Positions 1-64,000 of a DNA stretch of 64,000 nt are shown piece by piece (positions within the stretch are counted from its first letter, which is position 1; each line of letters starts with the position of its first letter). A program made the translations under genes and the position numbers. The notes under the pieces were generated by a model. That model had not been told where the DNA came from. It saw nothing but the letters and a program-made list of their open reading frames with translations, and did not search any database. This DNA is from Limnohabitans sp. Rim8 (GTDB taxonomy: Bacteria; Pseudomonadota; Gammaproteobacteria; Burkholderiales; Burkholderiaceae_C), in the NCBI RefSeq assembly GCF_945869175.1, contig NZ_CAMBNZ010000003.1, forward strand, positions 2,545 to 66,544, in the 5' to 3' direction.

Positions 1-432
1 CTTCATGGCGCGCAAATGGGGTGCGATCAACAAAGCCACCAGACAAAACCCACCCGTCCACCCCATCACATAGGCCAAACCACCCGGTTGCTGCCCACTT
101 CCAGAAAAGCCTTGCAAATAAAGTGCCCCCGCCAAACTGATAAAGGATGCGGCACTCATCCAATCCGCCGCTGTGGCCATCCCGTTGTACATGGCAGGGA
201 TGCGCCGCCCAGCCACGTAATACTCGTCTTCGTCGGTGGTACGACTGGAAATGCCGATCAAGGCATAGATCATCACCGTGCTGAAAAGGAAGATGGGGCC
301 AATCAAGTTGCGCGACAAACCCCATTGTTCTGCCCAAGCCATGGCCCCGATCAAACTGACGAGGATCACCAAGTAAATGAACACATTGCGATGAATCCGC
401 CGATGGTAAGCCGCAAGGGGTCGGGGCGCCAT
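1..432 (-). CDS. sodium:solute symporter family transporter (ActP/VC_2705-like); N-terminal 144 codons only, the gene continues past the window start
   Basis: Not in the ORF track because it has no stop in the window. Manual minus-strand translation from the ATG at 432 gives MAPRPLAAYHRRIHRNVFIYLVILVSLIGAMAW...DEYYVAGRRIPAMYNGMATAADWMSAASFISLAGALYLQGF. The YYxAGR...DxMSAASF block matches the SSF/ActP signature as I remember it. The plus ORF 16..462 is its antisense shadow. Confidence 0.7.
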   Translation of the reverse strand, partial: MAPRPLAAYHRRIHRNVFIYLVILVSLIGAMAWAEQWGLSRNLIGPIFLFSTVMIYALIGISSRTTDEDEYYVAGRRIPAMYNGMATAADWMSAASFISLAGALYLQGFSGSGQQPGGLAYVMGWTGGFCLVALLIAPHLRAMK

Positions 433-466
433 GGAGGGTTTCATCGCCAATCGTTCCTTTGAAGAA

Positions 467-2869
467 TCAGTTGCCCAGTTGGGTCCAAGTCGCGATGACG
501 GTGTCCGGGTTCAGCGAGATCGAACTGATGCCCTGAGCCATCAACCACTGTGCAAAATCGGGATGATCAGAAGGCCCTTGGCCACAGATGCCGACGTATT
601 TGCCCTGAGCCAAGCAAGCCTGAATGGCTTGGGATATCAAGGCAGTCACCGCAGGGTCACGCTCATCAAAATCGGCTGCCAACAAAGCCATGCCCGAGTC
701 GCGGTCCAGACCCAATGTGAGCTGCGTCAAGTCGTTGGAGCCGATCGAAAAGCCGTCGAAGAACGCCAGAAACTGCTCTGCAAGGATCGCATTGCTGGGC
801 ACTTCGCACATCATGATGATTTTGAGCGCGTTCTCGCCCCGGCGCAAACCTTGGTTGGCCAACAGTTGCGTGACCTTTTCGGCCTGCCCCAAAGTGCGCA
901 CAAAGGGCACCATGATCTGGACATTGGTCAGTCCCATATCGCCACGCACCCGCTTGAGGGCTTCACACTCCATGGCAAAGGCTTCACCAAAGTCTGCACT
1001 GATGTAACGCGCTGCCCCCCGAAAACCGAGCATCGGATTTTCTTCTTCGGGCTCATAACGGCTGCCACCAATCAGTTTGCGGTACTCGTTGCTCTTGAAG
1101 TCAGACAGCCGCACGATGACGGGCTTGGGCCAGAAGGCAGCAGCGATGCTGGCCACCCCTTCGGCCACCTTGTCCACATAAAAAGCGCGGGGCGAGGCAT
1201 GGCCACGCGCCACCGATTCGACAGCCTTCTTCAAGTCGGCGTCAATCGCGGGATAGTCCAAGATGGCCTTGGGGTGCACACCAATGTTGTTGTTGATGAT
1301 GAACTCCAGGCGGGCCAAACCGACCCCGGCATTGGGCAACTGGGCAAAGTCAAAAGCCAACTGGGGGTTGCCCACGTTCATCATGATTTTGGTTTTGATC
1401 TCCGGCAACACACCGCGCTGGACTTCACTGATCTCGGTTTCGAGAAGACCATCGTAAATGAGCCCGGTATCACCCTCGGCACAACTGACGGTGACCAAGG
1501 TGTCTTCGCTCAGTTGCTCGGTGGCATTGCCGCAGCCGACCACCGCAGGAATGCCCAGTTCACGCGCAATGATGGCGGCGTGACAGGTACGCCCACCCCG
1601 GTTGGTCACGATGGCACTGGCACGTTTCATCACGGGTTCCCAGTTCGGGTCGGTCATGTCGGTCACCAGCACATCCCCGGGTTGAACCTTGTCCATCTCG
1701 CTGATGTTAAGCACCAATCGCACCGGGCCCGTGCCAATTTTTTGGCCGATCGCACGGCCCTCTGCCAAGATGGCGCTTTTGCCTTTGAGTTTGTAACGCA
1801 GCTCAGGCGTGCCTTTGGCCTGGCTTTTGACCGTCTCAGGGCGCGCTTGCAAGATATAGAGCAAGCCGTCGGTACCGTCTTTGCCCCACTCGATGTCCAT
1901 GGGGCGGCCATAGTGCTGCTCGATCACCACCGCGTAGCGGGCCAATTGCTCGACCTCATCATCGGTCAGGCTGTAGCGGTTGCGCAGTTCAGTGGGCACG
2001 TCAGTGGTTTTGACCAATTTTCCTGTGCTGGCTTTTTCTTCGGGCGTGGCGAACACCATCTCCATCATCTTGGAGCCCAAATTACGGCGAATCACGCTGC
2101 GGTTGCCCGCTGCCAGCATGGGCTTGTGGACATAAAACTCGTCAGGGTTCACCGCGCCCTGCACCACCGTCTCACCCAAACCATAACTGGAGGTGATGAA
2201 CACCACATCTTCAAAACCCGATTCTGTGTCGATGGTGAACATGACACCCGCCGCGCCCAAATCGGAACGCACCATGCGCTGCACACCGGCAGACAAAGCC
2301 ACATCGGCATGGGCAAAGCCCTTGTGCACGCGGTAGCTGATGGCACGGTCGTTGTAGAGCGAGGCGAACACCTCTTTCATCTTGAGCAGCACGTCCTCGA
2401 TGCCCACCACGTTCAAGAAGGTCTCTTGTTGGCCCGCGAAAGAAGCATCCGGCAAATCCTCGGCTGTGGCCGAAGAGCGCACGGCAAACGAAGCATCCGT
2501 GTTGCCGCCTTGCAGGCGCACAAACGCTTCCCGAATGGCTTGAGCCAAGTCTTCCGGAAAAGGCTGCGCCTCGACCATGGCGCGGATTTCAGCCCCCGCT
2601 GCGGCCAAAGCACGCACATCCTCGGTGTCCAACGCGTCCAAACGGGCGTTGATGCGCTCGGTCAGGCCGCCAAACGCCAAAAACTGGCGAAATGCGTGCG
2701 CGGTGGTGGCAAATCCGGTCGGCACCCGCACGCCAGAAGGCAGCTGGGAAATCATCTCCCCCAGGCTGGCGTTTTTGCCACCGACCGACTCGACATCGGT
2801 CATGCGCAACAACTCAAAGGGAACGACCAAAGCGGTCTCGTTGAAAAGATCAGACATGCAAAGCTCCAA
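467..2869 (-). CDS. ppsA: phosphoenolpyruvate synthase (pyruvate, water dikinase)
   Basis: 800 aa ORF. The N-terminus [29 protein letters not shown], the phosphohistidine swivel region [21 protein letters not shown] and the PEP-utilising C-terminal domain are all present. Length is typical. The start could be the internal MSDLFNE. Confidence 0.95.
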
Positions 2870-2895
2870 AGTTAAAACCTGGCTCCAATGCGTTG

Positions 2896-2932
2896 CTCAG
2901 GGTTGTTCTTGTTCTTGGCATGGAACCCTGAG
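2896..2932. promoter_or_regulatory. 9-bp perfect inverted repeat (CTCAGGGTT-N19-AACCCTGAG) in the divergent ppsA/ppsR intergenic region
   Basis: Read directly from the sequence: ctcagggtt at 2896..2904 and aaccctgag at 2924..2932. The spacer contains a tgttct tgttct duplication. Confidence 0.3.
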
Positions 2933-2983
2933 CCGACAGCGGTGGATAATCGATTGATTTTAGGGGTCTAGCTGATCTCGCAC

Positions 2984-3823
2984 TTGAAACCAATCACCAG
3001 CATGTCGAAACGCACTGTATTTTTTGTATCGGACGGCACGGGGATCACGGCCGAAACTTTTGGCAACGCCATTCTTGCCCAGTTCGACATGAAGACCCGG
3101 CATGTGCGGCTGCCCTTCACCGACACCATTGACAAGGCGCACCAAGCGGTCCGGCAAATTAACCACACCGCCGATACCGAGGGCAACAAACCTATCGTGT
3201 TCACCACCTTGGTGAACATGGACGTGCTCAGGGTGCTTCAAGAACATTGTCAAGGGATGCTGCTCGACATGTTTGGCACCTTTGTGAACCCGCTCGAAGC
3301 CGAACTGGGCATCAAATCCCACCACCGGGTCGGTCGTTTTTCAGATGTAAGCAAAAGCAAGGAATACCAGGACCGGATCGAGGCTATCAACTTCTCCCTG
3401 GCACACGATGATGGCCAGTCCAACCGCGATCTGGAGTCGGCCGATGTGATCCTGGTCGGCGTGAGCCGCAGTGGCAAAACACCCACCAGCCTGTACCTGG
3501 CCATGCAACACGGCCTCAAAGCCGCCAACTACCCCTTGATTCCAGAAGACTTTGACCGCCGTCAACTGCCACCCGCTTTGGTGCCGCACAACAAAAAGAT
3601 CTTCGGCCTGAGCATTCACCCGGACCGCTTGGCGGAAATCCGTGCAGAGCGCCGACCCAACTCCCGCTACGCCAGCCTTGAGAACTGCCGCATGGAAGTC
3701 TCGGAAGCCGAAGCCATGATGCGACGCTCGGGCATCCGCTGGCTGTCGACCACGACCAAATCGATTGAAGAAATCGCCACCACCATCTTGCAAGAAATCA
3801 AACCGGAGCGGCTGATCTACTGA
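2984..3823 (+). CDS. ppsR: PEP synthase regulatory protein (bifunctional kinase/pyrophosphorylase, DUF299)
   Basis: 279 aa. It has the [16 protein letters not shown]-terminus and the P-loop [15 protein letters not shown]. It is divergent from ppsA, which is the conserved arrangement. Confidence 0.9.
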
Positions 3824-3842
3824 GGCAGAGCAGACACCTTGA

Positions 3843-5171
3843 CTATCTCAAAGTGGCCGCCATGCGTTCGGCACATTCTCGCGCCTGCACCGCATCTCGC
3901 GCCTCCACCATGACCCGCAGCAAAGGCTCGGTGCCGCTGGCGCGGATCAAGACCCTGCCCGAATCTCCCAGTTCAAGCTCTACCGAGCGTTTCGCATCCC
4001 ACAGAGGCTGGTGACTTTGCCAGTCAAAGTCGGGGGACAAACGCACGTTGATGAGGGTTTGCGGGAAAAGCGTGATGCCCCCCAGCAATTGGGCCATGGT
4101 CTTGCCGCTGCCCACGCAGGCTTGCAACACCTGCAAAGCGCTGACCAGTCCATCGCCCGTGGTGTGCTTGTCCAAGACCAACAAATGGCCAGAGCCCTCG
4201 CCTCCGATCAACCAGCCCTTGTCGTGCAAGACCTCCAACACATAGCGGTCACCCACTTGGGCCCGTTCAAACTGCACGCCGCGTTGCTTCAGAGCCACCT
4301 CGACCGCCAGGTTGGTCATCAGTGTGCCCACCGCCCCCGGCACGGCCTCGTCTCTGGCCAGGCGATCCGTGACCATCAAATACAAGAGCTCATCGCCATT
4401 GAACAATCGCCCGGTCGCGTCCACCAACTGCAAGCGGTCAGCATCGCCGTCCAAAGCGATACCGTAATCGGCTCGGTGGTCTTCGACCGCCTGGACCAAT
4501 GCCGCCGGGTGCGTTGCACCCACGTCTTTATTGATGTTCAGACCATCGGGTGAGCAACCGATGGCGATGACTTCCGCACCCAGTTCATGAAACACTTTGG
4601 GCGCGATTTGATAAGCCGCGCCGTTCGCAGCATCCACCACAATCTTCAAACCCTTGAGGGTCATGTCACTTGAAAAAGTGCTCTTGCAAAACTCGATGTA
4701 GCGGCCTGCGGCATCGTCCAAACGTCGGGTTTTGCCCAAAGCGGCAGATTCTGCCCAAACGGGGTCCTCAAGCAAGGTGGCCTCCACGGCTTCTTCCCAG
4801 GCGTCCGATAGTTTTTGCCCCTGCGCGCTGAAAAACTTGATCCCGTTGTCCGCGTAGGGGTTGTGGCTGGCACTGATCACCACACCCAACGATGCACGTT
4901 GTGCACGGGTCAAGTACGCCACCGCCGGCGTGGGGACAGGCCCCAACAACACCACATCCACCCCTGCAGAATTGAAACCCGACTCCAAGGCACTTTCCAG
5001 CATGTACCCGGAAATCCGCGTGTCTTTGCCAATCAATACCGTGGGATGCGCATCTTGGGCCTTCAATACTCGGCCCACCGCATGCGCCAAACGCAAGATG
5101 AAATCGGGTGTGATGGGGCTTTGACCCACCGTACCACGAATGCCATCTGTCCCAAAGTAATGACGCGCCAT
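3843..5171 (-). CDS. glmM: phosphoglucosamine mutase
   Basis: The ORF 3843..5255 is trimmed to the ATG at 5171 ([13 protein letters not shown]). The active-site block [16 protein letters not shown] is present. Trimmed length is 443 aa. Confidence 0.93.
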
Positions 5172-5256
5172 GTGAACGATCCTGATTTTTGTAATAAGTG
5201 AAGGAATTTTAGCCCTCCGCACCCTGCAAGCCACTGAGCCAGCACGTATCAGCAAT

Positions 5257-6144
5257 TCAAAGTGTGCTGGATTGCGCCTGCATCGCGCACCAGATTTTGA
5301 GTGCGTCCACCGTGTCCTTCACATCATGCACCCGCACAACAGAAGCGCCCCGTTCCACGGCCATCAAGGCAGCCGCCACACTGGCCACCTGTCTTTGCGC
5401 AGGTTCGGGGGCTGCTCCGTCTTGAGCCAGAATGGCCCCTAAAGCCGATTTGCGAGACCAACCAGCCAACAAAGGGGCGCCCAAATGCAGCAAATCGGCT
5501 TGCCTTGCCAAGAGCTGAAAGTTCTGGGCCACGGTTTTGCCAAAACCAATGCCAGGGTCCAGCACCAATCGGGATGCCGCCACACCATTGGCCAACAAGA
5601 CCGCCAAACGAGAACGCAAAAAAGCGTCGACTTCTGCCAAGACATCGCCCTGCATGGGCTCAATTTGCATGGTTTGGGGGTCCCGGTGCATGTGCATCAA
5701 ACACACGCCGCAATGAGGATGGGCCGCGACCACTTGCAGGGCACCCGGCAGGCGCAGGGCCCAAATGTCATTGACAATGTCCACGCCCCAGTCCAAGCAG
5801 GCCTGCATCACCTCCGGTTTGTAGGTATCCACCGAAATCGGGACCTGCCAGCGCACCGCTTCACGCAAAACTGGCTCAAGCCGCGCCAACTCTTGGGGCG
5901 CAGGCACCACGACAGCCCCTGGGCGCGTGGATTCAGCACCGATGTCCAAAATGGCTGCCCCATCGCGCAGCAGTTGCTCAGCATGCCGCAATGCCTGCGA
6001 GGTCTCGGCGTTCAGACCACCATCCGAAAAAGAGTCTGGGGTGACATTGACTATGCCCATGACCAAAGGCTTGGCGAGGTCCAAGACAAAGCGCGTGGTT
6101 TGCCAGTGTCTGTCCGGTAGCGATGGTCTGGGAGCGCTGTTCAT
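5257..6144 (-). CDS. folP: dihydropteroate synthase
   Basis: The ORF is trimmed to the ATG at 6144 (MNSAPRP...). It carries the motifs [15 protein letters not shown] and [10 protein letters not shown]. It sits between ftsH and glmM, as in many proteobacteria. Confidence 0.9.
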
Positions 6145-6208
6145 CGGTGTCCTTCCATGAAAAACGGGGCCCAAAAGCCCCGCTTCATGACACACGCATT
6201 TTGAAAAA

Positions 6209-8137
6209 TCAAGCTGCAGTGGTCGCCGGTTCAGTTTGCACCGCAGGGGTTCCGCCACCGCTGCCGCCACCCGAGGGGGGCGTACGAGGCGTCCAATCCT
6301 TGGGAGGCATAGGATCACGCCCTGCCATGATGTCGTCAATTTGGTCCTTGTCGATGGTTTCCCATTCGAGCAAAGCTTTGGCCATGGCGTGCATCTGAGC
6401 GCTGTGCTCTTCGATCAGATGGCGTGCCAGTTTGTATTGCTCGTCGATGATTCGGCGCACTTCCATGTCCACTTTTTGCATGGTGGATTCACTCATGTTG
6501 GTGGTCTTGGTGACCGAACGGCCTAAAAAGACTTCGCCTTCGTTCTCGGCGTAGACCATCGGCCCCAGTGCATCGGTCATGCCATAGCGCATCACCATGT
6601 CACGGGCAATGGAGGTGGCGCGTTCAAAATCATTGCTGGCACCGGTGGTCATCTGGTGCATGAACACCTCTTCAGCGATGCGGCCACCAAAAAGCATGCT
6701 GATTTGGTTCAACATGAACTCTTTGTCAAAGCTGTATCGGTCTTGCTCGGGCAAGCTCATGGTGACACCCAAAGCGCGGCCACGGGGAATGATGGTGACT
6801 TTGTGCACAGGGTCGCACTTGGGCAGCAATTTGCCGATCAAGGCATGGCCCGCTTCGTGGTAAGCCGTGTTGCGGCGCTCATGCTCAGGCATGACCATGC
6901 TCTTGCGCTCAGGGCCCATCAAGATTTTGTCCTTGGCCTTTTCAAAGTCCACCATCTCGACCACGCGGGCGTTCCGGCGCGCTGCCATCAAAGCCGCTTC
7001 GTTACAAAGGTTAGCCAAATCGGCACCACTCATGCCCGGTGTGCCGCGGGCGATGATGCCCGCATTGACGTCTTGGCCAATCGGCACCTTGCGCATGTGC
7101 ACGTTCAAGATTTGTTCGCGTCCGCGGATATCGGGCAAGGTCACATAGACCTGACGATCGAAGCGTCCTGGACGCAGCAAAGCAGCATCCAAAATGTCGG
7201 GGCGGTTGGTGGCGGCCACCACGATCACACCTAAATTGGTCTCAAAACCATCCATCTCGACCAGCATCTGGTTCAGCGTTTGCTCGCGTTCGTCGTTGCC
7301 ACCGCCCAAGCCGGCACCACGTTGACGGCCGACCGCGTCGATCTCGTCAATGAAAATGATGCAAGGCGCATTCTTCTTGGCGTTCTCAAACATGTCTCGA
7401 ACACGCGCCGCGCCCACACCGACGAACATTTCAACAAAATCAGAACCGGAGATGCTGAAAAACGGCACCTTGGCTTCACCGGCGATGCCTTTGGCGAGCA
7501 AGGTCTTGCCGGTACCGGGAGGGCCCACCAGCAACAAGCCACGTGGAATACGGCCGCCCAGCTTCTGGAATTTTTGAGGATCTTTCAGAAAATCAACCAC
7601 TTCCTTGACTTCTTCTTTGGCCTCGTCACAACCCGCCACGTCCGCAAAAGTCACCTGGTTGTTGTTTTCATCCAGCATGCGCGCCTTGGACTTGCCAAAA
7701 CTGAAAGCGCCACCTTTGCCGCCGCCTTGCATCTGTCGCATGAAATAAACCCAGACGCCAATCAGCAGCAGCATGGGCCCCCAGCTGACAAGCAAAGTCA
7801 TGAGCAGAGAACCTTCTTCTCTGGGTTTCACATCGAATTTGACGCCGCTGTTGATCAGATCCCCCACCAAACCTCGGTCCAGGTAAGTGGCCGTGGTTTT
7901 GATACGGCGGTCATCGTTGGTGATGGCCAAAATCTCGGTGCCACCAGGGCTTTCGGAAATGGTGGCGCTCTTGATGCGGTTACCGCGAACCTCTTCGAGG
8001 AAATCTGAATACCCAATGGCATTCGCACCTGCGACACCACGGTTGTCAAATTGCTTGAACAAGGTGAACAGCACCATGGCAATCACCATCCAAACAGCAA
8101 TTTTGGAAAACCAAGGGTTGTTCAAGAGAGGCTCCAA
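6209..8137 (-). CDS. ftsH: ATP-dependent zinc metalloprotease FtsH
   Basis: 642 aa. It has two N-terminal TM segments, Walker [13 protein letters not shown], the SRH region and the zinc motif HEAGHAL. Confidence 0.97.
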
Positions 8138-8232
8138 TCGAAAAAAATAATTGAAGTGATTTTAGGCTTGCTGGAGGCTCCGATAAAGGCCAAATGTTGT
8201 TTTGGCCCTCGAAAAGGGAGGAATTAAGGGGG

Positions 8233-8895
8233 TCAATCGCTGTGAATCAGGCCCATGCCCACCAAAAATGTCTCCGAAGACTTGTCTCGCGAAGATTTGG
8301 GCTTGATGGGTTTGACGACTTTGAAGGTCTCTTTGAACATCTTCACGATCTGGCTGTACCCACTGCCATGGAACACCTTGACCACCAAAGCCCCCTGCGG
8401 CTTCATGTGGTTTTGGGCAAATTCCACCGCCAACTCGATCAAATGCAAGATACGGGCAGCGTCCGAAGACTCGATGCCCGATAAATTGGGCGCCATGTCC
8501 GACACCACCACATCAGCCTGTCGCCCCTGCAAAGCCGCTTCGAGCAAAGCGGCCACTTCGTTCTCACGAAAATCACCTTGAATGAATTGCACACCCTCCA
8601 CTGGGGCCATGGGCAGGATGTCGAGCGCAATGATGCTGCCATTGAGCTCGCCCACAGCGGCGCCATCGGGCGACAAGCGGCGGCGCAAATACTGGCTCCA
8701 AGCGCCTGGAGCAGAGCCCAAGTCCACCACCAAATCACCCGGTCGGATCAAGCCCAGGGTCTCATCGATTTCCTTGAGCTTGTAAGCCGCACGCGCCCGA
8801 TAACCCTCCTTGAGGGCCAATTTGACGTACGTGTCATTCACATGGTCGTTCAACCACGCTTTGTTAACCTTTTTACTTTTGGTTTTGACTTTCAT
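8233..8895 (-). CDS. rlmE: 23S rRNA (uridine2552-2'-O)-methyltransferase RlmE/FtsJ
   Basis: 220 aa. It has [27 protein letters not shown] and the SAM motif [13 protein letters not shown]. It lies upstream of ftsH. Confidence 0.93.
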
Positions 8896-8926
8896 TCTTT
8901 TGCGTCCTTACGGGGATAATACGGGG

Positions 8927-9400
8927 ATGCCCCAAATACAACTCACACCTGCCGAGCGCAAAGTTTTTCGCGCCGATGCCCACCACCTGGATCCTGTCGT
9001 CATGGTCGGAGGCGATGGTTTGACCCCTGCCGTCATCAAAGAAACCGAAGCGGCCTTGAACGCCCATGGCCTGATCAAGATCCGCGTATTGGGCGACGAT
9101 CGCGCCGCACGCGAAGCCATGTTTTCCCAATTGACAGACCAACTCCATGCTGCGCCGATCCAGCACATCGGCAAATTGCTCATCCTCTGGCGTCCTCAAC
9201 CCGAGAAGATCAAAGAAACCGATGAAGACCGGAAAGCCGGTCCTCGCGATTTCAAAATCCTGAAATACAGCTCACGTGGCGGGCAGCGACCTGAAGTCAA
9301 AACCGTTCGCGTACTGGGCAACCAACGACTGGCTGCTGGTGGACAGATCAAGCGGGCCAAGCCCAAGCAAAAATCGGTCAAAAAAGGTCGCCTAGACTGA
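8927..9400 (+). CDS. yhbY: YhbY/CRS1-type ribosome assembly RNA-binding protein with a basic C-terminal extension
   Basis: The ORF is trimmed to the ATG at 8927 (MPQIQLTPAERKVFRADAHHLDPVVMVGGDGLTPAV). It is divergent from rlmE, as in E. coli. It is 157 aa, against roughly 100 aa for the core domain. Confidence 0.8.
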   Translation: MPQIQLTPAERKVFRADAHHLDPVVMVGGDGLTPAVIKETEAALNAHGLIKIRVLGDDRAAREAMFSQLTDQLHAAPIQHIGKLLILWRPQPEKIKETDEDRKAGPRDFKILKYSSRGGQRPEVKTVRVLGNQRLAAGGQIKRAKPKQKSVKKGRLD

Positions 9401-9440
9401 CCCAGAGGGCACCTGAAATAGCCCGTTGGGGTGTTAGAGT

Positions 9441-9466
9441 GGGCCGTTTTTCAACGGCCCTTTTTG
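9441..9466 (+). terminator. rho-independent terminator between the convergent genes yhbY and greA, possibly bidirectional
   Basis: The hairpin is GGGCCGTT-tttc-AACGGCCC followed by TTTTT. It is an 8-bp GC-rich stem. Confidence 0.7.
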
Positions 9467-9470
9467 CATC

Positions 9471-9947
9471 TCAAATGTAAGAAACGCTGACGATTTCGTA
9501 GCGACGCACGCCCCCGGGTGCCTGGACTTCGGCCACATCACCCTCTTCTTTACCGATCAAAGCGCGGGCAATCGGGCTACCGATGTTGATCAATCCCAGC
9601 TTCAAATCCGCCTCATCCTCGCCCACAATTTGGTACTTGAACGCTTCGCCTGAGCCTTCGTCTTCCAGTTCCACGGTGGTGCCGAACACCACACGGCCGC
9701 CCGCATCCACCGATGACGGATCGATGATTTGCGCGGCGGACAACTTGCCTTCAATTTCCTGAATTCGCCCCTCGATGAAGCCTTGACGGTCTTTGGCTGC
9801 ATCGTATTCGGCGTTCTCACTCAAGTCGCCTTGGGCTCGCGCCTCGGCAATGGCTTGAATCACGCCAGGACGGTCAACGGTTTTGAGGCGATGCAGCTCA
9901 TCTTTGAGCTTTTCAGCACCACGTTTTGTGATCGGGATGGTGGACAT
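9471..9947 (-). CDS. greA: transcription elongation factor GreA
   Basis: The ORF is trimmed to the ATG at 9947 ([22 protein letters not shown]). It contains the [12 protein letters not shown] motif. Length is 158 aa. Confidence 0.93.
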
Positions 9948-10045
9948 GCAGTGTTCTCCAAAAACAAACCGCCGAGTTTTAAACTCGGCGGTCATTCATT
10001 GCATTATGCCTTGCCAAATTGACCAGGCAAGGTTCAAAAGGCGGA

Positions 10046-13000
10046 TCAGGCCAAGAGCTGGGCGTGCATTTCCTGAACAGAGATGACGCCCAACTGGTCC
10101 ATGTACTTCATACCTTCCACAGCCGCCTCCGCGCCTGCGATGGTGGTGAACGTCGTGACGCGGTTGAGCAAAGCCGAAGTTCGAATGTGACGAGAGTCGG
10201 CAATCGCATTTCGCCGTTCTTCCACTGTGTTGATGACCAACACAATTTCTCTGTTCTTGATCATGTCCACGATGTGCGGACGACCTTCCGTGACTTTGTT
10301 CACGATGGCGCAAGCCACACCCGCTTCGTTGATCGCATTGGCTGTACCTTTGGTCGCTACCAGTGCAAAGCCTTGTGCGGACAACTGACGCGCCACTTCA
10401 ATGACACGGGTCTTGTCGTTGTTTTTCACCGAAATGAACACTTTGCCAGATGGCGTACCGTCTGCCTTGTGGGAACGGGGTAACTTGGTGCCCGCACCCA
10501 ACTGGCTCTTCACAAAGGCTTCACCAAAGGTCTTGCCCACGCCCATGACTTCGCCGGTGGACTTCATCTCGGGTCCGAGAATGGTGTCCACACCCGGGAA
10601 CTTCACAAAGGGAAAAACCGCTTCTTTCACACTGAAATAAGGGGGGGTGACTTCTTTGGTGATGCCTTGCGAAGCGAGGGTTTGACCGGCCATGCAACGC
10701 GCAGCGACTTTGGCGAGCTGTATGCCTGTGGCTTTGGACACATAAGGCACTGTCCGAGAGGCTCGGGGGTTGACTTCCAGCACGTAAATGACGTCTTTGC
10801 CGTCCACGTGTTGAATGGCAAACTGCACGTTCATCAAACCCACCACATTCAAAGCACCCGCCATCGCAGCCGATTGACGCTTGAGTTCGGTCACGGTTTC
10901 GACAGACAAGGAATAAGGTGGCAAGGAGCACGCCGAGTCACCGCTGTGCACACCCGCTTGTTCAATGTGTTCCATCACGCCACCGATGAAGGTTTTGCCT
11001 TCGGGGTCGCGCAAACAGTCCACATCGCACTCGATGGCGTCGTTCAGGAAACGGTCGAGCAAAACGGGCGAATCGTGCGACACTTTCACCGCTTCGCGCA
11101 TATAGCGCTCCAGGTCGCGCTGCTCGTGCACGATTTCCATCGCGCGGCCACCCAACACATAGCTGGGGCGAACGACCAAGGGGTAGCCCAACGATGCGGC
11201 TTTTTCCAAAGCTTCTGGCTCTGTGCGCGCGGTGGCGTTGGGTGGCTGACGCAAGCCCAGGTCCTGCAACAACTTTTGGAAGCGCTCACGGTCTTCGGCC
11301 GCGTCAATCATGTCGGGGCTGGTGCCGATGATGGGCACGCCAGCGGCTTCCAAATCCAGCGCCAATTTCAATGGGGTTTGACCACCATATTGAACGATGA
11401 CGCCCGTGGGTTTTTCTTTGTTGACGATTTCGAGCACATCCTCCAAAGTGACGGGCTCAAAATACAAGCGGTCCGAGGTGTCGTAGTCGGTCGACACGGT
11501 CTCGGGGTTGCAATTGACCATGATGGTTTCATAGCCGTCTTCTCGCATGGCAAGCGCTGCATGAACGCAGCAATAGTCAAATTCGATGCCTTGGCCAATG
11601 CGGTTGGGGCCACCACCCAGCACCATGATCTTCTTGTTCGTCGTAGGCTCTGCTTCACACTCACCATCACCATGGCCCTCATAACAAGAGTACATGTAGG
11701 CAGTATCGGTTGAGAATTCGGCAGCACAGGTGTCCACCCGTTTGTAAACGGGGCGAATGTTCAGGGCGTGGCGCCGTGCGCGAACCACGTGTTCAGTGGT
11801 CTTGAGCAACTTGGCCAATCGACGGTCAGAAAAACCCTTCTTTTTCAGGGCGCGCAACTCGTCGGCCGTGATGGCCTCGAGTGTGGTGGTTTCCAACTCC
11901 AACTCGATTTTGACAATTTCTTCAATCTGCACCAAAAACCAAGGATCGATTTTGGTCAGAGCAAACACCTCGTCCACGCTCAGGCCCATGGCGAAGGCAT
12001 CGCCCACATACCAAATGCGCTCAGGACCGGGCTCGCCCAGTTCCTTCTCGAGCACTTCGCGGTCCTGGGTTTTTTCGTTCATGCCGTCCACGCCCACTTC
12101 CAAACCACGCAGGGCTTTTTGGAAAGACTCCTGGAAGGTGCGGCCCATGGCCATGACCTCGCCCACCGACTTCATCTGGGTGGTCAAACGGCTGTCAGCA
12201 GTCGGGAATTTTTCAAACGCAAAACGTGGGATTTTGGTGACCACATAGTCGATCGAAGGCTCGAACGAAGCGGGGGTGGCGCCGCCCGTGATGTCATTGC
12301 GCAACTCGTCGAGTGTGTAGCCCACAGCCAATTTGGCCGCGACTTTGGCGATCGGAAAACCTGTGGCTTTGGACGCCAGTGCGGACGAGCGCGACACGCG
12401 GGGGTTCATCTCGATCACCACCATGCGGCCGTCTTTGGGGTTGATGGAAAACTGCACATTAGAGCCACCGGTGTCCACACCGATCTCTCGCAAAACCGCC
12501 AAAGAGGCGTTGCGCAAAATTTGGTATTCCTTGTCGGTCAAGGTTTGGGCAGGCGCCACTGTGATGGAGTCCCCGGTGTGCACGCCCATCGGGTCCAAGT
12601 TTTCGATTGAACACACAATGATGCAGTTGTCCGCTTTGTCGCGGACCACTTCCATCTCGTACTCTTTCCAGCCGAGCAGAGATTCTTCGATCAGCAATTC
12701 GGTGGTGGGTGAGGCCTCCAAACCGCGCTTGCAAATCACTTCGAAGTCTTCGGGGTTGTAGGCGATGCCGCCGCCCGTGCCGCCCAGGGTGAAGCTCGGG
12801 CGAATGACGGTGGGGAAACCCAAGGTCTTTTGAACCTCCCAGGCCTCTTCTATGCTGTGCGCAATGCCGGAACGTGCTGAGCCCAGACCAATTTTGGTCA
12901 TGGCGTCTTTGAACTTCAAACGGTCTTCGGCTTTGTCAATGGCCTCCGGCGTAGCACCGATCAACTCAACCTTGTACTTTTCGAGCACACCGTGGTGCCA

Positions 13001-13306
13001 CAAGTCCAAGGCGCAGTTCAGGGCCGTTTGTCCCCCCATGGTGGGCAAGATGGCATCGGGACGCTCTTTGGCGATGATTTTTTCAACCGTTTGCCAAGTG
13101 ATGGGCTCGATGTAGGTGACATCGGCAGTGGCCGGGTCGGTCATGATCGTGGCGGGATTGCTGTTGATCAAGATGACTTTGTAGCCCTCCTCGCGCAAAG
13201 CTTTACAAGCTTGCACGCCAGAGTAGTCGAACTCGCAGGCCTGCCCGATGATGATCGGGCCTGCGCCAATGATGAGGATGCTTTTGAGGTCGGTGCGCTT
13301 TGGCAT
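10046..13306 (-). CDS. carB: carbamoyl-phosphate synthase large subunit
   Basis: 1086 aa. It starts [30 protein letters not shown], has duplicated ATP-grasp halves and an MGS-like C-terminus. Confidence 0.97.
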
Positions 13307-13308
13307 GG

Positions 13309-14472
13309 TTATTTCGCCTCCATCAATTGGATGAAGCGGTCAAAGAGGTAAGCAATGTCATGTGGGCCAGGCGATGCTTCAGGGTGCCCTTGAAAGCAAA
13401 ACGCGGGCTTGTCGGTGCGGACCAAGCCTTGCAAAGTGCCGTCAAACAAGGACACATGCGTGGCACGCAAATTGGCAGGCAGCGATTTTTCATCCACTGC
13501 AAAACCGTGGTTTTGACTGGTGATGGACACGCGTCCAGAGTCCAGGTCTTTCACAGGGTGGTTGGCGCCGTGGTGACCAAACTTCATCTTGAACGTCTTG
13601 GCGCCACTGGCCAAGGCCATGATTTGGTGACCCAGGCAAATGCCGAATGTGGGAATACCGGTTTCGATCAACTCAGCCGTCGCCGCAATCGCGTAATCGC
13701 AAGGCTGTGGGTCGCCAGGGCCGTTGGACAAAAAGATGCCGTCAGGCCTGTGCTTGAGCACCTCAGCCACAGGGGTCTTGGCTGGCACTACGGTGACCTT
13801 GCAACCGCGCGCGGCCAACATGCGCAAGATGTTTTTCTTCACGCCAAAGTCATAAGCGACCACATGGAACTTGGGCGCAGTCAAGTTGCCGTAGCCTTTG
13901 CCCAATGTCCACTCGGTTTGTGTCCACTCATAGGGCTGGGACACCGTGACTTGTTGCGCCAAATCAAGGCCAGCCATATTGGGCGCGCCTTTGGCTGCGG
14001 CCACCGCTTGGTCGATCACCGCTTGTGTGACTTCTTGGCCTTTGGCCAGGCCCACGATCGCGCCGTTTTGCGCGCCCTGAGTGCGCAAGATGCGTGTCAG
14101 CTGTCTTGTGTCGATGTTGGCAATGGCCACCGTGCCTGCATCGGCCAAATAGGCCGACAAGCTTTGGCCAGAACGAAAGTTACTGGCCACCAAAGGCAAG
14201 TCTTTGATGATCAAGCCAGCAGCATGGACTTTGTCAGATTCGATGTCTTCCACATTGACGCCATAGTTGCCAATGTGCGGATACGTCAAGGTGACGATCT
14301 GCTGGCAGTAGCTGGGGTCGGTGAGGATTTCCTGGTAGCCGGTGAGTGAGGTGTTGAACACCACTTCGCCGACTGTGGAGCCAGCGGCTCCGATCGAGTT
14401 GCCGATAAAGACCGTGCCGTCTGCGAGCGCCAAGATGGCGGGCGGGAAAGTTCCCTGAAGAGACAAAAGCAC
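13309..14472 (-). CDS. carA: carbamoyl-phosphate synthase small (glutaminase) subunit
   Basis: [44 protein letters not shown] aligns with the CarA N-terminus, and the GATase block GICLGHQ is present. I placed the start at the GTG at 14472, which follows GGAGAA by 6 nt. The ORF-track start at 14508 is also a GTG and remains possible. Confidence 0.92.
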
Positions 14473-14512
14473 TGGGTTCTCCGGAATAGTTCGGGTACGC
14501 CTCAGCACTCAC

Positions 14513-14529
14513 AAGAGATGTGATCTCTT
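14513..14529. promoter_or_regulatory. 7-bp perfect palindrome (AAGAGAT-gtg-ATCTCTT) in the carA leader
   Basis: Read directly from the sequence. It lies about 40 nt upstream of the carA start. A perfect minus-strand TATAAT is at 14600..14605, but its best -35 match (TTGTCA) is spaced 22 bp away, which is poor. Confidence 0.25.
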
Positions 14530-14670
14530 TTTGGCTGCTTGTTCGAGGATTGGGCCTGGGATGGACTGTGGCGTACAGGTTGATGCGGGAAAGCCCACTA
14601 TTATAGCCGAGTACTACTTGAAAACCCTGACAAATCAGTCCTCGAAAGCCAAGCCGTTCAGCCTACAGCT

Positions 14671-15486
14671 TCACAATGCAACGGTCGCACTGGCGTGCAA
14701 ACAAATGGCGGCAGCGGTTGCCACATTCAAGGACTCCTCGCCGCCGGGCTGGGCGATGCGAACGGAATGCTGGGCCATGGCCAGCAGGTCTTCACTCACG
14801 CCCTGCCCTTCGTGCCCGAAAACCCAGGCGCAGGGGCTGGGAAAGTCACCCCGCCTGAGCATTTCATGCAAAAAAGGACCTTCATGGGAGCTGGTGGACA
14901 AAACGGGCACTTGCAAAGCGGCCACATCGGATGGACTCACCGACTCGACCAATTTCAGACCACAATGCGCTCCCATGCCTGCTCTCAACACTTTGGGTGA
15001 CCACAGAGCGGCCGTGCCCTTGATGGCCAAAACCTGGCGATAACCAAATGCCGACGCACATCGCAAAATGGCCCCCACATTGCCTGCATCTTGCAAACGG
15101 TCCAAAACCACTGTGGGCATTTCAGCAACGATCTGTGTTTCTGCCATCCAAGCGACAACGAAGCCCATGCGTGCAGGCGATTCCAGGCCACTCAGACTGG
15201 CAAACAAGGCATCAGGCAAGACAAAGACCTGATCCGTCAACCCCATCCAATGTTGGCCTTGCTCAACCTGAAAAGACTCGGTCATTACCACCTGAGAAGG
15301 ACGCACGCCGCGCTCAAGGGCTGCCATGCACAGGTGATCGCCCTCCAGCCAAAACTGTTCAGCTTTGCGGTAAGCGGTAGTTTCCTGGGCCAAACGCCGC
15401 CAGAGCTTCACATGCGGGTTGTCTCTCGACGTGATCAAATGCACCGCACACTCCTGGCCACTGGGGCAAATGTCATTCTGTGGCAA
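14671..15486 (-). CDS. TrmH/SpoU-family RNA 2'-O-methyltransferase
   Basis: 271 aa. The C-terminal SpoU knot region reads [10 protein letters not shown]...[20 protein letters not shown]. The true start may be the GTG at 15447. The gene overlaps the rnhB stop. Confidence 0.8.
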
Positions 15487-16058
15487 TCCGCCGGACCATG
15501 GGCTTGTAATGCAGCCAAGTGTTGGGCTGTGCCATAACCTTTGTGCTGGTCAAACCCATACATCGGATGGCGCTGGTGCATCGCTTCGCACAAACGGTCG
15601 CGGTGTACCTTGGCCAAGATGGAGGCCGCCGAAATGGCTGGCACCAAAGCATCCCCCTGCACGATGGCTTCTGCCCGAATGGACAAGGTGGGCAATCGGT
15701 TGCCATCGACCAGCACCAACTTAGGGGGCAGTCGCAAAGCCTCGACGGCCCGTTTCATGGCCAACATCGTGGCTTGCAATATATTGAGTTGGTCAATTTC
15801 TTGCTCGCTCGCTTGCGCAATGGCAAAACACAGCGCACGCGCCCGGATCTCGTCAAACAAAGCCTCGCGGCGTTTGGCTGTCAGTTTTTTCGAGTCATTC
15901 AGCCCTCGAATAGGGTTCAAGTCGTCAAGGATCACGGCCGCCGCGACCACGGGGCCCGCCAATGGACCGCGCCCAGCCTCATCCACCCCGGCCATCAAGC
16001 CATCGGTATCCCAATTCAAGGTTTTTTGCTCAAGCAGCAATGGTTTTTTGAATCGCAT
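15435..16058 (-). CDS. rnhB: ribonuclease HII
   Basis: 207 aa. It has the [21 protein letters not shown] catalytic motif and DSKKLT. Confidence 0.92.
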
Positions 16059-17169
16059 GGGCGGCCAGCGTTGGCATGTCCTGACGCAGTTGATGGTGCA
16101 AAACGGTGAACCGATCCTGAAGAAGGGCCACTGCCGTGGGATCGTCCAGCCACCGCATCACCGCATTCGCGAGCGCTTGAGCTTGCACTTGCTCTTGCAA
16201 AAACTCGGGCAGCAAACTTTCGTTACACAAAATATTGGGCAACCCCACCCATGGCAGCAAGCGCTGGCGGTTGGCAATCTGCCAAGACAGCCATTGCATT
16301 TTGTAGGCGATGACCATGGGGCGCTTGTGCAAAGCGGTTTCCAATGTGGCGGTACCGCTGGCCACCAGCGCCACATCACAAGCCGCCTGCACCTCGTGCG
16401 AACGGCCCATCACCAAATGCACATGGGCTTGCATGCCCGTCTGGGCCATGACCGCCTGAATCATGGGCTTCAACAGGCCATGCGTAGGCAAGACAAATCG
16501 TAATCCAGGCCGTTGCTTCAGCATGAGCTGGGCCGCTTGCAGGAACGGCAAAGCCAAACCCTTGACCTCAGAGGGTCTGCTGCCGGGCAGCAAAGCCACG
16601 ACGGTGGCCTCGGCGGGCAAATCCAAGGCCTGCCGGGCTTGCAATCGGTCAGGCTCCAGTGCGATCACATCGGCCACCGGGTGGCCGACGAACGTGCCCT
16701 CAATCCCATGCTGGGCCAACAAATCCGGCTCAAAAGGGTAAATGCACAGGACATGGTCTACGCTGTCGCGAATTTTTTGCACCCGCTCAGGGCGCCAAGC
16801 CCAAATGGACGGGCACACCAGTTGAACCGTGGGAACACCCTTTTGACGCAGCAAGCGCTCCACCGGCAAGTTGAAGTCCGAGGCATCCACTCCCACATAC
16901 AGGTCGGGCAGGTCACTGAGCACCTGTTGAATCAAGGCCTGTCGGATGCCGTTGATATGACGGTAATTCCAAAGCGCTTCCACCAATCCCCGTACAGACA
17001 ACTCATCGCAGGACCAGCGCGAGACAAATCCTGTCGCATCCATCTGTGGCCCGCCAATGCCAGAAGCTTGCAAGCCGGGCCACACTTTGTGCAGACCACC
17101 CAGCAGCAAGGCCGCGAGCATGTCACCCGAACGCTCGGCAGCGACCATGCTCACCCTCAGGTCTGGCAT
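16030..17169 (-). CDS. lpxB: lipid-A-disaccharide synthase
   Basis: The ORF is trimmed to the ATG at 17169 ([20 protein letters not shown]). A GT19-like sequence runs throughout. Trimmed length is 379 aa. Confidence 0.9.
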
Positions 17170-17207
17170 GGTGGCATCCGATGTCGCGCGCAAGCCTGAC
17201 AAATCCA

Positions 17208-18308
17208 TCACGCGGTCAACGCCTGGCGAATCACACCACACACCTCGTCAATCGACTCGTTGCTCAACTCGGGGTAGATTGGCAGGGACAGGCAGTGCTC
17301 GGCCACCGATTCGGTGACAGGAAAACGGGTACCGTCTGCGATTGAGGCAAACACTTTTTGCTGGTGCAAAGGCACGGGATAATAAACAGCGCTGGCGATT
17401 TTGTGCTCAGTCAAAGCCTGTTGAATGGCCGCACGGTGATCGGTCAACACGGTGTACTGGTGGAACACATGCAAGCCCACGCCATCTTCGCAGGGCGTTT
17501 GCAAATTCAGGAAACACAAGCCAGCGTTGTAGCGGTGAGCAACGCGGCGACGCTCTTGGTTGTAATGGTCAATCAACGGCAGCTTGGCCCGCAGCACCAC
17601 GGCCTGCAGTTCATCAAGTCGGCTGTTGTAACCCACGATGTCGTGGTAATAACGCACCTTGCTGCCGTGGTTGCGCAGCATGCGCAGGGTTTCCGCCATG
17701 TCGTCAGACTGCGTTGTGATCATGCCGCCGTCGCCAAAGCAGCCCAAATTTTTACTGGGGAAAAAGCTGAAAGCCGCCACATCGCCAAGCGCTCCGGTTT
17801 TGCGGCCACCGATGTCGGCACCAAAAGATTGAGCGCAGTCCTCCACCAATTGAAGCTGGTGCTCTTTGGCCAAGGCCATCAACGGCGCCAAATTGGCGGG
17901 CTGTCCAAACAAATGCACTGGCAGCAAAGCCTTGGTTTGGGGGGTGATGGCGCGCTGGGCCTGCGCCACGTCGATGTTGAAGGTGCAGGGATCGATGTCC
18001 ACAAAAACCGCTTTGGCACCCACATAGGCAATGGCCTCGGCAGTGGCAATGAAGGTGAAAGGCGTGGTGATCACTTCGTCGCCAGGCCCAATGCCGGCAG
18101 CCAGCAAAGCCAAGTGCAAAGCATCGGTGCCGTTGGCGCAAGTGATGGCGTGGGCCACGCCCAGATAGTCGGCCGCCTCTTTCTCAAAGGCTTGAACATT
18201 GGGGCCCAAAATAAACTGCGCTGCAGACAAGGCCTTCAAAAATGCAGGCTCCAGCTCAGGCTGGAGATCGCGGTATTGCGCGACCAGATCGACCATAGGG
18301 ATGGGCAT
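17208..18308 (-). CDS. DegT/DnrJ/EryC1/StrS-family PLP aminotransferase (GnnB-like, candidate UDP-3-keto-GlcNAc transaminase)
   Basis: 366 aa. It has GTDALHLAL, DEVITTPFTFIAT and the PLP-lysine block FSFFPSKNLGCFGDGG. It sits between lpxA and lpxB. Confidence 0.85.
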   Translation of the reverse strand: MPIPMVDLVAQYRDLQPELEPAFLKALSAAQFILGPNVQAFEKEAADYLGVAHAITCANGTDALHLALLAAGIGPGDEVITTPFTFIATAEAIAYVGAKAVFVDIDPCTFNIDVAQAQRAITPQTKALLPVHLFGQPANLAPLMALAKEHQLQLVEDCAQSFGADIGGRKTGALGDVAAFSFFPSKNLGCFGDGGMITTQSDDMAETLRMLRNHGSKVRYYHDIVGYNSRLDELQAVVLRAKLPLIDHYNQERRRVAHRYNAGLCFLNLQTPCEDGVGLHVFHQYTVLTDHRAAIQQALTEHKIASAVYYPVPLHQQKVFASIADGTRFPVTESVAEHCLSLPIYPELSNESIDEVCGVIRQALTA

Positions 18309-18334
18309 GGCGTACCTTTCAATTGTGCAAAAAA

Positions 18335-19276
18335 TCAGGAAATCAAACGGGTGGCGTCGGTGATGCGTTGAACAGCTTGCAAGGCACGCCGTCCAGCCTC
18401 ACCACTCACTTTGGGGGGACGTTGATGTCGAACGCTCTCCACAAAGTCAAAAATCTCGGCAAACAAGGGATCGGCTTCGCCAAAGGATTGCTCATGGCGC
18501 TCAATCGCCTGCTCAGGATCGGCCAAAGGCGATGTGGCGCCTCGGTAAGTGGTCAAGGTGCGCGCCTGAAAATCCAGAGAGTGGCAGGCTTGGTCTTGAA
18601 AGACCCGCATTTTGCGCTCGCTCTTGGCGCTCACCCGACTGGCGGTGACATTGGCCACGCAGCCATTGGCAAACCGAATCCGTGCATTGGCAATGTCGAT
18701 GTCGGCAGTCAGCACACGCGCACCCGAACACTCCACGCTTTCCACCTCGCTGTTGACCAAAGACAAAATCAAATCGACATCGTGGATCATCAAGTCCAGC
18801 AACACACTGACGTCGGTGGCCCGTGGTTTGAAAGGGGCCAAGCGGGAACTGTCGATGAAACGGGGGTTCGACAGCAAGGGCTCTAAGGCCAAAGCGGCAG
18901 GGTTGAAACGCTCTAAATGACCGACGGCCAACACGCAATGGTTTTCTTTGGCCAGTCGGATCAACTCATCGGCCTGCTCCAAGGTGGTGGTCATGGGTTT
19001 TTCCACCAAGACATGCACACCAGCCCGCAAAAAATCGGCGCACACCTCGTGATGCCCTTGCGTGGGCACCACAATACTCACCGCATCCACCTGCCCGATC
19101 AAAGACCGGTAATCGGTGAGGGCAGCACAGTGCAGCGGGCCAGCGACAGCATCAGCTTGTTCCTGACGGCTGTCCACCACGGCCACCAACTGACACGCTG
19201 GAATTTTGGCGTACTTTTGAGCATGAAACTTGCCCAGATAACCAACGCCAATCACGGCGCAACGCAACAGGGCCAA
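18335..19276 (-). CDS. Gfo/Idh/MocA-family NAD-dependent oxidoreductase (GnnA-like, candidate UDP-GlcNAc 3-dehydrogenase)
   Basis: 313 aa. It has the Rossmann N-terminus CAVIGVGYLGKFHA and the EKP motif VLVEKPM. It lies directly downstream of lpxA. Confidence 0.85.
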   Translation of the reverse strand: MALLRCAVIGVGYLGKFHAQKYAKIPACQLVAVVDSRQEQADAVAGPLHCAALTDYRSLIGQVDAVSIVVPTQGHHEVCADFLRAGVHVLVEKPMTTTLEQADELIRLAKENHCVLAVGHLERFNPAALALEPLLSNPRFIDSSRLAPFKPRATDVSVLLDLMIHDVDLILSLVNSEVESVECSGARVLTADIDIANARIRFANGCVANVTASRVSAKSERKMRVFQDQACHSLDFQARTLTTYRGATSPLADPEQAIERHEQSFGEADPLFAEIFDFVESVRHQRPPKVSGEAGRRALQAVQRITDATRLIS

Positions 19277-19327
19277 GGGGCCCTCCTTTCATGCTCGGCC
19301 GGGACCCATTCCCAACCCTTGAAATTT

Positions 19328-20143
19328 TCAATCCACCGAACGGCGACGCGAACGAACGATGCCGACCTTGGGGGAAACACCCGCCAGGAAGTCCACCATC
19401 ATGTCGACATCGGCCTGGATCTCGGGTTTGTCCTTGGCCATTTGCACGATGCGTTCTTTGGACGCATCCAAACTGAGGTTTTCCCGGTACAGGGCTTTGT
19501 GCATGGCGCGAACAGTCGCAATGCGGTCGGGCGAATAACCGCGACGACGCAAACCTTCCGCGTTCACCGTGCGGGCAGATGCGGGTTGGCCTTGGCAGGT
19601 CACATAAGGCGGAAGATCCGCGAACAACAAGGTGCACATGGCGGTGAAGCTGTGTGCGCCCAAACGCAGAAATTGGCGAACCACGGTGAAACCCCCCAAG
19701 ATGACCCAATCACCCACCACCACGTGCCCTGCCAACTGCGAGTTGTTGGCGAAGATCGTGTGACTGCCTATTTGGCAGTCGTGCGCCAAATGCACGTAAG
19801 CCATGAACAGGTTGTCATCGCCCACCCGCGTCACGCCGCCCCCATTCACTGTTCCGGCATTGAAGGTGCAAAATTCGCGGATGGTGTTTCCATGGCCAAT
19901 TTCCAGACGAGTGGGTTCGCCCGCATACTTTTTATCCTGAGGCGCTGCGCCCAAGGAGGTGTAACTGTGGACATGGTTGTTCTGTCCCATCGTGGTGTAA
20001 CCCTCGATCGTGCAATGCGAGCCCACGGTTGAACCCGCACCGATCACCACGTTCGGTCCAATGGTGGTGAAAGGCCCAACCGTGACAGAAGCATCAAGTT
20101 GGGCGGCTGGATCGACCAATGCGGTAGAGTGAATAGTCGCCAT
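19328..20143 (-). CDS. lpxA: acyl-ACP--UDP-N-acetylglucosamine O-acyltransferase
   Basis: 271 aa. It starts MATIHSTALVDPAAQLDASVTVGPFTTIGPNVVIG, carries left-handed beta-helix hexapeptide repeats and has the alpha-helical C-terminal domain. Confidence 0.93.
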   Translation of the reverse strand: MATIHSTALVDPAAQLDASVTVGPFTTIGPNVVIGAGSTVGSHCTIEGYTTMGQNNHVHSYTSLGAAPQDKKYAGEPTRLEIGHGNTIREFCTFNAGTVNGGGVTRVGDDNLFMAYVHLAHDCQIGSHTIFANNSQLAGHVVVGDWVILGGFTVVRQFLRLGAHSFTAMCTLLFADLPPYVTCQGQPASARTVNAEGLRRRGYSPDRIATVRAMHKALYRENLSLDASKERIVQMAKDKPEIQADVDMMVDFLAGVSPKVGIVRSRRRSVD

Positions 20144-20149
20144 AGGTCC

Positions 20150-20590
20150 TCACGCGATTTTGCGCATGGTGCACATCAATTCAGCCTCACAAGCCAGTTC
20201 ATCTCCGACTTTGGCTTGGGCTTTGAATTTGAAAATTCCAGCTTTCATGCGGTCAAGCCGCACCTCCAATGTCAGTTGATCACCAGGCTCCACAGGTCGC
20301 TTGAAACGCGCGCCGTCAATCCCCGCAAAGTAGTAAAGCGTATTCTCGTCAGGGGCTGCATCCAAGCTGTCAAAAGTCAACAGGGCTGCCGCCTGGGCCA
20401 GTGCCTCCAGCATCAAGACGCCCGGCATGACAGGACGGTGAGGAAAATGACCGGTGAAAAATGGTTCATTGATCGTGACGTTTTTCAAGGCTTTGATGCG
20501 TACGCCTTTTTCGATTTCGAGCACGCGGTCCACCAGTAAAAACGGGTAACGGTGCGGCAGTAGTTTGAGAATTTTATGGATGTCCATCAT
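20150..20590 (-). CDS. fabZ: 3-hydroxyacyl-ACP dehydratase FabZ
   Basis: The ORF is trimmed to the ATG at 20590 ([23 protein letters not shown]). The motif [16 protein letters not shown] is present. Length is 146 aa. Confidence 0.93.
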
Positions 20591-21596
20591 GGTCGTTTTC
20601 CTGATTGTTCTGAATGTCGGCTTCAAGCGCTTTGATGCGTTCACGCAAGCGGGACAATTGTTTGAGGCTGGCCGCGTTCTTTTCCCAATTGGCGTTGGTG
20701 TCCAAGGGGAACATGCCGGTGTAGTTGCCGGGCTGAGTGATGGAGCGCGTGACCACCGAGGCTGCTGAAATGTGCACATGGTCCGCCAAGGTCAAATGCC
20801 CCAGCACCACCGCGCCACCGCCGACCGTGCAATGGGCACCGATCCGGGCACTCCCGGCCACACCCACACAACCGGCCATGGCGGTGTGTTTGCCAACCTG
20901 CACGTTGTGCCCGATTTGAATCAGGTTGTCCAACTTCACACCGTCTTCAATCACCGTATCTGCCAAAGCACCACGGTCAATGCAGGTGTTGGCACCGATT
21001 TCCACATCGTCGCCAATGCGCACCGCGCCCAGTTGCTCAATTTTTTCCCATCGCCCTTGGTGGGGGGCAAAACCAAAACCATCGGCACCGATCACCACAC
21101 CGGAATGGATCAGGCAGCGCGCTCCGATTTTGCAGTCTTCACCGACGGTGACACGCGACTTCAGCCAAGTTGCGGGGCCGATCTCGGCACCGCGTTCAAT
21201 TACGCACAAAGGGCCGATCACGGCATCTTCGGCAATCAACGCATCCCGGTCAACCACCGCAGTGGGATGAATTTGAGGACCAGCAGGGCTTGGGTGCGCG
21301 CGCTTCCATAAACGGGTCAAGCGGGCAAAATACAAATAGGGGTCGTCGGTGATGATGGCCGCTGATCGGTGGGCGACTTGGGACTCGAAAGCGGGGGCAA
21401 CAATCACACAGCCCGCCATGCTGGTCGACAACTGGTTTTGAAACCGTGCTTGACTTAAAAAACTGACCTGCCCGACTTGCGCGGTCTGCAGCGGTGCCAG
21501 CCCAGACACTTGCATGTCGGGAGAACCCAACAAACGGCCGCCCAAGGTCTCAACAATAGCGCCAAGCGTCAGCGACACGGTCTCAAACAGGCTCAA
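20574..21596 (-). CDS. lpxD: UDP-3-O-acylglucosamine N-acyltransferase
   Basis: 340 aa. It has hexapeptide repeats and a C-terminal coiled region. Its position upstream of fabZ is the conserved one. Confidence 0.92.
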
Positions 21597-21601
21597 GCCT
21601 G

Positions 21602-22120
21602 TTATTTGCTCACCGAGGCGTTGAGCACCTTGATGACTTTTTCAGTGATGTCGTGCTTGGGATTGAAGTAAGCCGCATCTTGCAAGATCAAGTCGTATCT
21701 TTCAGACTCAGCCACTTGCTTGACGGCACGGCCTGCTTTTTCAAACAGCATTTGGTTCTCTTCGTTCTTGCGGGCACTCAAATCTTCTTGAAATTCGCGC
21801 TGACGCCGCTTCAAATCACGGTCTTGTTCAACCAACTGCTTTTGCTTGGTGACGCGTTGAGATTCTGACAAAGTCGGCGCATCCCGCTCAAATTTTTCAG
21901 CCGCGACCTTGAACCCATTGATCGCATCGTTCAGGTCTTTTTCGCGTTTTAAAAATTCAGATTCGAGCTTGCCTTGAGCCGCTTTGGCGACATTGGAGTC
22001 ACGCAATATACGGTCGGTGTTGACGATGCCAACTTTGAAATCTTGCGCTTGCGCCCAGCCCGTCAAAGCCGATGCACCCGCCAGCAGCGCGACGAGAAGG
22101 TTCTTGCGAATCGTTTTCAT
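21602..22120 (-). CDS. skp: periplasmic chaperone Skp/OmpH
   Basis: 172 aa. It has a signal peptide ([25 protein letters not shown]) and a Lys/Glu/Gln-rich helical body. It lies between bamA and lpxD. Confidence 0.88.
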
Positions 22121-24432
22121 TAGAAAGAGGTTCCGATCTGGAATTGGAGTTTCTGGATTTTATCGCCAGTCTGTTGATGGACAGGCGTGGCATAAGAGAA
22201 GCGCAAGGGGCCCATCGGTGAAATCCAGCTCAGGCCGATACCGGCTGATGCACGCAATTCAGACAGTGACACCCTTTCAGCATCACCAAACGCGCGGCCC
22301 ACATCGGTAAATCCGAACAACCGCAAAGTTTTATCATTGCCCGCTCCTGGGAAGGGCACGATGAACTCGGCGTTCAGGACGATCTTTTTAGAACCGCCAA
22401 TGTAGATGCCTGCTGTTTGCGAAGCAGGGCCAAGTGTAGATTGTTCAAAACCCCGAACACTGCCCAAACCGCCCACATAGAAATTCTTGAACAGCGGGTA
22501 TGTTTGACCATTCAAGCCTTGGCCCCAACCCAAATCGGCATTCAGTGCCAGCGTATATTTGTTGCTCAAGGGGTAATAGTACTGGTGCTGGTAGCTGGTT
22601 CGTACATAACGCACATCGCCGGCCAAGCTCAGGTCCGCGTTGAAACGCTGAAAACTGCCTTTTGACGGCACCAAAGCACTGTCTCGACCATCCCTGGCCC
22701 AACCCAAAGTGAGTGGGAATGCGGTACTTTTAAAACCGAAAAGTTGTCCATATTGGTTGTATTCATATGGCAAATTGCCAGCCGTGCCTTTGTCAATGGT
22801 GGTCTGTTCCGCATTCATGCCTAAAAAGACCGTGTCGTTTTCGGTGACGGGCACGCCAAAACGAATCCCTGCACCGGTGTTGACCAAGCTGTAACTGCTC
22901 AAATCGGTGGTCAGATAAGGGCGGGTCGTCCGGTGAAAGATGTCCAATGTTCTGGAGATGCCGTTTTGGGTGAAATAGGGGTCGGTTGTGCTCAAGACCA
23001 GATTGCGGTTGTATTTGCTGGTATTGACTTCAACCGCCAAATAGTTCCCCGAACCGAAGGCGTTTTCCTGACGGATACCGAAGCTCAAGGTCACTTTTTC
23101 GGTGGACGAAAACCCAGCGCCCAAAGAAATGCTGCCCGTTGGCTTTTCAGTCACCGTGAAAGCCAAGTCAACTTGGTCGGGCGCACCAGGAATTTCAACC
23201 GTTTCCACGTTCACTGAGGTGAAAAAGCCCAAACGGTCTACTCGGTCACGTGACAAACGGATCTTGTCACCGTCGTACCAAGCGGCTTCAAACTGGCGAA
23301 ACTCGCGCCGAATCACCTCATCGCGTGTGCGGTTGTTTCCAGCGATCAAAATGCGCCGGACATAAGCACGGCGTGATGGCTCTGCTTGCAAGACGAATTG
23401 CACACGGTTGCTTGAACGGTCAATTTCAGGTTTGACCTCCACGCGGGCAAAAGCAAAACCGAATGTGCCAAAGTAATCCGTGAAGGCTTTGGAGGTCTCT
23501 GCCACCGTCTCGGCGTTGTAGGGCTTGCCAATGGCAATCTTGACCAAAGCCTTGAACTCATCGTCTTTGTTCAGGAAGTTGCCTTCCAACTTGACACCCG
23601 AGACCACAAACCGCTCGCCCTCGGTCACATTGATCGTGATCGCCATTTCCTGCTTGTCTGGAGAAATGGCCACCTGCGTCGAGTCAATCCTAAACTCCAA
23701 GAACCCTCGGGAGAGATAGTAAGAACGCAACGCCTCCAAATCGGCATTGAGCTTGGTGCGGGCATACCGGTCCGACTTGGTGTACCAGCTCATCCAGCCA
23801 CCTGTGTCCAAACTGAATTGGTCTCGCAAATCGGACTCAGAAAATACCTTGTTGCCTACGATCTGGATTTGCTTGATCTTGGCGGGCCCACCTTCTGTGA
23901 TGGTGAAACTCAAATTCACACGGTTGCGATCAACCGGCGTGGCCGTGCTCACCACTTCGGCACCATAAAGGCTGCGATTGATGTACTGGCGCTTGAGTTC
24001 TTGCTCGGCTTTATCGGCCAAGGCTTTGTCGTAGGGCCTGCCTTCGGCCAAACCCACATCTTTGAGCGCTTTGATCAGGACATCTTTGTCAAACTCTTTG
24101 AGGCCAATGAACTCCACCACGGCCACCGATGGACGCTCTTCGACCACCACCACCAAGATGTCACCCTGTGTTTCCAAGCGCACATCTTTGAACAAGCCCA
24201 AAGCAAACAAGGCACGAATTGCAGCGGCCCCTTTTTCATCCGAATACTGATCGCCCACCCGCAGTGGCAAGGAGGCGAAAACAGTGCCGGATTCAATCCG
24301 CTGCAAACCCTCCACACGGATGTCACGCACCGTGAAAGGCTCCACCGCCCAAGTGGGCAAGCAGGCCAACAAGGTCGCCGCCAGCGTCAGTGCAGCAGGT
24401 TGGAGGCGTGGTCGAATGTCAAAAAGATTCAT
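22120..24432 (-). CDS. bamA: outer membrane protein assembly factor BamA
   Basis: 770 aa. It has a signal peptide, POTRA repeats (FTVRDIRVEGLQRI...) and a C-terminal beta-barrel ending in the aromatic terminus QFQIGTSF. Confidence 0.95.
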   Translation of the reverse strand: MNLFDIRPRLQPAALTLAATLLACLPTWAVEPFTVRDIRVEGLQRIESGTVFASLPLRVGDQYSDEKGAAAIRALFALGLFKDVRLETQGDILVVVVEERPSVAVVEFIGLKEFDKDVLIKALKDVGLAEGRPYDKALADKAEQELKRQYINRSLYGAEVVSTATPVDRNRVNLSFTITEGGPAKIKQIQIVGNKVFSESDLRDQFSLDTGGWMSWYTKSDRYARTKLNADLEALRSYYLSRGFLEFRIDSTQVAISPDKQEMAITINVTEGERFVVSGVKLEGNFLNKDDEFKALVKIAIGKPYNAETVAETSKAFTDYFGTFGFAFARVEVKPEIDRSSNRVQFVLQAEPSRRAYVRRILIAGNNRTRDEVIRREFRQFEAAWYDGDKIRLSRDRVDRLGFFTSVNVETVEIPGAPDQVDLAFTVTEKPTGSISLGAGFSSTEKVTLSFGIRQENAFGSGNYLAVEVNTSKYNRNLVLSTTDPYFTQNGISRTLDIFHRTTRPYLTTDLSSYSLVNTGAGIRFGVPVTENDTVFLGMNAEQTTIDKGTAGNLPYEYNQYGQLFGFKSTAFPLTLGWARDGRDSALVPSKGSFQRFNADLSLAGDVRYVRTSYQHQYYYPLSNKYTLALNADLGWGQGLNGQTYPLFKNFYVGGLGSVRGFEQSTLGPASQTAGIYIGGSKKIVLNAEFIVPFPGAGNDKTLRLFGFTDVGRAFGDAERVSLSELRASAGIGLSWISPMGPLRFSYATPVHQQTGDKIQKLQFQIGTSF

Positions 24433-24650
24433 GGAACAACCATTTGGAGATCAATGGCTAAAGTACTAAGGAAAGTCACCATTGACCTGTTGAAAAAAAC
24501 CAGCTGCTTGCCGAAATTTGCTCGTTCAACACAGCAAATTCGCCAGAGGCTACCGGGGTCAAACCGGTCACCTTGAAACAATCCAAGATAATACACCTCG
24601 CAAGGGCGTCAAAGGCTGGCATGCTTGAGCGTCTTGCCGCTCCAAATCCT

Positions 24651-25844
24651 TCACCCCAATGCCAGCACCCGCTGCTTGGCGGCCTCACGGCTGCGGCGGT
24701 CCATGTCGAGCAAGTCGGCCAAATTTTGGGGGCGCACCGCACTGACAGCGCTCAATGTCGCTTCATTGACTTGGTGGATTTGATCGAACCTGATTTGACG
24801 ATTTAAAAATGCCTCTACCGCGATTTCGTTGGCGGCATTGAGCACCGCACAACTGCCGGGTGCGCCTTTCAAGGTGGCCCACGCCAAGCGCAGACCCGGA
24901 AATCGCTCGGGATGACCGTGGTCATCCATCGATTCAAACGTCATGGCGGCCAATGCATGAAAGTCCAAGGCCGCTGCACCCGACACCATGCGCTCGGGCC
25001 AACTCAGGCCGTAGGCGATGGGCACCCGCATATCGGGCGTACCCAGTTGGGCCACGACGGAGTGGTCTTTGTACTGCACCATGGAATGGATCACGCTTTG
25101 AGGGTGAATCACCACCTCCAGTTGGTCCGGCTCCAGGCCAAAAAGATAACGCGCCTCGATGACCTCTAAGGCTTTGTTCATCATGGTGGCCGAGTCGACC
25201 GAAATTTTCCGCCCCATCACCCAATTCGGATGCGCGCAGGCCTGCTCGGGCGTGACCTCTTTCAGCGTCGCGGGATCACGCCCCCGAAACGGACCACCCG
25301 AAGCCGTCAAAATGATTTTTTCGACCCGACGTGACCATGTGGCAGGGTCCTCGGGCAGCGACTGGAAAATGGCCGAGTGTTCACTGTCAATGGGCAAGAG
25401 CACGGCTGCGCCTTCGCGCACCGCAGCCAAAAAGACCTCACCGCCCACCACCAAAGCCTCTTTGTTGGCCAGCAGAAGCTTCTTACCGGCACGCGCCGCA
25501 GCCAAACAGGGTGATAAACCTGCCGCACCCACAATCGCCGCCATGACCGCGTCCACCGGGTCAGCGCAAGCCACGTCATCCAAAGCAGCAGCCCCCCATC
25601 GAACCTGGGTTTTCAAACCCTCGGCCTTGATTTTGTCCGCCAAGGCGCGAGCCGCGTCTTCCTGAACCATCACGGCGACTTCGGGCTTGAACTGCGCACA
25701 TTGCGCCAGCATCAAGTCCACTTGGGTCGATGCGGTCAAGGCGAACACAGAAAACCGATCAGGGTGACGGGCCAAAACATCCAGTGTGCTTTGGCCAATG
25801 GAACCCGTGGAGCCCAAAATGGTGATGCGTTGCTTTGTTTGCAT
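24651..25844 (-). CDS. dxr: 1-deoxy-D-xylulose 5-phosphate reductoisomerase
   Basis: 397 aa. It starts MQTKQRITILGSTGSIGQSTLDV and contains LLANKEALV and IDSEHSAIFQ. Confidence 0.95.
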   Translation of the reverse strand: MQTKQRITILGSTGSIGQSTLDVLARHPDRFSVFALTASTQVDLMLAQCAQFKPEVAVMVQEDAARALADKIKAEGLKTQVRWGAAALDDVACADPVDAVMAAIVGAAGLSPCLAAARAGKKLLLANKEALVVGGEVFLAAVREGAAVLLPIDSEHSAIFQSLPEDPATWSRRVEKIILTASGGPFRGRDPATLKEVTPEQACAHPNWVMGRKISVDSATMMNKALEVIEARYLFGLEPDQLEVVIHPQSVIHSMVQYKDHSVVAQLGTPDMRVPIAYGLSWPERMVSGAAALDFHALAAMTFESMDDHGHPERFPGLRLAWATLKGAPGSCAVLNAANEIAVEAFLNRQIRFDQIHQVNEATLSAVSAVRPQNLADLLDMDRRSREAAKQRVLALG

Positions 25845-25860
25845 GATGAGCGATCTCCAA

Positions 25861-26709
25861 TCAAATCCAGAAAACCAACATCATGGCCAAAGGCAATGTT
25901 GGCAGCAAGGCGTCCACCCGGTCCAACACGCCACCATGCCCGGGCAACAAGCCTGAGCTGTCTTTCATGCCGGCACTGCGTTTGACCAAAGATTCCAACA
26001 AATCGCCCACCACACTCATGGCGGACAGGAACAGCAAGGCAGGCAAGGCCACCCAAGCCCCCCTGGCAAACAACAAAGAGTAAAGGCTCAAATCAAGAAG
26101 CCCCCAACGGCGGTCAAGTTCGACCCAAATCAGAGCCACCAACAAGACGCCCAACATACCGCCCAAAACACCCTCCCAGCTTTTGCCAGGGCTGATGCTG
26201 GCCGCCAGTTTGGTCTTGATCCATCGGCCGCCCACCGCCTTGCCAAAAAAATAAGCAAAAACGTCGGCGGCCCACACCAAGACCAGCAAGGACAACAAGA
26301 AATTGACACCCCGTTGATGTGCCTGCGCCATGGCCACCCACGCCAAAGACAGCAACAACAGGCCGCCCAACCAACGCAGGTTGCGCGGCCAAAGCACCCA
26401 ACCCGACACGCCGCGCAGGATCATCCAGCCCCCAATCAAGACCCAAAAAGCCCCTGCAAACAACCACACCAGCGGGGGCGTGTACTGAACCCACCCCATT
26501 TGATGGGCCAAGGCACACGCCAACAAACACAGCAAGGCGCCAGCCCAAGCCACCGAGGATGACACACCGTTCAGGCGCCCCCATTCCCAAGCGCCCGCCG
26601 AAATGATCACCACCGTCAACACCATGAAGGGCCATGGGTTCACGGTAAACAAGGCCGGCAGCAACAGAGCCAGCAAGATCAGCGCGGTGATCACTCTTTG
26701 TTTGAGCAT
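25861..26709 (-). CDS. cdsA: phosphatidate cytidylyltransferase
   Basis: It is a polytopic membrane protein with the C-terminal CTP-transferase signature SLVKRSAGMKDSSGLLPGHGGVLDRVD. The start is uncertain: ATG at 26709, ATG at 26736 or GTG at 26766, and none has a good SD. Confidence 0.88.
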   Translation of the reverse strand: MLKQRVITALILLALLLPALFTVNPWPFMVLTVVIISAGAWEWGRLNGVSSSVAWAGALLCLLACALAHQMGWVQYTPPLVWLFAGAFWVLIGGWMILRGVSGWVLWPRNLRWLGGLLLLSLAWVAMAQAHQRGVNFLLSLLVLVWAADVFAYFFGKAVGGRWIKTKLAASISPGKSWEGVLGGMLGVLLVALIWVELDRRWGLLDLSLYSLLFARGAWVALPALLFLSAMSVVGDLLESLVKRSAGMKDSSGLLPGHGGVLDRVDALLPTLPLAMMLVFWI

Positions 26710-26719
26710 GGACAGTCCA

Positions 26720-26769
26720 GAAAAAAAGGCCGCCATGGGGCGGCCTGTCAGGCCGTGGTGTGCCACGGC
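26720..26769 (-). terminator. tandem hairpins downstream of frr; the second is a canonical rho-independent terminator
   Basis: On the minus strand the sequence reads GCCGTGG-caca-CCACGGC, then AGGCCGCC-ccat-GGCGGCCT followed by TTTTTTT. The U-tract ends 12 nt before the 26709 cdsA ATG. Confidence 0.7.
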
Positions 26770-26782
26770 AGGGAATTCAAAC

Positions 26783-27343
26783 TCAAACGGCCATGATCTC
26801 TTGTTCTTTGGCGGTCACCAACTGGTCAATCTCGGTCATGCGTTTGTCGGTCAATTTTTGGACATCGGCCTCGGCGCGCTTTTGATCGTCTTCGGAAGCC
26901 TCTTTGTCCTTGACCAACTTTTTAACCGATTCATTGGCGTCTCGGCGCAAATTGCGAATGGCAATTTTGGCGTTTTCACCCTCGGTGCGCGCTAATTTTG
27001 TCATTTCCTTGCGGCGCTCTTCGCTCATGGCGGGCATGGGCACACGGATCAACTCACCCAAGGAGGCAGGGTTCAAGCCCAACTCGCTCTCGCGGATGGC
27101 TTTTTCAATTTTGGCCGCCATGCTTTTCTCCCAAGGCTGCACGCTGATGGTACGCGCGTCCATCAATGACACGTTGGCCACTTGGGACAAAGGCACCAAA
27201 GAGCCGTAATAATCGACATGGATGGTGTCGAGCAGTGCCGGGTTGGCACGACCGGTGCGGATACGGGTCAGGTTGTTTTTGAAAGCCGCGATGGACTGCT
27301 CCATCTTGTTTTCGCAGTTTTTCTTGATGTCTGGAATGGTCAT
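26783..27343 (-). CDS. frr: ribosome recycling factor
   Basis: 186 aa, with sequence typical of Frr: [12 protein letters not shown]...VQPWEKSM...IRNLRRDAN. Confidence 0.95.
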
Positions 27344-27367
27344 AGGGTTCTCCTCGTCAGAACGTTC

Positions 27368-28090
27368 TCAAGCGTGCACCAAAGTGCCTTCGTCTTCACC
27401 CAAAACCACGCGCTTCAAAGCGCCGTTTTTGATGATCGAAAACACCTTGATCGGCAACTTTTGGTCGCGGCACAAAGCAAATGCGGTGGCATCCATGATG
27501 CCCAGATTGCGCGAAATGGCTTCATCGAAACTGATTTTGCTGTAACGCGTCGCATTGGGGTCTTTTTTAGGGTCAGCCGAATAAACACCATCGACCTTGG
27601 TGGCCTTGAGTACCATTTCGGCACCAATTTCGGCCCCCCGCAAGGCTGCCGCGGTGTCGGTGGTGAAAAATGGATTGCCCGTGCCCGCCGCGAAAACCAC
27701 CACTTTACCCTCTTCCAGGTACTGCAAAGCTTTGGGGCGAACGTAAGGCTCCACCACTTGATCGATGCCAATGGCCGACATCACACGCGCCGTCAACCCC
27801 GCCTTGTCCAAGGCATCCGCCAGGGCCAAGGAGTTCATCACCGTGGCCAGCATGCCCATGTAATCGGCCGTTGCGCGGTCCATGCCCACCGAACCCCCTG
27901 CCACACCCCGGAAAATGTTGCCGCCACCAATGACCACGGCCACTTGCACCCCCAGCCGATTGATCTCAGCGATTTCTTCGGCCATGCGCACGATGGTGGC
28001 ACGGTTGATGCCAAAAGCATCGTCGCCCATCAAGGCCTCGCCGGACAGCTTGAGCAAAATGCGCTTAAAGGCTGGCTTGGCTGAAGACAT
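27368..28090 (-). CDS. pyrH: UMP kinase
   Basis: The ORF is trimmed to the ATG at 28090 ([22 protein letters not shown]). GGGNIFRG is present. Length is 240 aa. Confidence 0.94.
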
Positions 28091-28149
28091 GATGGACTCC
28101 TTGGTGGTCAATTTGAAAGGTGAAATGGCGATTGAACGGGTCAATGGAC

Positions 28150-29043
28150 TCAGGCTGCGCCTTGAGCCGCTGCCACCTGAGCAGCCACTTCGGCTGCGAA
28201 GTCATCGACTTTCTTTTCAATGCCTTCGCCCACCACGTACAAAGTGAAGGCGTTCACGGTGGTCCCAGCAGCCTTGAGCATTTGCTCAACGGTTTGCTTG
28301 TCATTTTTCACGAAAGTCTGATTGAACAAAGACACTTCTTTGAGGTACTTTTGAACAGAACCTTCGACCATTTTGGTGACGATGTCGGCAGGCTTGCCAG
28401 ATTCAGCCGCTTTGGCAGCAGCCACTGAGCGCTCTTTTTCAATCAACTCGGCAGGCACTTCAGCGCTGGTCAAAGACACCGGCTTCATGGCGGCCACGTG
28501 CATGGCCACATCTTTGGCGGCTGTGGGGTCACCTGCAAACTCAACCAAAACGCCGATGCGGGTACCGTGCAAATAGTTGGCGATCTGGGCACCACCGGCA
28601 GCACGCTTGAAGCGGCGGAAGCTCATGTTTTCACCGATTTTGCCGATCAGGCCCTTGCGCACTTCTTCCAGGGTGGGGCCAAAACCGTCTTGGCTGTAAG
28701 GCAACTCGCCCAAAGCAGCGATGTCAGCAGGGTTGTGTTCGGCCACCAACTGGGCAGCGGCATTGGCCAAAGCCAAGAAGCTGTCATTTTTGGTCACAAA
28801 GTCGGTTTCGCAGTTGACTTCGATCATGGCGCCTGTGGTGCCGTTGACAAAACTGGTCACGACGCCCTCCGCGGTCACGCGAGAGGCAGCCTTGCCGGCC
28901 TTGGTGCCCAGCTTGACGCGCAGCAGCTCTTCTGCTTTGGACATGTCGCCTTCTGCTTCCGTGAGGGCTTTTTTGCACTCCATCATGGGGGCGTCGGTTT
29001 TTGCGCGCAGTTCAGCGACCATGCTTGCGGTGATTGCAGCCAT
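28150..29043 (-). CDS. tsf: translation elongation factor Ts
   Basis: 297 aa. It starts [42 protein letters not shown]. Confidence 0.95.
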
Positions 29044-29077
29044 TTGATTTCTCCGTATTCAGTCAAAAAGTTAAATT

Positions 29078-29104
29078 AAAAAAAAGGGGCCACAAAGCCC
29101 CTTT
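29078..29104 (-). terminator. rho-independent attenuator/terminator in the rpsB-tsf intergenic region
   Basis: On the minus strand the hairpin is GGGGC-tttgtg-GCCCC followed by TTTTTTTT. An rpsB-tsf attenuator in this position is known in E. coli. Confidence 0.65.
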
Positions 29105-29121
29105 CATCGAGTCTTGGGAAC

Positions 29122-29871
29122 TCAGGCAGAAGCGTTTTCTTCTTCAACAAACTCGTCAGCGCCTTCGGTGACGGCTTTGACCACATCGTTGACCGCATTG
29201 GCGCGCCCTTCGATGATGGCGTCAGCGATGCCGCGGGCGTACAAGGCCACGGCCTTGGCCGAGTCGTCGTTGCCCGGAATGATGTAGTCAATGCCTTCGG
29301 GCGAGTGGTTGGAGTCCACCACACCAATCAATGGAATGCCCAATTTCTTGGCTTCCGAGATGGCAATTTTGTGGTAACCAACGTCGATCACGAAAATGGC
29401 ATCTGGCAAAGCGGCCATATCCTGGATGCCCCCGATGTCTTTTTCGAGCTTTTCCATCTCGCGCTTGAACATCAGTTGCTCTTTTTTGCTTAAGGCTTCG
29501 AGACCCACTTCTTGCTGAGCTTTCATGTCCTTCAGGCGCTTGATCGAGGTCTTGACGGTTTTGAAGTTGGTCAACATGCCGCCCAACCAGCGCTGGTCGA
29601 CGAAAGGCACACCGGCGCGCAGAGCTTCTGAAGCCACCATTTCACGGGCTTGGCGCTTGGTGCCGACCATCAAAATGGTGCCCCGGTTGGCCGACAATTG
29701 CTTGGCGAACTTGATCGCGTCCTGGAACATCGGCAGCGATTTTTCCAGGTTGATGATGTGAATTTTGTTGCGGTGACCGAAGATGAAGGGGGCCATCTTG
29801 GGGTTCCAGAAACGGGTTTGGTGGCCAAAGTGGACACCGGCTTCCAGCATTTCGCGCATGGTAACGGACAT
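29122..29871 (-). CDS. rpsB: 30S ribosomal protein S2
   Basis: The ORF-track 361 aa is trimmed to the ATG at 29871 ([26 protein letters not shown]), giving 250 aa. GGAG lies 8 nt upstream. Confidence 0.95.
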
Positions 29872-29988
29872 AGTGAATACTCCAAAGGTTGTGTCTAAAA
29901 CCAGTCCACTGATTCGGCTCGCTTGAGGAAGCAAGAGGAACACCTTGACGGGACGGGTTCGCGGATGAACTTTGTTGACCTGAAACAG

Positions 29989-30015
29989 GTCTTTTGGAGT
30001 TGACTCCCAAAAGAC
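29989..30015 (-). promoter_or_regulatory. stable hairpin in the rpsB 5' leader (11 bp with one bulged C)
   Basis: The mRNA reads GUCUUUUGGGAG-ucaa-CUCCAAAAGAC. It lies between a TATAAT at 30043..30048 and the start codon. Its 3' arm is also complementary to the rpsB SD region. Confidence 0.45.
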
Positions 30016-30042
30016 ACCGTTCGCGGTACACAAAGCCTTAGG

Positions 30043-30071
30043 ATTATAGCACCCAGACACCCTACTTTCGA
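30043..30071 (-). promoter_or_regulatory. putative sigma70 promoter of rpsB
   Basis: On the minus strand there is a perfect TATAAT (30048..30043). TCGAAA (4/6 match to TTGACA) lies 17 nt upstream. Confidence 0.35.
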
Positions 30072-30082
30072 GGCGTTTTCCC

Positions 30083-31438
30083 ATGAAATCCGACCTGACC
30101 GCGACGCGCGAAGCCCTGTTCACCGGCCAAAAAACGGCTCTGGAGGTTGCGCAGGCTTGCCTGGACATCGCAGAAAGCGCGGCCTGTGCGCATGTCTTCA
30201 GAAGCATTTCTGGCGAAAGCTTGAAAACCGCCGCAGCTCACCACCATGCACCCCATCAAACACTGGCAGGCTTGGCCGTCTCGGTCAAAGACTTGTTTGA
30301 CATGCAGGGAGAAAACACCGCCGCAGGGTCCATCGTGCTGCAAAACCAGCCGCCAGCGGCGCATGATGCCGCAGCCGTCGCACGGTTACGCGCCGCAGGC
30401 GCAGGCTTCATTGGCCGCACCCACATGGTTGAATTTGCCTTTTCTGGGGTGGGCATCAACCCACACCACGGCACACCTGCCGCTTGGGACGCTTTGACCG
30501 ACACGCCTGCAGGTTCACCTCTGGCCGCCCATGCGCCCGGTGGCTCCAGCTCGGGCGCAGCGGTGTCGGTGGCCACGGGTGCTGCGTTCATTGGCCTTGG
30601 CTCGGACACGGGGGGCTCCATTCGCATCCCCGCCGCCCTGAACGGCATTGTGGGTTTCAAAAACACCGCTCGGCGGGTGCCCACCCAAGGCGCTTTGCCC
30701 TTGTCCACCACGCTGGACACGGTGTGTGCCATGACCCGCTCGGTCAGAGACGCGGTATTGGCCCATGAAGTGCTTTCTGCCCGAAAAGTGCCCACATCCA
30801 CACGCCCCCTGTCCTCTTACCGACTGGCGGTGGCTCAAAACTTGATGCAAGACGGCATGGACAGCGGCGTCACCCGTGCGTTTGAGCGCAGCTTGAAAAA
30901 CCTGCGAGCCGCTGGCGCCCATATCGAAGAAATCCCATTGACCGAACTGCTCGACATCGCCCCCATGATGGCCACAGGAGGATTTAGCCCCGCCGAAAGC
31001 CATGCCTGGCACCGCGAGCTGCTGGCTCAGCATGCCGATCAATACGACCCGCGCGTGGCGATGCGCATCCAACGGGGCGCCCAGATGGCGGCTCATGAGT
31101 ACATCCAGTTGCTCAAAACCCGCACCGACTGGATTTGCCGCATGGAAAAACGTTTGCATCGCTTTGACGCGGTGTTGTCGCCCACGACGCCCATCACGTC
31201 TCCGCTCATCCGTGCTGTGGCACCAGGCACCGAGCGCGATGCAGAATTTTTCCGAGTGAATGCCTTGCTGCTGCGCAATCCCAGTGCCATCAACACACTG
31301 GACGGCTGTGCCATTTCCTTGCCCTGCCACGCGCCTGGGGAGATGCCCGTGGGTTTGATGGCTTGGCACACCGCCATGCACGATGACACCATTTTGCAGC
31401 TTGCCCTGCTGCTGGAGCCGTTGCTGCAACACCAATGA
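30083..31438 (+). CDS. amidase-signature family amidase (GatA-like fold, substrate unknown)
   Basis: 451 aa. It has the catalytic Lys context VSVKDLFD and the AS signature [41 protein letters not shown]. Confidence 0.85.
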
Positions 31439-32928
31439 ACACCTTGCAGAGCCTGAACCCCGACTGTGCATGGCCAGTGCACGACCGCGCTGGCATTCGG
31501 GCATTGGAAACGTTGCTGCAAGCGCGCAGCCTTGACCCGCTGATGCAGCAAGCGGGACTGGCCACGGCCCAGTTGGCCTTGGCCGTGGCCCCTCATGCAC
31601 AACACATCTGGGTGGCGGCCGGCCCAGGCAACAACGGCGGTGACGGAATCGAAGCAGCTTTCCACCTGCACCAATGGGGCAAGTCGGTTGCTGTGAGCCT
31701 GATCGGACAAGCCGAGGAGCTGCCTGCTGACGCCCAAGCCGCTTGGCAACGCGCACGCCATGCCGGGGTTCCGATTTCCAATACGATGCCCATCGATGGG
31801 CTGAACAATTTGGGGCCGAAAGACCTGATCATCGACGCCCTTTTGGGCATCGGCAGCACGCGGCCATTGCAAGGCCCCATGGTCCCTTGGGTTCAAGCCA
31901 TCAACCAGTCCTGTGCAAAAGTGCTGGCGGTCGATGTGCCCACGGGATTGGATGCCGACTCGGGCCAACTGTCTGGGCAAACCCATGAGTTTCACTGCGT
32001 CAAAGCCGACCACACCCTGACCTTCATCGCCGCCAAAGCCGGCCTGTTCATGGGGCATGGGCGCGATGTGTGCGGGCAAATCTGGCTGGCCAACCTGGGC
32101 AACTCTGTTGACCTTGAGGGGCCTCAACCCGTCGCTTGGCTCAACAAAGGCTCAGTGCGCCCAACCAAAAGCCACGCCAGCCACAAAGGCAGCCATGGCG
32201 ACCTGGCGGTGATCGGCGGAGAAGCGGATGACGCGGGCATGGGCATGACCGGCGCTGCTCTATTGGCCGCCTCAGCGGCCTTGCATGCGGGCGCGGGGCG
32301 CGTTCTCTTGAGCACGCTTTCGGGGCAAGCGATGGACACCGCCCCCCCCGACCTGATGCAACGCCATTGGCAAAGTTTGGAATTGGAACATCTGCAGGTG
32401 GTGTGCGGCTGTGGTGGCGGGAGCGCAGTGAAAGCCGCATTGCCAGACGTTATGCGTCGATCCAAGCAACTGGTGCTGGACGCGGACGGTCTCAATGCCG
32501 TGTCGCAAGACCCCCGTCTGCAAGGGCTGCTGCGCCAACGCGCTCAGTCACACACCACCGTGATCACGCCCCATCCCCTGGAAGCCGCGCGCCTGCTGAA
32601 CAGCAGCACCAGCGAAGTTCAAAATAACCGCCTGAAGGCTGCACAAAACTTGGTCAATCTGTTTGAATGCACCGTGGTTTTGAAAGGCTCGGGCACGGTG
32701 ATCGCCGCACCCGGTCAAACACCACGCATCAACACCACAGGCAATGGCCGCTTGGCCATGGGCGGAACGGGCGATGTGCTCGCCGGTCTTATCGGTGCCC
32801 GCATGGCGCAGGGCTCGAGCGCATTTGAGGCCGCTTGCATGGCCGTGGCCCAACATGGCCAAGTCGCCGACGACTGGCCGCAAGGCTGGGCCCTCACCGC
32901 CAGCCGCTTGGCCCGGCAACTGGCCTGA
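31435..32928 (+). CDS. nnr: bifunctional NAD(P)H-hydrate repair enzyme (epimerase plus ADP-dependent dehydratase, YjeF)
   Basis: 497 aa. It has the YjeF_N motif GPGNNGGDG and the C-terminal carbohydrate-kinase motif GGTGDVLAG. An ATGA overlap couples it to the amidase stop. Confidence 0.88.
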   Translation: MNTLQSLNPDCAWPVHDRAGIRALETLLQARSLDPLMQQAGLATAQLALAVAPHAQHIWVAAGPGNNGGDGIEAAFHLHQWGKSVAVSLIGQAEELPADAQAAWQRARHAGVPISNTMPIDGLNNLGPKDLIIDALLGIGSTRPLQGPMVPWVQAINQSCAKVLAVDVPTGLDADSGQLSGQTHEFHCVKADHTLTFIAAKAGLFMGHGRDVCGQIWLANLGNSVDLEGPQPVAWLNKGSVRPTKSHASHKGSHGDLAVIGGEADDAGMGMTGAALLAASAALHAGAGRVLLSTLSGQAMDTAPPDLMQRHWQSLELEHLQVVCGCGGGSAVKAALPDVMRRSKQLVLDADGLNAVSQDPRLQGLLRQRAQSHTTVITPHPLEAARLLNSSTSEVQNNRLKAAQNLVNLFECTVVLKGSGTVIAAPGQTPRINTTGNGRLAMGGTGDVLAGLIGARMAQGSSAFEAACMAVAQHGQVADDWPQGWALTASRLARQLA

Positions 32929-32934
32929 GGTCAA

Positions 32935-35220
32935 TCAGCGGCGCGGCTTGGTCGAGCGTGACCCTTTTTTCTTGGCCGCCGCTTTTTTCACCGAGGCTTT
33001 GAGCGCCTGAATCGGCGAACGGTTGCGCTCAGCATCGGCCAGCCGGCGATCGGTCGACGATTGCTTTTTGCCTCGCCCGCCTTCAACGGGTGCCGACAAG
33101 CCCTTGTCCCGCATGGCGCGGGGCAACAAGTCGTCGCCCGCATTGACCAAACGAAAATCGATTTTGCGGCCATCCAAATCCACACGACTGACCTGGACCT
33201 GCACCCGGCTGCCAATGGCATAACGGATACCCGTGCGCTCCCCGCGCAACTCTTGGCGCAGCTCATCAAAGCGGTAGTATTCACCACCCAGTTCGGTGAT
33301 GTGCACCAAGCCTTCGACATACAAGCTGTCCAGCGTCACGAAAATGCCGAAACTGGTAGCGGCCGAGACCACCCCACCGTATTCCTCACCCAAATGCTCG
33401 CGCATGTACTTGCACTTGAGCCAAGCCTCCACATCGCGGCTGGCCTCGTCGGCCCGGCGCTCATTCGCGCTGCAATGCAAACCCGCCGCTTCCCAGGCCC
33501 GCTGATCGGCGGCCGACATGCGCACGCGTGGGGCTTGAGATTCGTGCGCGTCACCTTTGGCGGCACGGCTTTTTTCCAGCCGCTTGCTGAGCTTGGCATG
33601 CGCTTCGCCGGGCACGGGCAAGCTGGGCAGCGTGTATTTTCGGCCGAGCAAAATCGATTTGATGACCCGGTGCACCAGCAAATCCGGGTAACGCCGGATC
33701 GGGCTGGTGAAGTGGGTGTAGGCCTCATAAGCCAAGCCAAAGTGTCCGCTGTTCACGGGCGTGTAAATGGCTTGCTGCATGGAGCGCAACAGCATGGTGT
33801 GGATCTGCTGCGCGTCCGGGCGTTCCTTGGTTGCTTGCGCGATTTTCTGAAATTCCGAGGTGTGCGGATCGTCACTGATGCTCATTCCCAAGCCCAAGGC
33901 CTTGAGGTAATTGCGCAAAATGTCCTTTTTCTCAGCCGTGGGGCCTTCGTGCACACGGAACAGACCGGGGTGCTTGCCCTGCTGAATGAAATCAGCACTG
34001 CAGACGTTGGCGGCCAGCATGGCTTCTTCGATCAGGCGGTGCGCTTCATTGCGCACACGTGGCACGATCTTCTCAATGCGCCCGCTCTCGTCGCAGACGA
34101 TTTGCGTCTCAGTGGTTTCAAAATCCACAGCCCCGCGCACGGCACGCGAAGCCAACAAGGCTTTGTAAACATCCTGCAAATTCATCAAGTCCGTCACCCG
34201 CGCTTTGCGTTTGAGGGCTTCGGGCCCGCGCGTGTTGCCCAATATGGCGGCCACTTCGGTGTAAGTGAACCGCGCATGGCTGTGCATCACCGCAGGGTAA
34301 AACTGATAGGCATGCACATCGCCATTGGCGTTGACCAGCATGTCGCAGACCATGCACAAACGGTCCACATCAGGATTCAATGAACACAGGCCATTCGACA
34401 GCTTCTCAGGCAACATGGGAATGACACGGCGCGGGAAATAGACACTGGTGGCACGGTCGTAGGCATCAATGTCAATAGGGGTACCGGTCTGTACATAGTG
34501 ACTCACATCGGCAATCGCCACCAGCAAACGCCAGCCCTTGCCACGGCCGACTTTGGCCGGTTCACAATACACAGCATCGTCAAAATCGCGGGCATCTTCG
34601 CCATCGATGGTGACCAAGGGCACATCGCGCAAATCCACACGGTCTTTGCGATCCTTGGCACCCACCTTGTCAGGCAATCCTTTGGCCTGGTCGATGCAAG
34701 CGGCAGAAAACTCATGTGGCACGCTGTACTTGCGCACCGCAATTTCGATCTCCATGCCTGGGTCGTCAATTTCGCCCAAGACCTCTTTGACACGGCCCAC
34801 GGGTTGCCCAAACAAAGCGGGCGGCTCGGTCAACTCGACCACCACCACTTGGCCAGGCTTGGCCGGGCCGATGGCCCCTTTGGGGATCATCACGTCTTGG
34901 CCATAACGTTTGTCTTCTGGTGCCACCAACCACAGACCGCCTTCGTGCAGCAAGCGACCAATGATGGGCTGCTCAGGGCGTTCAACGATCTCGACAATGC
35001 GCCCTTCAGGCCGACCCTTGCGGTCCTGGCGCACGATGCGAACTTTGACCCGGTCACGGTGCAAAACAGCACGCATCTCATTGGGCGAGAGGTAAATGTC
35101 CGACTCTCCGCTGTCTCGGATCAAGAAGCCATGACCGTCGCGGTGTCCTTGGACACTGCCCTCGATTTCTTCCAGCAAGCCGCTGGGTGGCAGTGCTTTT
35201 TTGATATACAATCCTTTCAT
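32935..35220 (-). CDS. rnr: ribonuclease R
   Basis: 761 aa. It has cold-shock-like N-domains, the RNB catalytic domain (DGEDARDFDDAV), an S1 domain and a Lys/Arg-rich C-terminal tail. Confidence 0.93.
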   Translation of the reverse strand: MKGLYIKKALPPSGLLEEIEGSVQGHRDGHGFLIRDSGESDIYLSPNEMRAVLHRDRVKVRIVRQDRKGRPEGRIVEIVERPEQPIIGRLLHEGGLWLVAPEDKRYGQDVMIPKGAIGPAKPGQVVVVELTEPPALFGQPVGRVKEVLGEIDDPGMEIEIAVRKYSVPHEFSAACIDQAKGLPDKVGAKDRKDRVDLRDVPLVTIDGEDARDFDDAVYCEPAKVGRGKGWRLLVAIADVSHYVQTGTPIDIDAYDRATSVYFPRRVIPMLPEKLSNGLCSLNPDVDRLCMVCDMLVNANGDVHAYQFYPAVMHSHARFTYTEVAAILGNTRGPEALKRKARVTDLMNLQDVYKALLASRAVRGAVDFETTETQIVCDESGRIEKIVPRVRNEAHRLIEEAMLAANVCSADFIQQGKHPGLFRVHEGPTAEKKDILRNYLKALGLGMSISDDPHTSEFQKIAQATKERPDAQQIHTMLLRSMQQAIYTPVNSGHFGLAYEAYTHFTSPIRRYPDLLVHRVIKSILLGRKYTLPSLPVPGEAHAKLSKRLEKSRAAKGDAHESQAPRVRMSAADQRAWEAAGLHCSANERRADEASRDVEAWLKCKYMREHLGEEYGGVVSAATSFGIFVTLDSLYVEGLVHITELGGEYYRFDELRQELRGERTGIRYAIGSRVQVQVSRVDLDGRKIDFRLVNAGDDLLPRAMRDKGLSAPVEGGRGKKQSSTDRRLADAERNRSPIQALKASVKKAAAKKKGSRSTKPRR

Positions 35221-35229
35221 TCCTGAGGC

Positions 35230-35314
<85 letters not shown>

Positions 35315-35446
35315 ATGCGATCGAACCGGGTAAGTTAAAAACAGCGCAAGCCGTTGGTCCAGCATCAGCGGCTTTTTTGTTGCCTGTCATCTGTTGATGG
35401 ATACCCCAAGCCAACCGAAAGCTGGCCAAGAACGTAGCCGATGGCA

Positions 35447-36856
35447 TCAAACCGGAACCCCCACCAGATCATGGCCTTCCACGCTGACAATGCGGGCTCG
35501 GGTGAAATCACCCACTTTCAAGGTCTTGCTTAATTTTTCGGGTGGCAACAAACGCACCACGCCATCGATCTCAGGGGCATCGCCAAAGCTTCGGCCCACA
35601 CCACCCCGACGGCCCATGGCTGGGGCAGAGTCCACCAACACCTGCATGGTCGAACCCACACGCTGGTGCAAGCGGGCAATCGACACCTCCTCGGCCACCG
35701 CCATGAAACGGGCACGACGCTCTTCCCGCACAGCCTCTGGCAACATACCGGGCAAGTCGTTGGCTGTGGCGCCCTTCACCGGGCTGTAGGCAAAGCAACC
35801 GGCGCGGTCAATTTGCGCTTCGCGCAAAAAGCCCAACAGATGCTCAAATTCTTCTTCGGTCTCACCCGGAAAGCCCGCAATGAAGGTGCTGCGAATGACC
35901 AACTCCGGGCACAGTTCGCGCCAACGCTGGATGCGTTCCAGATTTTTCTCGCCACTCGCTGGTCGCTTCATGCGTTTGAGCACATCCGGGTGGCTGTGCT
36001 GAAACGGCACATCCAAATAAGGCAAGACCAAGCCCTGCGCCATCAAGGGGATGATGTCGTCCACGCTCGGGTACGGGTACACATAGTGCAGGCGCACCCA
36101 AGCGTCGTGCTCGCGGGCCATCTCGCCCAAGGTTTGAACCAACTCCAACATCCGGGTTTTGACCGGTTTGCCATCCCAAAATCCGGTGCGGTATTTCACA
36201 TCCACCCCATAAGCCGAGGTGTCTTGGCTGATGACCAACAGCTCTTTCACGCCACCTTCAAACAGGGCCTTGGCTTCTTTGAGCACATCTCCAATGGGGC
36301 GCGACACCAGATCGCCGCGCATGGATGGGATGATGCAAAACGTACAGCGGTGGTTACAGCCTTCGCTGATCTTCAAATACGCATAGTGACGGGGCGTGAG
36401 CTTGAGACCCGCCTCCCCAAAACCACCGGGGACCAAATCCAAAAACGGGTCGTGCGGTTTGGGCAAATGCGTGTGCACCGCGTCCATCACCTCTTGTGTG
36501 GCATGCGGTCCGGTCACGGCCAGCACGCTGGGGTGCATTTCCAACACCATGTTGCCACCGCCCTCGCCCGTTTTGGCCCCCAAGCAACCGGTCACGATCA
36601 CTTTGCCGTTTTCACTCAGGGCTTCTGCGATCGTGTCCAAGCTTTCCTTGATGGCTTCGTCAATGAAACCACAGGTGTTCACAATGACCAAGTCCGCGCC
36701 TTCAAAGGTTTTGGAGGTTTGGTAGCCCTCGGCGCTCAGTTGCGTCAGGATCAGCTCGGAATCGGTCAGTGCTTTGGGACACCCCAGGCTGACAAAACCC
36801 ACTTTGGGGGACGGAAGAATTGCGGGAAGGGTTGCAATTGGGATCATTTCACTCAT
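35447..36856 (-). CDS. rimO: ribosomal protein S12 methylthiotransferase RimO
   Basis: 469 aa. It has [16 protein letters not shown], the radical-SAM [11 protein letters not shown] motif and a TRAM C-terminus. Confidence 0.92.
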
Positions 36857-36913
36857 GACCTTATTGTCCCCGTAAAAACGACCGGGTTATGACAAAAGGT
36901 CATGAAGGGCCCC

Positions 36914-37465
36914 TCAAGTTCTCAAACCCATCACGCCCAGCAACTGTTCTGTGTTCTTGTGAATTTGCTTTTGCAGCTGCTCTTGCAATTGCGTCATCAC
37001 GTTTTCGGAGGGATTGACCAGGCCAGAGAACATGTTTTGCATCAACGGGGTCTGCAGTTGCATGAATTGCGCCCACACCTCGGGGCTCAGCGCGGGACTG
37101 GATTCACCCAGCTTGCTTTGCCAATCCATGAAGGACTGCACATGGTTCTCGAGATATGAACCCATGTGCCCCTGCATGGCATGGCCATAAAACCGAATGA
37201 TGTTGGACAAGACGGCTTCACTGAACATGGGCACCCCCGCAGACTCCTCTTCCAAAATGATCTGCAGCAAGATGGCGCGGGTCAGGTCTTCGCCTGTTTT
37301 GGCATCCAGCACCACCAAAGGCGAGGCGCTCAAGACCAGTTTTTTGATTTCGGTCAGGGTCACATACGTGGAAGTTTCCGTGTCGTACAAGCGCCGATTG
37401 GGGTATTTCTTGATGGTTCGCACAAGGTCTGGCGTGCGCGAAGATGCCGACTTGGCTGATTTCAT
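36914..37465 (-). CDS. phaR: polyhydroxyalkanoate synthesis repressor PhaR
   Basis: The ORF is trimmed to the ATG at 37465. It has the signature IKKYPNRRLYDTETSTYVTLTEIKKLV. Length is 183 aa. Confidence 0.88.
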   Translation of the reverse strand: MKSAKSASSRTPDLVRTIKKYPNRRLYDTETSTYVTLTEIKKLVLSASPLVVLDAKTGEDLTRAILLQIILEEESAGVPMFSEAVLSNIIRFYGHAMQGHMGSYLENHVQSFMDWQSKLGESSPALSPEVWAQFMQLQTPLMQNMFSGLVNPSENVMTQLQEQLQKQIHKNTEQLLGVMGLRT

Positions 37466-37516
37466 CGACGGTGCGGACGGCTTGACGGGCAAAAAAAACT
37501 CCTGATGACTGACTGA

Positions 37517-37539
37517 CCATTGCAAATCTGCTGCAATGG
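37517..37539. promoter_or_regulatory. 8-bp perfect inverted repeat CCATTGCA-N7-TGCAATGG upstream of phaR (candidate PhaR operator)
   Basis: Read directly from the sequence. It lies 52 to 74 nt upstream of the phaR ATG, in the phaR/ribE divergent region. Confidence 0.35.
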
Positions 37540-37679
37540 ACCATTCTAGGCACACACCCAGGCCTCTCAAGCCTTGGTTAACCCTGATCCCTTTTGGCTG
37601 ACCCTTCAAAAAGCCCGCGCAGGGTTTTTTGTTGGAGGTCACATCGTTTCACCCTCTTTACCTGCGAAAATACACCGCT

Positions 37680-38318
37680 ATGTTCACCGGAATCATCACC
37701 GGCGTGGGGCGAATCGTCGCCATCCACGACCTGGGTCGCTCTTTACAACACGGCAAACGCCTCACCATCGAGGTCCCTGCCGGTTACCTTGACGACGTGG
37801 GTCTGGGCGACAGCATCGCCTTGAACGGCGCCTGCATGACCGTCACCACCTTCAGCCCCGAGAGCCGTCAGTTCACCATCGACATCTCGGCCGAATCCTT
37901 GGACAAGACCAGCGGTCTGGACCAAGAAGGCACCGTCAACCTCGAAAAAGCCTTGCGCGCCAACGACCGATTGGGCGGCCACATCGTGTCCGGTCACGTG
38001 GACGGCGTGGGCTCGGTCAGCCGATTCGAGGAAATTGGCGAAAGCTGGGAACTTTGCGTGCTGGCCCCTTTGTCGCTGGCCAAATACCTGGCCTACAAAG
38101 GCTCCATCACGGTCAATGGTGTGAGCCTCACCGTCAACCGGGTCACCGACCAAGCTGCAGGCTGCGAAGTCAGCATCAACCTGATCCCGCACACGGTGCA
38201 AAACACCGCACTTGGGCACCTCCAAACAGGCAGTCCCGTCAACCTTGAAATCGACACCGTTGCCCGTTACGTGGAGCGCATGCTCAGCGCGGGCCTGATT
38301 CAGAAAGAGCATGAATGA
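37680..38318 (+). CDS. ribE: riboflavin synthase (alpha chain)
   Basis: The ORF is trimmed to the ATG at 37680 ([13 protein letters not shown]). It shows the internal duplication (NGACMTV / NGVSLTV). Length is 212 aa. Confidence 0.93.
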
Positions 38319-39442
38319 ACGCCCCCAAACAAGCAACACCCGTGGCGATCTCGCCGGTTGAAGAGATCGTGGCCGAGATGAAAGCCGGCCGCATCGTGAT
38401 CCTGGTGGACGAAGAAGACCGCGAAAACGAAGGCGATCTGGTGCTGGCCTCTGACCACGTCACGCCTGAAGCCATCAACTTCATGGCCCGCTTCGGCCGG
38501 GGCCTGATTTGCCTCACACTCACCCGCGAGCGCTGCGAATTTTTGAAGTTGCCGCCCATGGCAGCGCGCAATGGCACCGTCTACAGCACCGCGTTCACCG
38601 TGTCCATTGAGGCCGCTGAAGGCGTGACCACCGGCATTTCGGCTGCCGACCGCGCCAAGACAGTCCAAGTGGCCGTGGCGCGAAATACCCAGCCCAGCGA
38701 TCTGGTGCAACCCGGTCACATTTTCCCGCTGCAAGCCGTGGACGGCGGTGTCCTCATGCGTGCTGGCCACACCGAAGCCGGTTGCGATTTGGCCGCCATG
38801 GCCGGCTGCTCACCGTCCTCGGTGATCTGCGAGATCATGAAGGACGACGGCACCATGGCCCGCTTGCCCGATCTGCAAATTTTTGCAGCCGAACATGGCC
38901 TCAAAATCGGCACGATTGCCGATCTGATCCAGTACCGTAGCCGCAATGAAAGCCTGGTGGAGCGCATCGGCAGCCGCACCTTGCAAACCGCCCACGGCGA
39001 ATTCACCGCCCACGCTTTTCGCGACCAACCCAGCCAAACCGTGCACCTGGCCCTGGTCAAAGGCCAATGGTCCGCCGACTCGGAAGTGGCAGTGCGCGTG
39101 CACGAGCCGCTGTCGGTGCTCGATGCGCTGGAAATCAACCGCGCCATGCACTCGTGGAGCCTGGACGCCAGTTTGAAATACATCCATGCCCAAGGCTGCG
39201 GTGTGGCCGTGCTGCTCAACTGCGGTGAATCGGCCGACCAACTCTTGGCCCAATTTGAAGGCCGAGCCCGCTCGGCCCAAGCGCCTGAGCGCGGCAAGAT
39301 GGACCTGCGCACTTACGGTGTGGGGGCCCAAATCTTGCGTGAATGCGGCGTGCAAAAAATGAAACTCATGGGCAACCCCCGACGCATGCCCAGCATGACG
39401 GGTTACGGCCTCGAAATCACCGCTTACATCTCCAAGGAATAA
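38315..39442 (+). CDS. ribB: 3,4-dihydroxy-2-butanone-4-phosphate synthase fused to a degenerate GTP cyclohydrolase II-like domain (RibBX-type)
   Basis: 375 aa. The N-terminal half has canonical DHBPS motifs ([20 protein letters not shown]). The C-terminal half aligns to RibA but lacks the Zn-ligand cysteines (see findings). Confidence 0.85.
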
Positions 39443-39444
39443 CC

Positions 39445-39951
39445 ATGCTCGAAGCCAACAAAGGTCAAGCCGAGGAACTCGACGGCCAATTTCTGCACAT
39501 CGGCATCGTGCAAGCCCGATTCAACGAAGACATCACCAACGCCTTGGCCGCAGCCTGCATTGCCGAACTCGAAGCCTTGGGGGTGACCAGCATCGACCAC
39601 GTCATGGTGCCCGGCGCTCTGGAAGTGCCTGTGGCCCTGCAGGCCATGGCCGAGCGTGCCGAATACGACGCGCTGATCGCCTTGGGCTGCATCATCCGCG
39701 GAGAGACCTACCATTTTGAATTGGTGGCCAACGAGTCTGGCGCGGGTGTGAGCCGCGTGTCGCTGGACTACAACCTGCCGATTGCCAACGCGATTTTGAC
39801 CACCGAAAACCTGGAGCAAGCCCTTGCACGCCAGACCGAAAAAGGGCGCGATGCAGCCCGCGTGGCGGTCGAAATGGCCTGCATCATGGACGACCTGGCC
39901 GCCGACATGGCCGAGCTGGCCGACGATTTCGACGAAGAAGACCCCGCGTGA
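39445..39951 (+). CDS. ribH: 6,7-dimethyl-8-ribityllumazine synthase
   Basis: The ORF is trimmed to the ATG at 39445. It has [21 protein letters not shown] and [12 protein letters not shown]. Length is 168 aa. Confidence 0.93.
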
Positions 39952-40475
39952 TGACCCAACCGACCCGCACAGCCGAGACCGCCAACGATGGCACGCCATC
40001 GACCGCAGCTGGAACACGCAAATCCTCGGCCAAGCCTGCCCGCAGTCGCTCGCGCGAGTTTGCTTTGCAGGCGCTTTACCAACACATCGTCGGCCGCAAC
40101 GAGGCGTCGGACATCGACCTGTTCACACGCGACTTGTCCGGTTTTCACAAAGCCGACTCGGCCCACTACGACGCCCTGCTCTTCGGTTGTATCGAACAAG
40201 CGCAAACCATGGACGCCCTGATCGCGCCCAAGCTGGACCGCAGCTTTGCCGAAATTTCGCCTATTGAGCACGCCATCATGTGGATTGGCGTTTACGAAAT
40301 GCAGCACTGCCTGGATGTGCCATGGCGCGTGGTCCTCAATGAATGCATCGAGCTTGCCAAGGACTTTGGCGGCACCGATGGCCACAAGTACGTCAACGCC
40401 GTGCTGGGCGGCCTGGCTCCCGAGCTGCGCAGCGCCGAAGTCCAAGCCGACCGCCAATCTGGTCGCGCCAGATAA
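39948..40475 (+). CDS. nusB: transcription antitermination factor NusB
   Basis: 175 aa. It has [13 protein letters not shown] and [24 protein letters not shown]. It follows ribH, as is widely conserved. Confidence 0.92.
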
Positions 40476-40501
40476 ACGACACCCCCCACACCCCAGACAC
40501 C

Positions 40502-41689
40502 ATGCGCATTTCTGAGCGAGCCGAGCGGATCGAACCCTTTTGGGTCATGGAAGTGGCCAAAGCCGCATCCCAAAAAGCCCTTGAGGTTGCACACACCGAC
40601 CGGCCCGTGGTGTTCCTCAACATCGGCGAACCCGACTTCACCGCCCCCCCCCGCGTGAAACAACTCGCGCAGGCCACCATCGAGGCCGGACACACCCAAT
40701 ACACCCCAGCTTTGGGCTTGGACGCTTTGCGTCAAGCCATCAGTGGCTGGTACGCGCAGCGTTTTGGCGTGGTGGTGCCCGCAAGCCGCATTGTGGTCAC
40801 CGCAGGCGCTTCAGCGGCTTTGCAATTGGCTTGCTTGGCGCTGATTGACAGGGGCGACGAAATCCTCATGCCCGACCCGAGTTACCCCTGCAACCGCCAA
40901 TTTGTGAGCGCGGCAGACGGCAAAGCGGTCTTGCTCCCCACCACCGCCCAGGAGCGCTTTCAGCTCAGTGCGGCCAAAGTCGCTGCCGCATGGGGTCCCC
41001 ACACCCGCGGCGTCTTGCTGGCGTCGCCCTCCAACCCCACGGGCACGTCTATCGACCCGGCCGAGTTGGCCCGCATCGTGGATGTGGTGCGTTCGCACGG
41101 CGGCATCACCCTGATCGACGAAATTTACCTGGGCTTGAGCCACGACGACGCCTTTGGCCAAAGCGCATTGGCCCTGGGTGAAGACGTCATCAGCATCAAC
41201 AGCTTCAGCAAATACTTCAACATGACCGGCTGGCGTCTGGGCTGGCTGGTGGTGCCCGAACATCTCACTCCCGTGCTGGAGCGCTTGGCGCAAAACCTGT
41301 TCATTTGCGCCAGCACCGTGGCGCAACAAGCGGCCCTGGCCTGCTTTGAGCCCGAGAGCCTGGCCGAATACGAGCGCCGTCGCGCCGAGTTCAAGGCCCG
41401 ACGCGATTACTTCATCCCGGCCCTGAACGAGCTGGGCCTGAGCGTGCCCGTGGCCCCCGATGGCGCGTTTTACGCCTGGGCCGACTGCACCGCTGCCTGC
41501 CAACAACTGGGCCTCAAAGACAGCTGGGACTTTGCCTTGGCCGCACTGGAACACGCCCATGTCGCCATCACGCCGGGACGCGACTTTGGCACCGACCAAA
41601 CCGCTCGTTTTGTGCGTTTTTCCACCGCCAACTCGATGGGCGAACTGCAAACCGCCATCGACCGCCTGAAAGCCTGGTTGCAGCCATGA
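40502..41689 (+). CDS. class I/II PLP-dependent aminotransferase
   Basis: The ORF is trimmed to the ATG at 40502 (MRISERAERIEPFWVMEV). It has the PLP-lysine block NSFSKYFNMTGWRLGW. Length is 395 aa. Confidence 0.85.
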   Translation: MRISERAERIEPFWVMEVAKAASQKALEVAHTDRPVVFLNIGEPDFTAPPRVKQLAQATIEAGHTQYTPALGLDALRQAISGWYAQRFGVVVPASRIVVTAGASAALQLACLALIDRGDEILMPDPSYPCNRQFVSAADGKAVLLPTTAQERFQLSAAKVAAAWGPHTRGVLLASPSNPTGTSIDPAELARIVDVVRSHGGITLIDEIYLGLSHDDAFGQSALALGEDVISINSFSKYFNMTGWRLGWLVVPEHLTPVLERLAQNLFICASTVAQQAALACFEPESLAEYERRRAEFKARRDYFIPALNELGLSVPVAPDGAFYAWADCTAACQQLGLKDSWDFALAALEHAHVAITPGRDFGTDQTARFVRFSTANSMGELQTAIDRLKAWLQP

Positions 41690-42117
41690 CCGCTTTCAGC
41701 CCCGCACAAACGGCCTTTGAGCACCCGATTCGCATTTATTGGGAAGACACCGATGCCGGAGGTATTGTGTTTTATGCCAACTACCTCAAGTTCTTTGAGC
41801 GTGCCCGCACCGAATGGCTGCGTGCTTTGGGTTTTGGTCAGCACGCGTTGCGTGACCAATCGGGTGGCATGTTTGTCGTGTCTGAAACCGCCGTCAAATA
41901 CCATTCTCCGGCCCGCTTGGACGACACCCTGATCGTCACCGCCGAGTTGCAGCAAGGTGGCAAAGCCAGCCTGACCATTGCCCAACGCGCCCTCTTGCGC
42001 TCAACGGGCCAAACCGATCGGCTGCTGGCCGAAGGCACCATCCGCCTGGGCTGGGTCGACAGCCAAACTTTGAAACCGGGCCGGATTCCGGCCCCTGTTC
42101 TGGAAGCACTGAAATGA
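41686..42117 (+). CDS. ybgC: Tol-Pal-associated acyl-CoA thioesterase YbgC (4HBT hotdog)
   Basis: 143 aa. It has IRIYWEDTDAGGIVFYANYLKFFERARTEWLR. It lies immediately upstream of tolQ. Confidence 0.88.
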   Translation: MTAFSPAQTAFEHPIRIYWEDTDAGGIVFYANYLKFFERARTEWLRALGFGQHALRDQSGGMFVVSETAVKYHSPARLDDTLIVTAELQQGGKASLTIAQRALLRSTGQTDRLLAEGTIRLGWVDSQTLKPGRIPAPVLEALK

Positions 42118-42812
42118 ACCAAGACATGTCCATCGTCTCCCTGTTGCTGCACGCCAGTTTTGTCGTCCAGCTGGTGGTGCTCATTTTGCTCGGCATCTCG
42201 GTGGCCAGCTGGGCGGCCATCGTGCGCAAACTCACCGCCATCAAGCACATCAAAAACCTGAACGAAGCGTTTGAGCGCGTGTTTTGGTCGGGCACCAGCT
42301 TGAACGAGCTGTTCAATTCGGCCAGTCAGAACGCCAAACTGTCCGGCCCGATGGAGCGCATTTTTGCCAGCGGCATGCGCGAGTACCAAAAACTGCGCGA
42401 GCGTCAAATCAGCGATCCAGGCACCTTGCTCGACGGCGCACGCCGCGCCATGCGGGCCAGCTTTCAGCGCGAGATGGACGTGGCCGAATCGCAGCTGGCC
42501 TTCTTGGCATCGGTGGGCTCCATCTCGCCTTATGTCGGTCTGTTTGGAACCGTGTGGGGCATCATGCACGCCTTCACCGCCTTGGCCAACTTGCAACAAG
42601 TCACGCTGGCCACCGTGGCCCCCGGCATTGCCGAAGCGCTGATCGCCACGGCCATTGGCTTGTTTGCGGCCATTCCTGCAGTACTGGCCTACAACCGCTT
42701 CTCACACGATGTGGACCGCATCGCCATCAAGCTGGAAACCTTTATTGAAGAGTTCTCTAACATCTTGCAGCGCAGCCTGGGCGCAGCCCACAGCTCGGCC
42801 TCAGGCCGCTGA
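42114..42812 (+). CDS. tolQ: Tol-Pal system protein TolQ
   Basis: 232 aa. It belongs to the MotA/TolQ/ExbB family and has three TM segments; it contains GTVWGIMHAF and TVAPGIAEALIATAIGL. Confidence 0.92.
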   Translation: MNQDMSIVSLLLHASFVVQLVVLILLGISVASWAAIVRKLTAIKHIKNLNEAFERVFWSGTSLNELFNSASQNAKLSGPMERIFASGMREYQKLRERQISDPGTLLDGARRAMRASFQREMDVAESQLAFLASVGSISPYVGLFGTVWGIMHAFTALANLQQVTLATVAPGIAEALIATAIGLFAAIPAVLAYNRFSHDVDRIAIKLETFIEEFSNILQRSLGAAHSSASGR

Positions 42813-42823
42813 AAGGAAGCCCC

Positions 42824-43243
42824 ATGCCAGCCGTCTCTTCACGCAGCCGTGGTCGCCGTACCATCTCCGAAATCAACATGGTGCCCTTCATCGACGTGAT
42901 GTTGGTGCTGCTGATCATTTTCATGGTGACCGCTCCCATGATCACGCCCAGCGTGGTGGACCTGCCCAGTGTAGGCAAAGCGGCCAAACAACCGGACAAA
43001 GTCATCCAGATCGTGATCCAAAAAGATGAACGGCTGCAACTCGTGCGCGACGGCAAAACCGACAGCGCCACCCTCGCCAGCGTGGCGGCCAGCGTCAAAG
43101 GCCTCGTGGGTGACAGCGACAACACCGCCGTGGTCATCAGCGCAGACCGCACCGTGAAATACGAGACCGTGGTCAAGGTCATGGACAGCCTGCAACGCGC
43201 GGGCATTGCGCGCGTGGGTTTGTCGGTCCAACTGGCCCCTTGA
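42824..43243 (+). CDS. tolR: Tol-Pal system protein TolR (ExbD/TolR family)
   Basis: 139 aa. It starts with ISEINMVPFIDVMLVLLIIFMV. Confidence 0.9.
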   Translation: MPAVSSRSRGRRTISEINMVPFIDVMLVLLIIFMVTAPMITPSVVDLPSVGKAAKQPDKVIQIVIQKDERLQLVRDGKTDSATLASVAASVKGLVGDSDNTAVVISADRTVKYETVVKVMDSLQRAGIARVGLSVQLAP

Positions 43244-43253
43244 GGATTTGCCC

Positions 43254-44216
43254 TTGAACGTCAAGGCCGCTGCGCACCTCGAATTTGCCCCCCCGCCACA
43301 GCCGGGTGCGGGCAGAGCTTGGTTGGCCGCAGGTCTGGTGCACGCGCTGCTTTTCTTGGCCTTGGGCCTGGCCACCGCTTGGAAGAGCCAACCCCAAACC
43401 GTGCAAGCCGAAGCCGAGCTGTGGTCGGCCACAGCGCAAGCTGCCGCGCCGCGCCTACAAGACCCCCCACCTGAGCCGGAGCCTGAACCCGCGCCTCAAC
43501 CAAAGCCCAAGCCCACCGCTAAACCCAATCCACCGCCACCGCCTGCGCCCGACCTGCAAGCCGAGCGCCGTGACGCCCATATCGCAATCGAAAAGAAAAA
43601 GCAACAATAAAAGAAAAAAGAAGCCGAGAAAGCTGAAAAGTTGAAGGCCGAGAAAGAAAAAAAGGACAAGGAAAAAACCGACAAGGAAAAGCTTGAACTC
43701 AAGCGCAAGGAACGTGAAAAAGAGCGCGAGAAAGAAGACAAAGCCAAAGAAAAAGCGGCCAAAGAGAAAAAGGCTCAAGAAGAGAAAGACCGCGACAAGA
43801 AAAAAGCTGCGGAAAAAGCCAGCGCTGAAAAAGCCGATGCGGCTCTGGCTGAAGCCCTGCGCCAAGAAAACCTCAAACGCATGCAAGGCATGGCGGGTGC
43901 ATCCGGCGGCGAAAACGCCGCTGGCAACGCACTCAAATCATCAGGTCCCTCGGCCAGTTATTTGGGTCGTCTGGCTGCCAGAATCAAACCCAATATCATT
44001 TACACCGGCGAAGTCACGGGCAACCCATCCGCTGATGTGGAAGTAAAGGTCAACCCCGATGGCACCATCTTGAGCCGACGCATTGTTCAGTCGAGCGGCA
44101 ACCGGGCTTGGGACGATGCCGTGTTGCGGGCCATCGACAAGACGGAGGTCTTGCCCAAAGACGCCGATGGGAAAGTACCCTCTGTGATCCCGTTTAGATT
44201 CAGGCCTCAGGACTGA
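43254..44216 (+). pseudogene. tolA: tolA interrupted by one in-frame TAA (43608..43610): possible pseudogene, sequence error, readthrough or split gene
   Basis: ORFs 43206..43610 and 43641..44216 are in the same frame. The first encodes a TM anchor plus a Pro-rich linker. The second encodes Lys/Glu/Ala-rich domain II and a TolA/TonB-like C-terminal domain. A likely TTG start is at 43254, 7 nt after GAGGA. Confidence 0.8.
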
Positions 44217-44236
44217 GGCCAACCACCGCCTCCACT

Positions 44237-45223
44237 TCAAAGTTCTAAAACCACATTGCCTACGGTCTGTCCCGCTTCCACCGTTTGGTGTGCCTGAGTG
44301 ATCTGGTCCAACGTAAAGCAGGCACCGATGCTGTGCTGCAACTGCTGTTGTGACAGCATCGCCGACAGACGGGCCACAGCCACTAGGCGGTCGGCAGGGG
44401 TCAGGTCGTAGACCAGAAAGAACTTCACTCCCATCGACTGGTACAACCAGGGACGAAACGGCATGGGCACCTCCAGAGCGTTGGAGCCATAGCACACCAC
44501 CTGGCCATGCGGGGCCAAAGCGCCCTCGGCCGCCCAGCGGGCCGTGGTGGAAAAATCCATGTCAATGATGACATCGGCGCCCCGTCCTTGGGTGAACGCT
44601 TTCACGCGTTCGGGCACCGACTCGGTTTTGTAAAAAATGGCTTCATCCATACCAGCCGCGCGGGCATGCGCCGCTTTGGCCTCAGACCCCACAGTGCCGA
44701 TCACGCGGCCACCGGCTAAGCACACCATCTGCGTGATGTAGTGGCCCACAGCCGAAGAAGCCCCGGTGACCAACACCGTTTTCCCGTGCAAATCACCGGC
44801 CAGCCGCTCGGCCAAGATCACCGACTGCACAGCCGTCAGGCCGGGAATGCCCATGCAAGCGCCGGCCGCAAAATCGACGCCATCGGGCAAGTTCACGGCT
44901 TGTGCATCGGGCAAGGCGATGTGTTGGGCGCAGGTGCCCATGGCGCGTTGCCATTGGCCGTTCCAAATCCAGACGCGTTGGCCTACACGCGAGGCGGGCA
45001 CACCCTCCCCCACGGCTTCGATCACACCCGCGCCATCGCTGTGCGGAACAATCAAAGGATCGCTGACGGGGCGGGCCCGGCGCGATTTCACATCCGATGG
45101 GTTGACGCCCGAAGTGGCCAAGCGCACCAACACTTCCCCCGCTTGAGGGCTGGGCGTGGGCAGCTCACCCACTTGCATCACGTCTTGGGCTTCGCCGTTT
45201 TGGGTGTACCAGGCTGCTTTCAT
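44237..45223 (-). CDS. NADPH:quinone oxidoreductase-like medium-chain dehydrogenase/reductase
   Basis: The ORF is trimmed to the ATG at 45223 (MKAAWYTQNGEAQDVMQVGELPTP). It has VNPSDVK and the Rossmann block VLVTGASSAVG. Length is 328 aa. Confidence 0.85.
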   Translation of the reverse strand: MKAAWYTQNGEAQDVMQVGELPTPSPQAGEVLVRLATSGVNPSDVKSRRARPVSDPLIVPHSDGAGVIEAVGEGVPASRVGQRVWIWNGQWQRAMGTCAQHIALPDAQAVNLPDGVDFAAGACMGIPGLTAVQSVILAERLAGDLHGKTVLVTGASSAVGHYITQMVCLAGGRVIGTVGSEAKAAHARAAGMDEAIFYKTESVPERVKAFTQGRGADVIIDMDFSTTARWAAEGALAPHGQVVCYGSNALEVPMPFRPWLYQSMGVKFFLVYDLTPADRLVAVARLSAMLSQQQLQHSIGACFTLDQITQAHQTVEAGQTVGNVVLEL

Positions 45224-45233
45224 GGGGGGGTCC

Positions 45234-48200
45234 TTAAGCGTTGGAGGATTCATCGTAAACAATCCGCGCCTGCCCCTGGTCGGCCTGGGCCATCCAGCTG
45301 GCGAGGGCCGCGTCGGTGGGGAAGAATTTGACAGCGTCACCCAGTGCCAGCTCAGCGCGGGCAGCCAGTTGGTCGTTGCTGCGCTCCAGCACCAGACGCA
45401 CAGGCAGGCCGCGCCACAAATCGCCTTGCTCGGTCTGCTCTCGCTGTGCGGGAAATTCTTTGACAAGGCGGGGGATGTCGGGTGCACGGCCATTGACGGC
45501 CACGCGCAGGTATTTGCCATAGCGGCAGCGGGCGGCACCCAAGTCCATGATCTGCTCGATCTTGAGGCGAAAGCCCCCCGAAAAACGGTCGGCCTGCATC
45601 TTGGCCGTGACGATGATGAGTTCGTCGTCTTTCAGCAGGTGCTTGGCCGAGTTGATCAAGGCCTCGTCGGCCGTGGCCTCCAACATGCCCGATTTGTCGT
45701 CCAATTTGAAGATCGCCACCTTGCCGCGCTGACCGTTGATGATGCGCAAGTCACTGACGATACCGGCCAGCACCATGGACTCGCGGCTGTCGATCAGGTC
45801 GTCGATTTTGCGGCGGGCAAATTGGCGCACTTCGCGCTCGACCGCGTCAAACAAATGGCCGGACAAGAAAAAGCCTACAGCGGTTTTTTCAAGCAGCAGG
45901 CGTTCTTTGATGCCCCAAGGCATGACCTCCACCAGTTCGGGCTCTTGGGTGCTCGATCCATGCGAATCGTCGCCCAACATGTCGAACAAGCCGCCTTGGT
46001 TGGCGTTGGCCGTGGTGGCGTTCGAGAACTCAAATGCCCGGTCAATGCTGGCCGACAAAGCCGCACGGTTCATGTGCAGCGCGTCAAAAGCCCCAGCCCT
46101 GATGAGCGCGTCCACCGTGCGTTTGTTGATGCGGGTACGGTCCACCCGCACAGCAAAGTCAAACAAGCTGGTGAAGGGGCCGCCTTCGTTGCGGGCGGCC
46201 ACGATGGCGTCGATCGCTTGTTGGCCCGTGCCCTTGATGGCCCCCAGGCCGTAGCGGATCACCTTGTCGGTGACCGGCTCAAAGCGGTGCGTGCCGCGGT
46301 TCACATCGGGCGGGTCAAAGGTGATGCCAAATTTGACCGCGTCTTCGTAGAGCACCTTGAGCTTGTCGGTGTCGTCCATCTCCACCGTCATGTTGGCGCA
46401 GAAGAACTCGGCGGTGTAATGCACCTTGAGCCAGCCCGTGTGGTAGGCCAGCAGCGAATAAGCGGCCGCGTGCGACTTGTTGAAGCCGTAGCCCGCGAAC
46501 TTTTCCATCAGGTCAAAGACCTCGTCGGCCTTGTCCTGGGGGATGTTGTGCGTGGCCAGGGCACCGGCGCGGAACTTTTCGCGGTGCTCGGCCATTTCTT
46601 CGGCCTTTTTCTTGCCCATGGCGCGGCGCAGCAAGTCGGCGCCACCGAGTGAGTAACCCCCCAAGATTTGCGCCGTCTGCATCACCTGCTCTTGGTAGAC
46701 CATGATGCCGTAGGTCTCGCTGAGCATCTCTGCCACTGCGGGGTGCGGGTACTCCACCGCTTCGCGCCCATGCTTGCGGGCCACAAAGCTGGGGATCAGG
46801 TCCATGGGGCCAGGGCGGTAAAGCGCGTTCAGGGCAATCAGGTCCTCCAGCCGACTCGGGCGTGCGTCCCGCAGCATGCCTTGCATGCCACGGCTTTCAA
46901 ACTGGAACACCGCCTCGGTCTTGCCGTCTGAGAACAGTTTGTAGGTCGCCACGTCGTCGAGGGGGATGTCTTCAAAAGTGAAGTGGTCCTGGCCTTTGTG
47001 GCGCTGGATGATGAACCCGCGAGCAATCTCCAAAATCGTCAGGGTGGCCAGGCCCAAGAAGTCGAACTTCACCAGACCTGCCGCCTCCACATCGTCCTTG
47101 TCGTACTGGCTCACCGCCGATTCGCTGCCGGGCTGCTGGTACAGCGGGCAAAAGTCGGTCAGCTTGCCCGGCGCGATCAAGACACCCCCCGCGTGCATGC
47201 CCACGTTGCGGGTCATGCCTTCGAGTTTTTGCGCCAACTCGATGAGGGTTTTCACATCCTCCTCGCGCTCAATGCGCTCGGCCAAGATCGGCTCCATGGC
47301 GATCGCGTAGTTGTTCTTGTCGCCCTCTTTGGGCGTGGCGGGCGGGTATTGCAGCGTGACCGACATGCCCGGTTTGTTGGGGATGAGCTTGCTGATGCCG
47401 TCGCAAAAGGTGTAGCTCATGTCCAGCACGCGGCCCACATCGCGAATCGCTGCACGCGCAGCCATGGTGCCGAAGGTCACAATCTGACTGACGGCGTCAC
47501 GGCCGTATTTGTCCTTCACATAGTCGATCACCCGATCCCGGTTGCCTTGGCAAAAATCAATGTCGAAGTCGGGCATCGAGACCCGCTCGGGGTTCAAGAA
47601 GCGCTCAAACAAGAGCTTGTATTGCAAGGGGTCGAGGTCGGTGATCTTGAGCGCATAGGCCACCAGTGAGCCCGCACCCGAACCCCGGCCGGGACCGACG
47701 GGGCAGCCGTTGGCCTTGGCCCACTGGATGAAGTCGCCCACGATCAGAAAGTAACCTGGAAACCCCATCTTCAAGATGGTGTTCAGCTCAAACTCCAGCC
47801 GCTCCACATAGCGCGGGCGCTCTTCCTGGCGTCGGGCCTCGGCCGGATACAGGCGAAGCAGCCTCGCCTCCAGGCCCTCCAAAGACACATGCCGGAAATA
47901 GTCTTCCACCGACATGACCACACCGTTCACGGGTGGGATGGGGAAGTCTGGCAACTGGGGTTTGCCCAGCACCAAAGTCAGGTTGCAGCGCTTGGCGATC
48001 TCGAGCGTATTGGCAATGGCGCTGGGCACATCGGCAAACAAGGCGCACATTTGTTCGGCCGACTTGAAATACTGCTCGCGGGTGAAGCGGCGAACTCGGC
48101 GCTGGTTGGCCAAAATTTCACCTTCCGAGATGCACACCCGCGCTTCGTGGGCTTCGTAATCGTCAGGCCCATGGAACTGCACCGGGTGCGTGGCCACCAC

Positions 48201-48776
48201 AGGCAGGTGCAAACGGGCGGCCAAGGCCACCGCACCGGCCACTTGGCGTTCGTCTTCAGGGCGGCCCGCGCGTTGCAGCTCGAGGTAAAAACGGTGGGGA
48301 AACAAGGAGCCCAATTGCAAGGCCAGATCGGCGGCTTTGTCGTGGTCACCTTGCACCAGGGCTTGACCTACCGGCCCGGCTTGTGCACCGGACAACAAAA
48401 TCAGGCCCTCAGAGAGTTCTTTCAGCCAAACCAGCTTCACCACGGCCAAGCCTTTGGCCACGTTTTGCGTCCAGGCACGGGCCAACAACTCGCAAAGGTT
48501 TAAGTAGCCCCGGTGGTTTTGTACCAAAAGTACGATCCGGCTCGTGGCGCTCGGGTCACCACCCAATCCTTCGAGGTAAATCTCGGCACCGATGATGGGT
48601 TTGACCCCTTTGCCCCGGCCTTCTTTGTAGAACTTGACCGTTCCGAACAGGTTGTTCAGGTCGGTGATGGCCAGCGCAGGCTGAGCGTCTTGGGACGCGA
48701 TCTTGACCACATCGTCGATGCGGCAGGTCGAGTCAACAACAGAAAATTCGGTGTGAAGGCGCAGGTGAACAAACAT
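45234..48776 (-). CDS. dnaE: DNA polymerase III alpha subunit
   Basis: 1180 aa. It starts with the PHP domain MFVHLRLHTEFSVVDS and has the polymerase core and an OB-fold C-terminus. Confidence 0.97.
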   Translation of the reverse strand: MFVHLRLHTEFSVVDSTCRIDDVVKIASQDAQPALAITDLNNLFGTVKFYKEGRGKGVKPIIGAEIYLEGLGGDPSATSRIVLLVQNHRGYLNLCELLARAWTQNVAKGLAVVKLVWLKELSEGLILLSGAQAGPVGQALVQGDHDKAADLALQLGSLFPHRFYLELQRAGRPEDERQVAGAVALAARLHLPVVATHPVQFHGPDDYEAHEARVCISEGEILANQRRVRRFTREQYFKSAEQMCALFADVPSAIANTLEIAKRCNLTLVLGKPQLPDFPIPPVNGVVMSVEDYFRHVSLEGLEARLLRLYPAEARRQEERPRYVERLEFELNTILKMGFPGYFLIVGDFIQWAKANGCPVGPGRGSGAGSLVAYALKITDLDPLQYKLLFERFLNPERVSMPDFDIDFCQGNRDRVIDYVKDKYGRDAVSQIVTFGTMAARAAIRDVGRVLDMSYTFCDGISKLIPNKPGMSVTLQYPPATPKEGDKNNYAIAMEPILAERIEREEDVKTLIELAQKLEGMTRNVGMHAGGVLIAPGKLTDFCPLYQQPGSESAVSQYDKDDVEAAGLVKFDFLGLATLTILEIARGFIIQRHKGQDHFTFEDIPLDDVATYKLFSDGKTEAVFQFESRGMQGMLRDARPSRLEDLIALNALYRPGPMDLIPSFVARKHGREAVEYPHPAVAEMLSETYGIMVYQEQVMQTAQILGGYSLGGADLLRRAMGKKKAEEMAEHREKFRAGALATHNIPQDKADEVFDLMEKFAGYGFNKSHAAAYSLLAYHTGWLKVHYTAEFFCANMTVEMDDTDKLKVLYEDAVKFGITFDPPDVNRGTHRFEPVTDKVIRYGLGAIKGTGQQAIDAIVAARNEGGPFTSLFDFAVRVDRTRINKRTVDALIRAGAFDALHMNRAALSASIDRAFEFSNATTANANQGGLFDMLGDDSHGSSTQEPELVEVMPWGIKERLLLEKTAVGFFLSGHLFDAVEREVRQFARRKIDDLIDSRESMVLAGIVSDLRIINGQRGKVAIFKLDDKSGMLEATADEALINSAKHLLKDDELIIVTAKMQADRFSGGFRLKIEQIMDLGAARCRYGKYLRVAVNGRAPDIPRLVKEFPAQREQTEQGDLWRGLPVRLVLERSNDQLAARAELALGDAVKFFPTDAALASWMAQADQGQARIVYDESSNA

Positions 48777-48822
48777 AGCCTGTCATTGTAGGAGGTCACC
48801 CTGCGGCAAAAGGTGTGTATTT

Positions 48823-49518
48823 TCAGTCGCGCAAGACATGCAGGACTTCGGAGCGGAACTCTCTCCCGTACAAAATCAAGACCACCAAGGCCGTGGCCAG
48901 CACCAGCGCCATGGGTGAGAAAAACCAGGCCATGGCGGCAAATGAAAAGTAATAAGCCCGCAAACCGTCGTTGAAGGTTTCAGCGGCCGCACTGACCAAA
49001 TTGCCGGCTCTTTCGGCAAAGTGTTGGCGGTCGTGAAGATGGGCATCGAAGTCTTCTGGCGAGGGCATGGCGCCAATGACCAGTGCCACAAAGGTGTACT
49101 GCCGCATGGACCATGAAAACCGGAAAAAGGCATACACAAAGATGCCCACCATCACCAGAATTTTGAGTTCGAACACCAACAAAGGCGTGGGCTGGGCAAA
49201 CGGGATTTCACCCACCAATTCGGCGGCTTTGTCGGTGGTGCCCAAAAGTGCAAACAGACCCCCGATGATGATGATGCTGGTGGATGAGAAAAAAGCGGGA
49301 GTTTGCGACAGGTTCTGGGTGATCACGCCATCGAGCACACGTGGGTCCCGACGGGTGGCTTGCATCATCCACTTTTGGCGGTAGCGGTTGGTGTTGGCGA
49401 TCAGGCTTTGGTCACGCAGGCCGCGCACCTTGGCTAACCACGCATAACCCACCCACAAAGCAAAAAAAGTGACGATTGCCAGCCAGTCGGCCCACGGCAG
49501 CATGGTGATGATTTTCAT
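48823..49518 (-). CDS. DUF599-family membrane protein
   Basis: 231 aa with four or more TM segments. The N-terminal pattern (WADWLAIVTFFALWVGYAWL...RYRQKWMMQ...RDPRVLD) matches DUF599 as I remember it. Confidence 0.65.
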   Translation of the reverse strand: MKIITMLPWADWLAIVTFFALWVGYAWLAKVRGLRDQSLIANTNRYRQKWMMQATRRDPRVLDGVITQNLSQTPAFFSSTSIIIIGGLFALLGTTDKAAELVGEIPFAQPTPLLVFELKILVMVGIFVYAFFRFSWSMRQYTFVALVIGAMPSPEDFDAHLHDRQHFAERAGNLVSAAAETFNDGLRAYYFSFAAMAWFFSPMALVLATALVVLILYGREFRSEVLHVLRD

Positions 49519-49597
49519 GCTGCCATGCTAACCGAGGCGAGGTGACTCTTGCCGGGGCCACTCTTGCGTGAGCGAGCCCCTCGCTCGACCGGGGCGA

Positions 49598-50131
49598 TCA
49601 GCCGCGCAGTTTGGCCGCCACAGCAGCCACGCGCTCGCCGTAGGCTTTGGCGGTGTCCAAGTCACCTTGGGGGATGTCTTCTGCGGGGCTGGTGGGCCCC
49701 ACTTGCGCCATCACACCAGAGTTGGAGCCGATGCGGTTGATGGTGCCGTCGTTCAAGGCGGGCTGACCCACCCAAATCATGCCTTGCTGTTGCGACAAGG
49801 TGATGAAGTACTGGAGGGTCGACAACTTGTCACCGCTGGGGCTGGCCGAGATGGTAAAACCGCCTGCCACTTTGTCTTTCCAGGCGCTGGTGAACCAACG
49901 CTTGGAGGTGGCATCGGCAAACTTCTTGAACTGCCAAGAGGCCATGCCCATGTAAGTGGGCGAGCCGAAGATGATCGCATCCGCCGCGTCCAAAGCGGTC
50001 CAGTCGGCGTCGGTGATGTTGCCATCGGCGTCGATCGCGATCACTTGTGCGTTGGCGCCTTGGGCCACAAATTGGGCCACGCGCTGGGTATGGCCGTAGC
50101 CGGAATGGTAGACAACAACTGTTTTAGCCAT
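49598..50131 (-). CDS. flavodoxin-fold NAD(P)H:quinone oxidoreductase (WrbA-like)
   Basis: The ORF is trimmed to the ATG at 50131 (MAKTVVVYHSGYGHTQRVAQ). IIFGSPTYMG is present. Length is 177 aa. Confidence 0.8.
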   Translation of the reverse strand: MAKTVVVYHSGYGHTQRVAQFVAQGANAQVIAIDADGNITDADWTALDAADAIIFGSPTYMGMASWQFKKFADATSKRWFTSAWKDKVAGGFTISASPSGDKLSTLQYFITLSQQQGMIWVGQPALNDGTINRIGSNSGVMAQVGPTSPAEDIPQGDLDTAKAYGERVAAVAAKLRG

Positions 50132-50160
50132 GAAAAAACTCCAAAGGGTTGAGAAAGAAA

Positions 50161-50874
50161 TCAAGCGGACAAGTCGAACACCAGCACTTCGGCGTTCTCG
50201 CCCTGACTCAGCGTCAGGGCCGATTCGGATTGCAGCAGCGCCGCATCGCCGGCACTGAGCAGCTGGCCATTGACCTGCAAACTGCCGCGCACCAAAAAAA
50301 CATAGGCTTTGCGAGCTGGGTTGAGCGCAAGTTGGGCAGTCTCAGATCCTGTGAAGAGACCCGCAAACAAGCGGGCATCGGCATGGATTTGCACCGCGAA
50401 TGGGGCCGACTGCACGTCAGCCGCTGGTGCGGCCACCAAGGCCAGCTGACCGCGCTTGACGCTTTCCGGCACGGTTTTTTGTTCGTAACCAGGATCGATG
50501 CCCATGACATTGGGCTCAATCCAAATCTGCAAAAAGTGGGTTTGTTCGCCTTCAGCGTGGTTGAACTCGCTGTGGCGCACACCACTGCCTGCGCTCATGC
50601 GTTGCACGTCGCCCGGCGGAATGCCTTTAACGTTGCCCATGCTGTCTTGGTGGGCCAAGTTGCCCGACAAGACGTAGCTGATGATTTCCATGTCACGGTG
50701 GCCGTGTGTGCCAAAACCTGTACCGGGGTCAATGCGGTCTTCGTTGATGACACGCAGATTGCCAAAACCCATGTGGGCCGGATCAAAGTAGTTGGCAAAA
50801 GAAAAGCTGTGGAAGGACTTGAGCCAGCCGTGGTCGGCGTAGCCGCGTTCCGATGATTTGCGCAGGGTCAACAT
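50161..50874 (-). CDS. pirin-family cupin protein
   Basis: 237 aa. It has RGYADHGWLKSFHSFSFANY and the metal site HGHRDMEIISYVLSG. Confidence 0.88.
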   Translation of the reverse strand: MLTLRKSSERGYADHGWLKSFHSFSFANYFDPAHMGFGNLRVINEDRIDPGTGFGTHGHRDMEIISYVLSGNLAHQDSMGNVKGIPPGDVQRMSAGSGVRHSEFNHAEGEQTHFLQIWIEPNVMGIDPGYEQKTVPESVKRGQLALVAAPAADVQSAPFAVQIHADARLFAGLFTGSETAQLALNPARKAYVFLVRGSLQVNGQLLSAGDAALLQSESALTLSQGENAEVLVFDLSA

Positions 50875-50920
50875 GGGGGATTCCTCAAAACAGACCTGAA
50901 CTGTAGGGAAAAAACGACCT

Positions 50921-50933
50921 ATTGCAGTGCAAT
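50921..50933. promoter_or_regulatory. candidate LysR-type operator (13-bp perfect palindrome ATTGCAGTGCAAT that contains a T-N11-A core)
   Basis: Read directly from the sequence. It lies in the 106-bp divergent region between the pirin gene and the LysR gene. Confidence 0.35.
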
Positions 50934-50980
50934 GGTTTTGCCGTCATCGTTCAAATTATTTGAAATAAAATAGCAAGACC

Positions 50981-51913
50981 ATGCAAAGTCCCAAAGATTG
51001 GCTCACGCCAGACGCCCTGTTCATGCTGCAAACCATTGCCGAGCAAGGCAGTTTTGCAGCCGCCGCGCGCCATTTGGGCCTGGTGCCCAGCGCCTTGACT
51101 TACCGTGTGCGGCAGCTGGAAGACGCACTCGATGTGTTGCTGTTTGACCGCAGTGCGCGTCAAGCCCGCCCGACCGCAGCAGGTCAGGAACTGCTGCGCG
51201 AGGCGGGGCGCTTGCTGCTGGACATCGACAGCGTGGCCAACCGCGTCAAACGTGTGGCCACCGGTTGGGAGGGTGTGCTCACGGTGGCGGTCGACAGCAT
51301 CATGGCCCGCGACGTGGTGATGGACATGTGCGAGGCCTTTTTGGCGCTGAACAGCCCCACCCGCTTGCGGATTCGCAACGAGGCTTTGTCCGGCACCATG
51401 GCCGCACTGACCTCGGGGCAGGCCGACTTGGCTTTGGGGGTTGTGCTGGGACAGCACATGGCCGCCGACATCCAACACATTGCTCTGGGCGACGTGCCAT
51501 TTGTCTTTGCTGTGGCACCCCAACACCCCTTGGCCCATGCACCAGAGCCCTTGAGCAATGCCTTGCTGCTGCAACACCGGGTGGTCGCCGTGGCCGATTC
51601 GGTGCAGCGTGGCAGCGGCCTCACGGTGGGCCTGCAAGGCGGTCAAGATGTTTTCACGGTGCCTGACATGCCCAGCAAATTGCAAGCGCAATTGCGGGGC
51701 CTTGGCGCAGGATTTTTGCCGCAACGTCTGGCGCAGCCCTTTGTCGCGAAGGGTCAACTGGTGATCAAGACCACCGAACAAACACGTCTGAACAGCGTGC
51801 ATGCCGCATGGCGCGACAGCCGCCTGAGTCCAGCAGGCCACGCCTTGCTGTGGTGGACGGCACAGCTCAACAAGGCGGCGACGCGGGAAGCTTTGCTGGG
51901 AGTCAAGCCCTGA
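50981..51913 (+). CDS. LysR-family transcriptional regulator
   Basis: 310 aa. It has the wHTH FMLQTIAEQGSFAAAARHLGLVPSALTYRVRQLE and a substrate-binding C-terminal domain. Confidence 0.9.
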   Translation: MQSPKDWLTPDALFMLQTIAEQGSFAAAARHLGLVPSALTYRVRQLEDALDVLLFDRSARQARPTAAGQELLREAGRLLLDIDSVANRVKRVATGWEGVLTVAVDSIMARDVVMDMCEAFLALNSPTRLRIRNEALSGTMAALTSGQADLALGVVLGQHMAADIQHIALGDVPFVFAVAPQHPLAHAPEPLSNALLLQHRVVAVADSVQRGSGLTVGLQGGQDVFTVPDMPSKLQAQLRGLGAGFLPQRLAQPFVAKGQLVIKTTEQTRLNSVHAAWRDSRLSPAGHALLWWTAQLNKAATREALLGVKP

Positions 51914-51981
51914 GGCCAAGGGGCATCGGGACAAACCCACCCAAACGACAATCACGCGCATTTCTGGGCTAAAGTGGCAGC

Positions 51982-53028
51982 ATGACCACACAACACATCG
52001 CCATCATTGGTGTCGGCATGGCCGGCGTGACTTGCGCCCGCACCTTGCGCCAAGCCGGACACAACGTCACTTTGTTTGAAAAAAGCCGGGGCCTCGGAGG
52101 ACGCATGTCCACCCGCGCCAGCGCATTCGGCAGTTTTGACCACGGAGCCCAGTACTTCACCGTCCGCGATCCCCGTTTTGAACTGGCGATGGGCACCGCA
52201 CCGGGCGTCTGCAAGCCCTGGAGCGCCAATGCCGTGCGTGTACTCGATCCCAATGGGCGCGTGATCGAAGCCGGGCTGCCGGGCGGCGAGCGCCATTGGG
52301 TGGCTGCACCCGGCATGAACGCCTTGGTCAAAGCCTGGGCGGCGCCCCTGCTGGACGACGGCAATGTGCAGCTGCAAACCCGAGTGACGCAGATCATGGC
52401 CGACCCCCTGAGGAAAAACGGTTGGCAGTTGCAAACCGAAACCGAAGACGGCGGGCACCGCGTCTACGCTGGTTTTGACAAAGTCATCTTGGCCATTCCG
52501 CCAGAGCAAGCCAGCGCTTTGCTCCAAGCCTCGGGGCAAAGTGCCTTGGCGCAGCCCTTGGCCTCCGTTCGGGTGGACCCTTGCTGGACCCTCATGTTGG
52601 CCTACCCCCAAGCCGTCCAACCGGGTCTGATCACCTTGGGGCCGCAATGGAACGCCGCCCGCAGCACACACCACCGCATCGCCTGGATGGCCCGCGAATC
52701 GTCCAAGCCCGGCCGTGAACGCATTGAACGCTGGACAGTTCAAGCCAGCGCCCCTTGGTCGGCCGAACATGTCAACGATACCCCCGAGCGCGTCAAAGGC
52801 AAGCTGATCAAGGCCTTTGCAGAAATCACCGGCATCCGCGTGACCCCGGCGCATGCCGAAGTTCACCGATGGCTTTACGCCAAAACTGCGCAGCCTTTGG
52901 GCCACAGTTTCTGGTGGTCGAAAGACCAAGGCATTGGCCTGTGCGGCGACTGGTGCTTGGGCCACCGGGTGGAAGACGCCTTTGTGTCTGGCCTCGAGTT
53001 GGCTTTGGCGGTGCTCAAAAAACGATGA
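51982..53028 (+). CDS. NAD(P)/FAD-dependent oxidoreductase (renalase-like amine-oxidase fold)
   Basis: 348 aa. It has the dinucleotide motif IAIIGVGMAGVTCA...EKSRGLGGRM and DHGAQYF. Confidence 0.75.
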   Translation: MTTQHIAIIGVGMAGVTCARTLRQAGHNVTLFEKSRGLGGRMSTRASAFGSFDHGAQYFTVRDPRFELAMGTAPGVCKPWSANAVRVLDPNGRVIEAGLPGGERHWVAAPGMNALVKAWAAPLLDDGNVQLQTRVTQIMADPLRKNGWQLQTETEDGGHRVYAGFDKVILAIPPEQASALLQASGQSALAQPLASVRVDPCWTLMLAYPQAVQPGLITLGPQWNAARSTHHRIAWMARESSKPGRERIERWTVQASAPWSAEHVNDTPERVKGKLIKAFAEITGIRVTPAHAEVHRWLYAKTAQPLGHSFWWSKDQGIGLCGDWCLGHRVEDAFVSGLELALAVLKKR

Positions 53029-53048
53029 CCTGAGCATGCTGACCCCGT

Positions 53049-53942
53049 ATGTCTGAGGTCTATACAGGCCGGTTTGCGCCCTCGCCAACCGGCCATTTGC
53101 ATGCCGGCTCGCTGGTGGCCGCTCTGGCCAGCTGGCTGGATGCCCGCGCCCACGGTGGCCGATGGTTGGTGCGCATCGAAGATGTGGACACCCCGCGCTG
53201 CGTGCCGGGAGCCGACCCAGCGATCTTGCAGCAACTGGCAGCCTGTGGTTTGGTCCCTGACGAAGCCGTGGTGTGGCAAACGCAGCGCAACGACCTCTAC
53301 GCCACCGCGCTCCAAACTTTGGTGACGCGAGGCTGGGCCTACCCCTGTGGCTGCTCGCGCAAAGACATTGAATCGGCCCAGACTGTGGCTCGGCACAGTG
53401 CCGCCATCTACCCCGGGACCTGCCGCCATGGCCTGAACGGCCGGCCCGCACGCGCTTGGCGACTCAACGTGCAGGCCGTGCAAGCGGCCTTGGGCCTGCC
53501 CACCATCACCCGCTGGCAAGACCGCCGCTTGGGGCCGCAACAGCAAAACGTGGGGCAGGAAGTGGGCGACTTTGTGTTGCGCCGCGCCGACGGCCTGTGG
53601 GCCTACCAACTGGCGGTGGTGGTGGACGATGCCGCTCAAGGCATCACCCATGTGGTGCGCGGCCAAGACCTGGCCGACAACACGGCCCGGCAAATCCTGC
53701 TGCAAGCCGCCTTGGGCCTGCCCACCCCAGACTACCTGCACACCCCCCTGGTGCTGGCTGCAAATGGCGAAAAACTCAGCAAGCAAAATGGGGCTCTGGC
53801 GCTGGACTTGCACACACAGCAGACCGTGTTGACTGCACTCAATGCTGCGGCGCAAGTGCTGGGCCTGCCGCTGGTGCCTGAGCACACGGTCACAGAACAA
53901 GCGCTGGCAAAGTGGGCGGCCATGCGCGGATCGCCACGATAA
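53049..53942 (+). CDS. gluQ: glutamyl-Q tRNA(Asp) synthetase
   Basis: 297 aa. It is a truncated GluRS catalytic domain with [22 protein letters not shown] and KLSKQ. Confidence 0.88.
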
Positions 53943-53974
53943 TCACAGGCTTTGCACACACCCCCTGCCCATCC

Positions 53975-54715
53975 ATGACGACGCCTGAAGACCGCACGAC
54001 CGCCCCGGCAGACCCCGCCCTTGAAGCCCCAGAAGCCCCCTTCATGCGGCAAATCAAAACCTATGTGCTGCGTGCAGGGCGGATGGGCTCGGGCCAAGTG
54101 CGGGCTTTTGAGCAGTTCGGCCCTCAGTTTTTGATCGCCTACAGCCCAGAGCGTCTGGATGTGCAGGCCGCTTTTGGGCGCAACGCACCTTTGATTCTTG
54201 AAATCGGTTTTGGCATGGGCGATGCCACCGCCAAAATCGCGCATGTGCGCCCCGACGACAATTTTTTGTGCTGCGAAGTGCACGAGCCCGGCGTCGGCGC
54301 TTTGCTCAAACGCTGCGGCGAAGAAAACATCGTCAACATCCGCATCGTGCGCCACGACGCCATCGAGGTCATGGACCACATGCTGGGCGCAGACAGTCTG
54401 GACGGCGTGCACATCTTCTTTCCGGACCCTTGGCACAAGAGCCGCCACCACAAGCGCCGCTTGATCCAGTCGCCCTTCATCCATCGCCTGGCAGGGCACA
54501 TCAAGCCCGGTGGCTACCTGCATTTGGCCACCGACTGGCAGCCCTATTCCGAACAAATGATGGGCGTGCTGCGGGGTGAGCCTTTGCTGGTGAACACCAG
54601 CGATGCCGCCGATGGCTTTGCTGTAAAGCCTGGCTACCGGCCCCTGACCAAGTTTGAAAACCGGGGCCTCCAACTCGGCCACGGTGTGTGGGATTTGGTA
54701 TTCCGCCGGGTCTGA
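53975..54715 (+). CDS. trmB: tRNA (guanine46-N7)-methyltransferase
   Basis: The ORF is trimmed to the ATG at 53975. It has [24 protein letters not shown] and TKFENRG. Confidence 0.9.
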
Positions 54716-54716
54716 T

Positions 54717-55625
54717 ATGCACGACTCAAGGCAAGCGGTTCATTGGCCCATGCGCGATGGCGTGAGTGCCAGTGTCGTATCGGTGCCGCAAGGCGCACCC
54801 CACTTGCTCGATTTCTTGGCCCAACGCATGCCGGGCATCTCACGCAGCGAATGGGCCGAGCGCTTGGCGCAAGGCCTGGTGCTGCATGAAAACGGGCAAA
54901 CTGCCCTGCCCGACCAAGCCTGCCAACCCGGCCAACGCCTGTATTACTACCGCCATCTGGCCAACGAACCGGTCTTGCCGTTTCAGGTGCAGATCCTGTT
55001 TGAAGACGCGCACTTGCTGGTGGCCGACAAGCCGCATTTCATGCCGGTCACCCCTTCAGGGCGCTACGTGCAACAAAGCCTGCTGGTGCAGCTCAAACGC
55101 CGGACCGGCTTGAGCAATCTGGTGCCCTTGCACCGCATTGACCGGGAAACGGCCGGCTTGGTGCTGTTGGGCAAACGCCTGCAAGACCGCGATGCCTACC
55201 ATGCGCTTTTTCGGGACCACCACATCCACAAGCTTTACCATGCCGTCGCACCTTGGCGGGCTGACCGGGCTGTGCCCACGGTCTACGCCAGCCGTTTGGT
55301 GCCGGGGGATCCGTTTTTCAGAACACAAGAGGTGCCGGGTACACCCAACAGTGAAACCCGCATCAGCCTGTTGCGCACCTCCGGTCTGCGGGCCTTGTAC
55401 CAACTCGAACCCGTCACCGGCAAGCGCCACCAACTGCGGGTGCACATGAACGCCTTGGATTTGCCCATCGAGGGCGACCAGTTCTACCCCACCGTCTTGC
55501 GTGGCCCCGACGCCCCCGAAGACTTCGGCCAGCCCTTGCAACTGCTGGCCCAGTCGGTGCGTTTTACCGACCCGATCACAGGTCAAGCCCACGCGTTTGA
55601 AAGCCAGCGCCAGCTGGCGCTGTGA
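54717..55625 (+). CDS. RluA-family pseudouridine synthase
   Basis: The ORF is trimmed to the ATG at 54717. It has the catalytic motif LVPLHRIDRETAGLVLL and, later, TGKRHQLRVHM. Confidence 0.85.
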   Translation: MHDSRQAVHWPMRDGVSASVVSVPQGAPHLLDFLAQRMPGISRSEWAERLAQGLVLHENGQTALPDQACQPGQRLYYYRHLANEPVLPFQVQILFEDAHLLVADKPHFMPVTPSGRYVQQSLLVQLKRRTGLSNLVPLHRIDRETAGLVLLGKRLQDRDAYHALFRDHHIHKLYHAVAPWRADRAVPTVYASRLVPGDPFFRTQEVPGTPNSETRISLLRTSGLRALYQLEPVTGKRHQLRVHMNALDLPIEGDQFYPTVLRGPDAPEDFGQPLQLLAQSVRFTDPITGQAHAFESQRQLAL

Positions 55626-56324
55626 TCAGCCCGTGGTGGGCAAACGCTTCAGACCCCACCAGCGCCAACGCAACCAAACCGCCTGAATGACAAGGCTGCT
55701 GCCCCAAATCGCCAAAAACGCAAAGACGATGTCACTCAAAAAATGGCCCCCTTGGACAATACGCACCCAGCCAATGGCGCTGCCCAAAACAAGACCCGTC
55801 AAAAGCCAGCGCCTGCGTCCACCAGGAGCGGCCCACATGCCAAAAGCCAATGCACAAAACCCCAAGGCGGCATGACCGCTGACAAAAGAGCAATTGCGCT
55901 CACACGCTTGACTGACCTGGAACGCCGGCACAAAGGCCGCCGCGCCACCCATCTCCTGCACCTGGTTGGGCCGTGGACGGCCCACCTGGTTTTTCAGGGC
56001 CTCATGCACCAACAAGCCATTGCCCAAAAAAGCCACCAAAATCCAGGCCAAACACCTGCGAGACAAACCCCGCGAGATGCGTTCAGGCCGCAGCCAACGC
56101 AGGACCAGCACCAGCAGCGTCCATGCGGTCAACACCCACCCCAGGCGTGGGGCCCACACATAAACCGCCTGAACCGACACCCATTGTTTGGCCGGAAACT
56201 GGCCCGCCGAATCATAAAAACGCAAAGCGACCCACAAATCCAGTTCTGGCCACCCCAGAAAAATGCCGCATGCCAGCACAAAACAAGCGCCCCACATGAC
56301 ACCCCAACGGTGGCGCGACTTCAT
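55626..56324 (-). CDS. PAP2-family lipid phosphatase (LpxE/LpxF/PgpB-like), distal gene of the remodelling operon
   Basis: 232 aa membrane protein with all three acid-phosphatase motifs: KNQVGRPRP, SFVSGHAA and VRIVQGGHFLSD. An ATGA overlap links it to the upstream ArnT-like gene. Confidence 0.85.
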   Translation of the reverse strand: MKSRHRWGVMWGACFVLACGIFLGWPELDLWVALRFYDSAGQFPAKQWVSVQAVYVWAPRLGWVLTAWTLLVLVLRWLRPERISRGLSRRCLAWILVAFLGNGLLVHEALKNQVGRPRPNQVQEMGGAAAFVPAFQVSQACERNCSFVSGHAALGFCALAFGMWAAPGGRRRWLLTGLVLGSAIGWVRIVQGGHFLSDIVFAFLAIWGSSLVIQAVWLRWRWWGLKRLPTTG

Positions 56325-57937
56325 GGCTTGGCGACCTCAACGGGGCGGCGCAGCACCGTCATGCCCTGCACCGTCGCCAAGGTTTCCCAATGGGCAAATT
56401 CAGCGGCGCGTTTGACAGGCACGAGCACCATATCTGCCCGTTCGAGCTGTTTCACCATGGCCTCTTGCCTGTAAAAAGCGAATGAGGGCCAATTGCCGCC
56501 CACCTGCGCCACGGTCCCTGTCCATGCGCGTGCCGCCAAGCCCAATGTTTTGACCGGGCCTTGCAAATGGTTGGACCACCAGGGCCAGATGAACAGCGTC
56601 ATCACCAGGGCATGCACCAAAGCCATGACCGACAACACCCCCACAGCGCCCAACCGTTGGCGGGCCCGGGGCCACCACAGCCAAGCGGCCACAGCACAGG
56701 CCCAGGCCATGCCCACTGGCCACAGCTGCGCGGTGTACAGCGCCAAAGGCTCACTCCAAGCCCAACCCACTGGGAGGCCCTGCGTTTGATGGAGCCAAAC
56801 CATGGGCAAAACCAGCATGAGGGCTTGCCACAACACCAGCATGACCCCGCACAGCAGGCCCTGCCAGGACCGCCAATGCGCCAGTCCGGCCACCAGCAAA
56901 ACGACCATCCCTGGCGCTGCATAAATGCCATAGTGCGGCAGCTTGGTGCTCGACAGGCTGAAAAAAACCAGCACAAATGCCACCCAAATCAAGGCGCGCC
57001 TGACCACGACATCGCGCCAGAGCAAGCCCACACGCCGCCACCAAACCAGCAGCAAAGGCGTCCAAGGCAGCCAAAGCAAAGGGGCCACCAGCACAAAATA
57101 AAACCAGCCCCCCGCGTGCCCCTCCATGGGTGCGGCAAAGCGGTCAATGTTGTGCCGCAAGATGAACCCTTCCACAAAGCCCTGGCCGTGACGCCACAAA
57201 GCGTAGGCGTACCAAGGCACAGCGATGGCCAGCAAAATGGCCCACGCCTTCACATCCAACAAGGCCTGTCTCAGCAGACGCCACTGGCCCTCTGTCAAGC
57301 AGGCCAACAGGAACACCGCCCCGGGAATCAACACGGCCACGGGCCCCTTGACCAGCAGTCCCAACCCCACCCAGGCGGCCAATCGGCGCAATGAGGACAG
57401 GTCGCCACGCGCCATGTAACGCCAAAGATCCAGCGCACTGAGCATCAAAAACAGGCCCAAAAGGGCATCGGCAGTGGCGGCGTGGGCCATGGCCCAACTG
57501 CCAAAACTGGTGACATGGACCACGGCAGCCAGCGCCGCCGCACGCCAACCCCAACGGGGCGCCACAAAACCGCTCACCGCCAAAGCAGCCGCCCAAGTGG
57601 CCAAAGCCGAGGGCAAGCGCATCGCAAACTCATTGACGCCAAAGACCAAGGCACCCAGCGCTTGCAACCAATAAACGCCAATGGGCTTGTCGAAGCGGTC
57701 CGCACCATTGAGGGTGGTGTGCCCCCAATCACCCGAGACCAGCATTTCTCGTGTGGCCTCTGAAAAAGCACCCTCGTCCACATCAAACAAAGGCGCTTGC
57801 CCCAATCCCAAGAGCAAGAACGCCAGCAAGCCCAAAGCCAATCCCCACATCCAGGTGGGTGGGCGCTCAGGCCACTGCCGCCTGGCGGGATGCCCTGACA
57901 CCTCAGGGTTTGACATGCCAGGCCTCTGCATCGTCAA
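56321..57937 (-). CDS. ArnT-like GT-C glycosyltransferase (PMT_2/GT83), polyprenyl-phosphate-sugar dependent
   Basis: 538 aa polytopic protein. DVDEGAFSEATREMLVSGDW...DRFDKPIGVYW parallels E. coli ArnT DETRYAEISREMLASGDW...RYFEKPIAGYW (from memory). The later blocks VKGPVAVL, HNIDRF and STKLPHY also parallel ArnT. The start is uncertain, between 57850 and 57937. Confidence 0.85.
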   Translation of the reverse strand: MTMQRPGMSNPEVSGHPARRQWPERPPTWMWGLALGLLAFLLLGLGQAPLFDVDEGAFSEATREMLVSGDWGHTTLNGADRFDKPIGVYWLQALGALVFGVNEFAMRLPSALATWAAALAVSGFVAPRWGWRAAALAAVVHVTSFGSWAMAHAATADALLGLFLMLSALDLWRYMARGDLSSLRRLAAWVGLGLLVKGPVAVLIPGAVFLLACLTEGQWRLLRQALLDVKAWAILLAIAVPWYAYALWRHGQGFVEGFILRHNIDRFAAPMEGHAGGWFYFVLVAPLLWLPWTPLLLVWWRRVGLLWRDVVVRRALIWVAFVLVFFSLSSTKLPHYGIYAAPGMVVLLVAGLAHWRSWQGLLCGVMLVLWQALMLVLPMVWLHQTQGLPVGWAWSEPLALYTAQLWPVGMAWACAVAAWLWWPRARQRLGAVGVLSVMALVHALVMTLFIWPWWSNHLQGPVKTLGLAARAWTGTVAQVGGNWPSFAFYRQEAMVKQLERADMVLVPVKRAAEFAHWETLATVQGMTVLRRPVEVAKP

Positions 57938-58928
57938 GCACCTTTTGGGTGGTCGTGTGGTAGGCCATGGACCGACCTCCGTCGAAATAGGTGCGCATCA
58001 ACAACTCCGACAGCACGCCCGTGGTGAGGAACTGCAAACCGGCCACCAAACAGAAAAAACCCACGAACATCAAGGGCCGCGTGCCAATGGATTCGCCCAT
58101 CATTTTGAGCACCGCCATGTAGGCCAGCATCAAGGCCCCTGCGCCCCCGACCAACAAGCCCAGCCCCCCAAAAAAATGGCCCGGCCGCGTGCCAAAGCGC
58201 AAAAAGAAGTGGATGGACAACAAGTCCACCAACACACGCAAGGTGCGGGACAGGCCATATTTTGATTGGCCTTTGGTGCGCGCATAGTGACTGACCGCCA
58301 CCTCGGCCATGCGGTCGGGTGAAGTGACCGTGGCCATCCACGCCGGAATGAAGCGGTGCATCTCGCCATACAAGCGGATTTTGCGCAGCACCTCGGTTCG
58401 AAATGCCTTGAGGCTGCAGCCCAAATCCTGAAACGCCAAACCACTGACGCTTCGAATCAGGTGGTTGGCCATGCGCGAGGGCAGTTTGCGCAAAAAGAAG
58501 CCGTCCTGCCGGTTTTGTCGCCACCCTGCCACCAAGTCCAGGTCTTCTTCAAGCAGCTTGCGCACCAGCAAAGGAATGTCTTTCGGGTCGTTTTGCAGGT
58601 CACCGTCCATGGTGACGATCACATCGCCCCGAGCCGCGTCAATGCCCGCCTGCATGGCAGCAGTCTGCCGAAAGTTGCGCAACAAACGCACAACGCGGAT
58701 GTGGGGCCCGACTTCAAGCGCTCGCTCTTTCAGAAATTGCCAGGTCAGGTCACGGCTGCCGTCATCCACCACCACCAACTCCCAAGGATGGGGGTACTCG
58801 GCCAAAGCGTTGTTCACCGCATCGATCAGATCGCGGGCCAGCTCCTCTTCGTTGTACATGGGCACCACCACCGACAAGCGGTGCGCAGGCATGGGTAGGG
58901 TGAAAAGATCTTTTGGTTTTTCTTGCAT
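57903..58928 (-). CDS. ArnC/GtrB/DPM1-like GT2 polyprenyl-phosphate glycosyltransferase
   Basis: 341 aa. It has LSVVVPMYNEE, VVVDDGSRD, TMDGDLQNDP and RQNRQD, plus two C-terminal TM helices. It is collinear with ArnC as I remember it. Confidence 0.85.
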   Translation of the reverse strand: MQEKPKDLFTLPMPAHRLSVVVPMYNEEELARDLIDAVNNALAEYPHPWELVVVDDGSRDLTWQFLKERALEVGPHIRVVRLLRNFRQTAAMQAGIDAARGDVIVTMDGDLQNDPKDIPLLVRKLLEEDLDLVAGWRQNRQDGFFLRKLPSRMANHLIRSVSGLAFQDLGCSLKAFRTEVLRKIRLYGEMHRFIPAWMATVTSPDRMAEVAVSHYARTKGQSKYGLSRTLRVLVDLLSIHFFLRFGTRPGHFFGGLGLLVGGAGALMLAYMAVLKMMGESIGTRPLMFVGFFCLVAGLQFLTTGVLSELLMRTYFDGGRSMAYHTTTQKVLDDAEAWHVKP

Positions 58929-58939
58929 ACATCACCCTT

Positions 58940-59872
58940 TTATTTTGAAATTGTCCTTGCGCTCGACAAAGCACCCAGGCCCCAAACGCCGGCCAAGCCC
59001 AAGGAGATCGCCAGACAAAATGCGTGGACCCCCAAAGCGACCAGCCCCAGCATAGGTGCAGCGGCCACAGGCAAGCCGGAAAACAGCCAAACACCGGCTT
59101 CGTAAGTGCCCAAACCCGCGGGCCCTTGCACCGGCAGCATAGCGGCCAACTCACCGCCCAGGGCCCCGGCCCATGCCTGTGCAAAGTCCAAGGACGCATT
59201 CTCTGGGGCCAGGCTGTGCAAAAGCCCAGCCACCGCCAGCAGTTTGAGGAGCCAGTTGCCCCAACTCAAGAGCCATCCCGACAAGCCACTGCGCCGGTGC
59301 ATCAATGAGCGGACAAAGACCATGCCCTTGATGCGGCGCTTCAACAGCCAAAGCCACAGACGGGCGGGCGCGGTCAACAAGCCGACCCACAACAGGGCCA
59401 TGAGCACTCGCCAAGCCACTGGAACACCAGGCCACAGCCAGAGAGCCAAGGTGGCCAAGACCATCACATCTTGCAAACGCAACCAGACCAAACTGCGCCA
59501 AGACGCTTGCCAACTGGCCCCAAACACCTGTTTGACCAGCATGGGGTAGCCCAGCTCACCCGCACGCATGGGCAAAAGCAGGACCGCCGCATTGTGAAAA
59601 AGGATCACCCGCATGGCTTCTCGCCAAAGCACCCAGCGTTTCCATTGCCATTCTCGCCTCAAGCGTTCGGCACGCAAGGCCAAACTCCCCGACCACAACA
59701 GCCCCGCCATCAGCCAACCCCACACAGGAACGGTTGACCAGACTGCCTTCAAGGCTTGGGGGTCGACACTTTGCCAAGCCCACGCTAGCAAAGACAGGGC
59801 CAACACACTGCCCAACACAAAGGCCGTCAGTTTCAGTGGGTTCACCCGGCGCACCTTGACCGTTTCAGTCAT
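58940..59872 (-). CDS. UPF0104 / lysyl-PG-synthase-TM-domain family membrane protein (MprF flippase-domain-like)
   Basis: The ORF is trimmed to the ATG at 59872, giving 310 aa with about 8 TM segments. It carries the family-typical PMRAGELG (PxRxGE) and GPAGLGTYEAG (PGGLG-like) motifs. Confidence 0.7.
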   Translation of the reverse strand: MTETVKVRRVNPLKLTAFVLGSVLALSLLAWAWQSVDPQALKAVWSTVPVWGWLMAGLLWSGSLALRAERLRREWQWKRWVLWREAMRVILFHNAAVLLLPMRAGELGYPMLVKQVFGASWQASWRSLVWLRLQDVMVLATLALWLWPGVPVAWRVLMALLWVGLLTAPARLWLWLLKRRIKGMVFVRSLMHRRSGLSGWLLSWGNWLLKLLAVAGLLHSLAPENASLDFAQAWAGALGGELAAMLPVQGPAGLGTYEAGVWLFSGLPVAAAPMLGLVALGVHAFCLAISLGLAGVWGLGALSSARTISK

Positions 59873-60740
59873 GCCTGCCGCCTGCGCCCTGGCGAAGCTG
59901 GCGCTGGACGCGAACAAGCCCAAGCAGCGACCAAACAGCCGCCGCACAGACCAGCAGGCGAGCACCCGTCATGCCCCAACCTTCCGAGGGCAAATGCCAA
60001 ACCGCGTAAAGCAAGAGCAGCATCAAGACGGACAACAGCCTCTGTGCACGCGCCGATGTCAAATGCGCCGCCCATGGCTGCATTCGCTCCCACCATTGCG
60101 CGAGCAACACCAAGAACAAGCCCAAACCCAGCCCCACCAGCACGTCCGCCGGCCAGTGGGCGCCGACCGCCAAACGCGACACCGCAACCAGACTGCCCAA
60201 CAGCACCAACGTCATGCGCCAGACAACACGTTCACGGCCTGCTGCAAAAAAGAGCAAAGCGGCCAGGGAGCCGGCCGCCAGTGAGTGGCCTGAAGGCATG
60301 GAGTGTCCCCCCATGGGGGGGTGTCCAATGGCGTGCAGCCAATGGGGCTCCAACACCGACAAGGGACGTGGGGCATCCCAAGCCGCCTTGAGCAAAGGCG
60401 AGGCGATCACGCCCATCAACCATGTTTTGAGGGCCCAGGCCAATGGGACAGGGTGCAGGAGGAACAAGGCCAGCAGGAGCAGCAATGCTTGCGCAGAATC
60501 GCCCCATTGCGTCACAAACAACCAAAACTGGTCGGGCAACCAACTGCTGCGATGCCCCCAAATCAACCACTCTTGGTTCCAAGGGGAGCCGTGAAGAACC
60601 AGCCCCCCCACCACCAACAGACAAGCCAAGGACACGCTGATCCAGGAGGTTTTTAGGGTCGGGACACCCCCTGAAATGTGCGGTTCTGGCATAACCATCT
60701 TATTTTGCCACCATAATTTGGCGTCCAAAGAAACACACAT
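59865..60740 (-). CDS. PAP2-family lipid phosphatase, first gene of the remodelling operon
   Basis: It has the motifs LKAAWDAPRP, MPSGHS and SRLAVGAHWPAD. The start may be the ATG at 60698 or at 60692 rather than 60740. Confidence 0.85.
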   Translation of the reverse strand: MCVSLDAKLWWQNKMVMPEPHISGGVPTLKTSWISVSLACLLVVGGLVLHGSPWNQEWLIWGHRSSWLPDQFWLFVTQWGDSAQALLLLLALFLLHPVPLAWALKTWLMGVIASPLLKAAWDAPRPLSVLEPHWLHAIGHPPMGGHSMPSGHSLAAGSLAALLFFAAGRERVVWRMTLVLLGSLVAVSRLAVGAHWPADVLVGLGLGLFLVLLAQWWERMQPWAAHLTSARAQRLLSVLMLLLLYAVWHLPSEGWGMTGARLLVCAAAVWSLLGLVRVQRQLRQGAGGRHD

Positions 60741-60742
60741 TC

Positions 60743-61756
60743 ATGACCATTCAAATCGCCGTCACCGGTGCCGCAGGATTCATCGGTTCGAGCTTGGCCC
60801 TCCATCTGGCCCAAATGGGACACGGGGTGCACGCCTGCGATTGGTCTGACCGCTCGGGGCGAACCCCGCTCGACACCCCAGCCGACAGCACTCTGGCCAG
60901 ACTGCGGGCCGAGCGCTTGGGCATTTTGGCGCAAACGCCTGGCGTTCACCTGTCGCAATTGGATTTGGCAGCGCCTGGTGCGTTTTCGGCATGGGTCAGC
61001 GAGCGGCAGCCCGACGTGGTCATTCATTTGGCGGCGCAAGCAGGTGTGCGCCACTCCATGCAAGCCCCGCTGGACTTTGTGGGGCCCAACCTGATCGGGT
61101 TTGCCCATGTGCTGGACGCCTGCCACCGGCAGGGGGTCCAGCGCTTGCTGTACGCCAGTTCCTCCAGCGTTTATGGCATGCGCGACACGGCCCCTTTTTT
61201 GGAAGACGACCGCACGGACAGCCCGGAGTCTTTTTATGCCGCCACCAAGCAAGCCAATGAAGCCATGGCCAAGGCCTACCACGCGCAATATGGTTTGCGC
61301 AGTTTGGGCATGCGCTTTTTCACGGTGTACGGCCCACGAGGGCGCCCCGACATGGCCCCCTTTCTCTTTGCGCAAGCCATACGGAGACAAGAAACTCTGA
61401 CCTTGTTTGCCGAGGGCGAACTGCTCCGAGATTTCACTTACGTGGATGACACCGTGGCCGCCATTGCCGCGCTGGCCAGACCCGACGCCCGCTGGGAAGG
61501 TTCCACCGTGGTCAATTTGGGACACCACCGCCCGGTGAGTGTGAACAGTTTTGTGAAATGTCTGGCCGATCAACTGGGCCTTGCGCCCATCATCGCCTAC
61601 GCACCGATGCAAAAAGCCGATGTCAAACTGACCTGCGCGAGTGAAACCCGACTGCTCAGCATGATCGGATCATGGCCTGACACCCCGCTCGACGAGGGCT
61701 TGGGCCGATTTGTGGACTGGCTGCAAGATTGGGACCCGCTGAACCAGCCAGGTTAA
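60743..61756 (+). CDS. NAD-dependent epimerase, UDP-glucuronate 4-epimerase-like (SDR extended family)
   Basis: 337 aa. It has GAAGFIGS, YAATKQANE (YxxxK) and RFFTVYGPRGRPDMAPFLF. The last resembles the RFFTVYGPWGRPDMA block of UDP-GlcA 4-epimerases as I remember it. Confidence 0.75.
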   Translation: MTIQIAVTGAAGFIGSSLALHLAQMGHGVHACDWSDRSGRTPLDTPADSTLARLRAERLGILAQTPGVHLSQLDLAAPGAFSAWVSERQPDVVIHLAAQAGVRHSMQAPLDFVGPNLIGFAHVLDACHRQGVQRLLYASSSSVYGMRDTAPFLEDDRTDSPESFYAATKQANEAMAKAYHAQYGLRSLGMRFFTVYGPRGRPDMAPFLFAQAIRRQETLTLFAEGELLRDFTYVDDTVAAIAALARPDARWEGSTVVNLGHHRPVSVNSFVKCLADQLGLAPIIAYAPMQKADVKLTCASETRLLSMIGSWPDTPLDEGLGRFVDWLQDWDPLNQPG

Positions 61757-61763
61757 AACTCGG

Positions 61764-61790
61764 CGATTCGGGGCCGACGATTCGGGGCCG
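61764..61790. repeat. tandem direct repeat, two copies of CGATTCGGGGCCG with period 14
   Basis: Read directly from the sequence. The copies are at 61764..61776 and 61778..61790, in the convergent epimerase/alaS intergenic region. Confidence 0.8.
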
Positions 61791-61802
61791 GCAATGGCGC
61801 CA

Positions 61803-64000
61803 TCAAAGTCGCTCGGTCACCCAGGCCTGCACGCTGGCCAGGGCAGAGGGCAGTGCCGCAGCGTTGGTGCCACCGGCCATGGCCATGTCGGGCTTGCCAC
61901 CGCCCTTGCCGCCCACTTGGCCCGCCACAAAGTTGGCCAGTTCGCCCGCTTTGACTTTGCCGATGGTGTCGGCGCTCACGCCTGCGGCAATCTGCACCTT
62001 GTCACCGTCCACGGCGGTCAAGACAATCACTGCGGTTCTCATCTTGTCCTTGAGCTTGTCCATGGTGTCGCGCAAGGTCTTGGCATCGGCCCCTTCGAGC
62101 TGGGCCACCAGCAGCTTCACACCCTTGACATTCAAGGCCTGCGTCATCAATTCGTCACCCTGCGCCGAAGCGAGTTTGCCTTTGGCCGCGGCCAATTCTT
62201 TTTCGAGCGCCTTGACCTGGTCCAGCACCTGCGCAATGCGGGCGTTCAACTCGGCAGGCTGGGCCTTGAGGGTGCCTGCGGCTTGTGTCACGGTGTCTTC
62301 GAGTGATTGCAGGTAGGCCAAAGCATTTTCGCCGGTCACCGCTTCGATGCGGCGCACGCCAGCGGCCACGCCGCCTTCACCCACGATCTTGAACAGGCCA
62401 ATGTCGCCCGTGGCTTTGACGTGGGTGCCGCCGCACAGTTCGCGGCTCGAGCCAATGTCCAAGACACGCACGGTCTCGCCGTATTTCTCACCAAACAGCA
62501 TCATCGCACCGGTTTTTTGGGCGCTTTCGATGTCCATCACGCGGGCCTGAGCCTGGGCGTTGGCCAAAATTTCGGCGTTGACTTGGGCTTCGATCTGGCG
62601 GATCTCGGCATCGGTCACGGGGGCGTTGTGCGCAAAGTCAAAACGGGTGCGCTCAGCGTTGACCAAACTGCCCTTTTGCTGCACATGGCCGCCCAGCACT
62701 TCGCGCAAGGCCTTGTGCATCAGGTGGGTGGCGCTGTGGTTGCGCACGGTGGCGGCGCGCACGGCCAAATCCACATGGGCCTGCACCGCGTCGCCGACCT
62801 TCAGGCTGCCGGATTTGATTTCGCCATGGTGGCCAAACACATCGGCCTTGATCTTGAGCGTGTCGGCCACAGTGAACTGACCGCCCGCGTTGTTCAGCAC
62901 GCCCTGGTCACCCACCTGGCCACCGGACTCGGCGTAAAACGGGGTCGTGTCCAGCACCACCACGCCCGCTTGACCCGCTTGGAGTTCGCTCACGGCGTTG
63001 CCGTCGGCGTACAAGGCCAATACCTTGGCATGGGCCGTCAGGTCGTCGTAACCCACAAAGTCGTTGCCCGCGCCCAAATAGTCGAGCGCCTTGTCCATCT
63101 TGAACTTGCCCGCAGCACGGGCCTGGGCTTTTTGCTTTTCCATGGCGGTGGCGAAACCCGCTTCGTCCACGCTCAAGCCACGCTCGCGGCACACATCGGC
63201 AGACAAATCGAGGGGGAAACCGTAGGTGTCGTGCAGCTTGAAAGCCACTTCACCGGGCAGCACTTTGACGCCGCCTTCGAGGGCCGCGTCCAAGATTTGC
63301 ATGCCGCTTTGCAGTGTTTCAAAAAAGCGCTCTTCTTCCAAACGCAAAACGTCCGCAATGCGCTCGGCCTGATCGGCCATGTTGGGGTAAGCCGCGCCCA
63401 TGAGCTTGACCAAATCGGGCACCAGCTTGTGGAAAAACGGGGTTTTTTGGCCCAACAAATAACCGTGGCGAATGGCGCGGCGGATGATCCGGCGCTGCAC
63501 ATAACCCCGGCCTTCGTTGCTCGGCACCACGCCGTCGCTCACCAAAAATGCCGTGGCGCGGATGTGGTCAGCGATCACGCGCAGCGACTTGTTGTTCAGG
63601 TCGGTGCAACCGGTTTCGCGTGATGCGGCCTTGATCAGCGCGTCAAAAATGTCGATTTCGTAGTTGCTGTGAACATGTTGAAGAATCGCTGCGAGACGTT
63701 CGAGGCCCATGCCCGTGTCCACACAGGGCGCGGGCAGCGGCGTGACGGCACCGGTGTCGTCCATGTTGAACTGCATGAACACGTTGTTCCAGATTTCGAT
63801 GAAACGGTCACCGTCTTCATCGGGGCTGCCGGGTGGGCCACCGGGAATGTGGGCACCGTGGTCGTAAAAAATCTCGGAGCAAGGACCGCAAGGACCGGTG
63901 TCGGCCATCATCCAGAAGTTGTCTGACTTGTAGCGGCCGCCCTTGTTGTCGCCGATGCGGATGATGCGGTTCTCTGCCTTGATGCGCTCAGGTGTCCAGC
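61803..64000 (-). CDS. alaS: alanine--tRNA ligase; the N-terminus lies beyond the window end
   Basis: The ORF-track M at 63911 is internal. The frame stays open to 64000 (...[23 protein letters not shown]). The editing domain and the C-Ala domain are present. Confidence 0.95.

Follow-up and report, generated by a model that had tools for sequence, protein, structure and literature searches.

The window analysed here is a stretch of 64,000 nt of contig NZ_CAMBNZ010000003.1 of Limnohabitans sp. Rim8 (assembly GCF_945869175.1). It features the gene order bamA-skp-lpxD-fabZ-lpxA-[313 aa]-[366 aa]-lpxB-rnhB, with all genes on the minus strand. This order had been given in an earlier reading of the DNA alone (the sequence-only reading) and is correct. 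The genes for the 313-aa and 366-aa proteins sit between lpxA and lpxB and are thus coupled to genes of the Raetz pathway. The four genes from lpxA to lpxB are referred to as the cassette in the following list.

22120-24432, minus strand: bamA (TIGR03303, 836 bits)
21602-22120, minus strand: skp
20574-21596, minus strand: lpxD
20574-24432, minus strand: bamA-skp-lpxD as the native upstream part of the operon (family matches)
about 20150-20590, minus strand: fabZ; upstream edge of the exchanged segment in or just past its 3' half
19328-20143, minus strand: lpxA, cassette type, predicted acyl-ACP:UDP-GlcNAc/GlcNAc3N acyltransferase (NF003657, 328 bits)
18335-19276, minus strand: gnnA orthologue, predicted UDP-GlcNAc 3-dehydrogenase, 313 aa, TTG start (PF01408, PF22725, PF02894)
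17208-18308, minus strand: gnnB candidate, DegT-family PLP-dependent sugar C3-aminotransferase, 366 aa (PF01041, 410 bits)
16030-17208 (start ambiguous), minus strand: lpxB, cassette type, lipid A disaccharide synthase (TIGR00215, 286 bits)
15435-16058, minus strand: rnhB, native flank (NF000596, 285 bits)

Both additional open reading frames are intact and of full length relative to their homologues. Gaps of 51 nt between lpxA and the 313-aa gene and of 26 nt between the 313-aa and 366-aa genes were confirmed as previously read, but the 38 nt given for the gap before lpxB apply only if translation starts at ATG 17169. An alternative in-frame ATG at 17208, the A of which is shared with the TGA stop codon of the 366-aa gene, yields a protein of 392 aa, as long as most homologues in the databases. 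Neither promoter-like nor convincing terminator-like sites were found between the genes of the operon. The arrangement is also present in independent metagenome assemblies that other studies obtained from lakes, in which contigs of 1605 and 2383 nt span gnnB-lpxB and fabZ-lpxA-gnnA-gnnB, respectively. Contigs from RNA libraries of two lake studies match parts of gnnA and gnnB, which is not proof of transcription; stretches that no such contig matches carry no meaning either.

Based on sequence and structure comparison, the 313-aa protein is a clear orthologue of GnnA from Acidithiobacillus ferrooxidans. The phmmer match to 7bvj/7bvk, entitled 'UDP-N-acetylglucosamine 3-dehydrogenase GnnA from Acidithiobacillus ferrooxidans', has an E-value of 6e-69, with the next match at 1.6e-18. 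Structure comparison with the same entry resulted in a Z-score of 41.2, an rmsd of 1.5 and an identity of 44%, compared to 35.5 and 22% for the runner-up; the structure model of the protein has a pLDDT of 91.7. The Rossmann domain PF01408 was detected with 112 bits. In an alignment of 10 GnnA orthologues, the NAD-binding glycines G10/G12/G15 and the catalytic residues E92-K93-P94 and H165-D166 are invariant. WlbA (3q2k) ranks 22nd in the structural alignment, among generic family members (Z 34.0, 18% identity), and WlbA/WbpB is absent among the 60 phmmer matches listed. The assignment to GnnA made in the sequence-only reading thus holds, the protein being clear of other Gfo/Idh/MocA subfamilies.

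The 366-aa protein is a GnnB candidate and, judged by its closest relatives, falls into the nucleotide-sugar C3-aminotransferase group. All of its nearest solved structures are enzymes of this group (DesV, QdtB, WlaRG and WbpE, with Z-scores of 46–49 and identities of 35–43%), and the S185-K186-N187 motif with the PLP lysine as well as D157 are invariant in the aminotransferase alignment. Among the structural matches, none was recognised as a GnnB. The top PDB match (7b0d), a sugar transaminase from Archaeoglobus that is itself uncharacterised, is of no help in assigning a substrate. The protein is equally close (41–43%) to WbpE, Pcryo_0616, DesV and an archaeal enzyme. The previous assignment to GnnB is therefore confirmed with regard to the DegT fold, the PLP lysine and the C3-aminotransferase group, but the sequence does not separate GnnB from a WbpE-type enzyme. 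The accompanying caveat that the pair might be of the WbpB/WbpE type no longer applies to the dehydrogenase, which is not WbpB/WlbA-like, and persists for the aminotransferase taken by itself. The genomic context points to GnnB: the gene adjoins gnnA on the same strand, 33 of the 77 distant gnnA loci show the same pairing, and the protein is 59–71% identical to the products of the genes next after gnnA in Halothiobacillaceae, Methylococcales and Geobacter.

The gnnA gene was found in 35 of 127 Limnohabitans genomes (about 28%); strains DCL3, Hippo3 and T6-20 are examples of carriers. Across the family, it is present in 5 of 301 genomes and 2 of 166 genera, in line with the earlier remark that the predicted backbone is not the textbook one for Burkholderiales. 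The second carrier genus is a Serpentinimonas-like genus (g107), which has the same lpxA-gnnA-gnnB-lpxB unit. In non-carriers, lpxB follows directly after lpxA with nothing in between. Carrier genomes have one lpxA and one lpxB each; a search for lpxA gave a single match in the present genome, as it did in G400 and G401, two carriers with complete genomes. One unpublished genome (G477) was included in a set of 400 genomes used in the analysis, but none of the conclusions depends on it.

According to their sequences, LpxA and LpxB of the cassette are of Comamonadaceae type, yet not of Limnohabitans type. Cassette LpxA is 83–94% identical to that of other carriers and 63–68% to that of non-carrier congeners. 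For LpxB, the values are 74–88% and 52–56%, respectively, and 45 further genera of the family reach 47–58%. Comparison of carriers with the sister non-carrier clade yielded identities of 82% for BamA and 93% for RnhB, but 66% for LpxA and 56% for LpxB; a control pair at equal BamA distance shows 91% (LpxA) and 81% (LpxB), which are taken as the expected values. Between carriers and g107, the flanks are 55–63% identical, compared to 72% for LpxA, 74% for GnnA, 79% for GnnB and 68% for LpxB.

In a sliding window across the fabZ/lpxA junction, identity to the sister non-carrier clade drops from about 88% to 64–69%, whereas the control pair remains at 90–100%. At the other end, identity rises from about 56% at the end of lpxB to 92–96% in rnhB. 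In FabZ, the two carrier lineages share 95% identity, compared to 88% with non-carriers. Downstream, the exchanged segment ends at the lpxB/rnhB junction; its upstream boundary lies in or just after the 3' half of fabZ. Base composition over the cassette shows no anomaly, so any transfer would be old.

Trees were calculated under a default site-heterogeneous model. In both the LpxA and the LpxB tree, carriers and g107 form a clade with 100/100 support. In a concatenate of bamA, lpxD, rnhB and trmH, by contrast, all 21 Limnohabitans fall into one clade (support 100) and g107 is placed elsewhere. Monophyly of Limnohabitans was rejected by the AU test for LpxA (p 4.5e-4) and LpxB (p 8e-6), and a placement of the cassette beside the flank-tree sister of g107 was not rejected (p about 0.4). 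The cassette clade of the gnnA tree (support 100) is nested among gammaproteobacterial gnnA. LpxC, LpxH and LpxK of the carriers track the species relations. The stems of the cassette clade are long, with 0.34 (LpxA) and 0.68 (LpxB) changes per site, and the amino-acid make-up of g107 is deviant, which leaves some room for long-branch effects in both the trees and the AU tests.

At the level of sequence comparison, these analyses show lpxA-gnnA-gnnB-lpxB to be one inherited unit rather than the product of a simple insertion, with the native lpxA-lpxB apparently replaced in a subset of Limnohabitans. Replacement would have occurred by recombination in the conserved flanks fabZ and rnhB. The gnnAB pair was probably first acquired by a Serpentinimonas-like lineage, in which it came to lie between lpxA and lpxB. 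Joint evolution of all four genes would have followed, and the block would have passed into Limnohabitans later, at least twice. Transfer from the Serpentinimonas-like lineage to Limnohabitans is the likely direction, as read from the AU non-rejection and not from a resolved node.

The pair lies within the lipid A operon and appears to have been inherited and transferred with lpxA and lpxB; for this reason, we read it as serving lipid A. By analogy with the A. ferrooxidans system, GnnA would oxidise the 3-hydroxyl of UDP-GlcNAc with NAD+, GnnB would transaminate the 3-keto sugar to UDP-GlcNAc3N, and the adjoining LpxA would N-acylate the new 3-amine. After LpxC, LpxD and LpxH, the adjoining LpxB would couple two such units. 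The outcome would be a lipid A that consists wholly or partly of 2,3-diamino-2,3-dideoxyglucose (GlcN3N), in which amide bonds attach the acyl chains at positions 3 and 3'. The sequence-only reading had proposed such a GlcN3N or mixed GlcN/GlcN3N lipid A, and the GnnA orthology and the putative co-transfer with lpxA/lpxB lend support to it; for this genome we regard the GlcN3N reading as well supported. A survey of gnnA loci in named genomes returned 80 loci, 77 of which were from outside Limnohabitans (Acidithiobacillus was not among the 80). In 44 of these 77, including Legionella, Geobacter, Desulfobacterales and Methylococcales, lpxA and/or lpxB lie within 3.5 kb of gnnA. Taken together, a GnnA/GnnB pathway to GlcN3N lipid A combined with block replacement of the native lpxA-lpxB is, as one explanation, quite probable.

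The same two protein families are employed by WbpB/WbpE-type pairs, which convert UDP-GlcNAcA to UDP-GlcNAc3NA for 2,3-diacetamido uronic acids of O-antigens, and the aminotransferase matches WbpE with an identity of 41% and an E-value of 1e-92. That the present pair has this function is nevertheless highly improbable. As described above, its dehydrogenase is far closer to GnnA than to WlbA, and WbpA-, WbpD- or WbpI-like genes are not found nearby, the neighbours at the locus all being bamA, skp, lpxD, fabZ, lpxA, lpxB and rnhB. Alternatively, the pair could make UDP-GlcNAc3N for a glycan other than lipid A, such as O-antigen, capsule or an N-acetylated 2,3-diacetamido sugar. Archaeal UDP-GlcNAc 3-dehydrogenases of the NF040723 type supply diacetamido sugars, and NF040723 is the best NCBIfam match of the 313-aa protein, with 207 bits and thus below the cut-off of 450; the clade of the aminotransferase is also common to O-antigen enzymes. 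We consider such a use improbable, because the pair is flanked by lpxA and lpxB and moves with them, not with polysaccharide genes, and no N-acetyltransferase, glycosyltransferase or flippase gene was found at the locus. The polysaccharide-type DegT gene of this genome is located elsewhere, beside genes for an acetyltransferase of the NeuD/PglB type and a sugar-phosphate transferase.

The transfer of the block can be doubted separately from its product. Insertion of gnnAB on independent occasions, or vertical descent with many losses, would require no transfer if the likeness of LpxA and LpxB were due to fast convergence, i.e. long-branch attraction. The long stems of the cassette clade and the unusual make-up of g107 are what would be expected to favour such an artefact. 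However, the same clade of carriers and g107 is obtained from GnnA and GnnB, the identity breaks at the fabZ/lpxA and lpxB/rnhB junctions are sharp, and the AU tests reject this explanation with a site-heterogeneous model in use. Vertical descent would moreover imply losses in about 164 of the 166 genera, with native-type lpxA and lpxB restored each time. An origin without block transfer is thus unlikely.

Returning to the preferred reading of a transferred lipid A block, we examined the residues of its LpxA and LpxB. Cassette LpxA has an arginine at the position equivalent to His160 of E. coli (H160R), and no other conserved site shows a change specific to the cassette; fixed changes in cassette LpxB include G14A, P100S, H119Q and others. 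None of these changes is shared by 17 distant gnnA-linked LpxA and 36 LpxB sequences, and they are therefore not a general signature of GlcN3N use. Only LpxA and LpxB move with gnnAB and LpxC, LpxH and LpxK are native, which provides a genetic hint as to which steps of the Raetz pathway need co-adaptation to a 3-amino substrate. As a tentative and rather doubtful extension, the block may be a self-sufficient 'backbone-swap' module, in which a change from GlcN to GlcN3N requires LpxA and LpxB to be co-adapted but leaves LpxC, LpxD, LpxH and LpxK as they are. It might have arisen in the hyperalkaliphilic Serpentinimonas lineage, given that amide-linked chains resist alkaline hydrolysis and ester-linked ones are cleaved. 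Homologous replacement would later have carried it into some of the freshwater Limnohabitans and led to a polymorphism of the lipid A backbone within the genus.

The GnnA/GnnB pair and its chemistry are textbook knowledge among lipid A specialists, and since genomes from metagenomes often contain the motif, the annotation of the pair alone is of little weight; the evolutionary setting, i.e. the replacement of a four-gene block, is the new part. Limnohabitans is an abundant and cultivable model genus of lake bacterioplankton and an associate of Daphnia. Its carriers and non-carriers, as close relatives, form a natural comparison set for effects of a GlcN3N backbone on outer-membrane stability and on resistance to grazing, phages or antimicrobial peptides. 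A literature search on the lipid A of Limnohabitans or Serpentinimonas yielded nothing relevant.

Compared to WbpB/WbpE (WlbA/WlbC) of Pseudomonas aeruginosa and Bordetella pertussis, the Limnohabitans pair has the same Gfo/Idh/MocA and DegT folds, the same type of UDP-sugar C3 chemistry and a similar aminotransferase, but it differs in its dehydrogenase and in being located in a lipid A operon instead of an O-antigen cluster. In Campylobacter jejuni, inactivation of gnnA/gnnB increases both TLR4 activation and sensitivity to antimicrobial peptides (van Mourik et al., as cited in PMC8036547). The predicted change from ester to amide acyl linkage in lipid A would be common to both organisms, as would a possible mixed GlcN/GlcN3N backbone. 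C. jejuni is a host-associated epsilonproteobacterium, whereas Limnohabitans is a free-living lake bacterium. The closest known system is GnnA/GnnB of A. ferrooxidans (Sweet, Ribeiro and Raetz 2004, J Biol Chem 279:25400, as cited in PMC8036547 and PMC5644692). Both systems feature the two protein families, encoded by adjacent genes linked to lipid A genes, and UDP-GlcNAc3N as the predicted product, a precursor of amide-linked lipid A. Limnohabitans, however, is a genus of Comamonadaceae without described GlcN3N lipid A. In this genus, gnnA and gnnB belong to a block of four genes that includes separate alleles of LpxA and LpxB. The block appears to have replaced the resident genes and is confined to about 28% of the genus.

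The lipid A genes of the window lie in one tightly packed operon on the minus strand, with the following features.

22120-24432, minus strand, bamA
21602-22120, minus strand, skp, after bamA
minus strand, lpxD, between skp and fabZ
minus strand, fabZ, between lpxD and lpxA
19328-20143, minus strand, lpxA
18335-19276, minus strand, gene of the 313-aa Gfo/Idh/MocA protein (gnnA)
17208-18308, minus strand, gene of the 366-aa DegT protein (gnnB)
from 16030, minus strand, lpxB
minus strand, rnhB, after lpxB

Every lipid A gene and flanking gene of the operon passed the NCBIfam cut-offs, and these matches and the gene calls bear out the co-directional order from bamA to rnhB proposed by the sequence-only reading. 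Of the gaps it gave (51, 26 and 38 nt), the first two are exact, while the third holds only if lpxB starts at the ATG at 17169. An alternative in-frame ATG at 17208 overlaps the gnnB stop codon by one base and yields a product of 392 aa, which is the length of most homologues in the database. No promoter-like or credible terminator-like site was found inside the operon run. Its junctions are spanned by lake metagenome contigs from independent studies, indicating that the gene order is not an assembly artefact.

The 313-aa protein is an orthologue of GnnA. Its best solved match in phmmer was 7bvj/7bvk (E 6e-69; next match 1.6e-18), entitled 'UDP-N-acetylglucosamine 3-dehydrogenase GnnA from Acidithiobacillus ferrooxidans'. 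The confidently predicted model (pLDDT 91.7) aligned with this structure with a Z of 41.2, an rmsd of 1.5 and 44% identity, followed by generic family members (Z 35, 20–26% identity). An alignment of GnnA orthologues shows no variation at the glycines that bind NAD, in the EKP motif or in a His-Asp pair. The sequence-only reading had named the O-antigen-type enzymes WbpB and WbpE as a rival. For the dehydrogenase, the comparison falls on the GnnA side: the WbpB-type enzyme WlbA of Bordetella pertussis is only 18% identical and ranked 22 in the structural comparison, and WlbA/WbpB was absent among the 60 phmmer matches listed.

For the 366-aa protein, the same comparison confirmed the class, but not a separation from WbpE. 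Its fold is of the DegT type, the PLP lysine is present, and it belongs to the C3-aminotransferases: its closest solved relatives (an Archaeoglobus enzyme, DesV, QdtB, WlaRG, Pcryo_0616 and WbpE) are all nucleotide-sugar C3-aminotransferases (Z 46–49, 35–43% identity). It fits GnnB, although sequence alone cannot tell GnnB from WbpE, and the assignment thus leans on GnnA and the context. The only other true DegT aminotransferase gene of the window's genome (2.77 Mb, 90% complete), at G000:C61 (L187:309-2782), adjoins genes of a NeuD/PglB-type acetyltransferase and a polyprenyl-phosphate sugar transferase; it is a bacillosamine-like polysaccharide module unconnected to the lipid A locus.

LpxB homologues identify Limnohabitans as the genus of the window. 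The pair belongs to the operon and is patchily distributed. A gnnA orthologue was found in 35 of 127 Limnohabitans genomes (20 of the 69 of high quality), and family-wide only in 5/301 genomes and 2/166 genera. The second genus, Serpentinimonas-like g107, has a GnnA 92% identical to a protein named by NCBI from Serpentinimonas raichei. In Limnohabitans genomes lacking the pair (non-carriers), the operon is otherwise alike, with lpxB directly after lpxA. The GnnA of one Limnohabitans genome (G387:C149:1223-2146; 79% complete, 4% contamination) is only 73% identical to that of the window, as far off as the Serpentinimonas-like copy; it may stem from contamination or mark a third lineage of the cassette within Limnohabitans.

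The comparison drew on complete operons from 12 non-carriers and 8 carriers, from two genomes of g107 and from 17 further members of the family. Within the genus, LpxA sequences fall into two groups by their identity to that of the window, carriers at 83–94% and non-carriers at 63–68%.

Protein identity of the window to the sister non-carrier clade, followed by that of a control non-carrier pair at the same BamA distance
BamA: 82%; 82%
FabZ: 88%; 97%
LpxA: 66%; 91%
LpxB: 56%; 81%
RnhB: 93%; 81%

Against g107 the pattern is reversed, with flanks only 55–63% identical, below the values for other genera, and LpxA, GnnA, GnnB and LpxB at 72%, 74%, 79% and 68%. In sliding windows, identity breaks upstream within or just past the 3' half of fabZ and downstream exactly at the lpxB/rnhB junction. 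Skp (21602-22120) and the 5' third of lpxD form a further mosaic segment upstream of the cassette. Skp of the main carrier clade is only 56–74% identical to the sister non-carrier clade (control pairs 85–96%) and, at 57% to g107, is not g107-like either; the second carrier lineage, G018, has Skp of the native type.

In maximum likelihood trees of LpxA and LpxB, carriers and g107 form a 100/100 clade separate from non-carrier Limnohabitans, and the AU test rejects Limnohabitans monophyly (p 4.5e-4 and 8e-6, respectively). The BamA+LpxD+RnhB+TrmH concatenate instead unites 21/21 Limnohabitans in a single fully supported clade, with the main carrier clade sister to six non-carriers, G018 apart and g107 joining two other genera. 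LpxC, LpxH and LpxK, encoded elsewhere, track species relationships, with no surplus similarity among carriers. At the level of sequence comparison, these results demonstrate that lpxA-gnnA-gnnB-lpxB was co-transferred as a replacement block. Placing the cassette clade beside the flank-tree sister of g107 was not rejected (p about 0.4); block LpxA and LpxB are therefore compatible with an origin native to the Serpentinimonas-like lineage and not to Limnohabitans, and a presumed direction of transfer draws its support from this non-rejection. The g107 branch is already long in the flank tree (0.51, versus 0.74 for LpxA and 1.08 for LpxB), which accounts for part of the long LpxA/LpxB stems and leaves a modest additional acceleration. 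Long branches, together with the aberrant composition of g107, are potential sources of error in these trees.

The block gnnA is monophyletic and nested among gammaproteobacterial gnnA, distant from other betaproteobacterial copies. A copy from another family of the same order (L103, G027:C21:31000-44500; gnnA 49%, DegT gene 41%, divergent orientation) lies outside the lpx operon and clusters with Sulfuritalea gnnA, apart from cassette gnnA. The arrangement rnhB(-) gnnA gnnB lpxB(+), at times followed by lpxA(-) fabZ(-), is found in many Gammaproteobacteria (loci L109, L111, L120, L123, L131, L137 and L145), with LpxB only 29–37% identical to that of the window. In L140 (Ectothiorhodospiraceae), an extra lpxA adjoins gnnAB in addition to a standard lpxA-lpxB-rnhB.

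Residue 156 of the window's LpxA, aligned to E. coli His160, is Arg, as in 11/11 cassette-type LpxAs; His occupies this position in 29/29 other Comamonadaceae LpxAs and in 17/17 distant gnnA-linked LpxAs. In the substrate/pantetheine site, His160 is one of the conserved basic residues, and exchanging it for Ala abolishes activity (PMC6408518; bioRxiv 10.1101/850305).

Each carrier genome has one lpxA and one lpxB, hence block LpxA and LpxB serve as the housekeeping enzymes. In carriers, GnnA and GnnB would make UDP-GlcNAc3N, from which these two enzymes are predicted to assemble lipid A of the GlcN3N type. Because carriers retain no native LpxA, GlcN3N probably makes up most or all of the backbone; a mixed backbone is conceivable.

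A scan of named genomes listed 80 gnnA loci, and lpxA and/or lpxB lie within 3.5 kb of gnnA in 44 of the 77 from outside Limnohabitans, including Legionella, Geobacter, Desulfobacterales, Methylococcales and Halothiobacillaceae. The order lpxA-gnnA-gnnB-lpxB recurs at several of the distant loci, and lipid A of Legionella is GlcN3N-based. The system is a known one, and its annotation here, in a host genus new for it, is correct and well supported; what it adds is a clear case of lipid A gene block replacement, with a predicted backbone polymorphism within one genus.

What the first reader, a model, noticed from the sequence alone, without database searches (positions are those of the whole stretch)
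55626..61756. Five-gene coupled operon (PAP2 - UPF0104 - ArnC-like GT2 - ArnT-like GT-C - PAP2) plus a divergent UDP-GlcA-4-epimerase-like gene: candidate lipid A dephosphorylation / uronic-acid decoration system
Seen: the five minus-strand membrane-protein genes are packed with overlaps or tiny gaps. There is an 8-nt overlap at 59865..59872, an 11-bp gap at 58929..58939, an overlap or near-abutment at about 57903..57937, and an ATGA overlap at 56321..56324. The two PAP2 proteins each have the complete KxxxxxxRP / (P)SGH / SRxxxxxHxxxD motif set. The GT2 is collinear with ArnC. The 538-aa protein shares the ArnT N-terminal DE..Y/F.E..REM..SGDW...F.KP...YW block and later blocks. The divergent gene has the RFFTVYGPxGRPDM block typical of UDP-glucuronate 4-epimerases. 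No arnA/arnB/arnD-like genes (L-Ara4N route) and no deacetylase (GlcN/GalN routes of Bordetella or Francisella) are present. Established: in Rhizobium leguminosarum, lipid A and core GalA decoration uses a UDP-GlcA 4-epimerase, an ArnC-like polyprenyl-P-GalA synthase (RgtE) and ArnT-like transferases (RgtA-D). There the PAP2 phosphatases LpxE and LpxF remove the 1- and 4'-phosphates. Aquifex and Caulobacter lipid A combine a GlcN3N backbone with GalA in place of phosphate. Inference: this locus removes one or both lipid A phosphates and installs a hexuronic acid (probably GalA) via a polyprenyl-phosphate carrier. Combined with the GnnA/GnnB pair at 17.2-19.3 kb in the same window, it predicts a phosphate-poor, diamino-sugar lipid A. 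To my knowledge that is undescribed for this kind of betaproteobacterium. The gene set with a UPF0104 member also differs from the Arn, Lgm, Flm and Rgt loci I know.
Basis: partly seen in the sequence, partly recalled or inferred. Interest (0 to 1): 0.72.

Follow-up and report, generated by a model that had tools for sequence, protein, structure and literature searches.

The report
Lipid A phosphate-to-uronic-acid remodelling operon
A freshwater Limnohabitans-like bacterium carries a tightly packed, widely conserved gene cluster that most likely strips phosphate from the lipid A anchor of its outer membrane and attaches a sugar acid instead, a known kind of chemistry not yet described in this bacterial group.

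Summary
Five overlapping or abutting minus-strand genes (PAP2, UPF0104, ArnC-like GT2, ArnT-like GT-C, PAP2) and a divergent SDR epimerase lie at the stated coordinates. All domain and motif claims hold.

The order is conserved in dozens of Comamonadaceae, Burkholderiales and Rhodocyclales genomes, so this is a real functional unit.
- The GT2 matches solved ArnC structures.
- The GT-C model superposes on ArnT (TM 0.80).
- The UPF0104 model matches only the MprF flippase domain.
- One PAP2 is closest to LpxF and the other, weakly, to Aquifex LpxE.
- The epimerase sits with UDP-glucuronate 4-epimerases.

Best reading: an Rgt/LpxE/LpxF-like system that dephosphorylates lipid A and adds galacturonic acid from a polyprenyl-phosphate carrier, with UPF0104 as the carrier flippase. 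Sugar and acceptor are inferred, not shown.

Refinements: sister Limnohabitans genomes carry a second, very divergent GT-C next to the LpxF-like gene, which this window lacks. That suggests one sugar and one bare hydroxyl here. The UPF0104+GT2+GT-C triad was already noted in archaea.

Caution: Sphaerotilus natans lipid A is reported as triphosphorylated.

Verdict: a new variant of a known kind, of moderate interest.

The parts
59865..60698 (-). PAP2-A: first gene of the operon, a 277-aa PAP2 membrane phosphatase. It is the candidate lipid A 1-phosphatase (weakly LpxE-like).
   Evidence: Pfam PAP2 64.6 bits. All three PAP2 motifs are present. The best solved relative is Aquifex aeolicus LpxE 6ebu, E 6.9e-6. 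NCBIfam hits are weak and mixed: SepP, PgpB, LpxE. It forms a two-gene unit with GT-C orthologues in other Burkholderiales.
58940..59872 (-). UPF0104/PplT-family membrane protein, 310 aa. It is the candidate flippase for the polyprenyl-phosphate-sugar made by the GT2.
   Evidence: Pfam PF03706 38.3 bits, cut-off 33.4. The AF2 model has pLDDT 84. Its only confident structural matches are MprF structures, TMq 0.53-0.60, prob 1.00. It co-occurs with the GT2 in 42 of 43 loci.
57903..58928 (-). ArnC-like GT2 polyprenyl-phosphate glycosyltransferase, 341 aa, with two C-terminal TM helices.
   Evidence: Pfam Glycos_transf_2 116.9 bits. NCBIfam ArnC 178 bits, full length but below the 529 cut-off. Matches solved ArnC structures 9bhc and 8vxh at E about 1e-46, then GtrB and DPMS. 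34% identical to E. coli ArnC. TM helices at 256-274 and 292-310.
56321..57916 (-). ArnT-like GT-C glycosyltransferase (GTC1), 531 aa.
   Evidence: Pfam PMT_2. NCBIfam ArnT 99.6 bits, cut-off 567. ArnT 5ezm E 2.5e-23. The AF2 model (pLDDT 84) superposes on ArnT 5f15 with TM 0.80/0.78 and E 9e-18, while the next GT-C reaches only TM 0.55. Family-invariant D45, D47, E48, K77, P78 and R259 align with the ArnT DE...KP...R positions.
55626..56324 (-). PAP2-B: last gene of the operon, a 232-aa PAP2 phosphatase. It is the candidate lipid A 4'-phosphatase (LpxF-like).
   Evidence: Pfam PAP2 67.7 bits. The best NCBIfam model by far is LpxF NF045633 (E 2e-29, 103 bits, residues 14-216 on model positions 13-215 of 217, below the 400 cut-off); the next model scores E 1e-7. 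PAP2 motifs are present. Only 28% identical to PAP2-A over the catalytic core, so it is not a recent duplicate.
60699..60742 (.). 44-bp divergent spacer between the operon and the epimerase gene.
   Evidence: Sequence. The scan found no sigma-70 consensus. The divergent arrangement is conserved, with the epimerase next to the GT2 module in 34 of 43 loci.
60743..61756 (+). SDR epimerase, 337 aa, UDP-glucuronate 4-epimerase-like. It is the presumed supplier of UDP-GalA.
   Evidence: Pfam Epimerase 183 bits. Best solved relatives: 5u4q (224 bits, 42% identity), then MoeE5 6kv9 (147 bits) and BcUGAepi 6zl6 (109 bits). It carries YASSSSVYG, YAATK and RFFTVYGPRGRPDMA. The FTVYGPxGRxDMA block is conserved in all 39 synteny-linked orthologues.
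18335..19276 (-). GnnA-like GFO/IDH/MocA oxidoreductase lying between lpxA and lpxB. It is a separate locus that bears on the same lipid A prediction.
   Evidence: Pfam GFO_IDH_MocA. The best NCBIfam model is UDP-N-acetylglucosamine 3-dehydrogenase, 207 bits against a 450 cut-off. Gene order lpxD-fabZ-lpxA-[this]-DegT-lpxB-rnhB.
17208..18308 (-). GnnB-like DegT-family aminotransferase lying between lpxA and lpxB.
   Evidence: Pfam DegT_DnrJ_EryC1 410 bits. No NCBIfam equivalog cut-off is met. Position in the lpx cluster.

Best explanation
This is a constitutively placed, co-transcribed lipid A remodelling operon of the Rgt/LpxE/LpxF type.

**Proposed pathway**
1. In the cytoplasm, the divergently encoded epimerase makes UDP-galacturonate from UDP-glucuronate.
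2. The ArnC-like GT2 transfers the uronic acid to a polyprenyl (undecaprenyl) phosphate.
3. The UPF0104/MprF-flippase-like protein moves that lipid-linked sugar to the periplasmic leaflet. This is the role ArnE/ArnF play in the Ara4N pathway.
4. On the periplasmic face, PAP2-A removes one lipid A phosphate, most likely the 1-phosphate. The ArnT-like GT-C then glycosylates the freed hydroxyl.
5. The LpxF-like PAP2-B removes the other phosphate, most likely the 4'-phosphate.

The second GT-C that accompanies PAP2-B in sister lineages is absent here, so that position probably stays a free hydroxyl. Together with the GnnA/GnnB-like pair in the lpx cluster, the predicted product is a phosphate-poor, GlcN3N-containing lipid A with one uronic acid.

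**Shown:** gene structure, family and fold of every protein, and conserved linkage.

**Inferred:** sugar identity, the acceptor, which phosphatase serves which position, and flippase activity.
For: - **Operon structure.** Overlaps and an 11-bp gap join the five genes.
- **Conserved order.** Of 52 well-flanked GTDB loci, 24 have EPI, PAP2-A, UPF0104, GT2 and PAP2-B around the GT-C, 12 of them with the second GT-C. GT2 and UPF0104 co-occur in 42 of 43 loci, and EPI accompanies GT2 in 34 of 43.
- **GT2.** It has the ArnC architecture.
- **GT-C.** It has the full ArnT fold, TM 0.80.
- **UPF0104.** Its fold matches only the MprF flippase domain. The family is predicted to flip lipid-linked glycans (PMC5898192; bioRxiv 10.1101/2022.03.11.483950; GpgF in PMC12713373).
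- **PAP2-B.** The LpxF model is its best match by 22 orders of magnitude in E-value.
- **PAP2-A.** Its best solved relative is Aquifex LpxE. It forms a stand-alone pair with GT-C orthologues elsewhere.
- **Second GT-C.** It tracks PAP2-B in 17 of 19 loci.
- **Epimerase.** It groups with UDP-GlcA 4-epimerases and keeps the arginine that binds the UDP-GalA carboxylate in BcUGAepi (PMC12338863).
- **No rival sugar route.** There are no Ara4N genes in the window and no deacetylase family in the neighbourhood.
- **Established precedent.** LpxE and LpxF dephosphorylate, and RgtF and RgtD then add GalA from bactoprenyl-P-GalA made by RgtE. rgtE-lpxE-rgtF are clustered in Oligotropha, Mesorhizobium and Aquifex (PMC7663294, PMC9393093).
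Against: - No biochemical or lipid A structural data exist for any organism carrying this cluster.
- Every NCBIfam equivalog cut-off is missed by a wide margin: ArnT 99.6 against 567, ArnC 178 against 529, LpxF 103 against 400, LpxE 23.8 against 177.
- PAP2-A is as close to undecaprenyl-diphosphate and PGP phosphatases as it is to LpxE.
- The EPI-UPF0104-GT2-GT-C core occurs in some genomes with no PAP2 gene within 7-8 kb. The GT-C therefore does not strictly need an adjacent phosphatase.
- The closest GTDB relative (L004) lacks the UPF0104 gene.
- Sphaerotilus natans lipid A is reported as a triphosphorylated GlcN disaccharide (PMC10179214, citing Masoud 1991), while a Sphaerotilus-labelled MAG (L083) carries a version of the cluster. 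Whether these are the same strain is unverified.
- Orthology to RgtD, RgtF and RgtE could not be tested because no reference sequences were accessible.
- No UDP-glucose dehydrogenase is present in the window.
Confidence: 0.55

Rival explanations
1. Arn/Lgm/Flm-like decoration. The GT-C adds the sugar onto a lipid A phosphate through a phosphodiester-linked glycosyl group rather than replacing the phosphate. At most one PAP2 (the LpxF-like one) trims the other phosphate, as in Francisella. PAP2-A would be an undecaprenyl-diphosphate or PGP phosphatase, or an LpxT-like phosphotransferase.
For: ArnT is the only solved or curated relative of the GT-C. PAP2-A scores as well against SepP and PgpB as against LpxE. 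The core module occurs without PAP2 genes in some genomes. A triphosphorylated lipid A is reported for S. natans (PMC10179214).
Against: PAP2-A and GT-C orthologues occur as a tight two-gene unit, which argues that the phosphatase prepares the acceptor. An anionic uronic acid on a phosphate has no known precedent or obvious benefit (own knowledge). Neither PAP2 resembles E. coli LpxT beyond the catalytic core.
Confidence: 0.15
2. The acceptor is not lipid A. The GT-C would glycosylate the LPS core (as RgtA, RgtB and RgtC add GalA to Kdo or mannose), another periplasmic glycan, or a protein. The PAP2 proteins would serve general lipid-phosphate recycling.
For: ArnT-family enzymes with core acceptors are known (RgtA-C; own knowledge and PMC7663294 background). 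Nothing in the sequence identifies the acceptor. The module sometimes lacks PAP2 neighbours.
Against: Two different PAP2 subfamilies are embedded in the same translationally coupled operon. One is specifically LpxF-like. A second GT-C co-varies with that LpxF-like gene. General Und-PP phosphatases are not needed downstream of a polyprenyl-monophosphate donor (inference).
Confidence: 0.15
3. The pathway is the same but the sugar is different. The GT2 would load glucuronic acid or a neutral or amino hexose. The neighbouring epimerase would mainly feed core, O-antigen or exopolysaccharide synthesis.
For: GT2 donor specificity cannot be read from sequence. The epimerase is absent next to 9 of 43 GT2-containing loci. 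Its best PDB match is deposited under a generic dehydratase name.
Against: The divergent epimerase is linked in 34 of 43 loci and keeps the UDP-GlcA-epimerase signature in all 39 orthologues examined. No other nucleotide-sugar gene is linked.
Confidence: 0.12
4. A GpgSDF-like or Hex-like membrane glycolipid system. The GT2 would glycosylate a phospholipid directly and UPF0104 would flip that glycolipid, unrelated to LPS.
For: UPF0104 proteins accompany glycolipid synthases in P. aeruginosa gpgSDF (PMC12713373).
Against: GpgS is a GT4 enzyme accompanied by a deacetylase. Here the GT2 is ArnC-type and is followed by a GT-C, a class that uses polyprenyl-phosphate sugars. No deacetylase is present.
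Confidence: 0.03

Closest known systems
Rhizobial Rgt/LpxE/LpxF lipid A GalA system (RgtE, RgtD, RgtF, LpxE, LpxF; clustered rgtE-lpxE-rgtF in Oligotropha, Mesorhizobium and Aquifex)
   Same: The enzyme classes and logic are the same: an ArnC-like polyprenyl-P-GalA synthase, ArnT-like transferases, PAP2 1- and 4'-phosphatases, and a UDP-GlcA 4-epimerase source. It likewise co-occurs with GnnA/GnnB and a GlcN3N backbone (PMC7663294, PMC9393093).
   Different: The host is betaproteobacterial. All functions sit in one translationally coupled operon that includes a UPF0104 flippase-like gene; the Rgt descriptions I read (PMC7663294, PMC9393093) do not mention one. This window has only one GT-C for two phosphatases. 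Orthology to the Rgt proteins was not tested.
Arn (PmrHFIJKLM) L-Ara4N pathway of E. coli and Salmonella
   Same: The GT2 is 34% identical to ArnC and the GT-C 28% identical to ArnT with the same fold. The topology of the pathway is the same: cytoplasmic loading, flipping, then periplasmic transfer.
   Different: There is no ArnA, ArnB, ArnD, ArnE or ArnF in the locus. A UPF0104 protein stands where the ArnE/F flippase would be. PAP2 phosphatases are present. The sugar is probably anionic and probably replaces phosphate rather than decorating it.
Francisella Flm/NaxD/LpxF and Bordetella LgmABC systems
   Same: Each has an ArnC-like plus ArnT-like pair acting on lipid A. Francisella combines this with LpxF-mediated 4'-dephosphorylation that leaves a bare hydroxyl, the outcome predicted here for the LpxF-like side (own knowledge; Lgm in PMC4993483).
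   Different: Those systems need a deacetylase to make GalN or GlcN and attach it to phosphate. No deacetylase is present here, and a uronic-acid epimerase is linked instead.
Archaeal UPF0104 (arCOG00899) + AglD-like GT2 + PMT/STT3-like GT-C neighbourhood; MprF flippase domain; GpgF
   Same: The same three-family triad is conserved, with UPF0104 predicted to flip the lipid-linked sugar (PMC5898192). The fold matches the MprF flippase domain.
   Different: Those systems serve protein N-glycosylation or phospholipid translocation. Here the triad is embedded with lipid A-type phosphatases in a Gram-negative bacterium. Flippase activity for a polyprenyl-phosphate sugar has not been shown for any member.

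Membership tests
ArnT family (GT83 GT-C) | N-terminal DE...REM..SGDW...F.KP..YW block and the ArnT fold, including the C-terminal periplasmic domain | tested here: met
   Alignments to ArnT. Foldseek against 5f15 gives TM 0.80/0.78 and E 9e-18.
ArnT family (GT83 GT-C) | NCBIfam equivalog score for lipid IV(A) Ara4N transferase | tested here: not met
   99.6 bits against a cut-off of 567. It is a family relative, not an ArnT equivalog.
ArnC-type polyprenyl-phosphate GT2 | GT-A domain followed by two C-terminal TM helices, with full-length similarity to ArnC, GtrB and DPMS | tested here: met
ArnC-type polyprenyl-phosphate GT2 | NCBIfam ArnC equivalog score (UDP-Ara4FN specificity) | tested here: not met
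   178 bits against a cut-off of 529.
LpxF (lipid A 4'-phosphatase) | PAP2 catalytic motifs and a full-length match to the LpxF model | tested here: met
   Motifs. NF045633 aligns residues 14-216 to model positions 13-215 of 217 at E 2e-29, and the next model scores 1e-7.
LpxF (lipid A 4'-phosphatase) | NCBIfam equivalog cut-off | tested here: not met
   103 bits against a cut-off of 400.
LpxF (lipid A 4'-phosphatase) | 4'-phosphatase activity | not testable with these tools
   The activity needs an assay.
LpxE (lipid A 1-phosphatase) | PAP2 motifs and specific similarity to characterised LpxE | tested here: inconclusive
   The motifs are complete. The best PDB hit is A. aeolicus LpxE at E 6.9e-6. 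NCBIfam LpxE gives 23.8 bits against 177, and SepP and PgpB score higher.
UDP-glucuronate 4-epimerase (SDR) | GxxGxxG, YxxxK, and the SSSSVYG and FTVYGPxGRPDM blocks with the carboxylate-binding arginine; closest relatives are characterised UGA epimerases | tested here: met
   MoeE5 and BcUGAepi are the characterised relatives (PMC7984243, PMC12338863). Activity was not tested.
UPF0104 / PplT (MprF flippase domain) | Pfam PF03706 above the gathering score and an MprF-TM-like fold | tested here: met
   38.3 bits against 33.4. Foldseek top five hits are all MprF, TMq 0.53-0.60.
UPF0104 / PplT (MprF flippase domain) | Translocation of a polyprenyl-phosphate sugar | not testable with these tools
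   This needs a flippase assay or genetics.
Rgt system (RgtD/RgtF/RgtE orthology) | Closer to RgtD, RgtF or RgtE than to ArnT, ArnC, LgmA/B or FlmK in a phylogeny | not tested
GnnA/GnnB (UDP-GlcNAc to UDP-GlcNAc3N) | An oxidoreductase plus aminotransferase pair located between lpxA and lpxB | tested here: met
   The best NCBIfam model for the oxidoreductase is UDP-GlcNAc 3-dehydrogenase, 207 bits against a 450 cut-off, so the equivalog level is not met.

The most novel reading that the evidence does not exclude
The UPF0104 protein is the long-missing dedicated flippase for a polyprenyl-phosphate uronic acid. Abundant freshwater Betaproteobacteria (Limnohabitans and relatives, at least 580 GTDB species with this GT-C subfamily) would then constitutively build a phosphate-free or phosphate-poor GlcN3N lipid A. 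The number of uronic acids (one or two) would switch between close lineages through gain or loss of a second GT-C. This could be a phosphorus-sparing or grazer- and phage-evasion trait in P-limited lakes.
Probability: 0.3. Interest if true: 0.65.

Novelty: new variant of a known kind. Interest (0 to 1): 0.5.

Why it matters
- **Extension of known chemistry.** If correct, GalA-for-phosphate lipid A chemistry, known from Alphaproteobacteria and Aquificae, extends to a large, ecologically dominant group of freshwater Betaproteobacteria.
- **A testable flippase.** It gives the first experimentally tractable case in which a stand-alone UPF0104/PplT protein can be tested as a polyprenyl-phosphate-sugar flippase.
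- **Natural comparisons.** Cultured Limnohabitans strains with and without the second GT-C, and one close relative without UPF0104, offer isogenic-like comparisons.
- **Consequences of phosphate-poor lipid A.** It would alter susceptibility to cationic peptides and polymyxin, TLR4 and Limulus reactivity of environmental endotoxin, and the cellular phosphorus budget.

Tried and rejected
- **Promoter and terminator scan of 55.4-61.9 kb.** It found no sigma-70 consensus, and terminator-like sites were at shuffle level. Uninformative.
- **PDB sequence searches.** PAP2-B and UPF0104 gave no hits. For UPF0104 this was resolved by structure prediction.
- **tblastn of the GT-C against plasmids.** Only distant GT39 hits in Cupriavidus, Acidithiobacillus and Variovorax. 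No rhizobial reference was obtained.
- **LgmD.** I tried to learn whether Bordetella LgmD is a UPF0104 protein. The JBC paper is not held, and PMC4993483 says only that lgmD is dispensable.
- **LpxT-like phosphotransferase reading of the PAP2 proteins.** Pairwise similarity to E. coli LpxT is limited to the catalytic core. Not supported, but not excluded.
- **PAP2/GT-C fusion in L045.** Rejected. The long ORF is a frame artefact, and the PAP2 gene (7018..7902) is separate and abuts the GT-C.
- **GpgSDF-like glycolipid reading.** Rejected, because GpgS belongs to a different GT class, that system needs a deacetylase, and a GT-C is present here.
- **Literature searches.** Searches for a described lipid A of Limnohabitans or related Comamonadaceae, or for GlcN3N or GalA lipid A in Betaproteobacteria, found nothing relevant.

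Full report
**1. Observation**

The junctions check out on the raw sequence:
- ATGACTGA overlap at 59865..59872.
- 11-bp gap at 58929..58939.
- ATGA overlap at 56321..56324.

Three independent metagenome contigs carry identical DNA: ENA ERZ27280275, ENA ERZ28594294 and Logan SRR9061296. Their gene calls give PAP2-A 277 aa, UPF0104 310 aa, GT2 341 aa, GT-C 531 aa (ATG 57916, a 14-nt overlap with the GT2), PAP2-B 232 aa and the divergent epimerase 337 aa.

Pfam confirms every domain. Both PAP2 proteins carry the K-x6-RP, SGH and R-x5-H-x3-D motifs.

The operon is flanked by housekeeping genes:
- On one side an rluA-like gene whose stop codon abuts the PAP2-B stop, then trmB-like and gluQ-like genes.
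- On the other side alaS.

Its G+C content matches its surroundings, so it does not look like a recently acquired island.

**2. Organism and conservation**

The GT-C subfamily is abundant in freshwater Comamonadaceae. The closest GTDB species are a Comamonadaceae MAG (81%) and Limnohabitans sp. Rim8 (83%). A pattern scan of GTDB species representatives found at least 580 stretches encoding relatives.

I ran tblastn with the six window proteins against the 80 loci kept. The order EPI(divergent)/PAP2-A/UPF0104/GT2/GT-C/PAP2-B recurs across Limnohabitans, Polaromonas, Rhodoferax and unnamed Burkholderiales. Partial versions occur in Ramlibacter, Ideonella, Leptothrix, Aquabacterium and Rhodocyclales.

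Among 52 loci with enough flanking DNA:
- GT2 and UPF0104 co-occur in 42 of 43.
- The epimerase accompanies the GT2 in 34 of 43.
- 24 have the full set.

A neighbour-joining tree of the GT-C proteins shows one tight family far from E. coli ArnT, whatever the local gene organisation.

**3. The individual proteins**

- **GT2.** It matches solved ArnC structures over its full length (E about 1e-46), then GtrB and dolichol-P-mannose synthase. It is 34% identical to E. coli ArnC and has the two C-terminal TM helices of polyprenyl-phosphate glycosyltransferases.
- **GT-C.** It hits only ArnT among solved sequences (E 2.5e-23). Its AlphaFold model (pLDDT 84) superposes on ArnT over the whole length (TM 0.80, E 9e-18). 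The next-best GT-C is far behind at TM 0.55. Residues invariant in the family (D45, D47, E48, K77, P78, R259) align with the ArnT DE...KP...R positions. That these residues are functionally important in ArnT is my recollection of the ArnT structure paper, which I did not check here.
- **UPF0104 protein.** It has no sequence-level PDB relative. Its model (pLDDT 84) matches only MprF structures with confidence.
- **PAP2-B.** It is specifically LpxF-like. The NCBIfam LpxF model aligns end to end at E 2e-29, against 1e-7 for the next PAP2 model, though the score is far below the equivalog cut-off.
- **PAP2-A.** It is ambiguous. Its best solved relative is the trifunctional Aquifex LpxE (E 6.9e-6; PMC6581854), but Und-PP and PGP phosphatase models score similarly.
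- **The two PAP2s compared.** They share only 28% identity over the catalytic core.
- **Epimerase.**
  - Its best solved relative is 5u4q (224 bits, 42% identity). That entry is deposited as a dTDP-glucose dehydratase; I believe it is the Klebsiella UDP-GalA epimerase, but that is unverified.
  - Next come the characterised UDP-GlcA 4-epimerases MoeE5 and BcUGAepi.
  - The FTVYGPxGRxDMA block is conserved in all 39 syntenic orthologues. It contains the arginine that holds the UDP-GalA carboxylate in BcUGAepi (PMC12338863).

**4. What the comparative anatomy adds**

- **A second GT-C.** In 19 of 52 loci a second GT-C lies between the first GT-C and PAP2-B (526 aa in L009, Pfam PMT_2, no detectable BLASTP similarity to the first). 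It comes with PAP2-B in 17 of 19 cases. The window has no copy. Within the window's own clade the gene is patchy: L008 lacks it although it is nested among L006, L007 and L014, which have it.
- **A stand-alone PAP2-A/GT-C pair.** In Aquabacterium-type genomes a PAP2-A-like gene and a GT-C orthologue form an abutting two-gene unit between rpoC and rpsL-rpsG-fusA.
- **Suggested pairings.** These patterns suggest two phosphatase/transferase pairs: PAP2-A with GTC1, and PAP2-B with GTC2. That mirrors LpxE/RgtF and LpxF/RgtD in rhizobia (PMC9393093, PMC7663294). In the window, the LpxF-like step would have no transferase to follow it.
- **Core module without phosphatases.** The EPI/UPF0104/GT2/GT-C core also occurs with no PAP2 nearby.
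- **UPF0104 not strictly required in cis.** The nearest relative, L004, lacks UPF0104.

**5. Context in the window**

The lpx cluster at 14-24 kb reads bamA-skp-lpxD-fabZ-lpxA-[GFO/IDH/MocA]-[DegT]-lpxB-rnhB. The oxidoreductase is closest to UDP-GlcNAc 3-dehydrogenase. This is the GnnA/GnnB arrangement, and it supports a GlcN3N-containing backbone.

No ArnA, ArnD, ArnE, ArnF or Ugd homologue exists in the 64 kb. The remainder of the window is housekeeping.

**6. Mechanism and rivals**

The best-supported model is an Rgt/LpxE/LpxF-like pathway:
- UDP-GalA formation.
- Transfer to polyprenyl phosphate.
- Flipping by UPF0104.
- Periplasmic dephosphorylation of lipid A.
- Glycosylation of one freed position.

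I put this at about 0.55. Rivals are sugar added onto phosphate (0.15), a non-lipid-A acceptor (0.15), a different sugar (0.12) and a GpgSDF-like glycolipid (0.03).

The main cautions:
- All curated equivalog cut-offs are missed.
- The core module can lack phosphatases.
- Sphaerotilus natans lipid A is reported as triphosphorylated (PMC10179214), while a Sphaerotilus-labelled MAG carries the module (L083).

**7. Novelty**

The chemistry and the enzyme classes are known. The UPF0104+GT2+GT-C triad and its predicted flippase were described for archaea (PMC5898192), and UPF0104 proteins are widely predicted lipid translocators (bioRxiv 10.1101/2022.03.11.483950; PMC12713373).

What is new:
- The combination in one coupled operon with both lipid A-type phosphatases and a uronic-acid epimerase.
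- Its breadth in Betaproteobacteria.
- The variable second transferase.

I found no publication on it. I rate it a new variant of a known kind, with interest 0.5.

Noticed in passing
window 17208..19276 (-): A DegT aminotransferase and a GFO/IDH/MocA oxidoreductase are inserted between lpxA and lpxB. This is the GnnA/GnnB arrangement and predicts a GlcN3N-containing lipid A backbone. The oxidoreductase's best NCBIfam model is UDP-GlcNAc 3-dehydrogenase.
   Followed up: partly
L009:9479-11059 (also L006, L007, L014-L021, L024, L025, L031, L034, L035 and others): A second GT-C (526 aa in L009, PMT_2) with no BLASTP similarity to the first lies between the GT-C and the LpxF-like PAP2 in 19 of 52 related loci. 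It is absent from the window and patchy even among close Limnohabitans relatives.
   Followed up: yes
L004:6827-6989: The closest GTDB relative (GT-C 81% identical) has only about 160 bp between PAP2-A and the GT2. The UPF0104 gene is missing there.
   Followed up: partly
L045:7018-9461 (also L042, L049, L051, L052, L063, L065): In Aquabacterium-type Burkholderiales a PAP2-A-like gene and a GT-C orthologue form an abutting two-gene unit. In L045 this unit is inserted between rpoC and rpsL-rpsG-fusA, with no GT2, UPF0104 or epimerase nearby. The rpoC and rpsL-rpsG-fusA neighbours were confirmed by Pfam only for L045. For L049 and L065 they are inferred from ORF sizes, and the other loci were not examined.
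   Followed up: partly
L083 (MAG labelled uncultured Sphaerotilus sp.): This MAG carries EPI/UPF0104/GT2/GT-C/GTC2/PAP2-B. A review lists Sphaerotilus natans lipid A as a triphosphorylated GlcN disaccharide (PMC10179214). This is possible counter-evidence, but whether the strains match is unknown.
   Followed up: no
window 55623..55628 and 60699..60742: The stop codons of PAP2-B and the convergent rluA-like gene abut with no spacer or terminator. The divergent spacer to the epimerase is only 44 bp and has no sigma-70 consensus match.
   Followed up: partly
window 56000..60000: There is a strong strand composition bias (AT skew +0.25 to +0.36, GC skew -0.14 to -0.17) over the operon. This is consistent with G+T-rich codons of membrane proteins on the minus strand.
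   Followed up: no
L087:5928-10702: A more distant relative (UPF0104 42% identical) has the minimal module of epimerase(divergent)/UPF0104/GT2/GT-C with no PAP2. It sits next to a pectate-lyase-family gene and the nap nitrate reductase operon.
   Followed up: no
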